IMG/VR virus record: IMGVR_UViG_3300025765_000001
Length of the DNA stretch: 64,000 nucleotides
Origin: a virus
Lineage: Duplodnaviria; Heunggongvirae; Uroviricota; Caudoviricetes
Strand: one strand, 5' to 3'
Both the position numbers and the translations under genes were made by a program. The notes below the pieces were generated by a model that was not told the origin of the DNA, did no database searches, and worked only from the letters and a program-made list of their open reading frames with translations. Numbering within the stretch: position 1 is the stretch's first letter; each line of letters opens with the position of its first letter. This document shows positions 1 through 64,000 of the stretch, one piece after another.

Positions 1-23
1 CTCAAGTCAATTCCAACCTTTGA

Positions 24-740
24 GGGGTTGTCTTTAGCTCCTCGACCGAACTGATTGTCGAAATCCTGTTTGGCGAAGGCGGCGACGACTCAAAGCAGTT
101 CGTGCATGAGTTGTACAATGCCTATCGAAAGTACGCCGCCACTCACGGTATCGGCGTAGAACTTCTCACCGAAGATGATGGTCATGTGATAGCCAAGTTT
201 CGAGGCTACGGCGTCTGGAAGCGGTTCCAGCACGAGTCTGGGAAACACTGCGTACAGCGTATCCCGCACTTGGAGAAGAATGGTCGGAAGCAAACATCCA
301 TGATCTCTGTTGCTCTGCTGCCCCTCTTGCCAGAGCGGGTTTACCCGCCTCTCAAGGAAGATGATCTGGACATTAAGTTCCAGACGGGGCGACAGAAAGC
401 AGGAGGCCAGAATGCAAATAAGGTAGCTAGTGCCGTCCGTATGACGCACAGACCTACCGGGCTTCAGGTCTTCATCAATGGTCGAGATCAGGGAGCTAAC
501 AAGAAAGAGGCACTCCGAATCCTAACGGCCAAGGTTCACGACGGACTATACGCACAGCAGGATAAGGAGTATAGCGAGTTCCGCAAACGTCAGATCGACG
601 GCGGTGGTCGTGGGAATAAGATCAGAACCTACAACTTCCTCGAAAGTCGAGTTGTAGATCATCGACTTGAACTCAAGACCTCGCAAGTCAAGCGAGTCAT
701 GAACGGCGAACTCGATATTCTTTTTGACAGTCAGAAGTAA
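24..740 (+). CDS. prfA: Class I peptide chain release factor, RF1-like (N-terminus unresolved)
   Basis: GGQ motif (AGGQNANK), RF1-type QRIP...GR..TS segment and C-terminal IRTYNF..SRVVDHR. The frame is open from 24 and encodes ELIVEILFGEGGDDS upstream of the ORF-track GTG at 102. Confidence 0.85.
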   Translation, partial: GVVFSSSTELIVEILFGEGGDDSKQFVHELYNAYRKYAATHGIGVELLTEDDGHVIAKFRGYGVWKRFQHESGKHCVQRIPHLEKNGRKQTSMISVALLPLLPERVYPPLKEDDLDIKFQTGRQKAGGQNANKVASAVRMTHRPTGLQVFINGRDQGANKKEALRILTAKVHDGLYAQQDKEYSEFRKRQIDGGGRGNKIRTYNFLESRVVDHRLELKTSQVKRVMNGELDILFDSQK

Positions 741-745
741 GACCT

Positions 746-779
746 AGAAACCCCGGCGAAAGCCGGGGTTTCTTCTTTT
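746..779 (+). terminator. Intrinsic terminator after release factor
   Basis: AGAAACCCCGGC-GAAA-GCCGGGGTTTCT hairpin followed by a T-rich tract. Confidence 0.85.
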
Positions 780-1112
780 ATAGATGCTGGGACGCTACCA
801 CGGCTATCCACAACTGGTAGGTCTGGCTAACCGATACTCCGGTGCCATTGGCGGGCACGCTATGGAGTCAACTACAGGGCGATCTGGAGCTACAACAACA
901 CCGATTTCCTTGATTACTACGTCAGACAGAAGAAGTACGGCGTTGCAGTTCACGGCGATAACCATATTCTGGTGCATTGGGAACGTGACCATGTGCTTGT
1001 GATTGACAATGCTGGGCCGAATAAGCTCCAGCGAAGCGAAAGTTCATGAATTGGTGGAGTGGTAGGGCCTATGTCATCCTACCTCCAACTAAGCTAAGAC
1101 CAATCAGATAAC

Positions 1113-1141
1113 AAAAAGGCCCGCCGAAGGCGGGCCTTTTT
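1113..1141. terminator. Bidirectional intrinsic terminator
   Basis: AAAAAGGCCCGCC-GAA-GGCGGGCCTTTTT. Confidence 0.85.
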
Positions 1142-1173
1142 GATTTCTTGCCTTATTACCTTCGAGGGCAATT

Positions 1174-1431
1174 ATGAAAAAATTCAATGAATGGTTACAG
1201 GTACGAGAGGGAAACGCTAGACTAGTAATCCCTCCTTCCGAGCCAGACGACGGCAGTGCAGACCAAGAATTGGTTGCTAATTTTGCTAGGCTTGTTCAAC
1301 AACTTGGCTGGGACCATCCGAACGTAAAGCAAATGTACAAGTTCCAGATGGACACCAATTCACAAGTCATCAGACAGTTCCAACAAATCATTGCCGCCGC
1401 CCAGAAACCTAAGACGCAACAAACGCCGTAG
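1174..1431 (+). CDS. Small hypothetical phage protein (MKKFNEW..RE-type N-terminus); possible TAG readthrough to 1521
   Basis: GAGG RBS; N-terminus resembles small T4-like/giant-phage proteins; frame continues 29 sense codons past the TAG. Confidence 0.7.
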   Translation: MKKFNEWLQVREGNARLVIPPSEPDDGSADQELVANFARLVQQLGWDHPNVKQMYKFQMDTNSQVIRQFQQIIAAAQKPKTQQTP

Positions 1432-1504
1432 GTGAGCGACGAAGACATGGGCAACGCTTACGGTAAAAGCCTGGAACGCCAAGCAATGATCGCACGAGCC
1501 AGAG

Positions 1505-1894
1505 CTAAAGGCAAGGGGTAGCGTACACCTTAGCGGCGGTCCTGTCGATTGGTTGAACCACTAGACTGCGGGCGATAGCTCCCTGGGAGTTGAATTCTTC
1601 TTCCTCGAAAAGCCTCAGAGTCATCCCAGGGAAGTAGCCAGCGTTAATTAGCTTGCACTTCATTTTCGTTATTTGGTACTCACAGTATTGACGAATGCGG
1701 AATGGCTCGCCGTGATCTTCTGTCCTGTGGCATAGGTAATAGTAAAAATCAATGATTTGACAGTTCAACGAATCAAGGATGTGTTGTTCCGGCCAGACTT
1801 CCCAACGACGATAGACCATCTCGGCGGTGATCCAGCCGATGTGGTCGAGGACCGACTGATCGGGCAGCGGGCAGAACGGTTGATCCAGGCCCAT
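1505..1894 (-). CDS. Hypothetical protein
   Basis: 129-aa ORF between hairpins; start uncertain. Confidence 0.45.
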   Translation of the reverse strand: MGLDQPFCPLPDQSVLDHIGWITAEMVYRRWEVWPEQHILDSLNCQIIDFYYYLCHRTEDHGEPFRIRQYCEYQITKMKCKLINAGYFPGMTLRLFEEEEFNSQGAIARSLVVQPIDRTAAKVYATPCL

Positions 1895-1919
1895 CGTACT
1901 GTGATTGATGGATATAAAG

Positions 1920-1947
1920 GAACGGCCCGCCTTTCGGCGGGCCGTTC
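1920..1947. terminator. GC-rich terminator-like hairpin
   Basis: GAACGGCCCGCC-TTTC-GGCGGGCCGTTC, same stem family as 1113 and 21524. Confidence 0.65.
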
Positions 1948-2041
1948 TGTTTAATTGGTTGACTTTCCCTCAAGCAAGTGCGGAGGTTTGAAAATGGAGC
2001 AATAGGCAAGCTACTTGCTTTGGCCTCTCATGGAGGTTCAA

Positions 2042-2329
2042 ATGGACCCGTCCGTGCAGAAAAGCGGATTCGGCATCTCTGTCGTGACGTTCGGGCGTCA
2101 CATCCACGACACGTCTCAAACCGAAGAAGAACTGACGAAAGGCGGTTTGCTGTTGTTGGACTTCGGTAAGGTTGATTCGCTAAACAGCGAAGACATGGGT
2201 ATCATGATTTCGCTCCACAAGAGATTACGAGCGGATGGTAGTTGGCTCGTACTCTTCAACTTGTCGCCCATGATCTACGAGGTTTTTGAAGTCTGCCAGT
2301 TTCACAAATACCTTTCGATTTGTCACTGA
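2042..2329 (+). CDS. STAS-domain anti-sigma factor antagonist
   Basis: GGAGG RBS; LLLDFGKVDSLNS.DMGIMISLHKRL...LVLFNLSPMIYEVF pattern. Confidence 0.8.
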   Translation: MDPSVQKSGFGISVVTFGRHIHDTSQTEEELTKGGLLLLDFGKVDSLNSEDMGIMISLHKRLRADGSWLVLFNLSPMIYEVFEVCQFHKYLSICH

Positions 2330-2518
2330 TAACAGACCGGCTCGCTGGCGATAGCTATCAGTTGGTTGCCGATGTCAGGCTCGTGGAACGCATGGCATTT
2401 GACGCCGAGAGCGTTGAGCCGACGAGTGGCAGGCTTGGACGGCCTGCTGAGGGATAGATAAGTCCTTGCGGACCAGGATGTACACGTAAACGTATTCACC
2501 CTACACGAATCCAGACAT
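2323..2518 (-). pseudogene. Peptidyl-tRNA hydrolase 2-like remnant (internal deletion plus frameshift)
   Basis: YILVRKDLSIPQQAVQACH in one frame and LGVKCHAFHEPDIGNQLIAIASEPV in another, with the middle missing; an in-frame TAG at 2501-2503 follows ATG 2518. Confidence 0.65.
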
Positions 2519-2919
2519 TGTACTCTTCTTTTTGATAACAGGGGTTAAATGGCCGGTAGCGACCCGATTATCCCACGCACGGTTCGCCACGGACAACCCA
2601 AAGGAAGCACTGGCTCCTGCTTTACGCCCGTTAGCGTGCTACCCAGATATCTAGTAGAAGGGCGTGACCATTTTTCAGGTCAACTTTAAGTGCGGAGGCC
2701 ACTGGTACCTCCCTCACACACCCCGTCACCCGCCGCCTTACACCAGCTTCAGGCGACGGACCAATTTCCTATGGCGGTGGAAAGCGAGGATTTATTTCTT
2801 CGCCCGTTCAAACCCGGCTACGCAAGCCAGTAATCTAGTGCGGTTCTGATTTCGCCGGATCAACCGCCAAACAACCCGGCTGGCCTCGTAGTATGACTTT
2901 CCACCACGCCCATTGTAGT

Positions 2920-3513
2920 TCATTCTCGGTCTGTGTCAAGTTTTTTGATGGCTTTCAACTCGACTTCGATCTGCGGGCTTTTGGTGATTGCCGTCCGCAG
3001 GACGTACTTCTGCTGGTAAGTGTCGAAGTAGTAGCGGTCGTACTGGTTCTCGCACAGGCCCTCGGTCCAGGCTTCCTTGAGATGCTTGGCCCACATGCGA
3101 TGGGCAATGATCCCATCGACTTGAGTTGACTTCGGCGGCGGGCCGAAATCGACGCCATGAATGGCCTTGAGGTTCTGGCGTGCCGCCTGTCGAACGAGCG
3201 GGTGGTTGTCTCGTAGCGAGTCTGTGTAGACCAGCTTTAGTTTCTTCTTGCCCGCCACGTTCATCGCTGCCAGCCGAACCAGTGGCTCGTCGTGCTTGAA
3301 CAGCTTGGCGATTTGGTCTTCGTTGAGGGCCGAAACTTGCTTCTGGAGTTTCGTGTAGATCGGCAGGTTCTTGAGATCGATGTCTGGGCAATCCTCGCAC
3401 CAGCAGTGGCGGGTCTGTTCTGCGTCCAGGTAGGTGAAGACGCCAACAGCTTGAGGGCGAGCGACAGCGGGAAGGGCAAGGGCGGTGACGAACACCAACA
3501 AGATGTGTTTCAT
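2920..3513 (-). CDS. Secreted protein with HEAT-like repeats
   Basis: Signal-peptide-like N-terminus; D.HPLVR.AA repeats; AGGAG RBS. Confidence 0.7.
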   Translation of the reverse strand: MKHILLVFVTALALPAVARPQAVGVFTYLDAEQTRHCWCEDCPDIDLKNLPIYTKLQKQVSALNEDQIAKLFKHDEPLVRLAAMNVAGKKKLKLVYTDSLRDNHPLVRQAARQNLKAIHGVDFGPPPKSTQVDGIIAHRMWAKHLKEAWTEGLCENQYDRYYFDTYQQKYVLRTAITKSPQIEVELKAIKKLDTDRE

Positions 3514-3523
3514 GGGTTGCTCC

Positions 3524-3577
3524 TTTCGTAGTGACCCATTTCCATGCTAGTTTCGTAGTGACCCATTTCCATGCTAG
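3524..3577. repeat. Perfect 27-bp tandem duplication
   Basis: TTTCGTAGTGACCCATTTCCATGCTAG x2 (3524-3550, 3551-3577) in the 5' leader of the 3513 gene. Confidence 0.95.
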
Positions 3578-3605
3578 TCACAAGAATAATTCATGTAAAG
3601 CGACT

Positions 3606-3640
3606 AAAAACAGGGCCGGGGTTTTGAAGCCCCGGCCCTG
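3606..3640 (-). terminator. Intrinsic terminator for minus-strand tRNA(CUA) operon
   Basis: CAGGGCCGGGG...CCCCGGCCCTG hairpin with T5 tail on the minus strand. Confidence 0.8.
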
Positions 3641-3746
3641 GTGGGTGGTGGTAGTTAAGGTTTTCGCACGAGGACCACCACACCACAACCGATGACCCAG
3701 GGTTCGCCTAGGCCCAACTCCATAGTAGTGTGATCAAACCCCAATG

Positions 3747-3956
3747 TCAATCGATTTCGTAAGGGCCTTCGGGTTTTCGTTTTTCATCCGCTATCCAACG
3801 CCTTTCTTGTTCCTGACCCTCGACGTAAGCCATTCTCATCAAAATCTTTACGGCGGCTGGGTCGAAGGTCTTATCGTCTGGAAGGTTATTCTCAACCCAC
3901 CGATCTCGAATTCCATCTTTCAACATTTTACATTCCGAACAGGTATACTTCGTCAT
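3747..3956 (-). CDS. Hypothetical protein (CxxC)
   Basis: 69-aa ORF coupled to the upstream gene. Confidence 0.55.
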   Translation of the reverse strand: MTKYTCSECKMLKDGIRDRWVENNLPDDKTFDPAAVKILMRMAYVEGQEQERRWIADEKRKPEGPYEID

Positions 3957-4629
3957 CCCGCTTCAGTGCCGGGAAGTTGTCGAAGGCGGCGTTGAGCAGG
4001 CCCATCGCCTCCTCGAACGTGGCACAATAACCTTGTACCCCGTCTCGGCAGTGGTCCGCTGTCTCATCGAAGATCAGCGTAATCCAGGCCCCGCCGAACT
4101 TGCTTTGCGGATTGCCTTGGGGGTAGCGGTCTTGGAGCGTGAGCAGAACACGTCCGGCAGCCCCAGAGCAGGGCCTTGTATGTGTCGGCTTCGGCACTGT
4201 ACCCACGAGCCGGTAACTTGTGGTAGAAACCTTGTAGTTTGTTCTGGCCCGCTTGGTGATCTTCTCATTCTTCTCGGCGATCTTCAGCAACATGTCCCTG
4301 TTGGCGGTCCATGAGGCAGCGATCTCCGGGCGAATTCGATGCAGGCTGTCGTCGTTGTATTCTACTAAATGCAGATGTGCCATCATAGCTTCGGTGACGA
4401 GCCTTGACGACATCTCGCCCGTCGTCTTGTACTCGTGAATTCGCTCGTCCCGGTCGCAGGCCGGACAGATGACTTCCTTCCATCCCTGGCTGCCTGCGGC
4501 GTCTTGCGCTGTGCCGACGCCGATGCGTTGCCCACCGAAGTTCTCGAATGATGTTTTGCAGTGGGTATAATTCGTGGCGGCGTCCAGGTCGTAGACTTTT
4601 TCCACCACTTCCAGTTTCGATTCTGCCAT
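3928..4629 (-). CDS. Hypothetical protein
   Basis: 233-aa ORF starting 7 nt after the tRNA(CUA) 3' end. Confidence 0.65.
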   Translation of the reverse strand: MAESKLEVVEKVYDLDAATNYTHCKTSFENFGGQRIGVGTAQDAAGSQGWKEVICPACDRDERIHEYKTTGEMSSRLVTEAMMAHLHLVEYNDDSLHRIRPEIAASWTANRDMLLKIAEKNEKITKRARTNYKVSTTSYRLVGTVPKPTHTRPCSGAAGRVLLTLQDRYPQGNPQSKFGGAWITLIFDETADHCRDGVQGYCATFEEAMGLLNAAFDNFPALKRDDEVYLFGM

Positions 4630-4635
4630 GAGAAA

Positions 4636-4711
4636 TGCTCTCGGAGGGACTCGAACCCTCGACAGACATGGTTTTAGAGACCGCCGCTCTAACCAACTGA
4701 ACTACGAGAGC
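4636..4711 (-). tRNA. Amber suppressor tRNA, anticodon CUA (tRNA-Trp-like body)
   Basis: Cloverleaf GCTCTCG/CGAGAGC-A73; D-arm GTTC-AGTTGGTTA-GAGC; anticodon loop CT-CTA-AA (plus-strand TAG at 4675-4677); T-arm GAGGG-TTCGAGT-CCCTC; one C-A mismatch in the anticodon stem; CCA not encoded. Confidence 0.9.
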
Positions 4712-4725
4712 ATCGTCCTGGCGTC

Positions 4726-4754
4726 AGTATAGTGCGTTAGAACTCTTGCGTAAA
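4726..4754 (-). promoter_or_regulatory. Sigma70-type promoter driving tRNA(CUA)
   Basis: TTTACG-N17-TATACT just upstream of the tRNA 5' end. Confidence 0.75.
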
Positions 4755-4759
4755 GGCGA

Positions 4760-5827
4760 TTAACCGGCCTTGAGCGTGTAATCGAGGAACGACTGCTCCA
4801 TCTGGAACTGCGGGAAGCTTTGCACACTTTCTTTGCACGCATTGATGATGCGGTCACGCACCACTGGCGTATTTGCGAAGAACTGCTCGACGGCTGTTCG
4901 GTCGGTGTCGAGGTTCGTGACCCGCAAGCCGGACTCGGCGAACAAGGCCTCGTAAACGGCTCTAGGTTTAATGACACGAGCGTGAGGTTGTTCTATCTCA
5001 TAACCCATTTTCGCCAGTTCTTCTTCTGTGAACACCAACTGTATCCACGCCTTGTTAATTTTTTTGTATAGGTGGGCACCGTGCCTGCTGCACCAGGGAT
5101 GGCATCTAGCGAAAATCGTGCCTTCCGGTGCGAGGACCGTTTTGGTTTTCTTAAGCAGATCAACCGAAGATTTTCCCTTGATATGGTCCAGTACATCGAA
5201 GAGGATCACAACATTGTACGGGCCGTTTTTCACTACCTCGTCCCAAGATGTAGTCAACAGTTTGTTGCCGTCTAGTTTTTCCCACTCGAAATTCGTTTTC
5301 TCTGGCTTGTTCAAATCGTGACCAACTACCTTGTGATATCCCTTTTCGGCTGCCTTGACGACGAAGTGCCCCTCGCCACAGCCGATGTCCAAGACATTGA
5401 TTTCCCTGGTTTGCGGCAGGACGATCTCTATGATGCCTTCCGCTCTCTCGAATTTGTCGTTCTCCGATTCGTCATTTACAATCAGGTCTGGAGAGACGGC
5501 GTGCGGCCAGTTTTTGGAATTCAACAATGCCGTCAGTTTTTTTAGTTCTTCTTCCGGCGTGAGTACCTTCTGAGCCGCCACTTGGGGTGGTGGTTGGGGC
5601 AACGGTGCTGGCTCTGGTGGGGGCGACGGTGGAGTTTCGACCGCCACAAGTGGTGCTGGCGGTGTCATAGGAGGAACGGAACCGGCCACGGCCTCGCCCG
5701 TCATCTGCTTCAGAATCACAACTAGTTCTTCTAGATGTGGGATAAATTTTGCCAGCGATTCGATTTCTTTCTCCTTCTTGTTGATTCGATCTAGAACTGC
5801 CTGAAGTGTATTCGTTAGTTCGCTCAT
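4760..5827 (-). CDS. Class I SAM-dependent methyltransferase with coiled-coil and Pro-rich N-terminus
   Basis: VLDIGCGEGH motif I, FDVLDH; paralogous to 18260-19138; likely start MSELTN at 5827. Confidence 0.8.
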   Translation of the reverse strand: MSELTNTLQAVLDRINKKEKEIESLAKFIPHLEELVVILKQMTGEAVAGSVPPMTPPAPLVAVETPPSPPPEPAPLPQPPPQVAAQKVLTPEEELKKLTALLNSKNWPHAVSPDLIVNDESENDKFERAEGIIEIVLPQTREINVLDIGCGEGHFVVKAAEKGYHKVVGHDLNKPEKTNFEWEKLDGNKLLTTSWDEVVKNGPYNVVILFDVLDHIKGKSSVDLLKKTKTVLAPEGTIFARCHPWCSRHGAHLYKKINKAWIQLVFTEEELAKMGYEIEQPHARVIKPRAVYEALFAESGLRVTNLDTDRTAVEQFFANTPVVRDRIINACKESVQSFPQFQMEQSFLDYTLKAG

Positions 5828-5875
5828 GTGTTTTCCTCTATTCTGACAACCTACCAGAATAGAGAATACACAAAA

Positions 5876-5906
5876 CAAAAATGCCGTCCTTCGGACGGCA
5901 TTTTTG
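5876..5906. terminator. Bidirectional intrinsic terminator
   Basis: CAAAAATGCCGTCC-TTC-GGACGGCATTTTTG. Confidence 0.8.
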
Positions 5907-5910
5907 CGGC

Positions 5911-7428
5911 TCACGCCTCGATCTGCTTTCTGAGACGATCAACGATCTCGGCGATCTGTCTCAAGGCCAGTTTCTCGGCACCTGGGACTATGATAGCCTT
6001 GTCCAAGCTGCCGTAGTGATGTTCAAGACACTGGAGCAACAGAGCCTTGATCTTTTCCTCGTCCGGCGAGTGCTGGAGGGTGCTGTTAGCGTAAAGAACT
6101 TCTAGCTGATGTTCCTTCTCAGTGGCCCACCGACGAATCTCTTCCTCTGGTACGTTACCATGACGAATCTCTTTCAGATGTTCTCTGGCACGCTGAATGT
6201 CGATGTCGTGATGTACAAGAATCTGTTCCGCTTCATCCAATAGTCTAACAACATGATAGGCGAACTTCATGTCGAACCCGTACTGCTCACGAATCTCTTT
6301 TCGCTTGCCGTGCGGGTCTTTGGTTCGCATCTTGTGTAGCTGGCTGTAGGCGTAGCCCTTGAACTTGTGCCATGCCCCTTTGTGTAGAAACAGCTTCCGG
6401 TTTTCACGGACCATCTCCCCGATCTGCATGCAATGTAGAACGCAGAATCTAGGAGTGAAGAGGTAGGGTAAGCGGCCAGCGAGTTATCATCTTGCGACGG
6501 CACTTTTCCAACCGCTCCCCTCCGAACCGGACTTGATACTTTCATGTCATCCGGCTCTCCAGTTAATTCCTCAACGAAGTCTTTGCCATGTGGACGGCTT
6601 TCCCGTCCTCGGACTACTACGGAGGCTCCGTTGCCATAAGGGTCGCCCCTTTTAGGCAATCTCATGTTCCGTGCGTAATTGACGATAGGACTGCTACAGG
6701 TTCCCGACTCATGCCCTTTAGGTCGCAGATTCGACTCGCTCTCACAGGAACGTCGTTTCGGGATTCGACAACTCGCTCTTACAGAAACGTCGTTTCGGGA
6801 TTCGACACCCTTGACTCCCTATCGTGTGAGAAACCAGAAGTATAGTCATCGTATCTGGCCCGATGATTTGACGGGCTGGGCATTCGGGTTCAACCAGTGT
6901 AGGCTTAACCATGCAGTCCGGGCCTCGATGGGCAGACGGCTTGATGACTTTGCCGAATCCCGCCTTTTCAGACATGCTGTTTTTCCCTACGGCTTTCGCT
7001 TTTAGGTAGGTCTGATGGCCCAAGAAGTTCATTTGACGTTCTTCCTCTTCCCGTATTCTACGGGGATCAATGTCGATCATGTTCGGGTTGTTCTCCATAG
7101 CTAGGCTGAAATACTTGACAATAGAGAAAATCGAGAAGTCGTGAGACCTCCCTTTCCCGGCCAGATCGTCAGGATCAACTACGTGGTGTTCCTGCCACTG
7201 CTCGAACCTCTTCTTCTGCCTATCGAAACCCTCGATCTCGCCTGCGAGATGGGGAAATACCATCTCCTTCGGCGGGATGCAGAATCCATAGATGTCCATG
7301 TCGTTCGTGTCACTAGACATACCGTAAGCGACCGAACCCATCATGGTTTCGTAGTGAATGTTGTCCGAGAGCCAGTGCGGGGGCCTAATTAGGCCCTTTT
7401 CTTCGATGGTTCTTACAGTGCTTGGCAT
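5911..7428 (-). CDS. Pol-beta superfamily nucleotidyltransferase (RlaP/nrdC.11-like), split by a group II intron
   Basis: 5' exon has GS.AYG...DT.DMD and ends at NNPNMID (~7070); 3' exon from 6462 reads LFTPRFCVLHCMQIGEMVRENRKLFLHKG. Confidence 0.8.
6463..7070 (-). mobile_element. ORF-less group II intron (~0.6 kb)
   Basis: 34-nt domain V GAGCCGGATGACATGAAAGTATCAAGTCCGGTTC (6557-6524) with AGC triad; DVI ending CTTACCCTAC; DIII-like GGACGGGAAAGCCGTCC; no RT ORF; 5' end not GUGYG. Confidence 0.85.
6734..6807. repeat. 37-bp tandem duplication inside the intron
   Basis: ACTCGCTCT(C/T)ACAG(G/A)AACGTCGTTTCGGGATTCGACA x2 with 2 mismatches. Confidence 0.9.
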
Positions 7429-7527
7429 TATCGCCTCCCTTCCGGTTTAGCATAGACCCACCTGCGACCAGAAAGGTTTACAGGAGGTTAGGGAAATAAT
7501 TCGGTTTCGATTTTCGTAGATACTTTC

Positions 7528-7884
7528 ATGAAAAACCGGTATTACGCCCAAGTCCTGCGGGTCATTGACGGCGACACCTTCGAGGCTTTGGTTGACCTGG
7601 GCTTCGGCATTTCGCAGAAATTCAAGGTCCGACTCGACGGGATCGACACACCAGAGATCACGACTCATGCTGGCAAGAAGATCAGGGAATTCGTGCGTCA
7701 ACTGATAGAGGGCAAACAAGTCATCCTGATCGAAAGCGGCACCGAGAAATTCGGGCGTGCCTTGGCTAAAGTAGAACTGGCAGATGGACGTGATCTAACC
7801 AAGTTCCTAATAGAGCAAGACGTGGGTATAGAATACCACGGCGGGAAGAAGAAAACAACCGTTTGTTCTATGCTAGCAATATAG
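7528..7884 (+). CDS. Thermonuclease (SNase-like)
   Basis: RVIDGDT..A.VDLGF...VRLDGIDTPE...KFGRALA. Confidence 0.85.
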   Translation: MKNRYYAQVLRVIDGDTFEALVDLGFGISQKFKVRLDGIDTPEITTHAGKKIREFVRQLIEGKQVILIESGTEKFGRALAKVELADGRDLTKFLIEQDVGIEYHGGKKKTTVCSMLAI

Positions 7885-8491
7885 TTTCCTGTTGGTTCGA
7901 CTGGTTTTAGCTAAGAGACTATATCTTTCCTTATTCATGTAAGCGGCTAGATTTTTCGCCTGCTGTCCGGGGAGGGTATCGGGCCACGGTAGATACTCGA
8001 ACTCAAACCCGAAATGCGTAAGCATCATTTCCAGGGCGGTTATATTCGGTTTTCCAATCAGGGCGTGAGTGTCACCGTTCACCGAAGAATCATTCCTCGT
8101 GGTAGTCGGCTCCAGAGTCAGTTTTAGAATCGGAACGTTGTTGTCGTCCTTCCAGATCACGATATCTAGAAGAATGTGATATGGGTTGAGCCGTTTCCAC
8201 TCCCTTAGAAGCGTCCAGTGCTGCATACAGTGGTGGAAATAGCCAAGGCACATGATTACGTCGAAACGCTCCGCAGGGAACGTCTCAATTAACTCGTGGG
8301 CGTCTGCCTCGATAAACTCGTACTGGAGCGGGCTGATCCCGCATCGGTTCATGTTGTCGATAGACTGTGCTATAAGCTCTGCCCTCGGCTCGATGCCTAC
8401 CACTTTTGAGGCACCCGCCTCCAATGCGGCAAAGCTCCACCTGCCGTCGTGCGAACCGATGTCGAGTACGGTTCTGTTCCTGAATATCCAT
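7873..8491 (-). CDS. Class I SAM methyltransferase, N-terminus apparently truncated
   Basis: In-frame VLDIGSHDGRWSFAALEAGA upstream of the ORF-track start; no clear in-frame ATG. Confidence 0.6.
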
Positions 8492-8542
8492 TTTACCCGT
8501 CTTCGGAGCCGAAAGCCCCTACATCGTAGATGCTTGCTACTC

Positions 8543-9523
8543 CTATAGCGGATTCCGGTCGAACTGCTTACTCCACACTTGTAGAGCCTTGCCTAGTGCC
8601 TGGGTGTATTGATCTGTTTTCCCTTGCAAATATGTTCCAAGCTGTATCATGCAACCTGTTGTGTTGGTTTCCGTAAGGTCGCAAAGGTCTATTGTTCTCC
8701 AGAACTTCTCGTTGACCTGAATCCCAGGTGCCTCTTTGACTAAGTTCACAAACGGATCGCTAGCACGTTGGTGTTCAATGGGCGGGTCGCCGACCGAGAC
8801 ATACCAGCCGAGATGGTCGATGATCTTTTTGAAGATGATTCCAAACCAGATGTCGTCGAACCTCCTGTAAGGAGAGTTCTCGCTCATCAGGGGAAAGTAG
8901 GTCAGCGGGGTTGCCTGCCGCTTGAAGCAGAAGTTCATTCCGCACAGCGGGAAATACTGTCCCTTTGGGATGATCCTGTTACCGCTAGGCGGGTCAAAAT
9001 TCTCATTTATCTTGCTTCCTATAGTTTGGATTGCGTCGTAGTCAGCTACCTTGCTCCACAACCCCATGTTTGCCACTACATTTTCGAGTTTACCTAGATT
9101 TTCGTATGGTAGGCCTCTAGTTCTCATTCCAGGCACCGACTCCACCCAGCGTTTGTGACTCTCCATTTTCTCTATGTGTGTCCTGAATATGGGAACCCGC
9201 CACTCTGGGTCTGGGTAGCAGTCGTCGTCAAGGGTCAGGACATGCGTGGCCTCCATCCAGTAAGCAATCAGGAAGCCAAACGATCTAATAGCACTGTCAC
9301 GTTTTGAGATGATCCAAGCGGCATCCCCAAGGTACTTGTCTATATCTTCCCAGCAGAAATGATGAAGATTCTTGTCTTTCCCAATGATGTTAAACGTCTT
9401 CTTGGGATTGTCTTCGACAATGACAACTTTGTTCCAGTCTCCCAGGCTGTGCCATGAATCTAGGAACCTATTTAGATGTGCCTCTCGGATGGTGGGCACG
9501 ACGAGGATTTTGTTCTCCATCAA
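8543..9523 (-). CDS. Reversibly glycosylated polypeptide / UDP-arabinopyranose mutase-like protein
   Basis: VPTIR, DSAIRSFG, TLDDDCYP, DYDA, PLCGMNFCF, FDDIW.G motifs. Confidence 0.75.
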   Translation of the reverse strand: MMENKILVVPTIREAHLNRFLDSWHSLGDWNKVVIVEDNPKKTFNIIGKDKNLHHFCWEDIDKYLGDAAWIISKRDSAIRSFGFLIAYWMEATHVLTLDDDCYPDPEWRVPIFRTHIEKMESHKRWVESVPGMRTRGLPYENLGKLENVVANMGLWSKVADYDAIQTIGSKINENFDPPSGNRIIPKGQYFPLCGMNFCFKRQATPLTYFPLMSENSPYRRFDDIWFGIIFKKIIDHLGWYVSVGDPPIEHQRASDPFVNLVKEAPGIQVNEKFWRTIDLCDLTETNTTGCMIQLGTYLQGKTDQYTQALGKALQVWSKQFDRNPL

Positions 9524-9864
9524 ATGTCTTTCCCGATAAAAACCGTTTTTCTGTATACCACAAATCCGTTCTTGAATACAAATGTATCTTTGAACGTAGT
9601 TTGCAGTGGTTGGCCGTCTTTGGCCTCTCCGGTAAACTGACCGAGAATGTTTACAGTGTCGTTGGTGGCAGTGACCATTTCTATCTTGTGTTTTCCTTGG
9701 CCTATGTTTCTTTCATGCCTGTAGAAAGCCTCTAGGGTGCCGTGAATGGTCTTTTTGCCCCGAATGTAGGTTGCGTCTGGGGCGAAGATCGCTAGGGCTT
9801 CATCGATGTTGCCGGAATCGATACTATGATAGTATTGTTCTATCCGACTGATTAACTGGAACAT
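9520..9864 (-). CDS. SnoaL/NTF2-like protein
   Basis: YY.SIDSGNIDEALAIFAPDATY pattern. Confidence 0.7.
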   Translation of the reverse strand: MFQLISRIEQYYHSIDSGNIDEALAIFAPDATYIRGKKTIHGTLEAFYRHERNIGQGKHKIEMVTATNDTVNILGQFTGEAKDGQPLQTTFKDTFVFKNGFVVYRKTVFIGKDI

Positions 9865-9873
9865 GCTATCCTT

Positions 9874-10701
9874 ATGTTGAAGGTACGCAATAAATTACTA
9901 GTTGGGTCTGTGTTCGTTTCGGGTGAACGAACCCGAACGTGGTACAACCTCCAAATCGAGTTTCTCAAGAAGACTACCAAGAGCTTCAAGCATCTTGTCT
10001 TCTTAAATGGAGAAACAGACCAGTCAATTTTCACCGAATCCGAGATTGTTGATAGTCAAGACCACGACGCCGTGAAGATACTCAACGGCAATGCACAGAG
10101 TAGTAATCATCTGGTAGGTCTGAAGTGCTTGTTCGATAATTTCATGAAGATGGGGGCCGACCACTACCTGTTTCTAGATTGCGACTGCTTCCCGATCAAG
10201 AAGGACTGGATGCCGTGGTTACTGAAGAGGATGCACAATAAACACAAGGGCGTGGCGGCACCGGTAAGGACCGAAAATCTAGATGTGTTCCCTCATCCCT
10301 CGGCACTGTTCGTTCGAGGACACTGCCTCAATGCTGACTGGTTTAACATGGAGATAGGGTCGTTGAACAATCTCATGGACACGCCGACTTCGGACGTTGG
10401 TGCCAAGATTCCCATGAAGCTCTGCTACCCGCTGTTGCGGACCAATTACTTCAACCCGCATCCGATTTTTGCCGCTGTGTATGGGCACGCCTTCTACCAC
10501 CACACTTGCGGCACGAGGCCAAGGGGTATGGTGACTAGAGCCATGAGCGAAGGCATATTTGAACACTTTGTATCTAATCATTGGGCTATTGAAGAGATGC
10601 TTTTCAATGAACTAGCTTCTAACCCAGACAGGTTTGTTTCTAGATTGATGGGGGATTATGATAACTTCACGCAAGTTAAGAATGATCTACTTATGTCCTA
10701 A
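9874..10701 (+). CDS. Putative glycosyltransferase-like protein
   Basis: FLDCDCFP DxD-like motif; cluster context. Confidence 0.55.
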   Translation: MLKVRNKLLVGSVFVSGERTRTWYNLQIEFLKKTTKSFKHLVFLNGETDQSIFTESEIVDSQDHDAVKILNGNAQSSNHLVGLKCLFDNFMKMGADHYLFLDCDCFPIKKDWMPWLLKRMHNKHKGVAAPVRTENLDVFPHPSALFVRGHCLNADWFNMEIGSLNNLMDTPTSDVGAKIPMKLCYPLLRTNYFNPHPIFAAVYGHAFYHHTCGTRPRGMVTRAMSEGIFEHFVSNHWAIEEMLFNELASNPDRFVSRLMGDYDNFTQVKNDLLMS

Positions 10702-11638
10702 GCACTATTATTTGAACAAAATGTCTAGGGTCAGATTTCACCAGATCGAGGCCATAGCCAAGTTGGTGGACATGAAATGGAGTGGCCCAGGTTGGGACGG
10801 ATATGATAACAACAAGACTGTTCAGGAAAACCTGGATAACATGTACAACGAGATGCCAGACCTAATCATCTACTTCGATCACTTGGCTCTGAAGGACTTG
10901 GCTAAGGCCAGAGTTCCCAGATGTATAATGATGAATGAGATGCACGACCCTGGCGGCGACCGAGAATCTGCCCTCAACATTTTCCGCAACTCAGACCCAC
11001 AAATCATAATCTGTCACCATAAGAATGAGATGGAGGACAGCTACTTTGACGAATTCAGGAACAGGATGCACAACATCTCCCATTGTGCGAATCATTTTAT
11101 ATTCAAGGACTACGGCTTCCCCAAGACAGTAGATGTGCTGTTGTGCGGTTCGTTGGACCTGGAGAAATATGCACTCAGGCGTAGATTCATCGGTATCATA
11201 GACAAACTCAAGAATAAGGGTCACAAGGCAGCGATACACCGACATCCTGGCGGGAGGATGGGCGATGCACACACCAACCGGTATCTGGTAGATTTCGCCA
11301 AAAGTATCAATTCGGCAAAGATATGCCTTACTTGCAGCAGCACGCTCAAGTGTGCTTTTGGCAAGTATATAGAAATACCGATGTGTCGTTCGCTACTGGC
11401 TGGTGATCTGCCCGGTGAGAGACATGACTTTTTTAGGTCTTTCATGCTAGTCATAGATACAATTGATTCAGATGTTGTGATAATCGACAAGATAGAATCA
11501 CATTTGGTTGATGCGGCTCTTCTCCAGTCAAAGACAGATAGGGGGTACGAGTTAAGTCTGAACTATACTATGGAACATTACGCAGAGCGGTTCCTATCGG
11601 TATTCAAAAGGTATTTGGCTAGGAAGTTGTTGGTATGA
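10658..11638 (+). CDS. Glycosyltransferase (CgeB-like GT-B C-terminus)
   Basis: INSAKICLT...KYIEIPMCRSLLAGD; cluster context. Confidence 0.7.
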   Translation: MITSRKLRMIYLCPKHYYLNKMSRVRFHQIEAIAKLVDMKWSGPGWDGYDNNKTVQENLDNMYNEMPDLIIYFDHLALKDLAKARVPRCIMMNEMHDPGGDRESALNIFRNSDPQIIICHHKNEMEDSYFDEFRNRMHNISHCANHFIFKDYGFPKTVDVLLCGSLDLEKYALRRRFIGIIDKLKNKGHKAAIHRHPGGRMGDAHTNRYLVDFAKSINSAKICLTCSSTLKCAFGKYIEIPMCRSLLAGDLPGERHDFFRSFMLVIDTIDSDVVIIDKIESHLVDAALLQSKTDRGYELSLNYTMEHYAERFLSVFKRYLARKLLV

Positions 11639-12270
11639 AAATCGTAGTGTACACATGCTTGACTGGAGACATAGACACTCTTGAAGACCCCAGGGTGGTC
11701 ACTAGCAAGTGTGAGTATATCTGTTTCTCAGACCGACCAAGGAATACCAAAGTGTGGAGGGTTGTGCCGCTGATCGAATCCTTCGATGACTCAAGGTTGA
11801 CGGCTAGGTATCACAAAACCATAGGGGCCTCACAACTAGATTGCGATCTATCAATGTGGCAAGATGCCAAGGTGGTATTTGACAAGCCTTTTGATTTATT
11901 TACTACGGGTATAGGTTTGATGAAACATCCTGTGCGTAATTGTCTGTACTCAGAAGGGGAGGCGGTAATTAGGCTCGGCAAAGCCTACTCTGGAGTAGTT
12001 AAGAAGCTGACGACGAAATACAAGAATGAGGGGTACCCGGAGCAGAATGGTCTCTACGAAACCTCGGTCCTGATTCGGCCTCGAAATGATGAGTTCAACC
12101 GTTTGTGGTGGGAGGAAATCAAGGTCTGTGTTAGGGACCAGATTAGTCTGCCATATGTGTTATGGAAGCTGGGACTCAAGTTTGATATACTAGATGTCAA
12201 CCCTTTCTTTAACGACTACTTTCACATCAAACATCACAACACAGGCAAGAGATTGATAGCCTTTATATGA
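11635..12270 (+). CDS. DUF616/TOD1-like glycosyltransferase
   Basis: VVYTCLTG.D, HP.RNCLY.E, RDQISLPYVLWK. Confidence 0.75.
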   Translation: MKIVVYTCLTGDIDTLEDPRVVTSKCEYICFSDRPRNTKVWRVVPLIESFDDSRLTARYHKTIGASQLDCDLSMWQDAKVVFDKPFDLFTTGIGLMKHPVRNCLYSEGEAVIRLGKAYSGVVKKLTTKYKNEGYPEQNGLYETSVLIRPRNDEFNRLWWEEIKVCVRDQISLPYVLWKLGLKFDILDVNPFFNDYFHIKHHNTGKRLIAFI

Positions 12271-12815
12271 AGATATTCGGGTTAGGATTAAGCAAAACCG
12301 GTACTAGGTCTCTAGCAAAAGCCCTGATGATTTTGGGCTACAGGACCATCCACTACCCCTGGTCTATGCAAGACATTGATCGATATGAAGCATCTTTAGA
12401 CATACCCGTTGCCTGTCGCTACAAGGAGTTAGACAGTAAATATCCTGGGTCCAAGTTCATTCTGACCACCAGACCGTTTGATGAGTGGATTGAGCGGCGG
12501 CGGCAGAAACCGCCCGATCCTCATACACCTCCGCCGTGGAAGCTGGAAACCAGGATACTCATGTATGGAGACACCCAATTTAACGAGGAACTATACGCTG
12601 CCGCCTACCATCGACACCACAAAGATGTCGCCGAATACTTTGCAAAACGACAGTCCGATTTGCTCGTACTGCCTGTGTCGGCTCCGAATAAGTGGGAATT
12701 GCTATGCGGTTTTTTAGGCAAACCCATCCCAGACGTTGAATACCCTTGGGAGGGCCGTGCTGGTGTTGATCCGCTGTTGGGCAGGTATGCATCTGCCAGG
12801 AGAATGTTTATATGA
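12267..12815 (+). CDS. Sulfotransferase family protein
   Basis: KIFGLGLSKTGT.SL 5'-PSB loop; KFILTTR; W..LC.FLG. Confidence 0.8.
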   Translation: MKIFGLGLSKTGTRSLAKALMILGYRTIHYPWSMQDIDRYEASLDIPVACRYKELDSKYPGSKFILTTRPFDEWIERRRQKPPDPHTPPPWKLETRILMYGDTQFNEELYAAAYHRHHKDVAEYFAKRQSDLLVLPVSAPNKWELLCGFLGKPIPDVEYPWEGRAGVDPLLGRYASARRMFI

Positions 12816-13423
12816 AGGTTCTGTTTCTAGGATGCCACTGCGATGATATAGAGCTTGGTTGTGGCGGAACGATTAACAAATATGTTGGACTTGGTGTGGA
12901 TGTGATGTGTTGCACGTTCTCCAAGGTGAGTGTGTTTCAGGGAAAGCACGTCGATCTGTCGGAGAATTCCAGTGCGGCCCTGAAGAGGCTTGGGGTTGAT
13001 AACATGAGGTTCCTAGACTTTCAGACGAATAGATTTCATGAGATGCGGCAAGACATCTGGCTAAGCGTCAACTCACTTGAGAAATACTACAACCCAGACA
13101 TAGTGTTTACTAATGAATGGGATAATCAACAGGATCACGAGACCTTATTTAAGGAGGTCACTAGGAACTTCCGAAGAGCTACCATTATTTCCTACAAGGC
13201 TTCTGTTAGGAACGCTCCCCAACATGCCTACAATCTCTACGAAGAACTTTCCCAAGTCAACGTCGAAGCCAAAAAGGATGCTCTTCGTTGCTATTATCCA
13301 CTCTATCAAGACTTGATCTATTTCAAGATGGAAAACATCGAGGCCATAACTCGGAATGCTGGCATATATGTCGAAGCAGAGTTTGCCGAGCCTTTCTGTG
13401 TAGTTAAAATGCTATGCAAATAG
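12812..13423 (+). CDS. PIG-L family deacetylase
   Basis: H.DDIELGCGG; QDH motif. Confidence 0.8.
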   Translation: MKVLFLGCHCDDIELGCGGTINKYVGLGVDVMCCTFSKVSVFQGKHVDLSENSSAALKRLGVDNMRFLDFQTNRFHEMRQDIWLSVNSLEKYYNPDIVFTNEWDNQQDHETLFKEVTRNFRRATIISYKASVRNAPQHAYNLYEELSQVNVEAKKDALRCYYPLYQDLIYFKMENIEAITRNAGIYVEAEFAEPFCVVKMLCK

Positions 13424-13989
13424 AGAAGAGGGAAGACTTCCCGAAGCTGCTAGATGACCTGGAACTCAACGGTAATGCCGCCGAGATCGGCGTAGCTCGT
13501 GGAGATTTCTCTGCGAAGATTCTACAATCTTCGATCAAGAAACTCTACTCGATAGATTGTTGGGACGTAGAAACTCCGTCTAGTTGGAAGGAACAGGCGA
13601 GGAGCAAGTGGACACAGGCAAAGATGGATGAGCTATATCGGGAGGCACAAGATAAGCTGCGGTCTTTCGGAGAACGTTCCCAGATCATGAATAAGTTCTC
13701 AGCAGATGCCGTAAAGATGTTCGAGGATGACTTTTTCGACTTCGTATATCTGGATGCATCCCACGAGTATGCCGATGTCAAAGAAGATATAGCCTTGTGG
13801 TGGCCCAAAATTAGGCGTGGAGGTATTTTGGCAGGGCATGATTACTTCGCCAGAGACGGGGAATCAGATCGGTGGGGCGTAATAGAGGCTGTCAACGAGC
13901 ATGTTGAGAGATACAAACTCAAATTATATCTCACAGAAGACAGGTTCAGAAGTTGGTACGTGTTCAAACGCAAAATAGCTATGATATAG
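13414..13989 (+). CDS. Class I SAM methyltransferase (Methyltransf_24-like)
   Basis: AEIGVARG, FDFVYLDA.H, GGILAGHDY. Confidence 0.8.
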   Translation: MQIEKREDFPKLLDDLELNGNAAEIGVARGDFSAKILQSSIKKLYSIDCWDVETPSSWKEQARSKWTQAKMDELYREAQDKLRSFGERSQIMNKFSADAVKMFEDDFFDFVYLDASHEYADVKEDIALWWPKIRRGGILAGHDYFARDGESDRWGVIEAVNEHVERYKLKLYLTEDRFRSWYVFKRKIAMI

Positions 13990-15205
13990 CAGACAGACAG
14001 AGTAGATGTATCAAGAACATCTCAGTTGCTCTGTGTATGTCTTTGAACAACTTAGCTTTAATTGTACGTAAGTCATCTAGCTCTATTTGTTGGAACTGGT
14101 TCTCATGATTGGTCCCGAACTCATATAAGAAACACCATTCCTTGGTTGGTATCTTTTGGTTCTGTACTATAAAGACATGATCTCTACCCCCTGTGCTGGG
14201 CGGGGCACATGCTATTTCGTTACCATACTTCTTGACGGTTTCTAATGGTATGATGGCTTGTGCCCGGTAGTACCCTCTGGTGTACTCGATGCAGTTGGAA
14301 AATGGTAGTTTGCCACTGTGTACCGAGAAATACTTCTCGTACTCAGGTTTCATATGAGCTTTGTAACCCTCGTCCATTGGCTTCCAGTGGAATTTCGGGT
14401 AGTAGGAGACCCCTAGATTGTCTTCGACTTCCAGGGGTATATCTTTTTTGTCTACACTTTTCCAGATAGGGTGGGCCAACACTTCTAAGGCATGTGAGAA
14501 CCATATGTCGTTCCTACCAACGAATAGTTTCTCTATTACCGGTCGGATGTGCGTATAAAAGTGTTTGATTAAGTCCCAGCCGCCGTATGTTTGGACATAA
14601 CCCTCCAGCTTCTCTTTGTCTACCCATGATTCGTGATCTGCATATCGCATTAGCTCAAGTCGATCTCCTCCGACCAACAGTGAATCTGATGGCGGGTTGG
14701 AGTGACTGTATACTTCAGGCAATAGTTCGCCAGATATGGTGAGCAGGTTTTTGTCGTGTTCATCATCTGAAACAAATCTTATTATATCATGTATTAGGCA
14801 TGATACTATCAGATTGTCTGTGTGGGTGAAACGTGGTAGACCACGATCTATATGGCGTTCATACCATTTGAGGTCATCCCACAGTTTGTTTTTGTCGGGG
14901 GCGAGACAATAGGCCATGTAGAGAGTGCAAAAACCATGTAGAAAACCGTGTTCGGCTTCATGTGTCCAGGCATCCACTGCCCACTTTTTTACCTTGATGC
15001 GGTTCAGTAGCTCGACCACACCGCCGTGAATATGATTGGTGCCGCCGACCGGGTTCTTGTTATAATTCAATATCCAAGAGAACTTGTAACATGCGAACTC
15101 GAAGAACTCTATGAACTGCTCCAACTTCTTCTCGTTCTCTCGCTGAAGAGCAATGAACTTCGTTATCCGCTCGCCTTGGTTGTATTTTTTCTTGATTTGA
15201 AGCAT
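13979..15205 (-). CDS. Hypothetical protein (possible HD-like motifs)
   Basis: 408-aa ORF; EHG, IHD, DRL residues. Confidence 0.65.
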   Translation of the reverse strand: MLQIKKKYNQGERITKFIALQRENEKKLEQFIEFFEFACYKFSWILNYNKNPVGGTNHIHGGVVELLNRIKVKKWAVDAWTHEAEHGFLHGFCTLYMAYCLAPDKNKLWDDLKWYERHIDRGLPRFTHTDNLIVSCLIHDIIRFVSDDEHDKNLLTISGELLPEVYSHSNPPSDSLLVGGDRLELMRYADHESWVDKEKLEGYVQTYGGWDLIKHFYTHIRPVIEKLFVGRNDIWFSHALEVLAHPIWKSVDKKDIPLEVEDNLGVSYYPKFHWKPMDEGYKAHMKPEYEKYFSVHSGKLPFSNCIEYTRGYYRAQAIIPLETVKKYGNEIACAPPSTGGRDHVFIVQNQKIPTKEWCFLYEFGTNHENQFQQIELDDLRTIKAKLFKDIHRATEMFLIHLLCLSAIS

Positions 15206-15984
15206 TAGGCGTATATCTTTCTGGAGTATTTCTGTTCTAACATGGCAACAAATCGCCGAACTGATTCATCCCGCAGAGCCATCCGATATCTCAGATCACT
15301 TTCAGTAGTAGAGTCATTAAAAGAGATGTGCAATAGACAGCCTACGTTCTTGCACATATTTTCGTTCTGAAGCTGTGTTACACCAGTTTTGCTGGTGTAG
15401 CCTAATCTCTTCATGAATTTTAGTCGCTCACTTTTGCCGAAGGGGATAGTCTCGTCATGCCTCAGTTCGGCATCGTAGCGGAAGACTATGCTTGGTTCCC
15501 ACATTCTTTCCGCCAGGGGGTCGGCTGGTATAGATTCTATGATCCGCACACCTGGAACTCCGTAATACTTATGCGATTCACCGTCGCTTTGCATATCTGC
15601 AATGGTCTTATCCCATAGTTGTTGTGTGAAGAAGCAATCCCCGTCAAATAGAAAAGTGAACTTGTGTTGTTCTCTAGATATATCTAATCCCATATTTCTA
15701 GCCTTGTTGACGTTGATGGCCTCGACTACTTTTTCCTCGAAGGTCTTGCATTTCAAGAACTTAGACTTGTCGAGTGTCAGAATTTCGACCCGATAGGGCT
15801 TCAGTAGCTCTAGTATCCTGTTTCTAGTCTGCTGGTCCTCGATTTGATTAACCATCCAGATTTTACTACAATCTGGGAAAGCTGGTTCATTGTCTAGAAT
15901 GAACTGTAAGCTCCTGACTCGATTACCTATGGTATCCCTGGGAGGCAGTTCATTGCCTATAATCCTTGTTATCGCATATTTCAT
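15205..15984 (-). CDS. Hypothetical glycan-cluster protein
   Basis: 259-aa ORF with FDGDCFF DxD-like motif. Confidence 0.6.
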   Translation of the reverse strand: MKYAITRIIGNELPPRDTIGNRVRSLQFILDNEPAFPDCSKIWMVNQIEDQQTRNRILELLKPYRVEILTLDKSKFLKCKTFEEKVVEAINVNKARNMGLDISREQHKFTFLFDGDCFFTQQLWDKTIADMQSDGESHKYYGVPGVRIIESIPADPLAERMWEPSIVFRYDAELRHDETIPFGKSERLKFMKRLGYTSKTGVTQLQNENMCKNVGCLLHISFNDSTTESDLRYRMALRDESVRRFVAMLEQKYSRKIYA

Positions 15985-16007
15985 GACATCGGTAAGGAAG
16001 TAGTTCT

Positions 16008-16670
16008 ATGCTAGAAGTAAGCCGCCGTCTGGCCGAGTACCTGCCCGATTTCCCGCAGGTTGAAACTCCCTGGGAACTGAAGGATGCTTTTGACAACTGG
16101 AAGGGTGAAATTAAACTCCCCAGAAGGCAGGTGGACGGACTGGAGACAGCGGAGGTATACGCCGATGAAAGCGTGGTTATTCAGCCATATGCGTTGTTTG
16201 CTGGCAAAGTTATTTTGTGCAAAGGGGCTAGAATCGGACCATACAGTTTTATCCGTGGCCCGGTGTTTCTTGGCCCCGGAGCGATGGTTGGTCCACACTG
16301 CGAGGTCATCAGGACGATAGTAATGGACCGAACTGTGTTAGCACACAAAAACTCGATTGCGGACACGATTTTCGGCACCGATATCAACTTCTCAGGTTTG
16401 TCAACGTGCTGTAATTTCCCCATTGGCAGGGACTACGTTCGGATACGTTACAAAGGCCAAACGCATAGATACAATGGCCGGTTTGGTGCCGTCATAGGCA
16501 ATGGAAGTCAGCTAGGTGCCCTCACTATAACCATGCCCGGATGTGAGATACCCGAAAACACCTGCATCGTCGGCCAATGTGTTGTGTACGGCCAGTGCAG
16601 GGTCAAACCGTTTTTAGGAGTTAATCTAGACAATGTTATCGGTGAAAAAGGCTTCAGGAGAGACAAGTAA
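16008..16670 (+). CDS. Left-handed beta-helix acyltransferase (GlmU-like)
   Basis: Hexapeptide repeats IGPYSFIRG...GAVIG. Confidence 0.75.
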   Translation: MLEVSRRLAEYLPDFPQVETPWELKDAFDNWKGEIKLPRRQVDGLETAEVYADESVVIQPYALFAGKVILCKGARIGPYSFIRGPVFLGPGAMVGPHCEVIRTIVMDRTVLAHKNSIADTIFGTDINFSGLSTCCNFPIGRDYVRIRYKGQTHRYNGRFGAVIGNGSQLGALTITMPGCEIPENTCIVGQCVVYGQCRVKPFLGVNLDNVIGEKGFRRDK

Positions 16671-17523
16671 CCACGTATTCTCTACGGCATCAACTCCGTT
16701 CACGGAAGAACATTTCTATACGTTGGATACAGTAGGCGTCTACAAATTCAGTTCCTTCTTATCAAGGGAGGAAGTGGCTTTTGCCAATGATGTCATTAGT
16801 GCCCATTTGAAGGATGCCAACCCGTCGCCTTACAAGTTTCCCTTCTTTGAGCTAGACCACTTTTTTGTGCAGCTAATGGCACATCCCTGGATTATGGCTG
16901 CTTGCAAAAGAACCGTGGGAGAGCAATATAGATTAGATCACTGCGTTGGCATTCAGCAGCCCGGTATGATACAAAGTGTCAGAAACGGTAATTGGGTCGA
17001 GCAAGGGTACAGTCTGGGCAACATTCACGGCGGCAAACATCAGAGTCAGGGATCGGTGTTCTTCTACAATTTCGGAGACAAGGTGTGGTCGGGGCATATC
17101 ACTGTGGGCATTTTCCTCACCGAGCAGAAAAGCGAGCAGGGCGGATTTTGCTACATTCCTGGGAGTCATAAGCAGGGAAACAACGGCAACGGGTCGGATA
17201 TTTTCAAGACTGTGCTGGGCAGCAACTACAACGCCCAATGCATGGCGTGTCCCGATGTGGGTGCTGGTGATCTGGTTATTTTTCCAGAGAACCTCATGCA
17301 CGGCTGCAAACCAATGAAGCCTGGGACGCCGCTAAGAAGGACGATCTACTACAAGTTCGTTCCGGGGTTCTTGGCCTGGAGACCTTACGACGAGATCAAG
17401 CACTACGCCAATTACGCTAGGACTGATTTAGAGAGGGCCTTACTGCGGCCTCCGTATGTGGCTAGTTTCCACGATCAGGGACAGATCATGAGTGATAATT
17501 TCTACAAAGAAGCAACCAAATGA
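16633..17523 (+). CDS. Phytanoyl-CoA dioxygenase-family 2OG-Fe(II) oxygenase
   Basis: YIPGSH, GDLVIFPENLMHG, RR motifs. Confidence 0.75.
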   Translation: MLSVKKASGETSNHVFSTASTPFTEEHFYTLDTVGVYKFSSFLSREEVAFANDVISAHLKDANPSPYKFPFFELDHFFVQLMAHPWIMAACKRTVGEQYRLDHCVGIQQPGMIQSVRNGNWVEQGYSLGNIHGGKHQSQGSVFFYNFGDKVWSGHITVGIFLTEQKSEQGGFCYIPGSHKQGNNGNGSDIFKTVLGSNYNAQCMACPDVGAGDLVIFPENLMHGCKPMKPGTPLRRTIYYKFVPGFLAWRPYDEIKHYANYARTDLERALLRPPYVASFHDQGQIMSDNFYKEATK

Positions 17524-18263
17524 AGAAGCTGAAGTACATACTGACTGGCACCGGTAGATGCGGCACCGTGTACTATGCGAGACTGTTGGACAGTTTGGGC
17601 GTCAGGTGCAGTCACGAAGGGGTTTTTGCTCCTGATAACCTCGACGGCGTTCTGGATCGGCTCAACGGACGGACGGCCATAATTACCAGCAGTAGATCAA
17701 GAGAGTACGACGCATACTGGTCCACTGATGACATAGTGGCCGAGTCTAGCTATATGGCCGCTCCTTTCCTGAATCGCCCAGAATTCAAGGATACCAAGGT
17801 GATTCATTTGTTGCGGCACCCGATCAAGGTCATTAGCTCTTACTTCTACGACCTCCAATACTACAAGTACCCAAGAGGTACGCCACATGCTTACATGGAT
17901 TATGTTTACCAGTTCATTCCAGAACTAGAAGACGACACCTTGGACAACATCCTTCGCATCACCAGATTCTATCTGGAATGGAACAAGATGATCGTCAAGA
18001 ATTGTAAGGACAAGATCGAGAAAGGGGATTATTTGTTGCACAAGGTCGAAGAAGGGTGTGAGCCGGTACTGAAATGGCTGGGTCTAAAACCGACCTCGAA
18101 TATGTTCCAAGATGAGAAAGCCAACACAATGAAGCACCGAATCGATCTGTTTTCGATCAGCCACTTTCAGCCCCATCCCTTGAGAGACGAGCTTGTAGCT
18201 TTTGCCGACAAGCATGGGTACGACCTAACTCCCAAGCAGTACGTACCCAAACTCTTTCTCTAA
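17520..18263 (+). CDS. Sulfotransferase-like P-loop protein
   Basis: ITGTGRCGT-type loop; HLLRHP..VISS. Confidence 0.65.
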   Translation: MKKLKYILTGTGRCGTVYYARLLDSLGVRCSHEGVFAPDNLDGVLDRLNGRTAIITSSRSREYDAYWSTDDIVAESSYMAAPFLNRPEFKDTKVIHLLRHPIKVISSYFYDLQYYKYPRGTPHAYMDYVYQFIPELEDDTLDNILRITRFYLEWNKMIVKNCKDKIEKGDYLLHKVEEGCEPVLKWLGLKPTSNMFQDEKANTMKHRIDLFSISHFQPHPLRDELVAFADKHGYDLTPKQYVPKLFL

Positions 18264-19081
18264 TATTCTTTTTTCGTGAGTAGAATGTAGTCGTAAAACG
18301 GGTGCGACATCCGCACGAACCTGGGACCGCCCATGACGCCTTCTATTCGTTCTGCAAGTTTTGGCTGGCTGCGGAAGAAACCCTCTATGTTGCCCGGTAT
18401 CTGGTTCTGGTAGCGTGGAAACCAACCAGCACCCTCGAATATCTTCTCGTAGGTATAGGCTGGGTCAAGCAGTTTGAGTACGTGTGGTTTCGTATACCCC
18501 GGTAGTAGGCTCTTGAGTTCTTCGTCTGTAAAAATCAAGTGTATCCAAGCCTTGTTGAGTTGATGGTACAGGTGCCCGCCGTGTCTAGTAATCCAGGGGT
18601 GACACCGAATGAAGGCCCGTCCCTTTTTGTCCATGAGCTTGTGTACCTTGGTCATGACATCCAGGGCCACATCTACCGACTCCATGTGGTCTATAACGTC
18701 GTATATGAGTACGATGTCATAAGGGCCATTTGCCTCGACGTGTTTCCAATCGTTTGTCAGAATCCAGTTATCGATTTGCTTTCCCCACTCAAGTATACCC
18801 TGCTGAACTGGGTCGTAGCCCACGCCGATAATTGGGTTGTCCTGAGCGATCTGCAAAGTAGTGTGTCCTTCGCCGCACCCCAGATCAAGCACCCGGCACC
18901 CTTTGGCAGAACGCTCCATCATCAATTCTATTATGCCTTCGGCCCTCCTGCACTTTTCTAGCTCCGAGTCTGGAGGACAGAGTTGATTTGGTGGGACTGC
19001 GTGCGGCCACTCTGGATTGAGGACTAAACTTTTCAACCGGTCAAGCGAGTTTCGTTGTGTTACTTTCAACATGGATACTAC
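18260..19081 (-). CDS. Class I SAM methyltransferase (paralog of 4760-5827)
   Basis: WPHAV, RAEGIIE, VLDLGCGEGH, RCHPW..RHG.HLY, NKAWI shared; start approximate. Confidence 0.75.
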   Translation of the reverse strand, partial: VVSMLKVTQRNSLDRLKSLVLNPEWPHAVPPNQLCPPDSELEKCRRAEGIIELMMERSAKGCRVLDLGCGEGHTTLQIAQDNPIIGVGYDPVQQGILEWGKQIDNWILTNDWKHVEANGPYDIVLIYDVIDHMESVDVALDVMTKVHKLMDKKGRAFIRCHPWITRHGGHLYHQLNKAWIHLIFTDEELKSLLPGYTKPHVLKLLDPAYTYEKIFEGAGWFPRYQNQIPGNIEGFFRSQPKLAERIEGVMGGPRFVRMSHPFYDYILLTKKEY

Positions 19082-19110
19082 TCTCCTACTATTAAATAGA
19101 GGGCGAGAAA

Positions 19111-19965
19111 ATGGAAATTGCTGTCGTTTTGAACGCACATGGAAATACAGAGCTAGTCTTAGATACGCTGGCGTCAGTACGGAAGTGGGTGACAGACAAG
19201 GTTTTTGTCATAGCAGATGGTGCTTCTTGGCAGACCTGGGGCCAGAACGTGGACCTGGGAGTGCCGAAGGTGGAAGGCTTTAGGCATGGGGCACCGTGCA
19301 GTCCCTACCGCAATTATACTCTGGGGTTGATGGTAGCTTCCCAGACATGGCCTGATGTTGATTGGTACTGCTACATGGAGTACGATGTACTCTTCGCCTC
19401 AGATTCCTTCAAGGAGGAACTGGCAATTGCCAAGCAGCAAAACGTGTGGTGCCTTGGGAACGATATGCGAAAGGACCGGTATAATCTACCTCTACTCAAC
19501 TACATAGTTGGGAATAAAATCAAAGAATACTATTACCTTCTAGGGTGCTGCGTCTTTCACAACTCCGACTTCATCAAGAAGCTCAGGGAGAAGAACTTCT
19601 TCGAGAGATTCTTGTTCTTTACAAACGAGTTTAGAAATGGGTACTTTCCGGGTTATTCAGAGAGAAGAGGCTATGACTTCGGAGAGCATCTATACCCAAC
19701 CCTAGCCTGTCATTTGGGTGGGTTGATTGGCGGTTTCGCATCCTGGGATCGCCGGACCCTGACGTGGGGCGGGAACTATCCCAAGTTCCCTATGCGATGG
19801 GAACCAGAGTTACATCCAGAGAGTGAGAACTTTGAGGCAGCGGCCATCCTCCACCCTCTGAAAGACCCAAACAACCCCATTAGGCTGCTGCACAAAATGA
19901 AAAGGAACACCAATGGAATACACTCACACTCCTGTAATTTTGGTCTTCCTCCTCGACGTAAGTAG
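19111..19965 (+). CDS. Putative glycosyltransferase
   Basis: GT-A-like N-terminus; YMEYDVLF. Confidence 0.55.
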   Translation: MEIAVVLNAHGNTELVLDTLASVRKWVTDKVFVIADGASWQTWGQNVDLGVPKVEGFRHGAPCSPYRNYTLGLMVASQTWPDVDWYCYMEYDVLFASDSFKEELAIAKQQNVWCLGNDMRKDRYNLPLLNYIVGNKIKEYYYLLGCCVFHNSDFIKKLREKNFFERFLFFTNEFRNGYFPGYSERRGYDFGEHLYPTLACHLGGLIGGFASWDRRTLTWGGNYPKFPMRWEPELHPESENFEAAAILHPLKDPNNPIRLLHKMKRNTNGIHSHSCNFGLPPRRK

Positions 19966-20515
19966 CAATACTTACACTCGACTAGTGGACCAATTGGTGG
20001 ATTGCTGCACTAAACTAGAAGGAGACGACTGCCCTGTTTTTTACAACAGTCAGGACACCTTCTCTACAGCCAAAGGAGTCGCCATAGCTGCTTTGGCCGA
20101 CTACCAGCCTTTCGAGATCAAACTGTCTCAGTGGATTCAGGTTTTGGTCAAATCAATTACAGGATTCGATGTGATGTACGCCAAACGTGTATTCGTCATC
20201 GCAGATGAATTCAAGAAAGTAGACGAGTTCAAGATCACGATGGCTCTGGAGAAGAATCAGAGAGATAATGAAAACAGCATGTTCCATTTCATCCCCATCC
20301 TCCAACCGAGTGCATATCTCAAAGAATTGGCTAAGCAGGGCCAGTGCCGCTACCATGAGCTAGCGATCAATAACATTGGACAGCTTATTTCGGATACTGT
20401 GAAACAGTCTTACGGGGCCATGAAGGTGAACTCGGCGAATGACCTGGAGGGCCTGCGGCAAGAACTAGAAAGTATGGAGAAACAAGATGAAAATAGGGAA
20501 GGAAGAGTTATCTAG
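19913..20515 (+). CDS. Hypothetical protein
   Basis: 200-aa ORF overlapping both neighbours in the operon. Confidence 0.6.
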   Translation: MEYTHTPVILVFLLDVSSNTYTRLVDQLVDCCTKLEGDDCPVFYNSQDTFSTAKGVAIAALADYQPFEIKLSQWIQVLVKSITGFDVMYAKRVFVIADEFKKVDEFKITMALEKNQRDNENSMFHFIPILQPSAYLKELAKQGQCRYHELAINNIGQLISDTVKQSYGAMKVNSANDLEGLRQELESMEKQDENREGRVI

Positions 20516-21296
20516 GCTAGACCTGCGGCCAGTTTTTTCTAGGTCTCCGGTCGATATAATCGTGCCATTTCACGGCGAGTATCATCGTGTCATTTCTCTC
20601 ATTCAAAGCATCTGGAATATGACCCAGAGCAACCCGTATCAGGTTTGCCTTGTAGACGACGCCTCTGCTAATCAGGACTTCCTTGAGAAGTTCAAGAGTA
20701 GCTATAACCCAGCAGGCTATTACGAAAACCAAATTCTACCCGTCAGGAGCGACAAGCACTTGGGGTTTGGAGGGGCGGTTAATTTGGGACTGAGTAAGAC
20801 CAAGCAGCCTTGGGTCTGCATACTCCAGTCGGATTGTGTCATTGAAAACCCTAACTGGTTAATAGAAATGGGCCGGTCGTTGGTCAGGCTGGATAAACAA
20901 AACGTCCACATGGTTTCTGCTCGCTCGAACAACCCAGGAGACGGTTACGATCCTCGGTTGAAAGCTCTTCGTAAGGAACAAAGCGAGGACATTATACTCG
21001 AAGACCCAGATGCGGCTCTGCCACTTTATTGTGTCATGTTCCAGCGTGAGTTGTTAAACCGGATTGGCGGACCCCTCAAAGAGTATTCTTATGGCATGTA
21101 TGAAGATATGGAACTGGCCTATCGAATGAGGCACCACGGATTCAAACAAGGTATATGCGGCAAGAGTTGGGTACGCCACTACGCAGGCTCTACTTTTACC
21201 ACGATTAGCCATTATGTAAGTAATTTGGAAGAAATCATAGAAGAAAATCGTCATCGGTGCATTCAAGACATCAAGAGTTTGAAGAAAACCGGCTAG
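20487..21296 (+). CDS. GT2 family glycosyltransferase
   Basis: IIVP, LVDDAS, GFGGAVN.G, LQSD, EDMELAYR. Confidence 0.85.
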   Translation: MKIGKEELSRLDLRPVFSRSPVDIIVPFHGEYHRVISLIQSIWNMTQSNPYQVCLVDDASANQDFLEKFKSSYNPAGYYENQILPVRSDKHLGFGGAVNLGLSKTKQPWVCILQSDCVIENPNWLIEMGRSLVRLDKQNVHMVSARSNNPGDGYDPRLKALRKEQSEDIILEDPDAALPLYCVMFQRELLNRIGGPLKEYSYGMYEDMELAYRMRHHGFKQGICGKSWVRHYAGSTFTTISHYVSNLEEIIEENRHRCIQDIKSLKKTG

Positions 21297-21361
21297 TGCG
21301 TCATATATAGAGTGAGCATTGAGGATGCTCGAAACTAGTTTCATTATGGAGGAAATCAGAT

Positions 21362-21517
21362 ATGAAGTGCAAAAAGCCTAATGGAGTTTTCACTACAGTA
21401 ACGTGGAAGCTATTCTATGCAGCCTGCAAGAGATTCCAGATTGCCAACGGCACCTGCAATGCTTTATCCAAGGGTTATGTAGCCGCTGTAACTGTCTGCA
21501 ATCAGCAGTTGTTCTAA
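21362..21517 (+). CDS. 51-aa Cys-containing small protein (not in ORF track)
   Basis: GGAGG RBS, open frame MKCKKPNG...VCNQQLF, terminator directly after. Confidence 0.6.
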   Translation: MKCKKPNGVFTTVTWKLFYAACKRFQIANGTCNALSKGYVAAVTVCNQQLF

Positions 21518-21523
21518 GCTAGG

Positions 21524-21555
21524 GAAAAGCCCGCCGAAGGCGGGCTTTTCTTTTT
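21524..21555. terminator. Bidirectional intrinsic terminator
   Basis: GAAAAGCCCGCC-GAA-GGCGGGCTTTTC-TTTTT. Confidence 0.85.
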
Positions 21556-21928
21556 ACATTTCTACAGTCTGTACTACCGCCTCCAACTCAAGAGGCGTGA
21601 TCTCAATCCATTCTGTTAGCAAATTGCTATCCTTTGCTTTTCCTCTTGGCCCAACGGCTATTGTGACGTGTGGTGTTGTGTTTACAGAGGGTGGTCCTGA
21701 TTTAACACGAGCCGCCATTACCTGGAGGTCGAGGTCTAGGGCCACGGCATCAATCTCTAACAATACCCTTTGCCCTTCTAGATGGGCAGCCGGACCTTGA
21801 TCGAGGCGACCAAGATTCGTGGTCATATGATGACACTTGACCGACCACCCTTCCGGTATTATTAAACTGATGTATTCCCTAAGTTTATGCGGTTCGTTTA
21901 GAACCGCCCCGCTGTACACGAAACCCAT
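21554..21928 (-). CDS. 2H phosphoesterase-like protein
   Basis: Two HxT motifs (HHMT, PHVT). Confidence 0.65.
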   Translation of the reverse strand: MGFVYSGAVLNEPHKLREYISLIIPEGWSVKCHHMTTNLGRLDQGPAAHLEGQRVLLEIDAVALDLDLQVMAARVKSGPPSVNTTPHVTIAVGPRGKAKDSNLLTEWIEITPLELEAVVQTVEM

Positions 21929-22506
21929 TAGCTATCATCCCGTTGCATAGACGCTGATTTCATTGGAGTTAAACCCGCCATAGCCTTCCAGTCTTCTAGT
22001 AGCTTCGCATGAGCTTCTGCTGCCTCCTTTTCGGCTTTCTTGCGGACTCGTGTTTCGTACCTGGGCCAGAATGCATAAAGAAGATATTCCCACCACTTCA
22101 GTTTGATTTTCGGCGGTGAGACCACTTTGATCTGCGGCTGCTGTAACCCCTTGAGAGGAGTTAGATTGCGTATCTGTATGACATGGTGTTCATTAGATAT
22201 GCCGCTTGGCTCGTAGTCTTCCTTCGGATTTATGAGTTCGTGGAACTCATAGTGATGCATACCGTCAGCACTTCTCTGGAAGTGCATTGGTATACTCTTC
22301 TTCTTGCAGTATTCTACCACTTCTCTCTCGGTAGAATCAAGATAGTCAGGCTCGAAGACTATAACGAATTTACTAGAGCCTCGATTATCTCTAGATGTCT
22401 CTTTTTTGAACTTGATTTGATTTTTACAACAGAATTCCTCGAAGCTCTTCTCCGCATTAGAGACGTGTTTGCTTCGGAGTATCTTGGTGTGCTTTATTGC
22501 GTGCAT
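21928..22506 (-). CDS. Hypothetical protein
   Basis: 192-aa ORF coupled to neighbours. Confidence 0.6.
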   Translation of the reverse strand: MHAIKHTKILRSKHVSNAEKSFEEFCCKNQIKFKKETSRDNRGSSKFVIVFEPDYLDSTEREVVEYCKKKSIPMHFQRSADGMHHYEFHELINPKEDYEPSGISNEHHVIQIRNLTPLKGLQQPQIKVVSPPKIKLKWWEYLLYAFWPRYETRVRKKAEKEAAEAHAKLLEDWKAMAGLTPMKSASMQRDDS

Positions 22507-22550
22507 ATTACTCCTTTCTAACTGCTTAGTATAGTAGCAGTTGGAAGAAT

Positions 22551-23303
22551 TTAATAGTGCGTCAGGATTTTGTAGCCATCCTTTGTAACTAGAACAGTAT
22601 GCTCGAATTGAGCAGAGAGCTTGCCATCAGCAGTACGCACGGTCCACTGGTCAGACTCATCTAGGAGCCATTCACTTTTTCCTTCGTTTATCATTGGCTC
22701 TACTGTGAAGATCATACCGGGCAGCATGATGGGGCCTTCGGACCTACGTGCCGAGTGGGGTACTATCGGTTCCTCGTGCATTCGGATGCCGACGCCGTGA
22801 CCACAGTATTGTTGGACAATTGAGTAACCTCGTGGTCTAGCTATGTTTTTGATGCGATCACCGATGACGCCCAATTTGCGATTTGGACCTATTGTTTTGA
22901 TGCCTTCCACCATACATTCGTAGGTCGTGTCTACGAGCCGTTTTGCCCGGTCGCTGATTTGTCCCACAGGAAAGGTTCCACAGATATCGCCATAGTAGTT
23001 GCCAAGTTTAGCAACTATGTCGATGCTTACGATATCACCCTCTTTTAGCCGAGTTTGGTTGGGTACACCGTGGCACACAACCTCGTTTACAGATATGCAG
23101 GTTGCTTTTGGGTAGCCTTGGTATCCTAGACAAGCAGAACTTCCATCTTTTGATTTGATGTATTCGTGTATCAGATCGTCTATTTCTTCGGTGGTGATAT
23201 TCGGCCTAATTAGTGTCTTGGCGTATATCAGGGCTTCGGAGACTAGATTGCAACTTTTGCGGATGCCGTTGATCTGCTCTGCGTTCTTGATGATGATCCC
23301 CAT
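22551..23303 (-). CDS. map: Type I methionine aminopeptidase
   Basis: CISVNEVVCHG.P, GDIVSID, YYGD, GHGVG...HEEP, FTVEPM, SAQFEHT. Confidence 0.95.
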   Translation of the reverse strand: MGIIIKNAEQINGIRKSCNLVSEALIYAKTLIRPNITTEEIDDLIHEYIKSKDGSSACLGYQGYPKATCISVNEVVCHGVPNQTRLKEGDIVSIDIVAKLGNYYGDICGTFPVGQISDRAKRLVDTTYECMVEGIKTIGPNRKLGVIGDRIKNIARPRGYSIVQQYCGHGVGIRMHEEPIVPHSARRSEGPIMLPGMIFTVEPMINEGKSEWLLDESDQWTVRTADGKLSAQFEHTVLVTKDGYKILTHY

Positions 23304-23710
23304 ACTCTTATAATAGAGTATTTTGCTTGGCTTTTGTAAGTTAAGAGATCATTGCATCAGAATTGGCGAGTAGATCGGCGAAAGTTGGATGCCAGCTAGA
23401 ACGAGTTTCATTCAACTCATCCCAAGTCATCCATCCGACAGGTAGAATACAAGGCTGGCGTGTAATTTGAGAAATACCGTCAGTTCAACGGGAATTAACA
23501 CTCATGGAGATGATAAAGTTCATGCTAAGAAATTGGCAGGTGGTCGTCGGAGAAGTGAGAATCAAACACAAAATCTCTCACTGTGAGATTTTAGTAGGTT
23601 TTGAGGAACGGTAGACATCAGGCTTTGAAAGGATTCTCTAAATGAAGGAAATGCCTCTCAAGATGGGAACCCCGGTTTCGACTCGGTTCTGTCGGTTAAC
23701 CTTGATGATT

Positions 23711-24472
23711 TCATGCGTCACGGATTGATCTCCTAGCAGCGGCGTGCAAGTAGAGTACCCAGAAGATTATCATGTCGTAGGTAAAGTGGACCAGAATGGC
23801 AGCCACGATTCCATATTTGAACATGATGTAGAACAAGAAAAGACCGATGTACCAAGAATTCACGACTCCCAGGAATCCTTGATACTTGTGGCCGTCTCGA
23901 AATTTGGCGTTGACAGCCAGAACCGCCGCACCGAGTAGCCATCCCTGATTGACTAGAAATTCGCTGAAGTAGCGGAGTGTCATGAAGTCGGCGAACGGCA
24001 GGACGATATACCACGATAGCAGGCGAGGCAGTTCGGCCCACGACCAGCCGAACATCCAATTCAAAAAACCAAAAAAGAGGAAATTCGTGATCTGGATGGC
24101 GATGAAGGCACCGTAGAACAGCACCCACCGAAAGATGATTTCCTCGAAAAAGCCAGCGATGCCGCTGATGATTGCACCGCCGATGATAAAGTCTTCAGCG
24201 TTGTCGATATGCTCCTTCTTCCAGTCGGCTCGAAATGCTAAGAACATCTGGATAGAGAAGCCCCATACGAAGATCGGCCAACCGGTCTTCACACCCTCCC
24301 AGATCGTGTCGCCATCCCAGACCCAGAACTCGAAAATCGTAAACGGAATAGAGTTAGGCCACAACCACTTGCAGAGGCACACGAATGGGAATGTGATGAA
24401 GAACTTGCTTTTCGGTTCCTTCGTCTTCCGTTTGACGGAGAATTGCGGCAGCCACGATTGGCGTTTTTTCAT
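23711..24472 (-). CDS. CPBP/Abi family intramembrane metalloprotease
   Basis: GFFEEIIFR, H.Y, VHFTYD; multiple TM segments. Confidence 0.75.
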   Translation of the reverse strand: MKKRQSWLPQFSVKRKTKEPKSKFFITFPFVCLCKWLWPNSIPFTIFEFWVWDGDTIWEGVKTGWPIFVWGFSIQMFLAFRADWKKEHIDNAEDFIIGGAIISGIAGFFEEIIFRWVLFYGAFIAIQITNFLFFGFLNWMFGWSWAELPRLLSWYIVLPFADFMTLRYFSEFLVNQGWLLGAAVLAVNAKFRDGHKYQGFLGVVNSWYIGLFLFYIMFKYGIVAAILVHFTYDMIIFWVLYLHAAARRSIRDA

Positions 24473-24548
24473 GCCAGTTCTCCTATAAAAATGGGCCGTC
24501 TAGTGATCACTACTAGACGGCCCATATTACTCCATTTCCGGGGAACTG

Positions 24549-26054
24549 TTAAGTCCAACCGTTTTCCTTCCACCACATTTCTACAATGATCTTGCGGAAG
24601 TAGCCCTGGAAGTCGAGCGAAAGGTCGGTCGCTCCGGTGACGTGGTGTGCCACTTCTTCCACCACCGCCTCCATCAAGAGCTTGTTGATGCCGTTGTTGG
24701 CAACATGCTCGTTGATATAGACAACGCCGTTGTTGTAGTAGCCGTGGGTCATATTCTCTCTGGACATGATCTCACGGAAGCAGTTGACGGGCGGCTTCTG
24801 CTTGTGTCGTGTCAGGTCGAGTTTGACTAGTTTGTTCCAGACGATATCGACTGCTTCCAAAGCAACAGGCGTCGGGTCTAGAATCTTGCGGCCCTTCGCC
24901 TCGTGCGGGTCAAGGACTTTCTGGACAGTCTGTACGTCGTTCTCCTTGGAGGCACGCACCAGGGTAGCCGCCTCCACGACCTTGACCTTGTGGCCCTTTG
25001 ATTGAGCGTACTTGATGATCTGCTCGTCGTCCTCGTGGGCCAACACCACGCCCTCCTCGCCAACTGCCTTCTCCCAGCCTTCTTTCCAGTTCTTGCGGGC
25101 CTTGTCCCGCAGGGCGGCGTCGTAGATGCGTTCGGTCGAGAGGTAGTAGGACTCGAAGGTAAGCTCCCACACCTTTTGGCGGTCAATAGCCGCCTTGAAG
25201 ACCCTAGCGATGGCTTCGGAGTCGGCGGCACGGAGAGCCTTGGTTGCCGCTTCCTTCACTTCGTAGTCGCTGACGACCCGGCTTTCGTCTAGAACCAGTT
25301 CGTCATCGAAGTTGTAGTCGAACAGCGACGGTTCTTCGTAGTCCGTAATCTCACGGACTAGAACGCCCTTCTTGTAGACGACGGCGACACGTTTACCTTC
25401 CGTCACATTCCGGTCCCGCTTCGGTAGAATGACCGTGTTCAGCAGTTCCGGCTCGCTGAAGTGCAGGAACCGCTTCGGAAGTTCCAGGTAGAACTGGTTG
25501 ATATCCGGGGTTAGCGGAAGGTAGACTCTGGTGTACCCGGACTTTGCCCGTACCTGGGAGGCATCCACGATTTCGACCGTAAGCCGCCTGTCCTTAAGGG
25601 CTTTACAGAAACTACCCTCCTCCCGAATGGTGCGATCCAAGGCGTTCGAGACGAACTCCCGCAGGCCCATTGCGAGGTTGTTCCAGTCGAACTTGCCGTA
25701 GTCTACGGAGAAATTGAGGTCTTCCGTCCGCTTGACTTGCTTCTGCTCGCCTCTGGAGCCGGTGACACGGCAGAAAACCTTCCCGTAGTGTTTGATCGTC
25801 AGGCCGTCGTTCATCTGATGCGGCTTCACGAAGAAGGAAAGCCGAAGCGTGCCGCAGAATACGATGGGATCGATTTTATTTCGGAGGCACAAGTTGATGG
25901 CGTGCTTATTCCCCGACCCGAACTGGCCGATGGTGCCGTCTGTTCCGGCAGTGGTCGAAACTCCCAGGACCATGAAACCCTCTGGCGGTGCTTCGCCGGG
26001 GTTTTGGATCATCAGGTAAGAGCTTGCTTGGACGCCGCTGACTTCACTATCCAT
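24549..26054 (-). CDS. GHKL-type ATPase domain protein (apparently permuted) with C-terminal zincin-like motif
   Basis: IGQFGSG precedes LREFVSNALD; C-terminal EEVAHH. Confidence 0.6.
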   Translation of the reverse strand: MDSEVSGVQASSYLMIQNPGEAPPEGFMVLGVSTTAGTDGTIGQFGSGNKHAINLCLRNKIDPIVFCGTLRLSFFVKPHQMNDGLTIKHYGKVFCRVTGSRGEQKQVKRTEDLNFSVDYGKFDWNNLAMGLREFVSNALDRTIREEGSFCKALKDRRLTVEIVDASQVRAKSGYTRVYLPLTPDINQFYLELPKRFLHFSEPELLNTVILPKRDRNVTEGKRVAVVYKKGVLVREITDYEEPSLFDYNFDDELVLDESRVVSDYEVKEAATKALRAADSEAIARVFKAAIDRQKVWELTFESYYLSTERIYDAALRDKARKNWKEGWEKAVGEEGVVLAHEDDEQIIKYAQSKGHKVKVVEAATLVRASKENDVQTVQKVLDPHEAKGRKILDPTPVALEAVDIVWNKLVKLDLTRHKQKPPVNCFREIMSRENMTHGYYNNGVVYINEHVANNGINKLLMEAVVEEVAHHVTGATDLSLDFQGYFRKIIVEMWWKENGWT

Positions 26055-26273
26055 CGTGGTTTTCCTCCTCGTGCGAATGCCGAAACCTCAACACAACCCC
26101 ACTATAGTGCTGAGATGATCAATGTAAAGTCTGTTTTTTTCGGTGCGGTCGTGCTAGCGGGGTTTTTGAAACTGGTCTTTTTTCTCAAGGCCGGGCCTGC
26201 TAAAATCCGCACTCGTTGGCGGCATGTTGCCGCTGAGCCTGACCACGGAAGCTGGCTTCTAACCAGGAGAAGG

Positions 26274-26474
26274 ATGATGTTGGTACTTTCTAGAAAGCGG
26301 AACGAGTCAATCGTCATCAACGACAACGTGAAGGTGACGATTGTAGACGTGAAAGGTGATCGGGTGCGGGTTGGCATCGAGGCTCCGAAGGAAGTGCCTG
26401 TCCACAGGCAAGAGGTTTACGATACCATCCACGATGACGGTACCCAGGAGGACGGCAAGACGGATGAGAGCTAG
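26274..26474 (+). CDS. csrA: Carbon storage regulator CsrA
   Basis: MLVLSRK.NESIVI.D...VRVGIEAPKEVPVHRQEVY; AGGAG RBS. Confidence 0.95.
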   Translation: MMLVLSRKRNESIVINDNVKVTIVDVKGDRVRVGIEAPKEVPVHRQEVYDTIHDDGTQEDGKTDES

Positions 26475-26781
26475 ATGCTGTCCACATTGTCAACAGCCGG
26501 TTCCCGTCGAGGAGAGTTACTACTTCGATGCCGATCTGAGCGTCCGATGCGGTAACTGCAACCGAGTTGTTTTTCCAACCACCCAGGCGGCAGAGGCCGA
26601 AATAGATTTATCGCTTCGGACTGGTTGGCAGCAGCACTCTCAACAGTTGCCCCGCCTATTTCCTGGCAGCTACGTCGGCCCTCAGTTCGCCGAATTGGGG
26701 GCCGACGTGGACGCCGACGTTGATTGACTGACTTGACGCCCGGCTTCTTATCACTATCATGTTCTCGACAAGGACGGTCCC

Positions 26782-27450
26782 ATGTCGGACGCTGCGAAGA
26801 AAACGCCTCTCGTGCAGGAGTTTGAGAGGGCCTTTGGACAACTGAACAAGGGTCTGTTCGGAGACAGGTTTCGGCTGCCGACGCATGTTGTACAACCGGA
26901 CAAAAAGGTGGTTTTTCGATTTGTCGGAAACACGCCCAACGCCTACCATATCACAGTTGGCGGGTACTTCGGCAAACTGAAGACCATCAAGGAGCTTGTG
27001 CAGGAGTACCTGCACGAGATGGTCCACATCTCGAACTGGTACGACAATATACTGGACTGCACGACGAACCAGTACCATCGTCGAGAGTTTCTAGATGCTG
27101 CCCTCAAGGTCGGCTTCTACGTCTCTAGGCACAAAGTACAAGGGTGGGGGATTACTAGAATCGATCCGCCCAAGATAGAGAATACACAGGCCCCGGAAGA
27201 AGAAGCCGCACGGCGGCTGGCCGAACTTCTCGAAAACTTCAAATTTCAAAAAGACGTTTTCGAGAACAGCAGGGAGGAAATCAGGCGGTTGGCGAACACG
27301 CCCAGGAAGGTGTGTTTCCTAAAATACGTTTGTCAATGTCCTCCTCCGCACAACTCTATCCGGTCGGGTCGCCGACCGGATGGGCTGCATCCCCTCAAGA
27401 TCAGGTGCGAGAACTGTAACTCGTTGTTTGTGCTAGCGAAGGGCAGATGA
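26782..27450 (+). CDS. SprT-like zinc metalloprotease domain protein
   Basis: LHEMVH...YH..EF; C-terminal Cys-rich ribbon. Confidence 0.65.
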   Translation: MSDAAKKTPLVQEFERAFGQLNKGLFGDRFRLPTHVVQPDKKVVFRFVGNTPNAYHITVGGYFGKLKTIKELVQEYLHEMVHISNWYDNILDCTTNQYHRREFLDAALKVGFYVSRHKVQGWGITRIDPPKIENTQAPEEEAARRLAELLENFKFQKDVFENSREEIRRLANTPRKVCFLKYVCQCPPPHNSIRSGRRPDGLHPLKIRCENCNSLFVLAKGR

Positions 27451-27470
27451 GGCACATGGAGGAAAAATGA

Positions 27471-27734
27471 ATGACAACCGAAACCCTGGAGTCGGAATTA
27501 CGACGTGTTCTGTACGTCACTCCCCACGCCCGCAGTATTAGAGACCTTTCTATATCGGTCACGGACGACACGATCACACTTCAAGGACGGGCGACAACGT
27601 ATTACCAGAAGCAGGTGATTCAGCACGCCATTCTGAATTACCTCGAAACTCACCGGAACAATGGCCTCGCTGGAAGGCAATTCCGCCTTCTGAATGCGGT
27701 CACCGTGTTTTACCCGGAAAAGCGAGATGACTGA
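27471..27734 (+). CDS. BON-like small protein
   Basis: ITLQGRATTYYQKQVIQHA pattern resembling planctomycete BON proteins. Confidence 0.55.
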   Translation: MTTETLESELRRVLYVTPHARSIRDLSISVTDDTITLQGRATTYYQKQVIQHAILNYLETHRNNGLAGRQFRLLNAVTVFYPEKRDD

Positions 27735-27789
27735 TTTTACATGGGCGGTGCTCGGCACTAAAATGTTCCCGAATGAAAAAGGGGGGACA

Positions 27790-28443
27790 ATGCCAAGACC
27801 CAGCCTAACCATGTACCCGCCAAAGCCCAGAGGCAAGCTAATCTCTGGTCAATTACCGGCCTACGAGAAGAGTGGGAAGTGGCTTGCTCAACGCAAGTTC
27901 AACGGCACTCACATCCTCATCTCGATCTCCCCCGACCGGGAAGTAGACATCATCCGTCCTGGTGGTGAACCCACGATCCAGTTCACCCCGACGAGGGAAC
28001 TTTTCGATGAATTTCGCAGTCTAAAACTGGAGCCGGGACTGCAATACTGGCTCGATGGCGAGCTTCTGAACAATAAAACGGCTTCCACCCACTACAAGGG
28101 GAAACTGGTTCTTTTCGACGTATTGCAAGCTGGGCGTTACCTTTTGGGAAGACCCGCCCAGATAGAACGCCTAAAGATGCTGGAAGGCATTTGCCATTCC
28201 TCCACACAACTAGAATCCGCTGCTGGTATTGCTCTGGTTGTGACCCCCAATGTCTGGCTTGCTCAATCGTTCTTTACCGACTTCGTTCCCAGGTTTCGTG
28301 ATTTTCTAGACCACGATGAGATCGAGGGCTTGATGCTCCGCAAGAAAGATTCGTGCCTGGACAAATCTGGCTCGAAGAAATATGTGGTGGACTGGATGAT
28401 TCGATGCCGCAAACCCCATTCAGGAGGTAGCTACGACTTCTAA
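27790..28443 (+). CDS. ATP-dependent ligase adenylation domain (no OB domain)
   Basis: QRKFNG (KxNG), LDGEL, LFDVL, EGLMLRKK motifs. Confidence 0.75.
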   Translation: MPRPSLTMYPPKPRGKLISGQLPAYEKSGKWLAQRKFNGTHILISISPDREVDIIRPGGEPTIQFTPTRELFDEFRSLKLEPGLQYWLDGELLNNKTASTHYKGKLVLFDVLQAGRYLLGRPAQIERLKMLEGICHSSTQLESAAGIALVVTPNVWLAQSFFTDFVPRFRDFLDHDEIEGLMLRKKDSCLDKSGSKKYVVDWMIRCRKPHSGGSYDF

Positions 28444-28534
28444 TTGACAGATCAGACCAGCGTATGTATATTGGCGGTGGTTCGCCAGTATACCAAAACT
28501 GAACTCAAGGCTGTCCAAACCGGAGGTTAAGGAC

Positions 28535-29851
28535 ATGAGTACCACCACCGAACTCGATGTGAAAACGGAAGCTGCAGAAACCCCAATTGAGGAGAACGAA
28601 CTACACGCAGTCTTGGCAGTTGCCAAGCAACTCGACTGGCTCGAACACGTCGAGGGCAATCTGTTCAAGGTCAAGGTCGATGCCATCCAAACCGCAGACG
28701 GGTCGCTGGATACCAAGCTGACCGATACCGTGTTCCGTGACCCCCGCTCCATGATCTTGCATCAGGGCGGCAAGAAGGGGCAGGTGACGGGCATCTCCAA
28801 ACAGGAGATGGACGAGAAGCGGGAAGACATTCGCATTCGTGGCCTGATGGACCCACTGATCCTACGATGGGTCAAGAATGAAAACGCCGACGAGTGGATC
28901 GACCCGGCTGAGTTCCACAAGGACGAACTGCCGCAGATACTCTCTGTGCAGGTGGTTGACGGCCACTTGCGACTCCGCTGCATCAAGAAGCTGCGGTCGG
29001 ACAAGGCCAAGTGCTACAACTCCGACAGCGGCCAAGTGGAAACCGCCCAGAAAGTCTACGACTACATCCTGTGCCGCATCATGGTCATGGACCACGAGAC
29101 GGCGTATCGCTATGCCTACAACGGCAACGACAAATCAACGCCGATGGGCGATGCCGCTGATGTGGCGAACGTCCGACAGTGGCGGCGATTCGGTTGGGAC
29201 GACGCCAAGATTCTTCAGACGACGGGCCACAGCCCGACGTGGTTGAAGGACATGAATGTCGTCGCCGGTCTGGACGAGCAGTGTTTCGATGCTCTGGCGA
29301 ACAAGGAAATCAACCTTGCCGTCGCCAAGGTACTTGCCAAGGTCGAAGACCTGGAAGAACGGCTTCAGCTTCTCTCCAAAGCCAAGGATGCTGCCAGTGA
29401 ACGTATCGCCAAAATTCAACTGAAGCTCCAGCAGGACTTGGACAAGGCCGATGCCGCCGCCGAGATCGCTGAGGCTGCTGCCGCCGACGCCGACCACCGT
29501 GGCGATTCCAAGGGCAAGGACAGGGCACAAAAGCGACTGGAGAAGGCAGGAAAGCGTAGGCGTCGTCTCACCGACGCAGCCCTGGCCGCAGGGTCTCGCC
29601 GCACTGCCGGGTCTCGTGACCTGCAAGATGGCCCGAAGAAGCTGACGCACGCCAAGGTCAGAAAGCACTGGTATGACCCGGTGTGCCTCTGGCTCAAAGA
29701 GGCCCGCAAGGAGAACCCCAAAGACCCGCTGGACGACATTGACGTTGATGACGCCCGGCTGGTCAAGAAACTGATCGACGCCCAGAACGAGGGCGAGACC
29801 GATCTGCGGAAGGTCTTGCGGACCCACAAGAAGGACAAGGAGAAGAAGTAA
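28535..29851 (+). CDS. ParB/Srx-like domain protein with charged helical C-terminus
   Basis: GLMDPLIL...VVDGHLR motif; strong RBS. Confidence 0.65.
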   Translation: MSTTTELDVKTEAAETPIEENELHAVLAVAKQLDWLEHVEGNLFKVKVDAIQTADGSLDTKLTDTVFRDPRSMILHQGGKKGQVTGISKQEMDEKREDIRIRGLMDPLILRWVKNENADEWIDPAEFHKDELPQILSVQVVDGHLRLRCIKKLRSDKAKCYNSDSGQVETAQKVYDYILCRIMVMDHETAYRYAYNGNDKSTPMGDAADVANVRQWRRFGWDDAKILQTTGHSPTWLKDMNVVAGLDEQCFDALANKEINLAVAKVLAKVEDLEERLQLLSKAKDAASERIAKIQLKLQQDLDKADAAAEIAEAAAADADHRGDSKGKDRAQKRLEKAGKRRRRLTDAALAAGSRRTAGSRDLQDGPKKLTHAKVRKHWYDPVCLWLKEARKENPKDPLDDIDVDDARLVKKLIDAQNEGETDLRKVLRTHKKDKEKK

Positions 29852-29880
29852 AACGACGGTTTGGCCTCGTCGTCCTCCGA

Positions 29881-29918
29881 CCCACCCCAGAGGCATCTGC
29901 CTCTGGGGTGGGTTTTTT
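29881..29918 (+). terminator. Intrinsic terminator
   Basis: CCCACCCCAGAGGC-ATCT-GCCTCTGGGGTGGG-TTTTTT. Confidence 0.85.
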
Positions 29919-29975
29919 ATTTTGATGGATACATACAGTAATGATTCACCCATTCACTGGAGGAATGCTTTCCTG

Positions 29976-30275
29976 ATGGGAATCTACCTCTGTCCTTATT
30001 GCGGACGTTCGCCCGGCAGGACGCTAGGCGACGGCATCACGACTTGTGATAACTGCTTGCAAGTTTTCGATAGTTCAGCTTTTCACAAAATACTCTCAGC
30101 GGCTTGGGTAGCAAGACGGCATAACGTCAATGATATAGAAGTGCTGCTACATAAGTGCGATCTAGAACGTGACCAAGCCGAGCTAGTAATGAAATACATT
30201 TCTGACGAGTTATATAGTCATGAAGAGTTTTTACATCTAGTCAGAGAGTCATTCTGCCTTGACAAGTGTGCCTGA
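29976..30275 (+). CDS. Zn-ribbon hypothetical protein
   Basis: CPYC...CDNC. Confidence 0.6.
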   Translation: MGIYLCPYCGRSPGRTLGDGITTCDNCLQVFDSSAFHKILSAAWVARRHNVNDIEVLLHKCDLERDQAELVMKYISDELYSHEEFLHLVRESFCLDKCA

Positions 30276-30319
30276 TTCTTGGATATTGTAGACACGTCTC
30301 TAATGAAGGCTGTGTCGCA

Positions 30320-30877
30320 ATGAGAATCAATCTATGGGCAGGTGCAGGAGCAGGCAAGTCAACTCTAGCGTCGTGGTTGTTTTCACAACTCAAGATGAAG
30401 GACTACAGCGTTGAGTTGGTCCATGAATACATCAAACAGTGGGCCTACATGAAACGTGTGCCGAAGTCCTTCGATCAAGTCTATATCTTCGGCAAGCAAT
30501 TACATGCCGAGGATATGGTTTTTCAGAGCGGCGTTGAACATCTCGTGACTGATAGTCCTCTCTGGATGCAGATCGTCTACGCCAGGAAGTACAATCTCCC
30601 TGTGTGGCGAGAATTGCTAGAAATCTGCCGTATCTTCGAGGAGCGGCATCCCTCTGTCAACATTCTGCTCGACCGGTCTGGTATTACATACCAACAAAAC
30701 GGACGCTATGAGACCTACGACCAAGCAAAGGAAGTAGATCGTCTCATGCACGAGTTCATGGCCGTCCATACATCGAATTTTCACATTGTCAAAGCTAGAG
30801 ATTACGAGTATATTTTAGCCCTCGTTGAACCGCTGCTCTCAGGGAGGGTTGTTGATGACGGCTGCGTTGTGTCTTGA
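30320..30877 (+). CDS. NadR/AAA_28-like P-loop kinase
   Basis: GAGAGKST Walker A; ELVHEY; TDSPL. Confidence 0.75.
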   Translation: MRINLWAGAGAGKSTLASWLFSQLKMKDYSVELVHEYIKQWAYMKRVPKSFDQVYIFGKQLHAEDMVFQSGVEHLVTDSPLWMQIVYARKYNLPVWRELLEICRIFEERHPSVNILLDRSGITYQQNGRYETYDQAKEVDRLMHEFMAVHTSNFHIVKARDYEYILALVEPLLSGRVVDDGCVVS

Positions 30878-31730
30878 TGGTAAAGCCGTTGCGAAGCAGA
30901 TTGAAAGCAACATTAAGAGGCGGGTGGAATCTCTGAAACGCCCGCCTCATCTCGTTGCCATCAATGCCTCGACCGAACCGGCCAGCGACATATATGTTGG
31001 GCACAAGCAGAGAGCGTGCGAACGTGTGGGCATACGAAGCACGCTAGTCAAAATGAGACAACCAGCTACGTTGTCTGGTTTGCGGCAAACAATACAGGAT
31101 TACAACTTAAATGATGGAGTTGACGGCATTCTCGTACAATTGCCGCTGCCGTTCGACCCAGGCCCGGTATTCGATGCTATTTCGCCAAAGAAAGATGTCG
31201 ATGTCTCCAACCCACACAACGTCGGCTTGCTTCTGCAAGGACGCCCCAGGTTTCTCACCTGCACCCCTCACGGCATTCAACACCTGTTGCGATACTACGA
31301 CATCGGCGTGCAAGGCAGGAAGGTTGTAGTAATCAATTCGTCCAACATCGTTGGCAAGCCGTTGTTCGCCCTGCTCGTCAATGACGGGGCGACAGTAACG
31401 ATATGCAACCACCACACGCCGCCAGCCATGTTGAAGCAAGCATGTCTGGCTTCCGAAATCGTCGTGGTTGCGGTTGGTATTCCAGGGTTCTTGACCGCAG
31501 ACATGGTTTCGAGCAATGCAGTTGTGGTTGATGTGGGGATCACCAGGAGGGATGGCAAGATATACGGCGATGTAGACTTCGAGAACGTGAGCAAAGTCGT
31601 TCGTGCCATTACGCCAGTGCCGGGCGGCGTGGGTCCGATGACTGTTGCGATGCTGCTTCAGAACACGGTGGAAGCTGCCGAGCAGCGTTCGATGACAAGC
31701 GACTTTACTTCGGTGTGCCCTCCACTATAA
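30855..31730 (+). CDS. folD: Bifunctional methylene-THF dehydrogenase/cyclohydrolase
   Basis: GILVQLPLP, KDVD, CTPHG, IVGKP, ITPVPGGVGPMTVAMLL. Confidence 0.95.
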   Translation: MTAALCLDGKAVAKQIESNIKRRVESLKRPPHLVAINASTEPASDIYVGHKQRACERVGIRSTLVKMRQPATLSGLRQTIQDYNLNDGVDGILVQLPLPFDPGPVFDAISPKKDVDVSNPHNVGLLLQGRPRFLTCTPHGIQHLLRYYDIGVQGRKVVVINSSNIVGKPLFALLVNDGATVTICNHHTPPAMLKQACLASEIVVVAVGIPGFLTADMVSSNAVVVDVGITRRDGKIYGDVDFENVSKVVRAITPVPGGVGPMTVAMLLQNTVEAAEQRSMTSDFTSVCPPL

Positions 31731-31752
31731 TGCTGCCCGGAGGTACGAGGCG

Positions 31753-32171
31753 ATGATTAAAGTTGGCATCTTGGGCGGAATCGCTTGCGGCAAAAGCACG
31801 ATCACAGAGTACATGCACCAACTCGGTGCATGTGTTCTTTTTGGCGATGCCATCGCCCATCGGGTTTTGGAGTACCCGGAGATCGTTGACCAGATGGAAG
31901 CACGCTGGTTGCCGAAGTACCCGCACTACCGACCGATCAAGGACATTACGGGAAAGGTGGTACGGAAGAACGTGGCCCAGATTGCCTTCGGAAACCCGGA
32001 GGAATTGCGTTTTCTGGAAGCGATCACTTGGCCTCTGATCCTGAAGGAGCTTCAGACTAGATAACTCAGGCGGAAACGAGTCTAGGCCGACCAGTGTACC
32101 GCATCGACAATGCTGGTGATATCGTGGAACTCAAACAACAGGTGGACGAGCTATGGCAGCAACTAACGTGA
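31753..32171 (+). pseudogene. coaE: Dephospho-CoA kinase with internal deletion and frameshift
   Basis: GILGGIACGKST N-terminus stops at 32064; C-terminal RIDNAGDIVELKQQVDELWQQL lies in another frame with the middle missing. Confidence 0.75.
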
Positions 32172-33361
32172 TCCGCCCGATGTCCGAACAGCAGGGAGTC
32201 GGGTTCTTTGCCATGACGCCTGTTGACGTGGCTCCAGGGTATCGCTATGAGCAGAAGGGGCGATACCACAACTACCACTTTACCCAAGATAACTGGTTCT
32301 GGCCCGAAGCGGTCAAGGCCAACAACCGCCATGACGCCAGTTTCAATATGGACGCCTTCTCGCCCAATCTCAATAAACGTCTACATATTGGGCATCTTCG
32401 TCAACTAGTCCTGGCGACGGCCTACCGTCGCTTGTTGCCCAACGTCCGCTTCGTAGCTCTGCTGGGAAAGTCCATCGGCTATCTCCCAGGGGCTATGTCA
32501 CGCCTACAGGGGTGGTTCGATTTCCTTGCTTACCATCCTGCTATCACTATGGACGACATGATGGCAGAGGTAGACAAGCAGGAAGACCTGATCCCCAAGG
32601 TGGACGGCGAAGGCGAATACACTGGCTGCAAGGTGTGGGTCGGCCCAACGGGGCCGGTGGTCGTTCGTCGTTCCGATGGCACGGCAACCTACGCTCTACA
32701 CGATCTAGTTTTCGCCAACAAGGTAGAGCCACGCTACTATGTCACAGGAGAGGAGCAGAAGGGTCACTTTGCGTCTCTGGGGCTGGCCGATAAGCACCTT
32801 TCAATGGGACTCGTGCTTGATGCAGCGACCGGCAAGAAGATGAAGTCTCGTGACGGCACCGCTATGGACGCCGACGATGCAATGGCGATGGTCCAGAGCA
32901 AGTTGAGCGAGACGCCGGACCCAAAGAAACTAGCATGGAACGTGCTTGCTTGGAACTTCCTGCACGTTTCCCGCACACAGAACGTCACCTTCGATCCTGC
33001 GAAGTGGACGCATCCCGATAGTCCTGGGATGTATATCACGTACACTTACGCTCGTGTTGCCTCAGCCTTGAAGAAGGCGATCATCGAAACCGCCCACCGA
33101 GATGAATTTACGGAGGGCGATATTGCTCTTCTGGGGATGACGAGCTACTTACCATACTGGCTCAACCGCAGCTACGAGACGATGAATTTCGCTGGGTTGG
33201 CTAACTATGTTCATGATTTGGCACGTAGGCTCGTTAATGCCTACCACGCCGAGTCTATTAAGGATGGGCGGGTCGGCTTTAAGGCCGCTGTTTTCACCGC
33301 ATTTACTTGTCTAGGACAGACAATGAACCACTTGGGAATGTTCCCACTGGAACAAGTATAG
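32153..33361 (+). CDS. argS: Compact arginyl-tRNA synthetase
   Basis: SPNLNKRLHIGHLR, RSDG.ATY..HD, YVTGEEQKGHF, KMKSRDG, YITYTYARV. Confidence 0.85.
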   Translation: MAATNVIRPMSEQQGVGFFAMTPVDVAPGYRYEQKGRYHNYHFTQDNWFWPEAVKANNRHDASFNMDAFSPNLNKRLHIGHLRQLVLATAYRRLLPNVRFVALLGKSIGYLPGAMSRLQGWFDFLAYHPAITMDDMMAEVDKQEDLIPKVDGEGEYTGCKVWVGPTGPVVVRRSDGTATYALHDLVFANKVEPRYYVTGEEQKGHFASLGLADKHLSMGLVLDAATGKKMKSRDGTAMDADDAMAMVQSKLSETPDPKKLAWNVLAWNFLHVSRTQNVTFDPAKWTHPDSPGMYITYTYARVASALKKAIIETAHRDEFTEGDIALLGMTSYLPYWLNRSYETMNFAGLANYVHDLARRLVNAYHAESIKDGRVGFKAAVFTAFTCLGQTMNHLGMFPLEQV

Positions 33362-33362
33362 T

Positions 33363-34445
33363 GTGGGGTGTTTAATGCAGGACATGACACGAGCAGAACT
33401 GGAGGAACTAATCCAAAGGATGCTGAAGGACCGGCACCCGATCAAACTCTTCTCCCTGAATGCTTCGGCGGACTACGCACGTCAAGTAGTCGAGCATTTG
33501 GGAGTGAAACTGATAGATCATCACGAACCCTTCTTCGAGGACGGCGAGGCGTACTGCCGGGCGTCGGACGGGACTTCAGGTAACGTCCGTGGGCACGATG
33601 TCTATGTCATTCACTCTCTATACTCCGACGAGAACGAGAGCGTGAACGACAAACTGGTGAAGCTGGCTATCCTCTGCGGAAGTTTGCGTCAAGCCAGTGC
33701 CTACTCGATCACGGCGGTAATTCCTCACTTGGCCTACGCTCGCCAGGATCAAAAGGACAAGAGCCGTGCCCCGGTAACAACGAAGCTCATTGCTTGTATG
33801 CTAGAGTCGGTAGGCGTCAACCGATTCTTGTTCATCGACGCTCACAATGTCGCTGCTGAACAGAATGCGTTCGATATCCATACCAACATCGACAACCTCG
33901 AATGCAAGAATCTACATGCGGCGTGGTGTGCCGAGCATCTTCGGGGCAATACGAAGCGGGTCGCCGTCCTTTCGCCCGACACAGGCGGTCTCAAGCGAGC
34001 AGACGCCTTCCGTAAATCCCTTGCCAAAACTCTCGGCATTAAGCCGACACAGCTAGACGTGGTGATCTACGACAAGATCAGAGACAAGGACACAGGGAAG
34101 GTGAACGGCGGGCGAGTCATCGGCGATGTGAAGGATTCGTTGGTTATCGCTGTAGATGATATGATTAGCACTGGCGGGACCATTGCCCAGGCGTGTCAGG
34201 CAGTGAAGAAGTTCGGGGGCGAGGTATTCGCTGTCTGTGTTACACACGGCTTGTTTGTGGGAGACGCTAATCCCAATCTAGAGAAGATTGATGCCCATCT
34301 CGTTGTCGGGGATACAGTCTCTCCCTATCGTCTGAATGATGCCAACCGCCGCAAGCTACACGTCGTCAATACGACAAAGCTGGTCGCAGATGCGATACGC
34401 CGAATCCACAGCGGAACCGGTTCCATATCGGAGCTATTGTCGTGA
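33363..34445 (+). CDS. prs: Ribose-phosphate pyrophosphokinase
   Basis: F.DGE, VIPHLAYARQD, DAH, SPDTGG, VDDMISTGGT, THGLF. Confidence 0.9.
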   Translation: MGCLMQDMTRAELEELIQRMLKDRHPIKLFSLNASADYARQVVEHLGVKLIDHHEPFFEDGEAYCRASDGTSGNVRGHDVYVIHSLYSDENESVNDKLVKLAILCGSLRQASAYSITAVIPHLAYARQDQKDKSRAPVTTKLIACMLESVGVNRFLFIDAHNVAAEQNAFDIHTNIDNLECKNLHAAWCAEHLRGNTKRVAVLSPDTGGLKRADAFRKSLAKTLGIKPTQLDVVIYDKIRDKDTGKVNGGRVIGDVKDSLVIAVDDMISTGGTIAQACQAVKKFGGEVFAVCVTHGLFVGDANPNLEKIDAHLVVGDTVSPYRLNDANRRKLHVVNTTKLVADAIRRIHSGTGSISELLS

Positions 34446-34453
34446 TGTCCACC

Positions 34454-34496
34454 AAACAAGCACAGGCCCAGCAATGCTGGGCCTGTGCTTGTTTTT
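34454..34496. terminator. Bidirectional terminator
   Basis: AAACAAGCACAGGCCCAGC-AAT-GCTGGGCCTGTGCTTGTTT long perfect hairpin. Confidence 0.85.
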
Positions 34497-34688
34497 CTAG
34501 GAAGCCAGAGCCGGGGCTAATCTCTTGCCTTCCAACTCCGACCGCAATACAATAACATCCTTGGATGCATCTATTCCTACACGCACCCGATTCTGGTTGT
34601 CGATGCGAACTATCGTGATGGCGATATCGTCCTTGCCCGGCACCTTCAGCACGATTTTCTCGTCCTGTTTCCTTGATAAGACCAGCAT
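34497..34688 (-). CDS. csrA: Second CsrA-family protein
   Basis: MLVLSRKQDEKI...RVRVGIDA...VLRSEL. Confidence 0.85.
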   Translation of the reverse strand: MLVLSRKQDEKIVLKVPGKDDIAITIVRIDNQNRVRVGIDASKDVIVLRSELEGKRLAPALAS

Positions 34689-34921
34689 ACTAGCTCCTTT
34701 CTATGGTCGCCTTGCTAGTCTAAGAGAGAACGAATTTCGGAAAAATTCTACCATGTACCCCTTCACAACGGCTAGTCGCAGCAGTATACTTGGCTGTAGA
34801 GGGGATGGAATGCTCGAACCCCCAAGCAGTAGGCAAAGCGAGAAAATCGGCCTCTTCTCGCAAAGCCTTGGTAAAAACCAAGATAGGGGCCTGTTCAACC
34901 GTCTAGGTTAGGAGGATTCCG

Positions 34922-35431
34922 ATGAGTTTGCTGGCTATTCTCGAACGTCAGCGGGAGGAACTGTCAGGGCAGAAGGCCCAACTGGAAAAGCAACTCGACT
35001 GGCTTACGAACAAGATCGAGAACGTGGAAGCGGACATCAACGAAGTCCGTGAGTTCGAGCCGGAAGAGGGCAATTCCGAGGCCGCATCCCCCGCACCCGC
35101 CACGAACGGTCGTCGTACTCACCACACTCGTGCGGTCGCCTCGTTCACGAAGGAAGGCGGCACCCGCAAGCGTGCCAAGAACGACGTTCCGTTGAAAACC
35201 CTGGTGTTGTCGATCCTGAAGAAGCACCGCAACGGCCTTATCTTGGGGGATATCGTCGTCAAGTGCCGTGAAGCAGGCTATAAGTCGAGCGTGGACGACA
35301 AGAACCCGGAGCGGTTCCCGCAGATCGTTTACCAGCAGCTTCACAAGCTGATGAATCCGCCGAAGGGCACCAACGCCCAGGTGGAACGCTCCAGCAAGGA
35401 CAAGAGCAAGTACATGCTGGTTGCCGCCTAA
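34922..35431 (+). CDS. Coiled-coil plus winged-helix-like putative DNA-binding protein
   Basis: AGGAGG RBS; LKTLVLSIL...LILGDIV. Confidence 0.65.
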   Translation: MSLLAILERQREELSGQKAQLEKQLDWLTNKIENVEADINEVREFEPEEGNSEAASPAPATNGRRTHHTRAVASFTKEGGTRKRAKNDVPLKTLVLSILKKHRNGLILGDIVVKCREAGYKSSVDDKNPERFPQIVYQQLHKLMNPPKGTNAQVERSSKDKSKYMLVAA

Positions 35432-35653
35432 GCGTCCGGCAACACGTCTGATTCGCAACGGCCCGGCGTCCTCGCCGGGCCGTTTCTTTTTGTTTTTACA
35501 ATGTGGCGTGAGAGAATAGAATGGAGTCTGCACCTGTGCCGGAAGAATCGGTCGTAGGGTCGCTCAACTGGTGCCAGAAACGAAGCCGGTGACGCAGGCC
35601 CAGCGTTAAAGCAAGCCGTTGGCCTAAGTGGATTCGTTGGCTTTGGGGCGGTT

Positions 35654-35725
35654 GACCTCGTAGCTCAATGGTAGAGCATCGCCCTTTTAAGGCGAGGGTT
35701 GTGGGTTCGAGTCCCACCGGGGTCA
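35654..35725 (+). tRNA. tRNA-Lys(UUU)
   Basis: GACCTCG/CGGGGTC acceptor, TAGCTCAATGGTAGAGC, loop CTTTTAA, GGTTCGAGTCC. Confidence 0.95.
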
Positions 35726-36117
35726 CTAGAGTTCAGCTACACCTTTATCTTGGAGGACTTTCATCAGGGTTTTCTTGGCAACGTTGACTCGACTCTTGAC
35801 TGTTCCTTTGGGAATTTCAAGGCGAGCCGCACTGGTCTCCTCTGGCTCATCTTCGTAATACCGACCATGTTGTTCGATAACCTGTTTCACATGATGTCTG
35901 TTGTCCTAGCACTGCTGCTGGGCGAATACTACAAAAACAAGGTGCGGTCGGCTCTGAGGTTGGTCGGCGACACTTTTGATGATCGGATTATGCACGCTGC
36001 CTTTGCCATCATCTCATGGAAGGCCATCTCTTGTCTTGAGTGGTACGTAATGTTGATCGTTGTTGTGCCGCTGCTAATTTTGCTTTTCAGTATTACTCGA
36101 ATTATACGAGGCTCATC

Positions 36118-36444
36118 ATGAGACGAGTCGTATTACGTCACAACAAGGTCTTGCACGGCTTGACCATTCATCAACTGTTGATACTCTATGTTGTGAATAG
36201 GTTGGGTGAGCCTACATCGAACGAGATCGCCGAGGAGTATCATCGATTGACTAAAATCGATATGGCGTATAACTTCCAGTATATCATGCCAAAGCGGTTG
36301 CATAAACAAGGACTGTTGCACGCCGCCCAAGTCAAAAGTGATCGTGGGCAGTGGGTGTATTGTTGGAGTCTGACAGCGAAGGGCAAAGAAATTCTGAAGA
36401 GTGGTCTAGCTCTAACGGGAGCCTTCACAGGAGGCAGAAGATGA
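36118..36444 (+). CDS. PadR-like winged-helix protein
   Basis: RLHKQGLL...W.Y.WSLTAKGKE.L. Confidence 0.55.
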   Translation: MRRVVLRHNKVLHGLTIHQLLILYVVNRLGEPTSNEIAEEYHRLTKIDMAYNFQYIMPKRLHKQGLLHAAQVKSDRGQWVYCWSLTAKGKEILKSGLALTGAFTGGRR

Positions 36445-36447
36445 TGA

Positions 36448-36759
36448 CGTCTGACGAATTCATGAAGGTTGCCTTTTAAGAGTTTCTACGTCAAAAAGGG
36501 TAGGCGATATCTTGAGAACAAGCTGTATGAGAACATTCTAGTCCTCTCCAATATCGAAGCAAAGAAACCGGGCAAGGGTACTTTGACTCGGTTCATCATT
36601 GACTTTCGGGCAAAGTACCCAGGCGTCCCGATCATTGTTGAGTGTGTTCTACAGGTTCGTTTCGCCGAGGGGCTGCTGAAGCGTGGCTTCAAAGAATACG
36701 AGTATTCACCGCAGAACTATTACCTGCTACCAGAGGACTCATTTGTTGTCTTTGGTTGA
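36448..36759 (+). CDS. Hypothetical GNAT-like protein (5' end frameshifted)
   Basis: LSNIEA..PGKGTL...VECVL..RF; the nearest ATG is out of frame. Confidence 0.45.
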
Positions 36760-37314
36760 TTCCATCAGTGCTTGTACGTTGTCTTTGCAGAAGCCGTGTT
36801 CGCCTCTCTCGATGAACTCGTATATCACGCCAGTTAAGGCAGATGGCCTAGTAAAGACTTGAGTTAGACCTGGGCATTTCATTGGCTCCACTGACGAGAA
36901 TTCAGCGTAGCCCTTCTCCTTCCATTCATTCATCTTTTCTTCGACTGAATTAACTAGATAAGCCATATGATGGATACCGCCAACACCATCTCGGTGGGCA
37001 ACCCATCTTCCAACAATAGAATCCGGCGATCCATCCGAGACGAAAATCTCTGGCGGCAGGTGGTACTCCTGCACCACACTTTGCAAGCCGTCCGGACCTT
37101 CTGGGTCAGGCAGGTAAACCGCTTCACCGACTGTCCACGGCACCGATTTGTCAAGTTTTTCTGGGGGTTCCAAAGCGATGCATTTGGTGGTGCTGCCATC
37201 AGGGAACACGATGTCAAATTCGGTCTGCAATTTGTAACCAAACGCCTCCATAAAGAAGCGAGCGGTCGCCCAGCGGTCGGCGACTCGGTAGGCAACGTGG
37301 TCTAATCGCATTTT
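36739..37314 (-). CDS. VOC/glyoxalase superfamily protein
   Basis: MRLDHVAYRV; GGIHHMAY.V; GVIYEFI. Confidence 0.75.
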   Translation of the reverse strand, partial: KMRLDHVAYRVADRWATARFFMEAFGYKLQTEFDIVFPDGSTTKCIALEPPEKLDKSVPWTVGEAVYLPDPEGPDGLQSVVQEYHLPPEIFVSDGSPDSIVGRWVAHRDGVGGIHHMAYLVNSVEEKMNEWKEKGYAEFSSVEPMKCPGLTQVFTRPSALTGVIYEFIERGEHGFCKDNVQALMESTKDNK

Positions 37315-37443
37315 TGCTCCTTTTGGTAAATGACCTAAAGCCAACTCTACTAAGGGAGTAACGCTGGGGTGATTTCGGTTTTACAACACCTGCTTTTCAC
37401 AGTAAAATGTAGTAGGATAGATATTTAGCCGAGCCGGGAGGAG

Positions 37444-38742
37444 ATGATGAGCCGGAAGAAAAGGGATGGAATGACAGCTACCACTGGTGAAATTTGTGAT
37501 TTCTGCACCAAGCCTCGTAAAGAGGTTGGCCCATTCGTGGAAGGCCCAGGGTCCGAAGCGAACGGCAATATGAAGGTGTTCATTTGCCGGAACTGCCTGG
37601 AGTACGGCGTGGTCTTGATGGACAAGGAGGAAAAGAGGCTCAAAGGCGAACAGAAGAAGGTTCTAGAACGCATTCCTCGCCCCATCCAGATCGTGGAGCA
37701 TCTGGACCAGTACATTATCGGCCAAGACACAGCAAAACGTGTCCTGGCAGTGGCCGTGATCAACCACTACAAGCGAGTGCTGAACGAGGCTGTGTTTCGC
37801 CGTATTCGCAACACCGACGATCCGCTCGCAGAAGTAGAGATCGACAAGTCCAACTTGCTTCTCATTGGGCCAACGGGCTGCGGTAAGACGCTCCTTGCCC
37901 AAACCTTGGCACGGCTGCTCAATGTGCCTTTCGCTATCGGCGATGCTACAACGTTGACTGAGGCTGGCTACGTCGGCGAAGACGTGGAGAACCTGCTGCT
38001 CAAATTGTTGCAAACCTGCAACATGGAAGTAGAGGCTGCTGAGCAGGGGATCATCTACATTGACGAGGTAGATAAGATAGGACGTTCAAACCGCAACGTC
38101 TCTATCACCAGAGATGTGAGTGGCGAAGGTGTTCAACAAGCCCTACTCAAGATGCTGGAGGGCACTGTTGCCAATGTACCTCCTGGCGGTGGTCGTAAGC
38201 ACCCGGAACAACAATACATTCAACTGGACACCAGCAACATCCTCTTCATTTGCGGAGGTACGTTCACCGGGCTGGAAGATATTATCCAGCGGCGACTCGG
38301 CAAAAGACAAATCGGTTTTGGCTCTAAGCCGACGACCGATGTAGAGAAGAGATTGATCCTCTCCAAAGTAGTTGATGAGGACTTGATCGAGTTTGGCATG
38401 ATCCCAGAGTTTGTTGGTCGGCTACCTGTCAAGACGACTATGGACAAGATGAATCTCGATGCACTCAAGTCTATCCTGACTACGCCGAAGAACGCCCTGC
38501 TGAAGCAGTACAAGAAGCTCTTCGCAATGGACGATGTGAAATTGGAGATCGAGGAAGCCGCCATCGAAATGATTGCGACTAAGGCTCTGGAACGGGAAAC
38601 GGGTGCTAGAGCGTTGCGAGGGGTGGTCGAGACCGTGATGAATGACTACATGTTCGATCTGCCAGATATGGCGAACGGAACTACTTTTATTTTGACCACC
38701 AAGATGGTCGAAGACAAGATGAAGAAAAAAGAGGCAGCATAA
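37444..38742 (+). CDS. clpX: ATP-dependent Clp protease ATP-binding subunit ClpX
   Basis: N-terminal C4 zinc finger, [26 protein letters not shown] loop, GARALR. Confidence 0.95.
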
Positions 38743-39533
38743 TGAAGAGCAGCGACAAATATCATTTAATGATCGTGGGCGACGTTCATGGTCATTATGA
38801 AGAGTACCTCGAAACCATCCACCTAGCGAACTACTCGTTCCAGTTGGGCGATCTCGGTTTCGACTATACTCCGCTAGTTCGCAGCAAACGATGGCATCCC
38901 GACCGCCACAAGTTTCTGCCTGGAAACCACGACAACTACTCTATCAAGGAAGCGGTCGGCGTCACCGAGGTTCCTGATTCGTACTCTAAGTACGTCCAAG
39001 TCGGCGGGCGGGTGTATGAATACACGCATTTGCCGAACAACTTCATCGGCAACTATGGCGTGTGGAAAGTTCCAGAGACGAAGCCGGGCGGCGAGTACGG
39101 TGATTCCATCTTTTTTGTTCGTGGTGCATGGAGTATTGATTTCTATCATCGCACTCTTGGCATTGATATCTGGGATAACGAAGAGCTAACCTACCAGGAA
39201 TGCGAAAACGCCATCAAGATGTATGAGGAAGTTAAGCCTCAAATTGTGGTGACGCATACTGGCCCGCAAATGCTGGAGAGCCACTTGAAGCTCACGTTCG
39301 GTGACGGACGCCCTGTGGAAACCAGGACGACGTTGTGCCTTCAGCGAATGATCGAAATTCACCGACCGAAGCTCTGGGTGTTCGGGCACTACCACCAGGA
39401 GTTTGACCGCATTATTGACGGGTGCCAGTTCGTGTGTCTGGAAGAGTTGGCTTTTATGTGCTTTGATAATCAGATGAATCCAATCTCGGCGAACAAGGAA
39501 ACTACATTCCTGCCGCTTGCCACAGGAGCATGA
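38742..39533 (+). CDS. Calcineurin-like metallophosphoesterase
   Basis: GDVHG, GD, GNHD, TH, GHYH. Confidence 0.85.
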   Translation: MKSSDKYHLMIVGDVHGHYEEYLETIHLANYSFQLGDLGFDYTPLVRSKRWHPDRHKFLPGNHDNYSIKEAVGVTEVPDSYSKYVQVGGRVYEYTHLPNNFIGNYGVWKVPETKPGGEYGDSIFFVRGAWSIDFYHRTLGIDIWDNEELTYQECENAIKMYEEVKPQIVVTHTGPQMLESHLKLTFGDGRPVETRTTLCLQRMIEIHRPKLWVFGHYHQEFDRIIDGCQFVCLEELAFMCFDNQMNPISANKETTFLPLATGA

Positions 39534-39907
39534 CGTGATCTCGGTTGCTAAGGCTGCCACTATTTCGGCTTCATCTTTCCTAAGTCGAAACCTTTCGGCG
39601 GCAGGCCATTCACCCATCACGCCTGGATTCTGAACAAAGAGCAAGTCACCGACCCGACACATTGGGTGTTCGAGGCCATCAAGCCCTACATTTATGTCGG
39701 ACCCATATCCGATGAGTATGATTTTGGAGGAAACCGACTTCACGAAATACGACAAGGTTTCGTTCGGTCAAATGTTGTGACTTGGCAACTTGTCGCTCGA
39801 TGTGCTGGACGACGAGATCGAGACACTCTACAAGTGGCTGATAGCAGAGGAGTTACAAGGGGTCATCCCAATCGATAATCGCCGACATGTTCTTGAGGCA
39901 AAATGAT
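39530..39907 (+). pseudogene. Fragmented hypothetical gene
   Basis: Protein-like segments (HHAWI...DPTHWVFE...YDFGGN; NLSLDVLDDEIETLYKWL) in different frames with internal stops. Confidence 0.4.
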
Positions 39908-39946
39908 TTACGCCACAATGAGACGCACTACAATGAGTTTTGAGGT

Positions 39947-40552
39947 ATGACGATGCTCTACGTAAGTTTGAAAAGGGAGGCCGTATACGATCTGACGGCA
40001 AAACGAGAACTTGCCGCCCTGGAAAGTACCTTGGACTTCTACGGTGTCCTCCCTGAAGAAAGACAAATCGCTGCTGAGGCGATTCTTCGTCTTCGGTCGT
40101 TGAAGGCCGTTGAGGAAATTATTCCAGCCCAAGACGACGGGAAGCTTAAGCTGTTCATCAAGATGCACGACTCGTTCGTGGATCAACTACACCGGCACCG
40201 TCTGTTCGTCTACGGCACCCTCAAGAGCGGACATGCTCGTTCGGGGTTGTTAGAAGGACAAACGTTGCAGGGTAAAGCCGTAACCGTACCTGAGTACCGC
40301 ATGTACAACTGCGGAAGCTACCCTGCCCTTGTTTACGATCCTGAAAACGGCGAAGAGATCGAAGGTGAACTGTGGGAGATCGACAACGAACTGCTACACC
40401 GCTTGGATCGAGTAGAAGGCGTACCAGACCTTTACGTGAGGACTGAAGTGCGATTGAAAGTCCCGCCCATTCATGGTAAGGTGTTGACCTACCTTTTTAA
40501 CCGCAGTACAGCCGGTCTAGCTGAATGCGGCACCGCCTGGACGGGGTACTGA
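39947..40552 (+). CDS. Gamma-glutamylcyclotransferase (AIG2-like) with N-terminal extension
   Basis: LFVYGTLKSG, YPAL, IEGELW, LDRVEG..Y.R. Confidence 0.85.
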   Translation: MTMLYVSLKREAVYDLTAKRELAALESTLDFYGVLPEERQIAAEAILRLRSLKAVEEIIPAQDDGKLKLFIKMHDSFVDQLHRHRLFVYGTLKSGHARSGLLEGQTLQGKAVTVPEYRMYNCGSYPALVYDPENGEEIEGELWEIDNELLHRLDRVEGVPDLYVRTEVRLKVPPIHGKVLTYLFNRSTAGLAECGTAWTGY

Positions 40553-40599
40553 GGTAGTATCAAGTCCACAGCACATCAAGTCGTTTCCAAAGTGGCTTG

Positions 40600-40724
40600 T
40601 GCCGGGTAGTGTTAAAGGTAGCACAGTGAGCCGTAGGGGAGGCAAGGTTCGATTCCGGCGAGGCAGCCTTCTTCGGGCCGGATATCCCTGCGTCTTACGG
40701 TGTAGGTTCGATTCCTACCCCGAC
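40600..40724 (+). pseudogene. Two degenerate tRNA-like elements
   Basis: TAGTGTTAAAGGTAGCAC D-arm plus GGTTCGATTCC; second element has a perfect GTAGG-TTCGATT-CCTAC T-arm and TCGGG/CCCGA stem but no D-arm. Confidence 0.55.
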
Positions 40725-40779
40725 AATTAACAGAAAGGAACCTATCATGCCTGACCCTCACCGATCTAGGAATCGAAAC

Positions 40780-41133
40780 ATGAGCGAACCCACCACCGCC
40801 CCTCAGTACATCAATATCGATGATGTTGCGAAGCTCGACCTTCGTGTAGTCACGATCACCGAGGCTGTGAACCACCTTAAGGCCGACCGGCTGGTGATTC
40901 TACAAGTCAACGATGGCACGGACAAACCCCGGCAGATCGTCGCTGGCATCCGTGAACACTGCCCGGTCGAAACTCTAGTGGGCAGGCAAATCGTCATCAT
41001 TGCCAACCTGGAACCGAGGGAGCTTTGGGGCACGTTGTCACAAGGCATGTTGCTGGCTGCAAAGGACAACGAAAACCGGCTCGCTGTTCTGACGCCGCAT
41101 CAGTTCGTCTCGCCGGGATCGAAGGTATCGTAA
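40780..41133 (+). CDS. Stand-alone tRNA-binding OB domain (Trbp111/CsaA/MetRS C-domain)
   Basis: LDLRV..I...ADRL..L.V..G...RQIVAGI...ANLEPR.L.G.LSQGMLLAA. Confidence 0.9.
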   Translation: MSEPTTAPQYINIDDVAKLDLRVVTITEAVNHLKADRLVILQVNDGTDKPRQIVAGIREHCPVETLVGRQIVIIANLEPRELWGTLSQGMLLAAKDNENRLAVLTPHQFVSPGSKVS

Positions 41134-41654
41134 ACCCCAAAACTACTACGGCGGCGAGTCCGAGCTATGGACCTGTATCTTCCCTGGGAAGATGGGCATA
41201 AGCTGGAAGCTACAGAACAAAAGCAGAGGCACAGGCAGCCAAGAACCGCAACGTAGTTGCGGTTCCGCTTGCCTTGTGGCTTCGTTACAAGGAATACGAG
41301 CATCGGGCGGTGCTGGCGGAAAATAAGCTGGTCGAGGTTGCCCGGCTCAGACTCGACTATAACGACGGCGAACCTGTCTTTGTCGATCTGTGTCCTAAAG
41401 AGGAGCGTGTGGCATGAGTCACCCGGTCCTGAAATCCTGACAGGAGCGGTGTACGGCGACGACTTGGAACGCCTGCCTAAAAAGTTGATGAACAAAGCCC
41501 GGCAACGCATCCTTGACTACCAGAAAGAACAACTAGATGTAGTGCCGAAATTGGCGGGTGATTTGCAACGAGCAAGAGCAGAGCTAGAGAAACGCCTTGA
41601 CGCTAGCACCAATCTCGAAAAACTACAGCAGGCGGTTCAGTTAGGAGGTAGTCA

Positions 41655-43175
41655 GTGAAGAAGTTTTTCATCACCACCGCAATCGACTATCCCAACGCCC
41701 TTCCGCATATCGGGACCGCTTTCGAGAAGATCGGGGCCGATGTCCAGGCTCGTTTCCGTCGCATGGACAACTTCGACGTTCGGTTCCTCATGGGCAACGA
41801 TGAGAACACCGTCAAGGTTCTCAAACGTGCCGAGGAGTTGAAGCGTGACCCGAAGGTGTACGTCGATGATATGGCGAACGACTTCAAGGCCGTTTGGGAT
41901 GCCCTGGGCATCACTTACACTCGCTTCATCCAGACGACCGACGCCGACCATCAGAAGAATGTTGTCGATTTTATTTTGCGGGTGCAGCAGAGGACTCCTG
42001 GTGCCTTTGTGAAGAAGCCGTATAGCGGCATGTATTGCGAAGGCTGCGAGGAGTTCAAGATCGGCGGTGTCTGTATGACCCACCTGGGTCAGCCGCTCAA
42101 GAAGATCGAGGAGGAACACTGGTTTTTCGCCCTGTCGAAATTCCGTGGTTTTCTCGCCGATTTCCACAAGAGGAATTCAGACTTCATCCAACCAGAATCC
42201 AAGCGTGCCGAGGTACTCAACCAGATCAACACATTAGAGGATATCTGCGTCACGAGGTACATGGATTGGGGAATCCCTTTTCCTATCGATCCTTCGTACA
42301 AGGTCTATGTTTGGTTCGACGCCCTTTTGAACTATATCACTGGTGCGAATGGCTATTGGCCTCCGCTGCATGTCATCGGGAAAGACATCGTGCGTTTCCA
42401 TACTTTGCTGTGGCCCGCTATGCTACAGGCTGCACAGTGTATGCAACCAACCGGTGTATTCGTGCATGGATTTGTGTTGCGTGACGGCAAGAAGGAGTCG
42501 AAGAGCAGCGGCAACGCCCTCACCCCCATCTCTCTGATTCAGGATTACGGGGCCGACGCTGTTCGTTACTACTTCATGAGCAAGTGCAACTTCCACGGCG
42601 ACGGAGACTATACAGAAACTCATATCAAGGAAATCTACAACGGCGAGCTTGCCAATAATCTTGGCAATCTTTTGAGTCGTGTGACTTCCATGATTTTGAA
42701 ATACTTCCCTGATGGGTTGCCAGTGGCGGCAAAGGCAGCGACCCCCTGGGTCAACGAGGACTGGTACAATCGTTTTTGTCTAGAAATGGGCCGCTTCAAC
42801 TATGCTCCAGCCATCCACAATGTCTGGGAGTTGTTGGGCCAGGGCAACATCGCTATCGAAAAGGGCGAGCCGTGGAACCTCTACAAAGAAGGAAAGCTAG
42901 ATGCACTAGCGGAGCTTCTTCGTGATGAAGTCGCTCTACTCCGTATCGTGGCACTGTGCGTCTCCCCCGTCATGCCCACCACGGCACAGAAGCTCTACAT
43001 GACCTTCCGGTACGATGACGACGATGCCGAAGAAGTTAATTATTGGGAGGCCGTGAACAAGCTGAGTTTCCTGCGGCTGGTGAGCCGTGACAACCAATTT
43101 TTGCTAGGTCCGGTGCGTGTCCGGCCCGAAGCGTTGGTTGACGGGAAGCTGCCGCCTTTATTCCCACGGAAGTAG
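41655..43175 (+). CDS. metG: Methionyl-tRNA synthetase (core, no C-terminal OB domain)
   Basis: TTAIDYPN..PHIG, YVWFDALLNY, HVIGKDI.RFH, KESKS, LANNLGNL.SR. Confidence 0.95.
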   Translation: MKKFFITTAIDYPNALPHIGTAFEKIGADVQARFRRMDNFDVRFLMGNDENTVKVLKRAEELKRDPKVYVDDMANDFKAVWDALGITYTRFIQTTDADHQKNVVDFILRVQQRTPGAFVKKPYSGMYCEGCEEFKIGGVCMTHLGQPLKKIEEEHWFFALSKFRGFLADFHKRNSDFIQPESKRAEVLNQINTLEDICVTRYMDWGIPFPIDPSYKVYVWFDALLNYITGANGYWPPLHVIGKDIVRFHTLLWPAMLQAAQCMQPTGVFVHGFVLRDGKKESKSSGNALTPISLIQDYGADAVRYYFMSKCNFHGDGDYTETHIKEIYNGELANNLGNLLSRVTSMILKYFPDGLPVAAKAATPWVNEDWYNRFCLEMGRFNYAPAIHNVWELLGQGNIAIEKGEPWNLYKEGKLDALAELLRDEVALLRIVALCVSPVMPTTAQKLYMTFRYDDDDAEEVNYWEAVNKLSFLRLVSRDNQFLLGPVRVRPEALVDGKLPPLFPRK

Positions 43176-43177
43176 AA

Positions 43178-43483
43178 ATGAAACTCGACAAACTGATAAT
43201 GCAGGAAGTTGATGTGCTTTTGTGTGACAAGCTCATCAAACTCTGCGATGAGATGTTGGACAAAGTTGGCCTGATGCCAGCAGAAACGAGGGAGGCTTGG
43301 AATAGAGAGATCGTAGCCTCGAAGCAACGTATCGAGGAAACCAGATCGCTATTCCAAGTTGATCCGAATCGTGATACAACACACAAAGACAGGACTGTGG
43401 TGCTGATACACCTTACTCTGGCACAGCAATTCGCCAACTTTCTTCGTGAGGAAGGGGAGCGTAGAAATGAAGCTGGAAGTTAA
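43178..43483 (+). CDS. Hypothetical protein
   Basis: 101-aa ORF coupled to metG. Confidence 0.55.
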   Translation: MKLDKLIMQEVDVLLCDKLIKLCDEMLDKVGLMPAETREAWNREIVASKQRIEETRSLFQVDPNRDTTHKDRTVVLIHLTLAQQFANFLREEGERRNEAGS

Positions 43484-43637
43484 GGTTTACAAGAGTCAGT
43501 AGCTCCACACCTTCGTGAACAGTTCAAAGATATCGCCTGTTTCTACATCGAAGCGAACAGAATAGTCATTGTCTCCCACGGAGTACCTTACGACAAACTC
43601 ATAAGCATTTTTGGAGACGGTTATGCCTGAATAGGAC

Positions 43638-43943
43638 ATGGGAGCCGATTTTCTAGCCGATCTAGCAAAACTCAAGACGGCCAGAGAAAAGGAAAAAGCC
43701 GAAAAGCCTCCCGCTTTCACCAAGAAAGAACACCCGAAGGTTGAATTGACCGGCGATCAGAAGCGTATCGTGATTGAGTATATCATGCACGCTGGCAAAG
43801 GTATATTCGAGGACGTTCCTGAGTTCTGGGCCGGGATGAGCCATGACCAAATAGACGCTGCCTACCCAGCGGTAAGAGAGGCGGTAGACAAGTTTGTAGA
43901 GGAATGTAAACACCATTTGCTCGTCACCATTGGAGAGGCATAG
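43638..43943 (+). CDS. Hypothetical protein
   Basis: 101-aa ORF in a co-directional run. Confidence 0.55.
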   Translation: MGADFLADLAKLKTAREKEKAEKPPAFTKKEHPKVELTGDQKRIVIEYIMHAGKGIFEDVPEFWAGMSHDQIDAAYPAVREAVDKFVEECKHHLLVTIGEA

Positions 43944-43945
43944 CC

Positions 43946-44281
43946 ATGTTGCAGGGCGTTGATCCATCGATCCTCACCGAACAGAACCTCACGGATGAGC
44001 AAATCCTGGGTCGGCGATACTGCTACTGTCCCAAGGGCGACGAGGCTTCCAAGAGACTCCGTGCCCTGCACGAAAGCCAAGGAGTACCTAAAGGCTTCTG
44101 CGGCAAGTGTCAGGTTTGCGACGAACCTGGGCATGTTTGTCACTACCCCGGCCCGCTCCCGTTCACAGGCCGTTGGTGTGACAAACACTACTTGATAGAA
44201 GTTCGAGAAAAGCCTATGCTCACAGCGATTCGAGAACGTAGGAAACTCAACTTCAGAAAGAAGGATAAGGGAGAATCATGA
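43946..44281 (+). CDS. Cys/His-rich hypothetical protein
   Basis: GGAG RBS; multiple CxxC. Confidence 0.55.
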   Translation: MLQGVDPSILTEQNLTDEQILGRRYCYCPKGDEASKRLRALHESQGVPKGFCGKCQVCDEPGHVCHYPGPLPFTGRWCDKHYLIEVREKPMLTAIRERRKLNFRKKDKGES

Positions 44282-44691
44282 ATGGGAAGAAAAGCAAGCG
44301 TGGTTGGCTCTATATCGACATCGCCTTTCTGGTGTGTCTTCTCCTGATTGGAGGTTGTTGCGGCGGCTGTATCAGCGACAAAGGCTTCCATTACTCAGAA
44401 GGGCACCGAGATGGCTATATCCAGAAGTTCTCCAAGAAGGGGTTGTTCTTCAAGACCTGGGAGGGCGAGATGGCCTTGCCTGGGTTCAGGAATGTCGGTG
44501 CCGGTGACAACCAGACGGTCAGTAATGTCTTCGCCTTCACGGTAGACGACGAGAAGCTGATCGAGGAGATCAACAACCTCACCGCCAACGATTTTGTCCG
44601 CATCTATTACGATCAGCGTGTGCTAGGTTCGCCACTCCACGGCGAAACCGGGTACTTCGTCACCAAGGTAGAGAAACTTGAAAAAAGATAA
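44278..44691 (+). CDS. Membrane-anchored conserved phage protein
   Basis: TM helix then YSEG.R.G...KFSKKG..FKTWEGE. Confidence 0.7.
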   Translation: MNGKKSKRGWLYIDIAFLVCLLLIGGCCGGCISDKGFHYSEGHRDGYIQKFSKKGLFFKTWEGEMALPGFRNVGAGDNQTVSNVFAFTVDDEKLIEEINNLTANDFVRIYYDQRVLGSPLHGETGYFVTKVEKLEKR

Positions 44692-44782
44692 TCTCAACTG
44701 GTGCGGGAACCCCAAATGCAGGCATTAGGCATACCGGAGCCATTTGGTATGCCGTGCCTGTTAGCAAGAGCTTCCAAGGGAG

Positions 44783-45010
44783 ATGAGAATATACATTTCT
44801 CATCTTCCCCAATGGGAGCTATTTCGTCAGTGGAACGCCCTCAGAAGCTACATCGCAACTTGGTTTGGAGGCGAGCATGAAAGAAATAAGGGTTGGGAAC
44901 ATGGGGAAATCTACGGAAACCTGTAGATAGTTTTCTGGGCGAACATCAAGAAAGACCCGCCGAAGCCGAAAGCCGCCAAGACCCCGCCAGTCATCTACCT
45001 TCCCATGTAG
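44783..45010 (+). CDS. Small hypothetical gene with in-frame TAG at 44924 (not in ORF track)
   Basis: AGGGAG RBS, MRIYISHL...GEIYGNL*IVFWANIKKDPPKPK...LPM*. Confidence 0.45.
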
Positions 45011-45079
45011 CCACTCACATAAAACCTCTAGCGAGAAAGGAGGTTTTCTGATATTCTTCTCCAAGGAAGGGGAATAGAG

Positions 45080-45883
45080 ATGGAAAACAAACTCTTACAA
45101 CAGGCAAGGAAGACGCCCATCTATGGCAACTGCAAGGTTTTGGACCCTGCCGGTATACTAATTTTCCGCTGTGACCAGAAGAAAGCGAATTGGTATATCA
45201 AGAAGGGCCTGGGCGAGCTAGTTGCCGAGGAGCCGTACTACACAGTGCAACTCAACTTCACACCCAAAGGCAACGGGCATGTAGGGGAGCCGTTCTACCT
45301 ACAGGATAAGCAGAACCGCTGTGTGATGTGTGGCACCGAGTATGACCTAACCAAGCACCATTGCGTCCCGTATTGCTATCGGCAGTTCTTCCTCGAAGAG
45401 TTCAAGATGCATACTTCGCATGATGTGCTGGCTCTATGCATTCCCCATCACCATGAGTATGAAAAGCACGCCACAAGGTTGAAGGTCGAGTTGGGCAAGC
45501 TATACGGTGTGCCTTTGAGTGGGGTTGGCGTTTTTTACGACAAGAGTGTAGCAAGAGTCCGTGGGGCTGCTCATACTCTGCTAGAACACAAAGATGTCAT
45601 TCCGCCTGATCGCCAAGAGGAACTGTTGGGAAGGATTCGGGACTACCTGGAAAAACCTCCTGGCGAACCCATTACGGAAGATGAATTGCAGGCACTAAAA
45701 CTCCTGCACCCATCGATCAAAACGGATGAATACGAGCGTCACGGAGAAGGCGTGGTCAAGCAACTAAAGTACATTGGGGCCTTCTGCGAGATGTGGAGAT
45801 ACCACTTCATCGACTGTGTGCAGCCCCAATTTTTACCGGAACATTGGAGCGTGAGCTATGTTCCGAAGGTCAGGAAACGGTAA
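45080..45883 (+). CDS. HNH-like protein resembling the EXD2 C-terminal domain
   Basis: CD.KKA.WY..KGLG, CV.CG, HH.VP..YR, HDVL.LC. Confidence 0.65.
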   Translation: MENKLLQQARKTPIYGNCKVLDPAGILIFRCDQKKANWYIKKGLGELVAEEPYYTVQLNFTPKGNGHVGEPFYLQDKQNRCVMCGTEYDLTKHHCVPYCYRQFFLEEFKMHTSHDVLALCIPHHHEYEKHATRLKVELGKLYGVPLSGVGVFYDKSVARVRGAAHTLLEHKDVIPPDRQEELLGRIRDYLEKPPGEPITEDELQALKLLHPSIKTDEYERHGEGVVKQLKYIGAFCEMWRYHFIDCVQPQFLPEHWSVSYVPKVRKR

Positions 45884-46155
45884 GCAAGGAAGGGAAGCAC
45901 AAATCGTTGGACAAGAGCTTGAGACAAGAGATCGCTTGGCTTGAGTCGTTAGACATAGTTGAGCGAGTCATCTTGGGCATCAGCGAGGCTTGCCGACACA
46001 GCTACACACCGGGACACCTGAAGGTACAAGGTGATATCGAGGCCGGAATCCGATTGAACGCCTATTCTGGCAACGGCGTTACCAAGGTTTTCATTCGAGT
46101 TACACCAGAGAACAAGAAGACGTTCTTGGAACTCATAGAGAAGAGGTACAGCTAA
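45880..46155 (+). CDS. Hypothetical protein (start unclear)
   Basis: Open frame HKSLDKSLRQEIAWLES... Confidence 0.5.
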   Translation, partial: VSKEGKHKSLDKSLRQEIAWLESLDIVERVILGISEACRHSYTPGHLKVQGDIEAGIRLNAYSGNGVTKVFIRVTPENKKTFLELIEKRYS

Positions 46156-46407
46156 TGCCAGTATTTCTAGTTGAATGGGAAACGACTGGTTGCATTCCAG
46201 TCGAAGCCGATACGCCATCAACAACAAAATCGCCTTCGTTACACAGGGCCTATGTATTGCCAAGTCTGCTCGAATATCCTTGGCTGGTTTTTGCGATAGA
46301 AAGCGGCTGGGAGTATGTGAGATCGCTGTAGGTTTTTCAATGACTTCCTGCTGTTTACCACTACAGAGAAGGAGGCATGTACCTCTTCCATCAACTGATT
46401 TCCAGCT

Positions 46408-46821
46408 ATGTTGACCTTGAGTAACGGCTTCAGTTTTGATTTTGCTTGTGCGTCCGGTGCCCTGGCTTTCGACGGTAGAGGCTGGCCCTGGGAGTGGCCC
46501 CTTTGTTGGTTGGGCCTGATAGACCCACACCAGCTTGTCGTTGTGATAGTACAGCCACGTAAAAGAAATCTCCGATGATGGCACCCTTGGCATTGCGTCT
46601 GGTTTGCTCCGTCTTCTGGCTTCGTCAATGCGGTAGAAATGCAGGTGATCGGCGGCGGGATCGAGACGCTGGATGACATGCTTGAGTTCCAAGATGTAGG
46701 GGCGTCTGCCTTTAGCATCGGTTCTCTTTTTCTGAAAAGGCCCTGGCGTTCCAGCAAAATCGTTGCCGAATACCGGAAATTGCTAGGAAATCAAGGACTT
46801 TGTGACTTTACACCCAAGTAA
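46408..46821 (+). pseudogene. pyrD: Dihydroorotate dehydrogenase remnant
   Basis: LSNG...ASGALAFDGRGW.WEW N-terminus, in-frame TGA at 46576, FVNAV joined directly to C-terminal IGGGI...GASAFSIGS. Confidence 0.65.
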
Positions 46822-46890
46822 ACCGGGTCTACAATGGATGTGGTGGTCCGCACTGTGCGGGCCGTAGTCCGTCCACTGGAGGAACATGTC

Positions 46891-47223
46891 ATGTCAAACG
46901 GCACTGCTACCGCCACGCCCCGTTCGATCTCCAAGAGCCAGCTTGTGCAAGAGCTTGCGGAGGAATCGGGGCAGCCCAAGGTCGCTGTCAAAACCGTCTT
47001 GTCCGCCCTGGAGACCGTCATCCAGAAGCAGGTAGGTCGGCGAGGCCCTGGGGTTTTCGTACTTCCCGGTCTGGTGAAGATTCAGCGTCACCGCAAACCG
47101 GCCCGGAAAGCACGGCAGGGGATCAACCCCTTCACCAAGCAGCCGCAGACCTTCGCCGCCAAGCCCGCCCGCACGGTCGCCAAGGTCCGGCCCCTGAAGA
47201 AGCTGAAGGAGATGATTACCTAA
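46891..47223 (+). CDS. HU family DNA-binding protein
   Basis: SKSQL..ELAE; F.LPGL.K...KPARKAR.G.NPFT. Confidence 0.9.
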   Translation: MSNGTATATPRSISKSQLVQELAEESGQPKVAVKTVLSALETVIQKQVGRRGPGVFVLPGLVKIQRHRKPARKARQGINPFTKQPQTFAAKPARTVAKVRPLKKLKEMIT

Positions 47224-47415
47224 GTCTTCGGCAAGAAGTTAAGACTCGCTGCGGCGTGATTGTGCCTCTGAGTGGCCGAAGCCAGAGGACGGCGAGCGAA
47301 AGCGTAGACCCGATCACAGTCCGGCTAGCCCAGCGTGCCGGTGTAGGAGCAATATAGGAAAATCGGCCAGCGAGTTCTTCTATGGTTGCCACAAAACAGA
47401 GAGGAAAAAAGCAAA

Positions 47416-47811
47416 ATGAGAACTGCCACGGCAGATCGTATGACACATCCGATTTCACCTATGTCGTTGAGGATGCCAGTGAAGAACAAGCGTCATCAGC
47501 GACGGCTTCCACCAATCACCCACCGGCAGTTCTTGATTCTCGACCTGATCGGCGACAAGCAAAACGTGCCGGGGGCCGAGATTCGGAGGGGCCTGCTTAC
47601 CTATGGCGAGGCCAACACCAGTCCGTCGTTCTACCAATCGATGAAGCGGCTGGAGGACGCTGGATACGTTTCAGGGCAATACGAGTTCAGCACCATGAAG
47701 GACTCTCTAGACCGAGACGGCTGCGTGCGAGAGAAGACTTACTGCCTCACGGCGGAAGGTCGCAAGGTCCACAACGAGTGCCTGGAGTTCTACCAGGACC
47801 GGGCCAAGTAA
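47416..47811 (+). CDS. PadR-like winged-helix regulator
   Basis: FYQSMKRLE.AGYV...Y.LT.EG. Confidence 0.7.
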   Translation: MRTATADRMTHPISPMSLRMPVKNKRHQRRLPPITHRQFLILDLIGDKQNVPGAEIRRGLLTYGEANTSPSFYQSMKRLEDAGYVSGQYEFSTMKDSLDRDGCVREKTYCLTAEGRKVHNECLEFYQDRAK

Positions 47812-47832
47812 AATCTATTTCACGGAGCGAGC

Positions 47833-48570
47833 ATGGCACGGAAGATTCTGAACCGGAAGATTCTGAACCGGGTAACTGTCACTGGTGCAGACAACAGCAT
47901 CAGGGCCGAGGACTTGCTGCCTCTATCGCAGCGGTTCCCCTATGTTGAGTGCGGGATTCTGCTATCGAAGAGTCAGATGGGCAATACCCGGTTTCCGAGC
48001 AGAGAGTGGCTCGATACACTGGCTTCCTTGGCTCTCCAACTACAACTATCCGGCCACATCTGCGGTCGGTGGGTTCGTGACATCTGTGAAGGCAACTGGA
48101 CCATCTACGATGACTTGCCGGTTCTCGGCACGTTTAAGCGGTTGCAGTTGAACTTCCACAGTCAGGTACATCGACTGGACCGAGACAGGTTTTTCGGTGC
48201 GATCACGAACCTGATGGCGAAAGGTCATTTGTGCGATAAACAGATCATCTTTCAGCTAGATGATGTTAACAACGAGCTTCTCGACTTCGCCCTGTCGAGA
48301 GGCATCAACGCTGTAGGTTTGTTCGACCGTTCCGGTGGAAATGGGATTCTGCCTGAAAGCTGGCCTACTTCTCGATATCATTATGTTGGTTACGCTGGCG
48401 GGTTTTCACCGGACAACCTGGAAGAACAGCTACAGTTGATCGAGAAGCAAGTCGGCGAGCGTTTGGTGTGGATCGACGTAGAAACCAAAGTCCGCAGCAA
48501 GGACGACAGATTTTTCGACCTAGAAAAGTGTCGTCGATTCTTGGAGGTTGCTGAGCCGTGGGTTGTGTGA
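47833..48570 (+). CDS. TrpF-like TIM-barrel hypothetical protein
   Basis: TVTGAD, E.GIL, HICG, RLQLN, LFD.SGG.G, GYAGG, WID.E; 15-bp tandem repeat gives RKILN x2. Confidence 0.6.
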   Translation: MARKILNRKILNRVTVTGADNSIRAEDLLPLSQRFPYVECGILLSKSQMGNTRFPSREWLDTLASLALQLQLSGHICGRWVRDICEGNWTIYDDLPVLGTFKRLQLNFHSQVHRLDRDRFFGAITNLMAKGHLCDKQIIFQLDDVNNELLDFALSRGINAVGLFDRSGGNGILPESWPTSRYHYVGYAGGFSPDNLEEQLQLIEKQVGERLVWIDVETKVRSKDDRFFDLEKCRRFLEVAEPWVV

Positions 48571-48715
48571 ACTGGAAGCGGGTGCCGGTGTTACTCGCCA
48601 TATATACCGGCATCTGGCTTTTACTGTTGCCACGCAGCCAAATATCACGCTGAACACGCAGCCGAGATGCAGAGACTAACGTGGCTAAACATGTACGATA
48701 GCAGGGAAGTAGAAG

Positions 48716-48992
48716 ATGTACCGCAAGTATCCCAGGACACCACATTTGCCGTGGAGCGAAGAGGCCACGACGGACGACAAGAGACTCGATTCCGTCGCCT
48801 ATCTGATCTGTAGAGATATTGTTGTCACTGAAAAGCTCGATGGTGAAAAACACGAGCATGTATTTCGACCATATTCATGCTCGCAGCTTGGATAGCAAGC
48901 ACCACCCTTCCAGAAACCTAGTCAAAGTTCTCCATGCCTCCATCAAGCACGAGATTTCGACTGGCTGGCGTATCGTCGGCGAGAACGGATGA
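48716..48992 (+). pseudogene. RNA ligase (Rnl2-like) N-terminal remnant
   Basis: KYPRTPHLPWS...VTEKLDGE, extra A in GAAAAAC shifts the frame, then NT...HIHARS...GEN and truncation. Confidence 0.75.
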
Positions 48993-48995
48993 ACA

Positions 48996-49379
48996 TTGGC
49001 TGCAACAACCAGTGATCCCCAACGTCTTGAAAACATGAAAAAAATCAGCGTCGAGGAAGCCCGGCGTCTAGTGGCTTCCAAAGAAGCGGGCTGGTGGTCG
49101 CCCGCCGCCAATCCTCCGATCCCGCATCAGAAGCAGTACGTCGTCACACTGGACAAGGACGTTCACTACTTGCTTCCTGCAACCGTGTTCAGTGTGAAAC
49201 CGGATTGCCCGGTCATGATGTCTATCGGTGGCCGTCAAGTGCCGAAAATGACGTGGATGGTCACAGCGGCAGGCGAAATTGCCGAGCTAGTGCAGAAGGC
49301 AGTCCAGACACTAGAGAGGCTGAAACTAGATGACGTGAGCCTACCTACTTTTTATGGCGGGAGTTTGCAGGGGCCTTAA
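48996..49379 (+). CDS. Hypothetical protein
   Basis: 127-aa ORF; start uncertain. Confidence 0.45.
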   Translation: MAATTSDPQRLENMKKISVEEARRLVASKEAGWWSPAANPPIPHQKQYVVTLDKDVHYLLPATVFSVKPDCPVMMSIGGRQVPKMTWMVTAAGEIAELVQKAVQTLERLKLDDVSLPTFYGGSLQGP

Positions 49380-49468
49380 AGAAATTTCGCTTTACAACCG
49401 ATTGTTAATGACTACAATGGCTCCCAAGCCAGTAGAACGAAACAACCGAAAAACGAAGCGAAACCGAA

Positions 49469-51121
49469 ATGTCAACCAAGCTCGCAAAGAATGCTTATCC
49501 TGCTGGGCACGGCCCTAATGACTTCCAGTGCCAAGGGCCGGTGGTCGAAAATGATACCAAGTTCTCAGGGTTCGGACTGGCCGACCTGGGATGCTTCTCG
49601 CAAGAGGATGTGGACAGCAACAAATATTACCACATCTCGAAGTGCAAATCCAAGAAAGACGGGAAGCTCTACGTCTACATCGAATTCGGTAGGGTCGGTG
49701 CCAGCAAGCCATCCTTCCAGTTCTTCGAGTGTCATTCCGAGTTCGATCAGGACGCCGCCTTCTGCGAACGTGGTAAGGAAAAGAACATTTCACGAGGCCA
49801 GTGGGGCACCGTTCACGGCATGAAGATGTTCGTGCCGAAGCCCGGCAAAGACCTGTACCGAGTCCAGAAGCTCGCCTCTCGTTCGTTCGGCCTGCCCGAC
49901 GCCAAGAACATCTGTGTCGCCGAAATTACCGCAGCCGGAAACGGCGGCAAGTCGGCTCTGCCGACGAAGACTGTCAAGAAGTCGCCCGCCCTCCGTTGCG
50001 ATACGCATTCTACCAGACTGATGCGTGATCTACTCGGCGGTGCAGTTACGTATACCCGCACAAGCATCGTCGGCGGCACCATTCCGACGCAATCCGCCAT
50101 CGACGCTGGCCGCAACCTGATTCAAGCCGCTCTCGGTCGCATCGCCCAGGTCGGCGATGACGTGCAGAAGCAGATCGCCGACAAGACGCTGCGGCAGATC
50201 ACCTACGATCTCTACAGCCGGGTTCCGAAGATTAAGCCCCTGCACTGTCCCGACGAGGACTGGATTCTCTCGAACTACACGAGCAACGCTCGTCGGCAGT
50301 CTACCATCGATACCTGGAATCAGGATTTGGATACGTTTGAGACGGCTACCAAGCAAAGTGCTGCCGAAGTCGAGACTTCCGGCGACGACCCGTTCGCCGC
50401 ATTCGATCCCTCGATCACGATGCGATGGATCGACTCCAAGAGCAACATCGGCCAGTATCTTTACAGGTGGTGGCCTGGGGCTTCGCTCAATCGCCACACC
50501 CATGTCGGGGCAATGGAGATTCTGAATATGTGGGAAGTCGTGCGTGGTAACGACATCCCTACATTCCAGAAGGAACAGAAGACCATTGACGACGAGATGG
50601 GCACGAAGAAGTGGAATAACGAGCGTCCGCTTCATCAGGATCGCAACCGGGTCGATCTGGATTCCGATACCCAGAAGCTATACTGGCGAACCAACACCGC
50701 CCTGTGCTTTCACGGCACAAGAACGGTCAATGTGCCCGGCATTGTCCGTGAGAACCTGCGTCTGCCCAACACCCTCGTGGGCGTGGTCATTACCGGGGCC
50801 ATGTTTGGTCCTGGTTTGTATTGGGCGGATGATTGGCGTAAAAGCGATGGCTATACGTCCAATCCCGGCTCCTATTGGAGCAGAGGTGCTGGTTCGGTCA
50901 AGGGTCGCCACGCCTTCATGTTCGCTGGCGATGTCATCATGGGCGTGCCGCACGTCGCTCCATCCTCGCATGGCTATACCAAGCCGCCAGCGGGCACGCA
51001 TTGCGTTTTCGGCAAGGCGGGGCACAGTGGCATTGCCAACAACGAGTGGATCGTCTTCCAGCGGGGCCGCAATATCCTCCGCTACCTAATCGAATACCGT
51101 ACTGGCCAAGGCCGGTACTAG
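49469..51121 (+). CDS. WGR-domain PARP-like ADP-ribosyltransferase
   Basis: YIEFGRVG (WGR-like), helical regulatory-like segment, catalytic HGT...MFGPGLYWA..KS.GY...NEWIV (H-Y-E). Confidence 0.85.
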   Translation: MSTKLAKNAYPAGHGPNDFQCQGPVVENDTKFSGFGLADLGCFSQEDVDSNKYYHISKCKSKKDGKLYVYIEFGRVGASKPSFQFFECHSEFDQDAAFCERGKEKNISRGQWGTVHGMKMFVPKPGKDLYRVQKLASRSFGLPDAKNICVAEITAAGNGGKSALPTKTVKKSPALRCDTHSTRLMRDLLGGAVTYTRTSIVGGTIPTQSAIDAGRNLIQAALGRIAQVGDDVQKQIADKTLRQITYDLYSRVPKIKPLHCPDEDWILSNYTSNARRQSTIDTWNQDLDTFETATKQSAAEVETSGDDPFAAFDPSITMRWIDSKSNIGQYLYRWWPGASLNRHTHVGAMEILNMWEVVRGNDIPTFQKEQKTIDDEMGTKKWNNERPLHQDRNRVDLDSDTQKLYWRTNTALCFHGTRTVNVPGIVRENLRLPNTLVGVVITGAMFGPGLYWADDWRKSDGYTSNPGSYWSRGAGSVKGRHAFMFAGDVIMGVPHVAPSSHGYTKPPAGTHCVFGKAGHSGIANNEWIVFQRGRNILRYLIEYRTGQGRY

Positions 51122-51197
51122 AGGAAACAGGACAGGCAACTAGGGGCCGCTTGGGAGTTCCAACCTAGTCGGCACAGCGACCCGTAAGCCGCCTGTA

Positions 51198-51224
51198 GCC
51201 CCGGCCCGCAAGGGCCGGGGCTTG
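51198..51224 (+). terminator. Terminator-like hairpin
   Basis: GCCCCGGCCC-GCAA-GGGCCGGGGC; weak T tail. Confidence 0.6.
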
Positions 51225-51240
51225 ATACAAAGAGGCAAGG

Positions 51241-51717
51241 ATGAAGGTTCTACATTCGGACGAACCAAATTTCGATGGCAGTGAGCCTGGAATCTTCTTG
51301 GCTGGTCCAATCCCCAGGAAGGTAGAAGTCCCATTTTGGCGTTCGCAAGCCGTCGAGCTACTCCGTGAACTAGGTTTCACAGGGGTTGTGCTGGTTCCTG
51401 AACGACGTGACTGGCAGAAACAGTTCACCTACGAGAATTAGGTGGAATGGGAGCGTGCTGGTCTCCAACTCGCAAGAGTAAATGTATTTTGGGTTCCCCG
51501 ATGTATGGAGACAATGCTGGCTCTTACCACGAATGTTGAGTTCGGATACTGGTTGGCGAAGTCACCTGAACGAGTCTTGTACGGCAGACCACCAGGGGCA
51601 CCGCATACCAAGTATCTCGATTGGTTGCTTCTATAGGAGCGGAGTGAATCACGCCCATATGATGATTTACGGTCACTCCTCCAAGCTGCCGTATATCTCG
51701 TTCAGGAGGGTTCATGA
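51241..51717 (+). CDS. Nucleoside 2-deoxyribosyltransferase-like protein interrupted by two in-frame TAG codons (51439, 51634)
   Basis: IFLAGP.PR...WR...FVPE, *VEWE, FWVPR, TTNVEFG, YGRP; frame ends in a TGA overlapping the next ATG. Confidence 0.75.
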
Positions 51718-52313
51718 AACGGTGGATTACCGCTGATTGGCATCTCGGCGAGGACCGCATGGCGATCTTGCAGCGGCCTTTCAAAGACCAACGTGATATG
51801 ATCGAGGCGTTGGTCGCTCGTCACAATGCACTTGTTGCCCCCGAAGACCTTGTGTACATGGTGGGCGACGTGTGCTATCAAAAAACACCGGAGTTTCTGC
51901 CGGAAGTGGGGCGTTTTAACGGCAAGAAAATCCTCTTTCGTGGAAACCATGATCGGGTGTTTACCGACGATCAGTTGCGAAAGTATTTCGCTCAGGTTGT
52001 TCCCGAAGGCACAGGGATGGAGTTGAAAGTAGGAGACATCAAGTGCTATGTCACACACTATCCTACTCGTTCCGTCTCAGATCGGTTCAACCTCGTTGGG
52101 CATATTCATGGTGGATGGAAATATCAATTGAATATGTTGAACGTCGGCGTGGATTGCAACCATTTCATCCCGCATAATCTCGATGAGGCCGTGCCCTTTT
52201 ACCTAAAGGCCATCACCGAATTCTACGATGATGATATGTGGGTTGCTTACCACCCAGCCAACCACAGTTACATCGGCAAACGTGGCAAAAAAGGTGTCTA
52301 CTTCAACGGGTAG
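51714..52313 (+). CDS. Calcineurin-like phosphoesterase
   Basis: ADWHLG, VGDV, GNHD, THYP, GHIH, NVGVD. Confidence 0.85.
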   Translation: MKRWITADWHLGEDRMAILQRPFKDQRDMIEALVARHNALVAPEDLVYMVGDVCYQKTPEFLPEVGRFNGKKILFRGNHDRVFTDDQLRKYFAQVVPEGTGMELKVGDIKCYVTHYPTRSVSDRFNLVGHIHGGWKYQLNMLNVGVDCNHFIPHNLDEAVPFYLKAITEFYDDDMWVAYHPANHSYIGKRGKKGVYFNG

Positions 52314-52389
52314 TCGCTTTACAACCAACTCCTCTACACTATAATGTGAGAGGCGATAACGAAAACAACCAAAAACAGGAGAAACAATC

Positions 52390-53121
52390 ATGTGCAGTAC
52401 CGCAGTTTCCGGTCTGATCTTCGACATTGTGACCGAACGTGTCAACGGCGGCGAGATGTTCACGGCCTACGACATCACGCTGGCCGTGCAGGACCGGCTC
52501 AAGAAGGACAATGCCTTCGACCCGACCCAGCATCGTCACCGGCATCTCCGCAATGACGTTCATCGGGAAATCAGCACTTATCTCACGTCCAATGTCTACA
52601 ACCGCACGCTTCAAGACGTGGGTGCTCCAACCCCGGCGTTCGTTTACCATCCGCCCGGCAGCGATCCCAGCACTTATACGCCGAGGCTCCAACACGATAC
52701 ACCGCAGCCCGCAACGCCTTCGCAGGTCGCTTACACGCCGCCAACGTCTCCGGTCGCCAGCCAGTTCAATTCGTTGTCCACCGACGACGAAGGCGATGCC
52801 CAGGACACGACGGGTCGAACACCGGACGCTCGTGGAACCCTTACCGTCCCGGTCCCTGTTCTGGCGGCAGCGGGTATCAATCCGCTCGAAACCGTGTATG
52901 CTTCACCAACGCAATACAACTCCAAGGACGCCGTTGCTCTCTCGAAACAGCCGTTCGTCGGTGCCACAGGCCCGGTCGATCCGGCTACGACGTACACCGT
53001 GGACAGCCACGGTAACGTGCGTATCACTCAGCACACGCTTCAGAAGTGCAACATCAACGGCGGCGGAAAAACTTACGATTTCCGTGCCGATGGCAGCGTG
53101 GTGTACATCACGCTTCATTGA
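52390..53121 (+). CDS. Hypothetical protein with possible AbrB-like C-terminal repeats
   Basis: Own promoter and RBS; DARGTL.VP and VD.HGNVRI repeats. Confidence 0.55.
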   Translation: MCSTAVSGLIFDIVTERVNGGEMFTAYDITLAVQDRLKKDNAFDPTQHRHRHLRNDVHREISTYLTSNVYNRTLQDVGAPTPAFVYHPPGSDPSTYTPRLQHDTPQPATPSQVAYTPPTSPVASQFNSLSTDDEGDAQDTTGRTPDARGTLTVPVPVLAAAGINPLETVYASPTQYNSKDAVALSKQPFVGATGPVDPATTYTVDSHGNVRITQHTLQKCNINGGGKTYDFRADGSVVYITLH

Positions 53122-53152
53122 CGAGAAACTGTAACAATTCCCCTGGCATCTT

Positions 53153-53488
53153 TTGATGCTTTCATGTATCTTAGAGGCTGGGGAAGTTCACTTATTTTCT
53201 CGTCATGAGGCAATCATGCTAGTAGCAACACTGAAGGATTACGTGGTGCGTCTTGGACTTAAAGAGGCTCCACACAATGTAAAGGCTCGTGATCCGCTTG
53301 GTGCAGCTATCTTGGTGCTTATGGACTTCAAGCACCTTGAATTGCCGAAACTGCTCAGGCAGTTTGGCACTGTTATGATTGTAACCAATGGAAATCCCGA
53401 CGCCGATCCGTTGTATTTCGATGTCGAGGAACTTTTCAACGAAGTCCGCCATAGCTCACTCAAGGTGAGGATCGATGATGAATCGTGA
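53153..53488 (+). CDS. Hypothetical protein
   Basis: 111-aa ORF overlapping the ARH start. Confidence 0.45.
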   Translation: MMLSCILEAGEVHLFSRHEAIMLVATLKDYVVRLGLKEAPHNVKARDPLGAAILVLMDFKHLELPKLLRQFGTVMIVTNGNPDADPLYFDVEELFNEVRHSSLKVRIDDES

Positions 53489-54461
53489 CAAGGTAACTGG
53501 TATGCTTTTGGGCGTCGGCATTGGTGATGCCCTGGGTATGCCAGTCGAGACGTTTTCCCATCAACGTGTCAAAGAAACGTATGGGAGATTGGAAAAGTAC
53601 CTTGTTCCCGATGGTCACAAGTGGTTCGACGGACACAAGGCCGGAACATGCACGGACGACACCCAGCTTTCGGCAGCGGTAGCAGAAGGACTGATCGCAT
53701 CGGGCGGCAAGCCCGACATGGATGCTCAAGTCACAGCACACGTCAAAGCATTTCGTGAGTCAACATCCGGCTGGGGTTCAACGACTCGTGAAGCTTTACG
53801 CCGCCTCGCTAACGGGGCGGCGTGGAATGTGGCTGGAACCAGAGAAGGCAAGATCACCGGACTCGGCAATGGTTGTTCGATGAAGATTGCTCCTGCATCT
53901 CTCCTACTGATGCAGAATATTCCTCACTCCTCTGATTTTCTCGCCAACCTATGTTCGATGACTCATCAGACTAGCGTTGCAGTTTCGTCTGGTCTAGCCC
54001 AGGCGTTTGCCTTGTCGTATTGCATGAAGTCTCAGCCAGCCGACTTCAACCCAGCCGACTTCGTTCAGTTTGCTCTCTATGGGAGCCGCAAAGGTAAGAG
54101 TTACTACCTAGAAACGCTCAACGAGGACGACCTGACTACTAGGTTGGCCCTCTGCGATCAGTACAAAGACTACACGCCCGAACGCTGCGTAGCTGAGTTC
54201 CAAAATGGCCGCTGCTACGTCTATTGCAGCCTGCCGTTCAGCTACATGTTCTTCCTTCGCAATCCGACATCAGTTGACTCGCTATACGATGTCGTTTCCG
54301 CTGGCGGCGATGCTGATACCAACGGCTCAATGGTTGGGGCACTTCTCGGAGCCTTGAACGGCGTCAGCGTCTTCCCTGAGCATTTGGTCGAGCAGCTATC
54401 CGCCAAGGACCAGCTTGTGGACCTTGCCAACCGCCTTTGCAACGTTTTCAAAATTCTGTAA
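53475..54461 (+). CDS. ADP-ribosylglycohydrolase (DraG/ARH family)
   Basis: GDALGMPVE, TDDT, GNG..M..AP, GGDADT..GAL.GA. Confidence 0.9.
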   Translation: MMNRDKVTGMLLGVGIGDALGMPVETFSHQRVKETYGRLEKYLVPDGHKWFDGHKAGTCTDDTQLSAAVAEGLIASGGKPDMDAQVTAHVKAFRESTSGWGSTTREALRRLANGAAWNVAGTREGKITGLGNGCSMKIAPASLLLMQNIPHSSDFLANLCSMTHQTSVAVSSGLAQAFALSYCMKSQPADFNPADFVQFALYGSRKGKSYYLETLNEDDLTTRLALCDQYKDYTPERCVAEFQNGRCYVYCSLPFSYMFFLRNPTSVDSLYDVVSAGGDADTNGSMVGALLGALNGVSVFPEHLVEQLSAKDQLVDLANRLCNVFKIL

Positions 54462-54607
54462 ACGCCGCTTTACATTGGCAACTTCTGGACTACAATGACC
54501 CCTATTGACAGACGCCTTGCCTCGCATCTGGTGATGCGACATTGCGGGCGTCAGCACCCTAATCCGCCTCGTGTTTAGGACACGACCCTGCGGTAAAGGA
54601 GGTCAGT

Positions 54608-55552
54608 ATGGCTGGTACGAAGAAAAAGACGAAGAAGGACACCGGGACGCAACAGAAGGTCAACATCCCTTCCGCCGTCCGAGACGGGCAGCCCGCCGCC
54701 CCCGCTCCAAGCGTCGATGACGAACTGAATACCCTTCTGGGTCAGGCCACAACGCCCACCAAGGCAGGCAAGAAGAGCAAGCGGCCCGAAATGGAACTGG
54801 ACGCCGAGGCTCAGGCCGTCGTGCGTCGGTATGCTCCCGCCAAGAAGCTCTTCGATCACTTCAAGACCCACCACGACAACACCAGGGGCGAGTTGATCGG
54901 CGTCCTCAACGAAGAGTGGGCCGGAATGCTCTGGCAGCACAAGACGCAGCCCGGCAACCCTAGCCTTGCCGTGAGTCGTGAGGACAGCGGCAAACCCGAC
55001 ATTACCGGCCTGTTCGTCAAGACGGCCAAGTTCAGCGTCGATATTCCCGACGAGAAGAACCCGGCCAACAGCGTCGTCGCTCAACTGGTCAATCTGGGCT
55101 TGGAGCAAGCCGACGCCGAGAAGCTGGTCAAGGAAGAACTCGACTTCTGCCCACAGAACGATCTCAAGTTCAGCCAGCTTCAGTCCGGCTACAAAACGGA
55201 CGACGGCTGGGTGCCCGCCACGGACGCCTCGAAGTCGGCGGCTCTTAAGATCATCAAGTACGCCCTCCAGTCGTCGGACCTGACCGAAGACGAGCGGACT
55301 GCCGTTCGCAAAGCACTGGTGCAGAAGCCGAGCGTCCGAGTCAAAGACGGCTTCCTCCAGCGTGTGTGCCAATACGCCCACAGCCTCGATCAACTCAAGG
55401 CAGTCCTGCTGGTGGTTAAGCCACAGGAACAGCTACGGTCGATCAAGTTTGGCGTGAGCGACTCGCTGGATGAGAAGACCGCCCGCCTGATCCAGTATGC
55501 CTCCAACGTCCTGGGCACCGAATTGGGCCTGGATGAAAAGGACGAGGACTAG
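54608..55552 (+). CDS. Hypothetical protein
   Basis: 314-aa ORF, AGGAGG RBS, strongly biased codon usage. Confidence 0.7.
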   Translation: MAGTKKKTKKDTGTQQKVNIPSAVRDGQPAAPAPSVDDELNTLLGQATTPTKAGKKSKRPEMELDAEAQAVVRRYAPAKKLFDHFKTHHDNTRGELIGVLNEEWAGMLWQHKTQPGNPSLAVSREDSGKPDITGLFVKTAKFSVDIPDEKNPANSVVAQLVNLGLEQADAEKLVKEELDFCPQNDLKFSQLQSGYKTDDGWVPATDASKSAALKIIKYALQSSDLTEDERTAVRKALVQKPSVRVKDGFLQRVCQYAHSLDQLKAVLLVVKPQEQLRSIKFGVSDSLDEKTARLIQYASNVLGTELGLDEKDED

Positions 55553-55616
55553 GGAGGGACATTGCCCCAGCCGGGCCAGGACAGCCCGGCTGGGGCTTAG
55601 CCATTGGGAGAGCCAA

Positions 55617-56012
55617 GTGGCTACCACTACGCAGAACAAGGTGGTGCAAGTCCTGATCGTAGACGACAACAAAGACGCAGCCGACTTTCTGGGCCTTGTC
55701 ATTAAGGTTTACGGGCACGAGGTTGATGTCGTTTACTGTGGTAGCGATGTAGAAGATGCCATCGAGAGGATTGACCCCGATCTGGTTTTTCTCGATATTG
55801 CTATGCCAGAGATGAACGGCTTCCAAGTCGCTGAGAGGTTGAAGGATCATCTTCGACGGCGGAAGTTTATTTTAGTCGCCTATACAGCGTATGACAGGAA
55901 GCTAGACCATAAAATCTCCAATCTCACCGGCTTCGATTTTCACATTTGCAAACCCATCGAGACCGATGAACTGAATGCCCTGATCCGCATGGCACAACGG
56001 GGAGGGTTGTAA
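55617..56012 (+). CDS. Single-domain response regulator receiver
   Basis: VLIVDD, PDLVFLDIAMP.MNG, ICKP. Confidence 0.9.
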   Translation: MATTTQNKVVQVLIVDDNKDAADFLGLVIKVYGHEVDVVYCGSDVEDAIERIDPDLVFLDIAMPEMNGFQVAERLKDHLRRRKFILVAYTAYDRKLDHKISNLTGFDFHICKPIETDELNALIRMAQRGGL

Positions 56013-56357
56013 GATGGAAGACCCCTCTAACATCGGCTTTCGTTGCCCAAAACAAAGGCCCGATCTTGCAGTATTTCAAGAAACCCAAAAAGTGGTTTCT
56101 TGGCAAATACTGCAAACTGTTGTTCCCATGCCCAAAAACCCACGAAAAGTGAACGAAACAATGTGGATTGTGATTACTAGCTTTGCCGAGTCCAAGCAAG
56201 AGGAACTTCGTGGTACTCTGCAAAACGATCCAGTTTTTGATATTTGCAATTGCGGTGACAAGGTAGAGTTCAGCCGCAATGAGATATTAGAAGTCCTCGC
56301 AGAACCGTAGCGGCCTTGTGGTCCGTCAAGGTCTGCATTCCTCCAAGGAGACTCGCC

Positions 56358-56678
56358 ATGTCAGTCGAATTGCTAGAACAAGATGTTAGCCAGTCGTTTC
56401 GTGAAGCAACGCCCTTGCTGGAGCGGCTGGATGAACTGCTTTCGCCGATGAGTCTTCAGGTGTGCATCGTCCCGAAGGCACGCAAGGTCAGCAAGCTCAG
56501 GATCGCCGCCAGTCCTTCCGACAACGGCACCGAGGTCGAAACACGCACTGGTCCCGGTGGGAAGAAGGAACATCATCAGGTGCGATACTGGAGAAGGATC
56601 AAGAAGATTGCAACCGAAGAGAACGTGTCAATGGAAGAGGCACGCAAGATTTACAAGCAGCGTAAGGATGCGGCTTAG
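56358..56678 (+). CDS. Hypothetical protein
   Basis: AGGAG RBS; terminator at 56688-56720. Confidence 0.6.
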   Translation: MSVELLEQDVSQSFREATPLLERLDELLSPMSLQVCIVPKARKVSKLRIAASPSDNGTEVETRTGPGGKKEHHQVRYWRRIKKIATEENVSMEEARKIYKQRKDAA

Positions 56679-56804
56679 TTCGGTGGGGAGACGCCCGGCA
56701 GAGCCGGGCGTCTCCGTTTTTAGTCAATAGCAAATCTGCATCTATACAAAAACGTGTTTTTTGCTATGCTCGTTTTCCTGGTGCCCGTCCAGGGAGACCA
56801 CGGC

Positions 56805-57239
56805 ATGGAGAAAACACGGCATGAGTTCATTTTCACAAGGCACATGAGGGAGAGGTTTCTGGAAAGGACAGACAAAAAGTACATTCGCCTTTCTAGGTGC
56901 AGTTGTCGCTGGCAAGAAGAGCCGTGCGAAGAATGCAAAAACCTCAGAATCAAGCTCAAGGAGGAGCTAAGAGCAAATGGGTCTGGTATAGATCGGGAGA
57001 TCAAGCGAAGACTGGAACTCACCGAAGAAAACCGCTCCTACATAAACAACACTGAGTTTATGGCCCGCTACTACGAGAAGTATGGCTATGACAAAAACTT
57101 TCAATTTCTCGTTCACGATGATATCCTGTTCGTTGTTGTGTTCGAGGAACGTGGTAAAGTAATTGTCACATGCCTGCACTCACGCTACCATGTAGCTGGT
57201 AGACTCATTGCAAGGCCCAAGTTTAGGAAGCGTGTATGA
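56805..57239 (+). CDS. Hypothetical protein
   Basis: FTRHMRERF motif; GGAG RBS. Confidence 0.55.
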   Translation: MEKTRHEFIFTRHMRERFLERTDKKYIRLSRCSCRWQEEPCEECKNLRIKLKEELRANGSGIDREIKRRLELTEENRSYINNTEFMARYYEKYGYDKNFQFLVHDDILFVVVFEERGKVIVTCLHSRYHVAGRLIARPKFRKRV

Positions 57240-57427
57240 AGGTCTTGACTTTTTCTCACGCTTACGCATCACTGTGGGTAAGGCGGACGACGGCAAACTA
57301 GATGCCGCTGTCACGCTCACCAAGGAGTTTGAGGACACCGATCCCGGCTCGGTCTTCGCCGCCTTGGAAAAATTCACGCTTGCGTCCAAGTGAGGCGAGG
57401 ATGAGCGAGGATGAGCGACGATAAGCG

Positions 57428-57579
57428 ATGGCAGGAATTCTACTGTAACGATCGATGAGGGCCTTGTGCCCTACCATGTCGATTCGCAGGGTCGCAAGAC
57501 GCCGGAAGTGATAGAGGAGTTCGACCCCACCGCCGAAGAAATCATCTTTTCGCCAATCTACGCACTTGCTGGAGGCTAA
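57428..57579 (+). CDS. Very small acidic protein ending in Gly-Gly (frameshift or GTG start)
   Basis: ...EVIEEFDPTAEEIIFSPIYALAGG*. Confidence 0.5.
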
Positions 57580-57582
57580 GGT

Positions 57583-58352
57583 ATGCAGTTACTAGAGACC
57601 ACCATGATTGCGGCACAACTGGCGGCATCGAGTTCGGCGGCAAGTTTGGGATGTACAACGTCCTCTACAAGACACAACGGGACAGTACCTCCCCGGCTGT
57701 GGCATTGGATGTGCCCTACATGGATGCCGAGAGTGCGACCTATATTACCCAGGATGTTGCCAATCGCATACTCCGCAAGAAGCTGGAGATGATTACGGGA
57801 TGGGATAACGATGGCTGGTGTTGCTGGGAGGCCAGAGACACTATCTGTCATACCATAACCAACGGTATGTGGGAATGGCTGGCCTGTGAGAATGCCACTG
57901 CCCCGATGATTATCACTGGCCGCAATTGTATCTCGCCTACGGATCGCAAAATTATTTCGCCCACGACCGATATTCGTGAGCAGCGAGCCAGGGAGACGCT
58001 GCTGTTGATCATCGGACTCGACAAGTTCCGGTCTTTCCTGCGGAATGGATTTGTTACAGCACAAAACCGCCGCTCAGGACGTGTGTACCAGATTTTCTCA
58101 GAACATGGGATTACATGCGTCTACGAAAACGGCAGGATGATTGAGCGACTTTGTGTGGTGCTGAAGGGAGACTTCCCGTCAACCGATGGCGTAATCGTTC
58201 GCTATCTGATGGCACTCAACAACGAGGATCAGTTGTGGAGCTTGTCCATCAAGCATGGTGTTCGGACCCACCAGTCTGCGGACATCAGAATCGCAAACTA
58301 CCGACCACTACAAGAAATCTACGCCGAATTGCAAGGACGCAAGGTAGCGTAG
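57583..58352 (+). CDS. Hypothetical protein (5' end frameshifted; intact ORF 57651-58352)
   Basis: RARETLL...GFV...SGRVYQI...LC...P.TD..I.R pattern. Confidence 0.6.
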
Positions 58353-58699
58353 ACATATCACTCCTCTGCTAGTCGAGTCGAACTAAGGCACACATACGAG
58401 AACGCCCGGCTTGAGCAAGCCGGGCGTTTTTCTTTTATATCGTTGATGGTGCCGGGGTCGTTACCCTGCCAATCCAGGCTTGCCACGGATCGGGCGGCAC
58501 GACATGGATGACGTATTTGGGTTCTAGCGGCGGGCCTTTGTGTAGCGATCTTACAACTCACAGTAACCACGCCGTTCTTCAAGCCCACCACGCTAATATC
58601 GTCTGTGGATACGGTGGAAATGAGACTTGCCACGGAACTGTCGGAAACGGTCCATACAGGCGTGCTCTCCGTAGGCTCATGTAATATATATGAATCTAG

Positions 58700-59755
58700 A
58701 TGGAAAGAGAAAACATAGAGAAGCCTTTACCCCCTGAAATAAATTTGGTAGAATTCGCCCCGGATAGTCCGTTGGAAACTCAGGACATGTCATGCTATAA
58801 GGCAACGGCCACGGTTACTTGGGAATTCGACCTGACGGATCAAACTGGCAAACCCATAACGCTGGCCCGAAAACAACTCGAAGCTATTCTACCACCGACC
58901 GGTGACTTCAAAGTATTTGTCAAAGTTGATAAACTTCGTAGGAAGCAGCACCGTATTGTTTTGGGTAAATTTGCTCCCGATGATGTTTTGCCTTATATCA
59001 CCAACAATGATTTTAGGAGGGAGTATGTGGTTGGCGACAAAGCATATCCTGTGAAAATGAATTCACATCGGTATTTCGTATTTCGTGAAAACAGGAAATG
59101 TGTTTCTTGCGGGATAGATGGCACGATCTTCTTGCTAGAACAGCATCCGAATGATAAGTCTCCTCACTTCAATCTCTATGCCGAAGACGAGGATGGCAAG
59201 CTAGTTCTCATGACAAAGGACCACATCTATGCCAAGGCTCACGGCGGCGAGGACCGCCATTCTAACTATCAGACTATGTGCAGCATTTGCAACAACTTGA
59301 AGGGGTCTGCACATCTGAGTCTAGCTGGTATAGCCGAACTATATGAAATCTACAAAGAGAACAGAAAGTCTCTGCCCAGAAAGAAGCTGGCAGCCCTGAT
59401 TGCTGAGAACAGAACTCGATTGCTTCGCCCACGAACACCGCCCAAGTCGGGTGAGCCAAATCAGATTTACGCCCGTAGCGACATCCATATAATGGAAAAC
59501 GAGAATGGTCAGCGTGTCGGTATGTCGGTTTACGATAGCAAGACGAGTGCGATGAGCCATGTGGCCTGCATTCGTAAGGGCACGCCCCTGAAAGCCGCAC
59601 GTATAGGGGATCGTACCATCGACATCGACATAGAAGGAACCATCTTCCTTCTTGTTAGACACATGGCTGAGTTTCGAGAAACCCCGGAAGGAAAAGCGTT
59701 AGATGTTGCTCTCGTCAACGGCGGTGCTTCGGTACAGCCCGAAGCTGCTGGGTAA
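58700..59755 (+). CDS. HNH endonuclease domain protein
   Basis: CVSCG, MTKDHI...GG.D..SN.Q.MC..CN..KG. Confidence 0.75.
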   Translation: MERENIEKPLPPEINLVEFAPDSPLETQDMSCYKATATVTWEFDLTDQTGKPITLARKQLEAILPPTGDFKVFVKVDKLRRKQHRIVLGKFAPDDVLPYITNNDFRREYVVGDKAYPVKMNSHRYFVFRENRKCVSCGIDGTIFLLEQHPNDKSPHFNLYAEDEDGKLVLMTKDHIYAKAHGGEDRHSNYQTMCSICNNLKGSAHLSLAGIAELYEIYKENRKSLPRKKLAALIAENRTRLLRPRTPPKSGEPNQIYARSDIHIMENENGQRVGMSVYDSKTSAMSHVACIRKGTPLKAARIGDRTIDIDIEGTIFLLVRHMAEFRETPEGKALDVALVNGGASVQPEAAG

Positions 59756-60107
59756 TCGTACTTCTGAGAAGTGGTGGTTAATCGCCGATTGCGATCCATC
59801 GCTAGGGAAATACTATCGTCATTTGCATTTCCTCCATACGCATAAATGCGAAAAGTTGCAGCCCCCGGCGTGGAAAGAACACATTACGATTATCCGAAAT
59901 GAAGAGCCTCCAGAAACGAATAAGAATCTGTGGGGAAAATACGCTGCTAGACCCATCGAATTCATCTATTCCTCTATTCCCGAAAGCGATGGACTTTTTG
60001 TGTGGCTTCATGTAGAATGTCCGCTCTTTGAAGAACTCAGAGAGGAGTTGGGCCTTTCGTCCAAGCCATCGATTCCTTTCCATCTAACAATTGGGAACCT
60101 CAAATGA
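59703..60107 (+). CDS. 2H phosphoesterase-like protein
   Basis: HIT and HLT motifs. Confidence 0.6.
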   Translation: MLLSSTAVLRYSPKLLGNRTSEKWWLIADCDPSLGKYYRHLHFLHTHKCEKLQPPAWKEHITIIRNEEPPETNKNLWGKYAARPIEFIYSSIPESDGLFVWLHVECPLFEELREELGLSSKPSIPFHLTIGNLK

Positions 60108-60340
60108 AAACCAATAAGTTGATAAACGGTATATTTGAAGGCGTTGTTGCGTTTGCAGAGGTTGCGGCCTCTGCCGACCCCGATGAAAAGAAGCCTCTTG
60201 GGGAACGTTTTGTCCACGCCACGGCTGTCTTTGCTGGTAAGCAGCGTGATGCCCTGATGACTCAAGGTTTCACCAGAGAAGAAGCCGTGCTGCTGGTGGG
60301 ACAGCAAATGAAGATGTTTGGGCTGAATAACCCAAATTGA
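60104..60340 (+). CDS. Hypothetical protein
   Basis: 78-aa ORF with ATGA-type coupling. Confidence 0.55.
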   Translation: MKTNKLINGIFEGVVAFAEVAASADPDEKKPLGERFVHATAVFAGKQRDALMTQGFTREEAVLLVGQQMKMFGLNNPN

Positions 60341-60400
60341 TTTTACAGTCTCCTTCAGCAGGCTATAGTGAATGAACCCTGAATTTCAAGGAGAAGAACA

Positions 60401-62239
60401 ATGAAACGTCTCTTCGCATTAGGAGCGATGCTTGCCGCCGTTGCTCTGGTTGGTGTGTCGAGCGGCCAGGAAAAGCGTTATTCTGAACTAGTGGGGCCGG
60501 TGTCTGTCGGAGAAGTGAAGGCAAAGACGTCACTCGAAGTGCCGTTCCTCACCTGGGGCGGCGACGTGAGCTTCTTCCAGGCCAACGGCGGTCTGACCAC
60601 ACAGAAAGGCACGACCTACGACAAGTTGGGACTCAATCTGAAGTTCGTCAAGGGCGACGACTTCCAAGAGCAAGTCCGCCGCTATATCACTGGCGAGACT
60701 CCGTTCCTTCGTGGCACTACGCATATGATCGGGTTGGCATCCGAAGTATGTGGCAGCGATCCACGCACCCAACCCGTCGTCCTTGTGCAGCTAACATGGT
60801 CGGCTGGCGACCACATCGTTTCGAGAAAGGACATTAAGACGCTCAATGACCTGAAGCGTGACGGCAAAAAGGTCAAGATCGCCGTTCAGCAGGGCGGGCC
60901 TCACGTCGGTCTTTTGTACGACGTTCTCTCTGCCGCCCTGGTGAAGCGAGAGGATGTCGAAATAGTTTTTACACAGGACTTGACCGGGCCAAAGGGACAG
61001 GCTGAAGCCTTCCGTAAAGACCCCAGCATCGACGCCTGCTGCGTCATTACGCCGGACATGCTTGGCTTGACTGGCGGCTTGACCAGCAAGGGCAGTGGAG
61101 CCGAGGGCACCGTCAAGGATGCTCATGTTCTGGTGTCTACGCAAACCATGAGCCGGTCGATTGCCGACGTTCTGTGCGTCCGTAAGGACTGGTACGAGAA
61201 GAACAAGGAAACCTGCGAGAAGATCGTCGCTGGCTATCTCAAGGGCTGCGTCGATGTAGTTGCTCTTCGCAAGGGTTTCACTGAAGGCAGTAAGCTCTCA
61301 CCGGAATACAAAACCGTGTTGCAGATGGCCCAGAATATCTTCGGCAAGGACGTTCTTCCTACGCTGGAGGTCGATGCCCACGGTCTGTTACTCGATGCTA
61401 CCTTTGTTGGCTTGACCGGCAACGTCAGCTTCTTCGAGGACAAAGGCAACCTGTCCGGCTTCGAGCCGAAGATGAAGGCTGCCCTCGATCTGGCTACTAG
61501 CTGGGGCTACGCCAAGAACCGATACGGCTTCCAACAGCCGGGCCTCAACTACAAGAAGATTGCTGAACTGGCTGGCATCAAATACGAAACCCCGAAGTTG
61601 AGTGGGCGTGTCGTGGCCGAGGGCACCAACCTGTTTCCTGATAGCCAGCTTGACGAACGCACGATTCTTAGCTTCGTCATTCAGTTCAAGGCCAACCAAG
61701 AAGACTTCAGCCTAGACACCTACGGGGTTGACTTCGACCGTGCGACGAAAACGGCATCTACATTCGGCAACGCCGTGGTGGTGATCCGTGGTCACAGCGA
61801 TCCTACGAAGACGCTAGTTGACTTGCTGAAAGCCGGTATGGACAAGGGCATCATCGCACGAGATGGCACGCCAGGAGCCTATAGCTACAAACTGAATGGG
61901 AAGCTTCTCGACCTGTCCCGAACCGCCGATCTTGTCTCGCTGGTCAAAGAGGGTGCTTTCGATGGTTCTTCTGCGGCCTCGCCACGAGAGACAATGCAGG
62001 CGGCACTCAACCTGTCGCTGGCTCGTGCCGAGTCCGTCAAGAAGGCTCTCACGACCTACGCCAATGACAAGAAGGTGAACCTGGATGTAACTCAGGTTGT
62101 GCCGACCGGTGCTGGTATCTCGCAGCCCATCGTGGCTCGCCCAAAGAATGTAGCCGACGCTGAGAAGAACATGCGGGTGGAGTTCCGCATCGTTCGGGTT
62201 GATGCCGAGTCTCTCAAGGCATCCGACTTCGACTACTAA
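60401..62239 (+). CDS. Periplasmic substrate-binding (NMT1/SsuA-like) protein fused to OmpA-like C-domain
   Basis: Signal peptide; PBP2-like body; IRGHSD, LSLARAESVK, NMRVEF. Confidence 0.75.
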   Translation: MKRLFALGAMLAAVALVGVSSGQEKRYSELVGPVSVGEVKAKTSLEVPFLTWGGDVSFFQANGGLTTQKGTTYDKLGLNLKFVKGDDFQEQVRRYITGETPFLRGTTHMIGLASEVCGSDPRTQPVVLVQLTWSAGDHIVSRKDIKTLNDLKRDGKKVKIAVQQGGPHVGLLYDVLSAALVKREDVEIVFTQDLTGPKGQAEAFRKDPSIDACCVITPDMLGLTGGLTSKGSGAEGTVKDAHVLVSTQTMSRSIADVLCVRKDWYEKNKETCEKIVAGYLKGCVDVVALRKGFTEGSKLSPEYKTVLQMAQNIFGKDVLPTLEVDAHGLLLDATFVGLTGNVSFFEDKGNLSGFEPKMKAALDLATSWGYAKNRYGFQQPGLNYKKIAELAGIKYETPKLSGRVVAEGTNLFPDSQLDERTILSFVIQFKANQEDFSLDTYGVDFDRATKTASTFGNAVVVIRGHSDPTKTLVDLLKAGMDKGIIARDGTPGAYSYKLNGKLLDLSRTADLVSLVKEGAFDGSSAASPRETMQAALNLSLARAESVKKALTTYANDKKVNLDVTQVVPTGAGISQPIVARPKNVADAEKNMRVEFRIVRVDAESLKASDFDY

Positions 62240-62292
62240 CCTTTTACCAAAGCGGCCACGCCTTACGGCGGGGCCGAATTAGGAGAGATACC

Positions 62293-63159
62293 ATGTACAA
62301 ATACCTCATCGCTTTCATGGGTTTGCTACTAGTTGGGACCGCCCACGCTCAACCTGTCCAACAAACCTTGAAAACCCCGACTTACATCGCCGTCGTATTG
62401 GACGACTCAGGATCAATGTTTACTCGGTTTGGTGATTCCTCCCGAATGGAAGTTGCCAAGAGAGTGTTGATCTCTGTCCTCAGCAAAGTCGGCCCGAACA
62501 CTCATGTTGGCGTTGTGACCTTCCACAAAGGGTGGATTTACGAGATTCAGCCAGTGGACCAGAAGAAGCTGGCTAATGCCATCAATTCCGTATATCCCAG
62601 CGGCGGCACCCCCTTGGGCCAGTATATGAAGAAAGGTGCCAATGCCCTGCTCAAGATTCGTGAAAAGAAGAAATTCGGTATCTACAAGTTGATCGTCGCC
62701 ACAGACGGCGAATCTACAGATGATGCCGAGACGCCCTTGAGCGGTGCCTACGGCATTCTGTCGAAGGGACTTCAGGTGGAAGCCATTGGTATCGGCATGA
62801 AGAAGAAGCACTCTCTGGCAACGAAGGTTTCTTACCGTAGTGCCGACAATCCCGATGAGCTAGTTCGTGCCGTGTCTACGGTTGTTGCTGAGACCGGTAG
62901 TGGTAAGGACCACTCTGAGGACTATGCGACCATTGCTACACTTGACGAGAAGCTGTGCAAGGATGTCCTCAAGGTACTGAGCGAACCCGACAATGCTCCA
63001 ATAGGTATGAAGACCAAGACTAACGGCGACGGTCATCCCGTCTTTGATGAGAAGTCTTCCGGCAATGGCGGCATAGCTTGGGGATGGTGGGTATTCATCA
63101 TTCTCGGAGTCATCGTGAGTATTGGTATCATCGTCGCCATCATCAAATCGAACTTATGA
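62293..63159 (+). CDS. Secreted vWA-domain protein with C-terminal TM anchor
   Basis: MIDAS DDSGS, GGTPL, TDGE; terminal TM helix. Confidence 0.85.
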   Translation: MYKYLIAFMGLLLVGTAHAQPVQQTLKTPTYIAVVLDDSGSMFTRFGDSSRMEVAKRVLISVLSKVGPNTHVGVVTFHKGWIYEIQPVDQKKLANAINSVYPSGGTPLGQYMKKGANALLKIREKKKFGIYKLIVATDGESTDDAETPLSGAYGILSKGLQVEAIGIGMKKKHSLATKVSYRSADNPDELVRAVSTVVAETGSGKDHSEDYATIATLDEKLCKDVLKVLSEPDNAPIGMKTKTNGDGHPVFDEKSSGNGGIAWGWWVFIILGVIVSIGIIVAIIKSNL

Positions 63160-63171
63160 AAAGGATAAGCC

Positions 63172-64000
63172 ATGAAAGGCAGAGGCAAACTGGTCGCTGT
63201 CTGCGTGGTGTGGCTTGTTATTCTTGGTCTGGGTGCAATGGCCTGGAAATGGTTTGTTGTGCCTAGCCGAGAGGCCGCACAGAAACAGGCAGAAGCTGAA
63301 AATAAAAAGAAGATTCTGACCGAGACCGGCAGCGATAGCCGATACGATCACGTTGTCAACGTCGCTCTGGACTCCTTCTCTGGCTATGCCGTGTTGAGGA
63401 GCGAAGAGTTTGCCAATGAGCTTGGCTCGAAGCGAATCAAGTTCAACCTTGTGGATGATGGGGCTGATTATACAGCCCGCATGAAGGCGTTGAAGGACGG
63501 CGAAATTCAACTAGCCGTTATTACAATCGACGCTCTAATCAAGGGCTGTGATACCCTGGGGACGATGCCAGCAACTATAGTTGCCGTGGTAGACGAGACC
63601 AGGGGTGCGGATGCGATGGTAGCCTTCAAATCCGCCGTGCCGAACGTCGATGCCTTCAACCACAAGGATATGAAGTTCATCCTGACGCCCAATTCGCCAT
63701 CCGAAACACTAACTCGTGTGGTTCAGGCTCATTTCAATCTGACGGGGCTAGGGCCAAAACCCTTCGTGGACTGCAAGGACGCCGAGGAGGTCTACAAGAA
63801 ATACCGAGCCGCCAAGCACGAGGACAAGCAGGTGTTCGTACTGTGGGAGCCATACGTCAGCAAGGTGTTGGAAAACCCTAACATGCATGTTGTCGTGGAC
63901 AGTTCTCGCTTTAAGGGCTACATTGTTGACGTAATTGTAGCAAATCGTGATTTTCTGCACGCCAACAGAGATGTAGTTACCAAGTTCATTGAGAGCTACT
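63172..64000 (+). CDS. Membrane-anchored substrate-binding protein (partial, runs off window)
   Basis: TM helix; LDSFSGY, TIDAL, DETRGADA, LWEPYVS, IVDV; no stop before 64000. Confidence 0.75.
   Translation, partial: MKGRGKLVAVCVVWLVILGLGAMAWKWFVVPSREAAQKQAEAENKKKILTETGSDSRYDHVVNVALDSFSGYAVLRSEEFANELGSKRIKFNLVDDGADYTARMKALKDGEIQLAVITIDALIKGCDTLGTMPATIVAVVDETRGADAMVAFKSAVPNVDAFNHKDMKFILTPNSPSETLTRVVQAHFNLTGLGPKPFVDCKDAEEVYKKYRAAKHEDKQVFVLWEPYVSKVLENPNMHVVVDSSRFKGYIVDVIVANRDFLHANRDVVTKFIESY

What the first reader, a model, noticed from the sequence alone, without database searches (positions are those of the whole stretch)
4636..4754. Promoter-driven amber suppressor tRNA(CUA) in a genome that still uses TAG as a stop: candidate partial or regulated recoding system
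Seen: a full cloverleaf with anticodon loop CT-CTA-AA and its own TTTACG-N17-TATACT promoter. The body resembles tRNA-Trp but has A73. TAG still looks like a true stop at several genes (13423, 52313, 55552), yet other genes read through TAG in frame (1429, 44924, 51439, 51634). An RF1-like gene with an unusual recognition motif lies 4 kb away. Known: fully TAG-recoded phages carry suppressor tRNAs, and the E. coli tRNA-Trp amber mutant (Su7) inserts Gln. Inference: this phage may use conditional UAG readthrough to switch on selected genes, an intermediate state between code 11 and code 15.
Basis: partly seen in the sequence, partly recalled or inferred. Interest (0 to 1): 0.88.

Follow-up and report, generated by a model that had tools for sequence, protein, structure and literature searches.

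The report
Orphaned phage amber-suppressor tRNA cassette
A giant phage that uses the normal genetic code carries a real tRNA that reads the stop codon UAG; related phages pair this tRNA with a small hydrolase-like gene that begins with a UAG, but here that partner gene is broken, and a few ordinary genes have picked up in-frame UAGs.

Summary
The tRNA is real: minus strand 4711-4636, anticodon CUA, discriminator A73, Rfam 54.9 bits. Its TTTACG-N17-TATACT promoter has both hexamers conserved in a relative.

The host genome is a 436-kb huge phage with 62 tRNAs and a tmRNA. It uses code 11:
- TAG ends 26-29% of genes, many tightly packed.
- No 20-kb bin scores better with TAG as sense.

The tRNA is not the start of genome-wide recoding. 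It is half of a recurrent phage cassette that I re-tested here. Of 71 distinct PTH2-like phage genes, 45 begin start codon, 1-9 codons, TAG. Forty of those have a same-strand tRNA(CUA) within 5 kb.

A syntenic relative (L048) has the intact cassette. In this window the PTH2-like gene keeps ATG-TCT-GGA-TTC-GTG-TAG (2518-2501) but has lost 98 nt and 48 nt, so it is dead.

Two otherwise intact genes carry two in-frame TAGs each: NDT-like (51439, 51634) and a small Cys4 gene (44726, 44762). The relative has CAA, CTG, CAG and TGG there. This fits suppressor-tolerated nonsense codons, but recent pseudogenes are not excluded.

Site 1429 is unsupported, and 44924 is probably a true stop. The nearby RF1-like gene is not consistently linked. 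The scan has found this cassette before on other DNA.

The parts
4636..4711 (-). tRNA gene with anticodon CUA (amber-suppressor type); G1-C72, A73, loop CUCUAAA, no encoded CCA
   Evidence: ARAGORN; Rfam RF00005 at 54.9 bits. The syntenic orthologue L048:1598-1673 scores 56.9 bits and shows a compensatory 3-70 pair change, U-A versus C-G.
4726..4754 (-). sigma-70-like promoter TTTACG-N17-TATACT, about 14 nt upstream of the tRNA 5' end
   Evidence: Consensus scan, 9 of 12 matches. The -35 hexamer and the GCACTATACTG -10 region are identical in relative L048, while the spacer and flanks differ.
2323..2518 (-). Remnant of the PTH2-like partner gene. The leader ATG TCT GGA TTC GTG TAG is kept (TAG at 2503-2501). 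A 98-nt internal deletion causes a frameshift, and 48 nt are lost at the 3' end.
   Evidence: Weak PF01981 match with a stop inside. DNA alignment to the intact 120-aa gene L048:3720-4082, which has TAG at codon 6. The C-terminal piece matches phage PTH2-like P0153 at E 7e-6.
51241..51717 (+). NDT-like gene (PF15891), otherwise intact, with in-frame TAG at 51439-51441 (codon 67) and 51634-51636 (codon 132). Its TGA stop overlaps the next gene's ATG.
   Evidence: Pfam E 1.7e-13 across TAG67; 1281 homologues, best E 1.5e-49 over residues 1-149. TAG67 aligns with a Q conserved in at least 90% of sequences. The relative has CAA and CTG at the two sites. pN/pS is 0.38.
44678..44926 (+). Small Cys4 (CxxxxC...CxxC) gene with a TTG start and in-frame TAG at 44726-44728 and 44762-44764. 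The TAG at 44924 is probably its real stop.
   Evidence: 70% amino-acid identity to the relative's 71-aa gene L044:2207-2422, which has CAG (Q) and TGG (W) at the two sites. No frameshift; pN/pS 0.19.
20..740 (+). Nearby RF1-like gene lacking domain 1, with GGQ kept and PHL in place of PxT. It begins with a prfB-like +1 frameshift cassette, TTG AGG GGT TGT CTT TAG C. Listed as context only: no link to the tRNA is shown.
   Evidence: PF03462 and PF00472; prfA model 208 bits over positions 103-336 of 347; family alignment; cassette conserved in relatives.

Best explanation
The flagged element is a functional-looking phage tRNA gene with a CUA anticodon, transcribed from its own sigma-70-like promoter. 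The phage is a huge one that otherwise uses the standard code.

The tRNA belongs to a recurrent two-part cassette of large phages. The other part is a co-oriented PTH2-like (peptidyl-tRNA-hydrolase-like) gene. Its reading frame opens with a start codon, a few codons and then UAG, with no other start codon before the conserved fold begins. The protein can therefore be made whole only when the phage tRNA out-competes RF1 at that UAG (inferred). This makes a one-gene translational gate, not a change of genetic code.

In this phage the gate's target has decayed. The leader with its UAG at codon 6 survives 2.1 kb downstream on the same strand, but the body has lost 98 nt (a frameshift) and 48 nt. 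Two further PTH2 fragments lie 9-11 kb away.

The tRNA itself and its promoter are as well preserved as in a relative whose cassette is intact. It is therefore probably still made and charged by a host enzyme. No Gln/Glu-, Trp/Tyr- or Lys/Asp/Asn-type synthetase is encoded by the phage.

Low-level suppression by this tRNA is the most economical reason why two otherwise intact, conserved genes each carry two in-frame TAGs and no other lesion. In the NDT-like gene one TAG sits at a nearly invariant Gln. The inserted residue is probably Gln or Lys. That is an inference from the U35-dependent charging of CUA-anticodon tRNAs in E. coli, recalled and not tested here.

Shown: the tRNA, the promoter conservation, the synteny, the conserved UAG leader, the deletions, the cassette statistics and the TAG-only interruptions. 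Inferred: expression, charging, suppression and its efficiency.
For: - tRNA and promoter.
- Syntenic relative L048 has the layout MTase, promoter, tRNA(CUA), 245-aa ORF, 196-aa ORF, then an intact 120-aa PTH2-like gene starting MSGFL-TAG. It shows a compensatory change at acceptor pair 3-70 and identical promoter hexamers.
- Deletions in the window copy.
- My own survey of the cassette covered 80 IMG/VR loci, 71 of them distinct. Forty-five are TAG-gated, and 40 of those have a tRNA(CUA) within 5 kb, always on the same strand. One TGA-gated gene has a tRNA(UCA). Of 24 ungated genes, 18 still have a tRNA(CUA) nearby.
- The PTH2-linked tRNAs share the window tRNA's features: A73 in 38 of 66, G1-C72 in 43 of 66, loop CUCUAAA in 50 of 66.
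- Standard code: plus homologue lengths at the TAG stop of the phosphoesterase gene.
- TAG-only interrupted genes: the NDT-like gene and the Cys4 gene. Their pN/pS values of 0.38 and 0.19 compare with 0.18-0.29 for five neighbouring genes.
- In the roughly 17 kb comparable with the relative, TGA and TAA interruptions occur only in plainly degraded remnants, pyrD-like and RNA-ligase-like.
Against: - Nothing shows that the tRNA is expressed, charged or active.
- The anticodon stem has a C28.A42 mismatch.
- The dedicated target is dead in three copies, so the tRNA may be a relic.
- Codon usage alone predicts that about 50% of new nonsense mutations are TAG. Four TAGs out of four has a chance of about 0.06.
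- The NDT-like gene keeps 42 of 48 conserved columns, at the low end of its family (range 0.82-0.98), and has the highest dN of the genes compared.
- TAG ends about a quarter of the genes and back-up stops are not enriched. Efficient suppression would add a median of 25 residues to those proteins.
Confidence: 0.6

Rival explanations
1. Regulated partial recoding. The phage uses timed UAG read-through to switch on a chosen set of genes, and it sits between code 11 and code 15.
For: Two intact genes carry only TAG interruptions. The cassette family shows that UAG gating of a gene is a real phage strategy. Borges et al. (10.1101/2021.08.26.457843) propose that acquiring a suppressor precedes the appearance of in-frame stops.
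Against: The TAGs in the NDT-like and Cys4 genes are absent from the nearest relative, so they are recent and not a conserved design. There is no regional or genome-wide gain with TAG as sense. Counts of interrupted frames fit the mutational spectrum. Site 1429 is unsupported, and 44924 is probably a true stop rather than a read-through site. TAG is not depleted as a stop and back-up stops are not enriched.
Confidence: 0.15
2. Relic. The tRNA(CUA) is an orphan left behind after its PTH2-like partner died. It does nothing useful now, and the TAG-bearing genes are simply young pseudogenes in a decaying region.
For: All three PTH2 copies are broken. The anticodon stem has a C28.A42 mismatch. Other decayed genes are nearby. 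The RF1-like gene has lost the Thr of PxT that every relative keeps. TAG is the commonest expected nonsense codon.
Against: The tRNA scores as well as the orthologue from an intact cassette, 54.9 versus 56.9 bits. Its acceptor and T arms are perfect and its promoter hexamers are conserved. Each TAG-bearing gene has two TAGs but no frameshift, deletion or other stop. In contrast, the dead genes in the same region show deletions and mixed stops. pN/pS is well below 1.
Confidence: 0.2
3. The tRNA acts mainly on the host or against a defence system. It might cause read-through of host UAG stops, or act as a decoy or replacement in a tRNA-targeting conflict, with the PTH2-like enzyme rescuing stalled ribosomes.
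For: Iyer et al. 2021 (PMC7824862) place jumbo-phage PTH2 among ribosome-rescue and RNA-repair functions. Eighteen of 24 ungated PTH2-like genes still have a tRNA(CUA) beside them, so the pairing does not depend on the gate alone.
Against: No defence or nuclease gene was tied to the cassette here. The conserved UAG inside the partner gene points to decoding of a phage codon. Nothing in this window bears on host effects.
Confidence: 0.05

Closest known systems
Phage stop-codon recoding with phage-encoded suppressor tRNAs (TAG read as Gln, 'code 15'; crAss-like, Lak and other phages; Borges et al., 10.1101/2021.08.26.457843; Peters et al., PMC9523058)
   Same: A phage-encoded tRNA(CUA), a host that uses the standard code, and in-frame TAGs at Gln positions. 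The published model holds that suppressor acquisition by a standard-code phage lets in-frame stops accumulate.
   Different: The genome here is code 11 throughout. TAG ends about a quarter of the genes, GC content is about 50% rather than low, and there is no bias towards late or lysis genes. The conserved target is a single small gene, not a gene class.
tRNA(CUA) plus UAG-gated PTH2-like gene cassette of large phages
   Same: A same-strand tRNA(CUA) 2.1 kb upstream of a PTH2-like gene whose leader is a start codon, four codons and then TAG. The tRNA shares the class features A73, G1-C72 and loop CUCUAAA. An intact orthologous cassette exists in a relative.
   Different: In this window the PTH2-like body is deleted and frameshifted, so the gate has no working output. 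In-frame TAGs have appeared in other genes.
E. coli Su7 (supU), the tRNA-Trp CCA-to-CUA amber suppressor that inserts Gln (recalled, not tested)
   Same: The anticodon arm GGUCUCUAAAACC differs from the tRNA-Trp arm only at position 35. The best-scoring annotated phage hits are tRNA-Trp (84% identity, E 2e-8).
   Different: A73 and G1-C72 replace the bacterial tRNA-Trp features G73 and A1-U72. tRNA-Lys and tRNA-Asn hits score almost as well. The variable region is longer, at 6-7 nt.
prfB (RF2) autoregulation through an early in-frame stop codon
   Same: A translation-factor-type gene whose own synthesis depends on how an early stop codon is decoded. Here that is the UAG in the PTH2-like leader, and the CUU-UAG +1 frameshift site in the neighbouring RF1-like gene.
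   Different: In the PTH2-like gene the event is read-through by a dedicated tRNA, not a frameshift. The product is not the factor that reads the codon.

Membership tests
tRNA (Rfam RF00005) | Cloverleaf scoring above the family's gathering threshold (29 bits), with a 7-nt anticodon loop and U33 | tested here: met
   54.9 bits with the full model matched. The loop is C-U-CUA-A-A. There is one non-standard pair, C28.A42.
Amber suppressor tRNA | Anticodon CUA | tested here: met
   ARAGORN and direct reading. The same anticodon is present in the syntenic orthologue.
Amber suppressor tRNA | Demonstrated insertion of an amino acid at UAG | not testable with these tools
   This needs a reporter assay or mass spectrometry.
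Code-15 (TAG-recoded) phage | Higher coding density or score when TAG is read as sense; many genes with in-frame TAG | tested here: not met
   Code 11 scores 31585 against 30452, and no 20-kb bin gains clearly. Genes that gain number 10 for TAG, 12 for TGA and 7 for TAA.
Code-15 (TAG-recoded) phage | TAG not used, or rarely used, as a terminator | tested here: not met
   TAG ends 89 of 345 confident genes, including overlapping operon genes and a gene whose homologues end at the same residue.
tRNA(CUA) / UAG-gated PTH2-like cassette | tRNA(CUA) within 5 kb of a PTH2-like gene on the same strand | tested here: met
   The tRNA runs 4711-4636 (-) and the PTH2-like leader starts at 2518 (-). Among 45 gated genes elsewhere, 40 show the same arrangement.
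tRNA(CUA) / UAG-gated PTH2-like cassette | A start codon, at most 9 codons, then an in-frame TAG, with no canonical start before the first beta strand | tested here: met
   ATG TCT GGA TTC GTG TAG GGT GAA TAC GTT TAC GTG TAC ATC CTG GTC CGC AAG GAC. The relative's leader differs only at codon 5 (CTC, Leu, versus GTG, Val) and keeps TAG at codon 6.
tRNA(CUA) / UAG-gated PTH2-like cassette | Intact PTH2-like body of about 110-120 aa | tested here: not met
   A 98-nt internal deletion and a 48-nt 3' deletion relative to L048. The genome's other two PF01981 matches are an N-terminal half and a C-terminal fragment.
tRNA-Pyl (ARAGORN's label) | Pyrrolysine tRNA architecture (short D loop, 6-bp anticodon stem, 3-nt variable loop) and pylS/pylBCD genes | tested here: not met
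   The D loop has 9 nt, the anticodon stem is the ordinary 5 positions, and the variable region has 6-7 nt. The label follows from the anticodon alone. The pyl genes were not searched for.
tRNA-Trp-derived suppressor (Su7-like) | tRNA-Trp body with bacterial identity elements G73 and A1-U72 | tested here: inconclusive
   The best hits are annotated tRNA-Trp, but tRNA-Lys, tRNA-Asn, tRNA-Arg and tRNA-Thr hits are close. A73 and G1-C72 do not fit bacterial tRNA-Trp (identity rules recalled, not tested).
Class I release factor RF1 (the neighbouring gene) | Four domains, a PxT recognition tripeptide and GGQ | tested here: not met
   Domain 1 is absent: the prfA model matches positions 103-336 of 347 at 208 bits, below the 400-bit cut-off. 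The tripeptide is PHL where 19 relatives have Px[T/N], nearly all PxT. GGQ is present.

The most novel reading that the evidence does not exclude
This phage is caught at the first step of a genetic-code change. A suppressor tRNA that evolved to gate one gene (PTH2-like) has outlived that gene. It now lets in-frame TAGs persist in ordinary, still-selected genes of a GC-balanced huge phage. That would be incipient TAG-to-sense recoding arising from a dedicated regulatory tRNA, rather than from stop-codon depletion in a low-GC genome.
Probability: 0.3. Interest if true: 0.8.

Novelty: new variant of a known kind. Interest (0 to 1): 0.6.

Why it matters
Suppressor tRNAs in standard-code phages have had no known target. 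Here, and in 40 of 45 gated cases that I re-counted, the tRNA sits beside a PTH2-like gene that cannot be translated whole without it. That gives these tRNAs a concrete and testable job: a one-codon translational switch.

This window adds a natural experiment. The switch's output is dead and the tRNA persists. TAG-only interruptions appear in two otherwise conserved genes where a close relative has sense codons.

If suppression is confirmed, the locus shows how a regulatory suppressor could seed a code change. It would also provide a matched pair of phages, one with an intact cassette and one with a broken one, for testing the idea.

Tried and rejected
- Searches for close relatives with single proteins in IMG/VR found nothing. 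Relatives came instead from protein-cluster look-ups and their contigs.
- Genome-wide or regional TAG recoding is rejected.
- Excess of back-up stops after TAG: none found.
- TAG-interrupted coding-like frames are 2-2.5 times commoner than TGA or TAA ones. Codon usage predicts 50:20:30, so this is not evidence by itself.
- Methyltransferase at 7873-8640 (-): motif I lies upstream of the first canonical start, and a TAG lies 41 codons before it. The stretch between is poorly coding, so this case is left ambiguous.
- Site 1429: no support.
- tRNA(UCA) at genome 191389-191459 scores 41.3 bits, but it has three mismatched acceptor pairs and G33. I do not treat it as a working opal suppressor.
- I first read the RF1-like gene as needing UGA read-through. 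I replaced this with a +1 frameshift at CUU UAG C.
- A conserved link between RF1-like genes and the cassette is rejected: 4 of 97 loci.
- A protein search of this genome with the phage PTH2-like protein P0153 found nothing; only the Pfam model found the fragments.
- Candidate TAG-interrupted genes at genome 172094, 328350, 289415 and 92741 have no Pfam family and were not pursued.

Full report
**Observation**

The window is bases 214608-278607 of a 435,946-bp virus record. The record carries 62 tRNA genes and a tmRNA, so it is a huge phage.

At the flagged place ARAGORN finds a tRNA with anticodon CTA on the minus strand, 4635-4712. Rfam's tRNA model scores 54.9 bits at 4636-4711. Reading the strand directly gives:
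- a perfect 7-bp acceptor stem, GCUCUCG/CGAGAGC;
- discriminator A73;
- anticodon loop CU-CUA-AA;
- a perfect T arm;
- a 6-7-nt variable region;
- one C28.A42 mismatch in the anticodon stem.

No CCA is encoded, but almost none of this phage's tRNAs encode it. The promoter-like TTTACG-17-TATACT lies at 4754-4726. ARAGORN's 'tRNA-Pyl' label reflects only the anticodon.

**Which code does the phage use?**

I trained a codon log-odds model on 117 long ORFs and called genes under four codes.
- Code 11 gives the highest total score, 31585 against 30452 with TAG as sense.
- No 20-kb bin clearly prefers TAG as sense.
- Genes that gain from reading a stop as sense number 10 for TAG, 12 for TGA and 7 for TAA.
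- TAG ends 89 of 345 confident genes, including overlapping operon genes such as 12812-13423/13414-13989 and 41655-43175/43178-43483.
- The phosphoesterase gene ending in TAG at 52313 has homologues of 199-203 aa that cover 99-100% of it.
- Back-up stops are not enriched after TAG.

The genome is a standard-code genome.

**What the tRNA belongs to**

Earlier notes of this scan reported amber-suppressor tRNAs beside PTH2-like genes that start with a UAG. I tested that lead here.

Pfam PF01981 finds three fragments in this genome. One is in the window, on the tRNA's strand and 2.1 kb downstream. It reads ATG TCT GGA TTC GTG TAG GGT GAA TAC GTT TAC GTG TAC ATC CTG GTC CGC AAG GAC. That is a UAG at codon 6, just before the first beta strand of the fold.

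A related contig, L048 (JGI sample 3300019458), was reached through the neighbouring methyltransferase, which is 58% identical. It is syntenic:
- methyltransferase;
- the same promoter hexamers;
- tRNA(CUA) at 56.9 bits;
- a 245-aa ORF;
- a 196-aa HEAT-like ORF;
- an intact 120-aa PTH2-like gene beginning MSGFL-TAG-GEHAYVYVLVRKDL.

The two tRNAs differ by a compensatory change at acceptor pair 3-70. Aligned to the relative, the window's PTH2-like gene has a 98-nt internal deletion, which shifts the frame, and a 48-nt deletion at the 3' end. The other two fragments are:
- an N-terminal half with TAG at the conserved Gln of the AAQ..HA motif;
- a C-terminal piece next to a TnpB fragment.

The partner gene is therefore dead here.

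**How general is the cassette?**

An alignment of two PTH2-like proteins retrieved 80 loci from IMG/VR, 71 of them distinct.
- In 45, the frame has a start codon 1-9 codons (most often 2) before an in-frame TAG, with no canonical start between the TAG and the conserved V.VR.DL strand.
- Of those 45, 40 have a tRNA(CUA) within 5 kb, always on the same strand.
- One gene is gated by TGA and has a tRNA(UCA) nearby.
- Of 24 genes with ordinary starts, 18 also have a tRNA(CUA).

The associated tRNAs mostly share A73, G1-C72 and the loop CUCUAAA with the window's tRNA. A pattern scan for the anticodon arm GGTCTCTAAAACC found 17 further phage loci.

I found no paper describing this pairing. Iyer et al. 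(PMC7824862) note PTH2 in jumbo phages without mentioning the gate.

**In-frame TAGs elsewhere**

NDT-like gene, 51241-51717:
- It matches PF15891 across its first TAG.
- It has 1281 homologues, the best aligning over residues 1-149.
- TAG67 falls on a Gln conserved in at least 90% of sequences, and TAG132 falls on a variable position.
- The gene keeps 42 of 48 conserved columns, where the family range is 0.82-0.98.

The closest relative, L044, comes from the same sample as L048. It has the same gene order, PARP, NDT-like, phosphoesterase, and an uninterrupted 156-aa NDT-like gene with CAA and CTG at the two sites.

A tblastn of the relative's ORFs against this genome revealed a second case, a small Cys4 gene at 44678-44926. 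It is 70% identical to the relative's 71-aa gene. Its TAGs at 44726 and 44762 sit where the relative has CAG and TGG.

Both genes lack frameshifts and other stops. Their pN/pS values are 0.38 and 0.19, against 0.18-0.29 for five neighbouring genes. In contrast, the pyrD-like and RNA-ligase-like remnants in the same region are heavily degraded and carry TGA and TAA stops as well as TAG.

This pattern fits tolerance of TAG through suppression. It does not prove it:
- Codon usage predicts that about half of new nonsense mutations are TAG.
- The TAGs are not conserved in the relative.
- The genome-wide excess of TAG-interrupted coding-like frames (33:14:12) is about what that mutational spectrum predicts.

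**Amino-acid identity**

The phage encodes MetRS and an ArgRS-like protein. It has no Gln/Glu-, Trp/Tyr- or Lys/Asp/Asn-type synthetase, so a host enzyme must charge the tRNA.

BLAST against annotated phage tRNAs gives tRNA-Trp as the best hit (84% identity, E 2e-8), with tRNA-Lys close behind. Against E. coli genomes, only tRNA-Asn appears, and weakly.

A73 with G1-C72 does not fit bacterial tRNA-Trp or tRNA-Gln identity as I recall it. From E. coli work on CUA-anticodon tRNAs (recalled, not tested), Gln or Lys is the likely residue. The invariant Gln at NDT codon 67 would be restored only by Gln.

**The RF1-like gene**

This gene matches the prfA model at 208 bits over positions 103-336 of 347. 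It belongs to a large family of short RF1-like proteins that lack domain 1, many of them on contigs of 150-600 kb. All 19 aligned relatives keep Px[T/N], nearly all PxT. Only this copy has PHL.

I first read an in-frame TGA as read-through. A prfB-type +1 frameshift cassette explains it better. The sequence at window 20-38 is TTG AGG GGT TGT CTT TAG C, and the RF frame is +1 relative to it.
- Three close relatives keep the cassette, with ATG, TTG or GTG at the same place.
- One of them has CTT TGA C instead of CTT TAG C.
- Two distant members have longer leaders that end in CTT TGA G or CTT TAG C.

RF1-like genes lie within 5 kb of PTH2-like genes in only 4 of 97 loci, so I do not count this gene as part of the cassette.

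**Verdict**

This is a suppressor-type tRNA in a standard-code phage, and conditional UAG read-through is the likely principle.
- The conserved target is a single PTH2-like gene, and it is broken here.
- There is no sign of a code in transition at genome scale.
- The TAG-only interruptions in two intact genes are the one hint of incipient recoding, and they need experimental testing.

Noticed in passing
window 20-740 (+); relatives L039, L040, L041-L043, L130, L132: The short RF1-like gene starts with what looks like a prfB-type programmed +1 frameshift cassette: TTG AGG GGT TGT CTT TAG C. That is a start codon, an SD-like AGGGG, then CUU UAG C, with the RF frame at +1. Close relatives keep the cassette with ATG, TTG or GTG at the same place, and one has CUU UGA C. 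Two distant family members have 19- and 24-codon leaders ending in CUU UGA G and CUU UAG C. The family's N-terminal F-E, F-D and F-S motifs fit C-UUU-GAN and C-UUU-AGY. An RF1-type factor autoregulated on UAG would be new as far as I know.
   Followed up: partly
window 303-311 (+) (codons CCG CAC TTG, in the QRIPHLEK motif of the RF1-like gene): This copy alone has PHL where all 19 aligned relatives have Px[T/N], nearly all PxT. Together with the dead PTH2-like gene, this suggests that the UAG-handling genes of this phage are decaying.
   Followed up: partly
window 6463-6559 (-): Rfam group II catalytic intron hit (RF00029, 60.6 bits, E 2e-9), lying between the ORFs 5911-6429 and 6742-7428.
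   Followed up: no
window 3605-3750 (-) and 2520-2939 (-): A strong promoter (TTGACA-17-TACTAT, 3750-3722) and a terminator (3640-3611) bracket about 110 nt with no ORF. A near-consensus promoter (TTGACA-16-TACAAT, 2939-2912) precedes about 390 nt with no ORF in front of the PTH2 remnant. These are possible small RNAs; Rfam finds no family for them.
   Followed up: no
genome 135176-135895 (L032), outside the window: An RmlC-like cupin gene (PF00908, E 7e-8) has an in-frame TGA inside the domain (GPHEH-TGA-EQTDYF). The only tRNA(UCA) call in the genome (191389-191459, 41.3 bits) has three mismatched acceptor pairs and G33.
   Followed up: partly
window ~46.2-46.9 kb and ~48.6-48.9 kb: Compared with relative L044, the dihydroorotate-dehydrogenase-like and RNA-ligase-like genes are reduced to short remnants with TGA, TAA and TAG stops.
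   Followed up: partly
whole genome: Nearly all of the phage's tRNA genes end with the discriminator followed by C-T rather than CCA. This is a conserved 3' trailer that may be a processing signal.
   Followed up: no
L063 (IMGVR_UViG_3300022723_000240): One PTH2-like gene is gated by TGA instead of TAG, and it has a tRNA(UCA) 4.6 kb upstream on the same strand. This is an opal version of the cassette.
   Followed up: no
L053, L058: In two phages the PTH2-like domain is fused behind an HD-domain protein, and the TAG gate (M-x-x-x-TAG) sits at the start of the fusion. In relative L048 an HD-domain gene directly follows the PTH2-like gene.
   Followed up: no

Follow-up and report, generated by a model that had tools for sequence, protein, structure and literature searches.

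The rlaP locus

The analysed stretch of 64,000 nucleotides (the window) belongs to a 435,946-nt virus record of a huge phage (IMG/VR IMGVR_UViG_3300025765_000001), which is about 85% complete. On its minus strand, the window carries in two parts a gene for RlaP, a characterised RNA-repair enzyme that extends damaged RNA 3′ ends by one or two NMPs (PMC12776372) and that is common in jumbo phages (PMC7824862). Exon 1 (7428-7072, codons 1-119, ending N-M-I-D) scores 27.1 bits against PF10127 (RlaP nucleotidyltransferase), above the gathering score, and is 75% identical to the intronless homologue P0002, which itself reaches 72.8 bits. Exon 2 (6462-5911, 183 uninterrupted codons from L-F-T-P-R onward) is recognised by its 80% identity to P0002, by 51 viral homologues and by a weak PF10127 match. 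Neither exon contains a stop or a frameshift, and a GGAGG motif precedes the start of the gene. The host gene had already been called a nucleotidyltransferase in an earlier interpretation of the bare letters (the sequence-only reading), and the domain match agrees with this.

Relative to the intronless homologues the interruption is a discrete insertion, as befits a group II intron, and exon 1 reads on into it as an open reading frame of 228 codons that ends at 6742 (ORF list). At the corresponding position all viral homologues read at the junction (46/46) have a single residue between the flanking D and L, nearly always Ser; among 112 full-length homologues position 120 is occupied by Ser (100), Ala (9) or Gly (3). 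None of the junctions available in the window rebuilds D-S-L, which means that exon sequence is missing. The comparison with intronless homologues, suggested beforehand as a check on the proposed junctions, thus indicates the absence of exon codon 120. The window copy therefore differs from the RlaP family, which both of its exons match, in being interrupted and in lacking, through loss, a codon for the small residue that is conserved at position 120. A second rlaP was not found in the 436-kb record, and a sequence search yielded no solved-structure relative of RlaP. Elsewhere in the window, Rfam identified two tRNA genes (4636-4711, minus strand; 35654-35725, plus strand), and an ORF at 102-740 (plus strand) resembles a peptide chain release factor with its GGQ motif.

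Architecture of the inserted element

The inserted element (7071-6463, minus strand) comprises 609 nt compared with 2408 nt in its intact relative L068, and was delineated by the Rfam DV/DVI model and by alignment to relatives. RF00029 matches positions 6559-6463 with 60.6 bits (E 2e-9), in line with the canonical DV and DVI described before. Domain V (6557-6524, 34 nt) is intact with an AGC triad and a GAAA loop; domain VI (6522-6463) contains a bulged A6469 at position -7 and ends with AC (6464-6463), and the 3′ splice site at 6463/6462 corresponds to an identical junction in L068 and L081. As the Rfam DI-DIV models gave no match in the window even at E 10, the Infernal search proposed in the sequence-only reading succeeded solely for DV/DVI, and the other domains were assigned by comparison.

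In domain I, α is located in loop Ib (7041-7035) on the basis of complementarity and position, and finds a perfect α′ partner at 6754-6748 and a wobble version at 6791-6785, in copies 2 and 1, respectively, of a tandem repeat described below. The AGC of the λ′/ε′ loop (6978-6976) is a signature feature of IIA introns (PMC12350094). EBS2 (AUCAU) occupies 6867-6863, and the d3 hairpin (6819-6797) exposes δ (G6810) and EBS1 (GGUGUC, 6809-6804) in an 11-nt loop, as judged from the loop position and from covariation in intact relatives. The segment 6682-6669 contains, according to cofold energies, the 3′ strands, now orphaned, of I(ii) and I(i), the helices that close domain I. Domain II (6659-6631) has a closing helix that covaries in the relatives, and domain III (6626-6581) lacks the 3′ strand of its basal helix, a helix present in the relatives in four compensated variants. 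The adjoining 18 nucleotides (6580-6563) encode the last six codons of the intron protein (IEP), T-S-L-R-N-stop, matching the IEP ends of L068, L074, L077 and L081 and overlapping the orphan 3′ strand of DIV. No RT ORF exists in the window element, as stated earlier, but a true ORF-less architecture with a small DIV is not supported; the supposed tiny DIV is a deletion leftover carrying the end of the IEP gene.

By descent the element is a group II intron of subclass IIA, characterised by a DV with AGC triad, a DVI with bulged A and 3′ AY, the AGC λ′/ε′ loop, a δ pairing with exon 2 and a branch A at -7. It does not qualify as an intact, splicing-competent intron; the 5′ GUGYG, the closure of domain I by I(i) and I(ii), the DIII basal helix and the DIV helix are all missing.

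Intact relatives and three lesions

In L068, L070 and L071, introns that start with GUGCG occupy the identical position behind rlaP codon 120. The L068 intron contains an RT/maturase/HNH ORF and has the same 3′ junction as the window, as does L081; L070 and L071 share its 5′ junction. Several RlaP homologues end just past the insertion point in V-R-R-V-T-A, a translation of GUGCG, and their loci carry the same-site intron; P0240 ends in the same read-through peptide. Six further homologues (P0010, P0026, P0029, P0030, P0051 and P0104) of 203-209 aa, compared with the usual 300 aa, end in a tail that is similar among them and different from this one, possibly reflecting an interruption at another shared site. 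A very close relative of the window element is L077, in which the first few intron bases are missing from the available sequence and the IEP (597 aa) is intact; the identity over DI-DIII is about 98%, with 10 substitutions and one additional base difference over about 453 nt. Pfam domains in the IEPs of the relatives are RVT_1, Intron_maturas2 and an AI2M-like HNH. The helices that the window has lost are maintained in the relatives by compensatory changes. When the structure is laid over the relatives, 95% of the cells are paired and 11 pairs show two-sided changes, compared with 26-45% of cells when the structure is slid, with four compensated versions of the DIII base and one compensated pair in I(ii); these counts lean toward the structure, since L068 served as its template and the aligned rows are not independent of one another. 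In the L068 intron the RT gene (L068:5878-7667) is frameshifted by one base, in two assemblies, and its EBS1 pairs in only 4/6 positions, so that it may be starting to decay as well.

Alignment to these relatives reveals two deletions and one duplication in the window. The first deletion (scar at 7072/7071; alignment to L068, L070, L071 and L075) removed 23 nt, consisting of codon 120 and intron nucleotides 1-20. Lost with it are GUGCG, the 5′ strand of I(i), 4/9 of the bases on the 5′ side of I(ii) and the in-frame stop that follows exon 1. The loss of the stop lets rlaP read through for 228 aa, and with GUGCG the ε and λ partners (G3-C4-G5) are gone. The odd 5′ end TTGAT, previously taken as the intron start, thus corresponds to nucleotides 22-26 of the intact intron and marks a deletion scar rather than a splice site. 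Cofolding of the domain I closing strands gives -18.5 kcal/mol in L068 versus -3.6 to -5.6 kcal/mol in the window. The second deletion (scar at 6581/6580), of about 1815 nt, took the DIII 3′ basal strand, the DIV 5′ strand and the RT/maturase/HNH ORF except for its last six codons. DIII, ε and λ are important elements of IIA introns. A weaker alternative closure of DIII with the IEP tail can be computed in the window, which speaks against a dead intron.

The third lesion is the 37-bp tandem duplication in domain I noticed in the sequence-only reading (TRF: 6807-6734, 2.0 copies, 94%; copy 1 6807-6771, copy 2 6770-6734). It is private to the window and absent from every relative, L077 having one copy. 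One substitution predates the duplication and two postdate it in copy 1. TGTCGA indeed occurs at 6807-6802 and 6770-6765 and is complementary in 6/6 positions to TCGACA (7076-7071), as stated earlier, but EBS1 was not duplicated as a whole. The duplicated unit starts at 6807 and copies only UGUC (4/6 EBS1 bases) and the 3′ strand of the d3 stem, whereas δ, the 5′ strand of that stem and the two leading bases of EBS1 occur only once. For the repeat region, MFE folds are uninformative, as they miss the d3 hairpin even in the intact L077. Among 12 derived substitutions, 10 are G-to-A or C-to-T (p = 0.04, a weak bias). Certain microhomology at the breakpoints of the window deletions amounts to no more than one base, which would fit either slippage or illegitimate recombination, and no copy of the deleted segments exists elsewhere in the 436-kb record.

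One might object that assembly errors produced the deletions or the duplication, and that the gene of the actual phage either contains an intact intron or has none. The record is indeed metagenomic and a second assembly may share its reads. We nevertheless consider artefacts extremely improbable; a Logan contig (SRR5747427) from a different assembly pipeline is identical over 4790 nt, a 463,644-nt contig encodes the identical 228-aa product, and the repeat copies differ at two sites.

Splice register and residual splicing

The splice register could be fixed by comparison with the relatives. In all of them the d3 loop comprises 11 nt with δ at position 4 and EBS1 at positions 5-10. The δ pair is G with C in the window, L068 and L075, and A with U in L072 and L076, two introns of a sister group in a metallophosphoesterase gene, in which δ, EBS1 and EBS2 change together with the exons, including an AUCAU/AUGAU swap between EBS2 and IBS2. 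Applied to the window, this register places the exon end after 7069. EBS1 then pairs in 6/6 positions with GACAUU (two G-U), EBS2 in 5/5 with IBS2 (AUGAU, 7080-7076, -12 to -8 of the original splice site), and δ with the first base of exon 2; IBS2 fits only this corrected register. The proposed EBS1 was hence sought in the right loop and with the right partners, but one of its ends was misplaced by 2 nt and the other lies in the stem. With 600 nt to search and the junction left free, a single 6-nt match is close to what chance would give.

The earlier frame arithmetic holds, with 7071/6462 out of frame and both 7072/6462 and 7069/6462 in frame. Three junctions were discarded: 7071/6462 for its frame; 7071/6464, which gives D-N-L and pairs with repeat copy 2, as it needs a non-AY 3′ end and the relatives fix 6463/6462; and 7072/6462, as it drops the conserved residue and leaves EBS1 unpaired.

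The remaining junction raises the possibility that the truncated intron still splices inefficiently, alone or with a host maturase, by cutting after 7069 (new intron 5′ end GAUCC) and ligating to 6462, which would produce a 303-aa RlaP with the exchange Ser120Ile. The persisting EBS1, EBS2 and δ pairings, the in-frame join they define and the intact DV and DVI argue for this scenario and against a dead intron. Shifted 5′ splice sites are moreover known from C.te.I1 and fungal rRNA introns. However, the frame of the 7069/6462 join follows automatically from EBS anchors that lie upstream of the deletion, and is no sign of selection. The known introns with shifted sites keep GUGYG, which is lost here. 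The AUU of IBS1 is a remnant of stem I(ii), so that exon pairing and domain I closure compete. The base of DIII is gone, as is DIV, the binding site of the maturase, and Ile occurs at position 120 in 0/112 full-length homologues. On balance we regard residual splicing as very unlikely. If it did take place, the element would be a natural minimal intron without a consensus 5′ end that gates a phage RNA-repair enzyme, and the minimal requirements of IIA ribozymes would need revision.

Decay of the intron and of rlaP

In our view, the locus very probably represents a recently decayed IIA intron that pseudogenises rlaP. A mobile IIA intron with RT, maturase and HNH would have retrohomed into a conserved position after rlaP codon 120, as suggested by the intact relatives at the same site. 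As the alignment shows, it then lost 23 nt over the 5′ splice site and about 1.8 kb between DIII and the ORF end, and gained the 37-bp slippage duplication. Left without GUGCG, the ε/λ partners, the helices closing domain I, the base of DIII and the maturase, the remnant is expected to be splicing-deficient, and its transcript would yield the truncated 228-aa fusion. We infer the loss of splicing and of RlaP from the established structure of IIA introns and from the dependence of such introns on their protein in vivo (PMC4424553). The gene rlaP would accordingly have turned into a pseudogene recently, as one among several accessory genes in decay. The open exons and the intact DV/DVI might be held against this interpretation, but recent decay predicts them too. 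The sequence-only reading had left the choice between a splicing-dependent switch and a dying element. For the switch we found no evidence, the oddities mapping to deletions or to the slippage duplication in the alignment; the second option is borne out by the lesions mapped against intact same-site relatives.

A dead intron does not by itself imply a dead enzyme, and RlaP might survive split into the 228-aa N-terminal fusion and a 172-aa product translated from ATG 6429. Both ORFs exist, the exons are intact and genes in pieces are known in phages. Yet ATG 6429 lacks a Shine-Dalgarno sequence, in contrast to the GGAGG at the real start, the conserved S-L-F-T-P segment is present in neither product, and splits among the homologues are found only at intact introns, contig ends and isolated frameshifts. 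Such a split enzyme is thus very unlikely. On the reading preferred here, the decay of intron and gene constitutes a well-resolved case of intron death in a phage, for which rlaP is probably dispensable.

A second remnant of the same intron family lies in a metallophosphoesterase gene (G000 C1:148841-149268, corresponding to L002:1169-1596), a site occupied by intact versions in L072 and L076. The 5′ junction, DI-DIV and the RT are deleted and exon 1 is fused in frame to a maturase scrap; four exon codons and about 1.6 kb through the RT were lost, together with about 0.4 kb inside the ORF. Since this remnant, too, lost its 5′ junction and its RT, both phage introns were disabled in the same way, amid other decaying genes. 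Its breakpoints share a few bases of microhomology. Nearby, an NAD-dependent epimerase/dehydratase gene (L002:393-1102) is frameshifted and lacks its N-terminus.

A related RT/maturase, which the sequence-only reading had suggested seeking in the rest of the genome or the host, did not turn up in the 436-kb record (about 85% complete). RVT_1 has no match in it, and the only relative of the L077 protein there is the C-terminal scrap of the L002 remnant. Against the dead-intron interpretation it may be argued that the host may carry a related maturase and that the record is about 85% complete.

Comparison with known group II introns

Phage group II introns, including ORF-less examples and one that sits in a decayed pseudogene, are already known, and truncated bacterial copies are common. 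According to Zimmerly and Semper 2015 (PMC4424553), truncation or inactivation has affected most copies of group II introns in bacteria, and 55 of 135 distinct copies were found fragmented by Leclercq and Cordaux 2012 (PMC3522654). Like these, the window remnant is derived by deletion from a mobile RT intron, has kept DV/DVI and has no partner in the same genome record. It differs in residing in a huge phage, in breaking a coding gene and in having a 98%-identical relative by which each lesion can be mapped. With Ll.LtrB and mitochondrial-like IIA introns it has in common the AGC loop, the δ-exon 2 pairing, EBS1/EBS2 and the branch A at -7, although the 5′ end, domain I closure, DIII base, DIV and ORF are lost; the likeness of the protein is drawn from the Pfam domains of the relatives.

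Merk, Jones and Eddy 2025 (PMC12350094) described 20 phage introns delimited by a GWYRG 5′ site, of which six are ORF-less, one interrupts a pseudogene in an advanced state of decay and three have an RT-encoding intron in the same genome. The window element is likewise without RT in a phage coding gene, and resembles their decayed-pseudogene case. Surveys that count ORF-less phage group II introns by DV/DVI should thus be read with caution, as the ruin was revealed here only by intact relatives. C.te.I1 of Clostridium tetani, which splices in vivo, and the fungal rRNA introns are also ORF-less and have an apparent splice site that does not coincide with GUGYG; these IIB introns, however, keep the motif 1-33 nt downstream of the shifted site (PMC4024640, PMC4424553), whereas the window has lost the motif itself.

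The intron family

The family, an active one of subclass IIA, was found in rlaP (L068, L070, L071, L081, P0240), in the metallophosphoesterase gene (L072, L073, L076) and at other sites (L075, L082, L085, L087), and it repeatedly occupies one site each in rlaP and in the metallophosphoesterase gene. In the literature searched, no paper on either intron site was found. Searches by blastn against plasmids and phages gave only DIII- or DV/DVI-level matches, and two domain I patterns and a single IEP query retrieved nothing in viral contigs. Introns pulled by a DIII pattern proved unrelated, and two genome contig matches (L078, L079) were chance matches in coding DNA. The insertions of the family fall between codons, and the 5′ exons often contain AAC-ATS-RTC upstream of IBS1. 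EBS2 reads AUGCAU in L070, L071 and L075 and could pair with AUGAU or AUCAU by bulging one base.

The intact relatives also contain an open frame of 151-153 codons that runs from domain I across DI-DIII up to or overlapping the IEP start (L077:46-504; L068 about 5420-5880; L082:1544-1999; L071:1216-1671; L076:3176-3637; partial in the window at 7033-6742). It is in the same frame at both ends in three subgroups despite indels, at a chance level of about 0.3% by base shuffling. L088, L090, L170 and 49 distant introns lack it, and the corresponding run in L169 is only partly in the same frame. This frame is possibly a leader ORF coupled to the IEP, and it may resemble the pre-ORF of yeast aI1/aI2.
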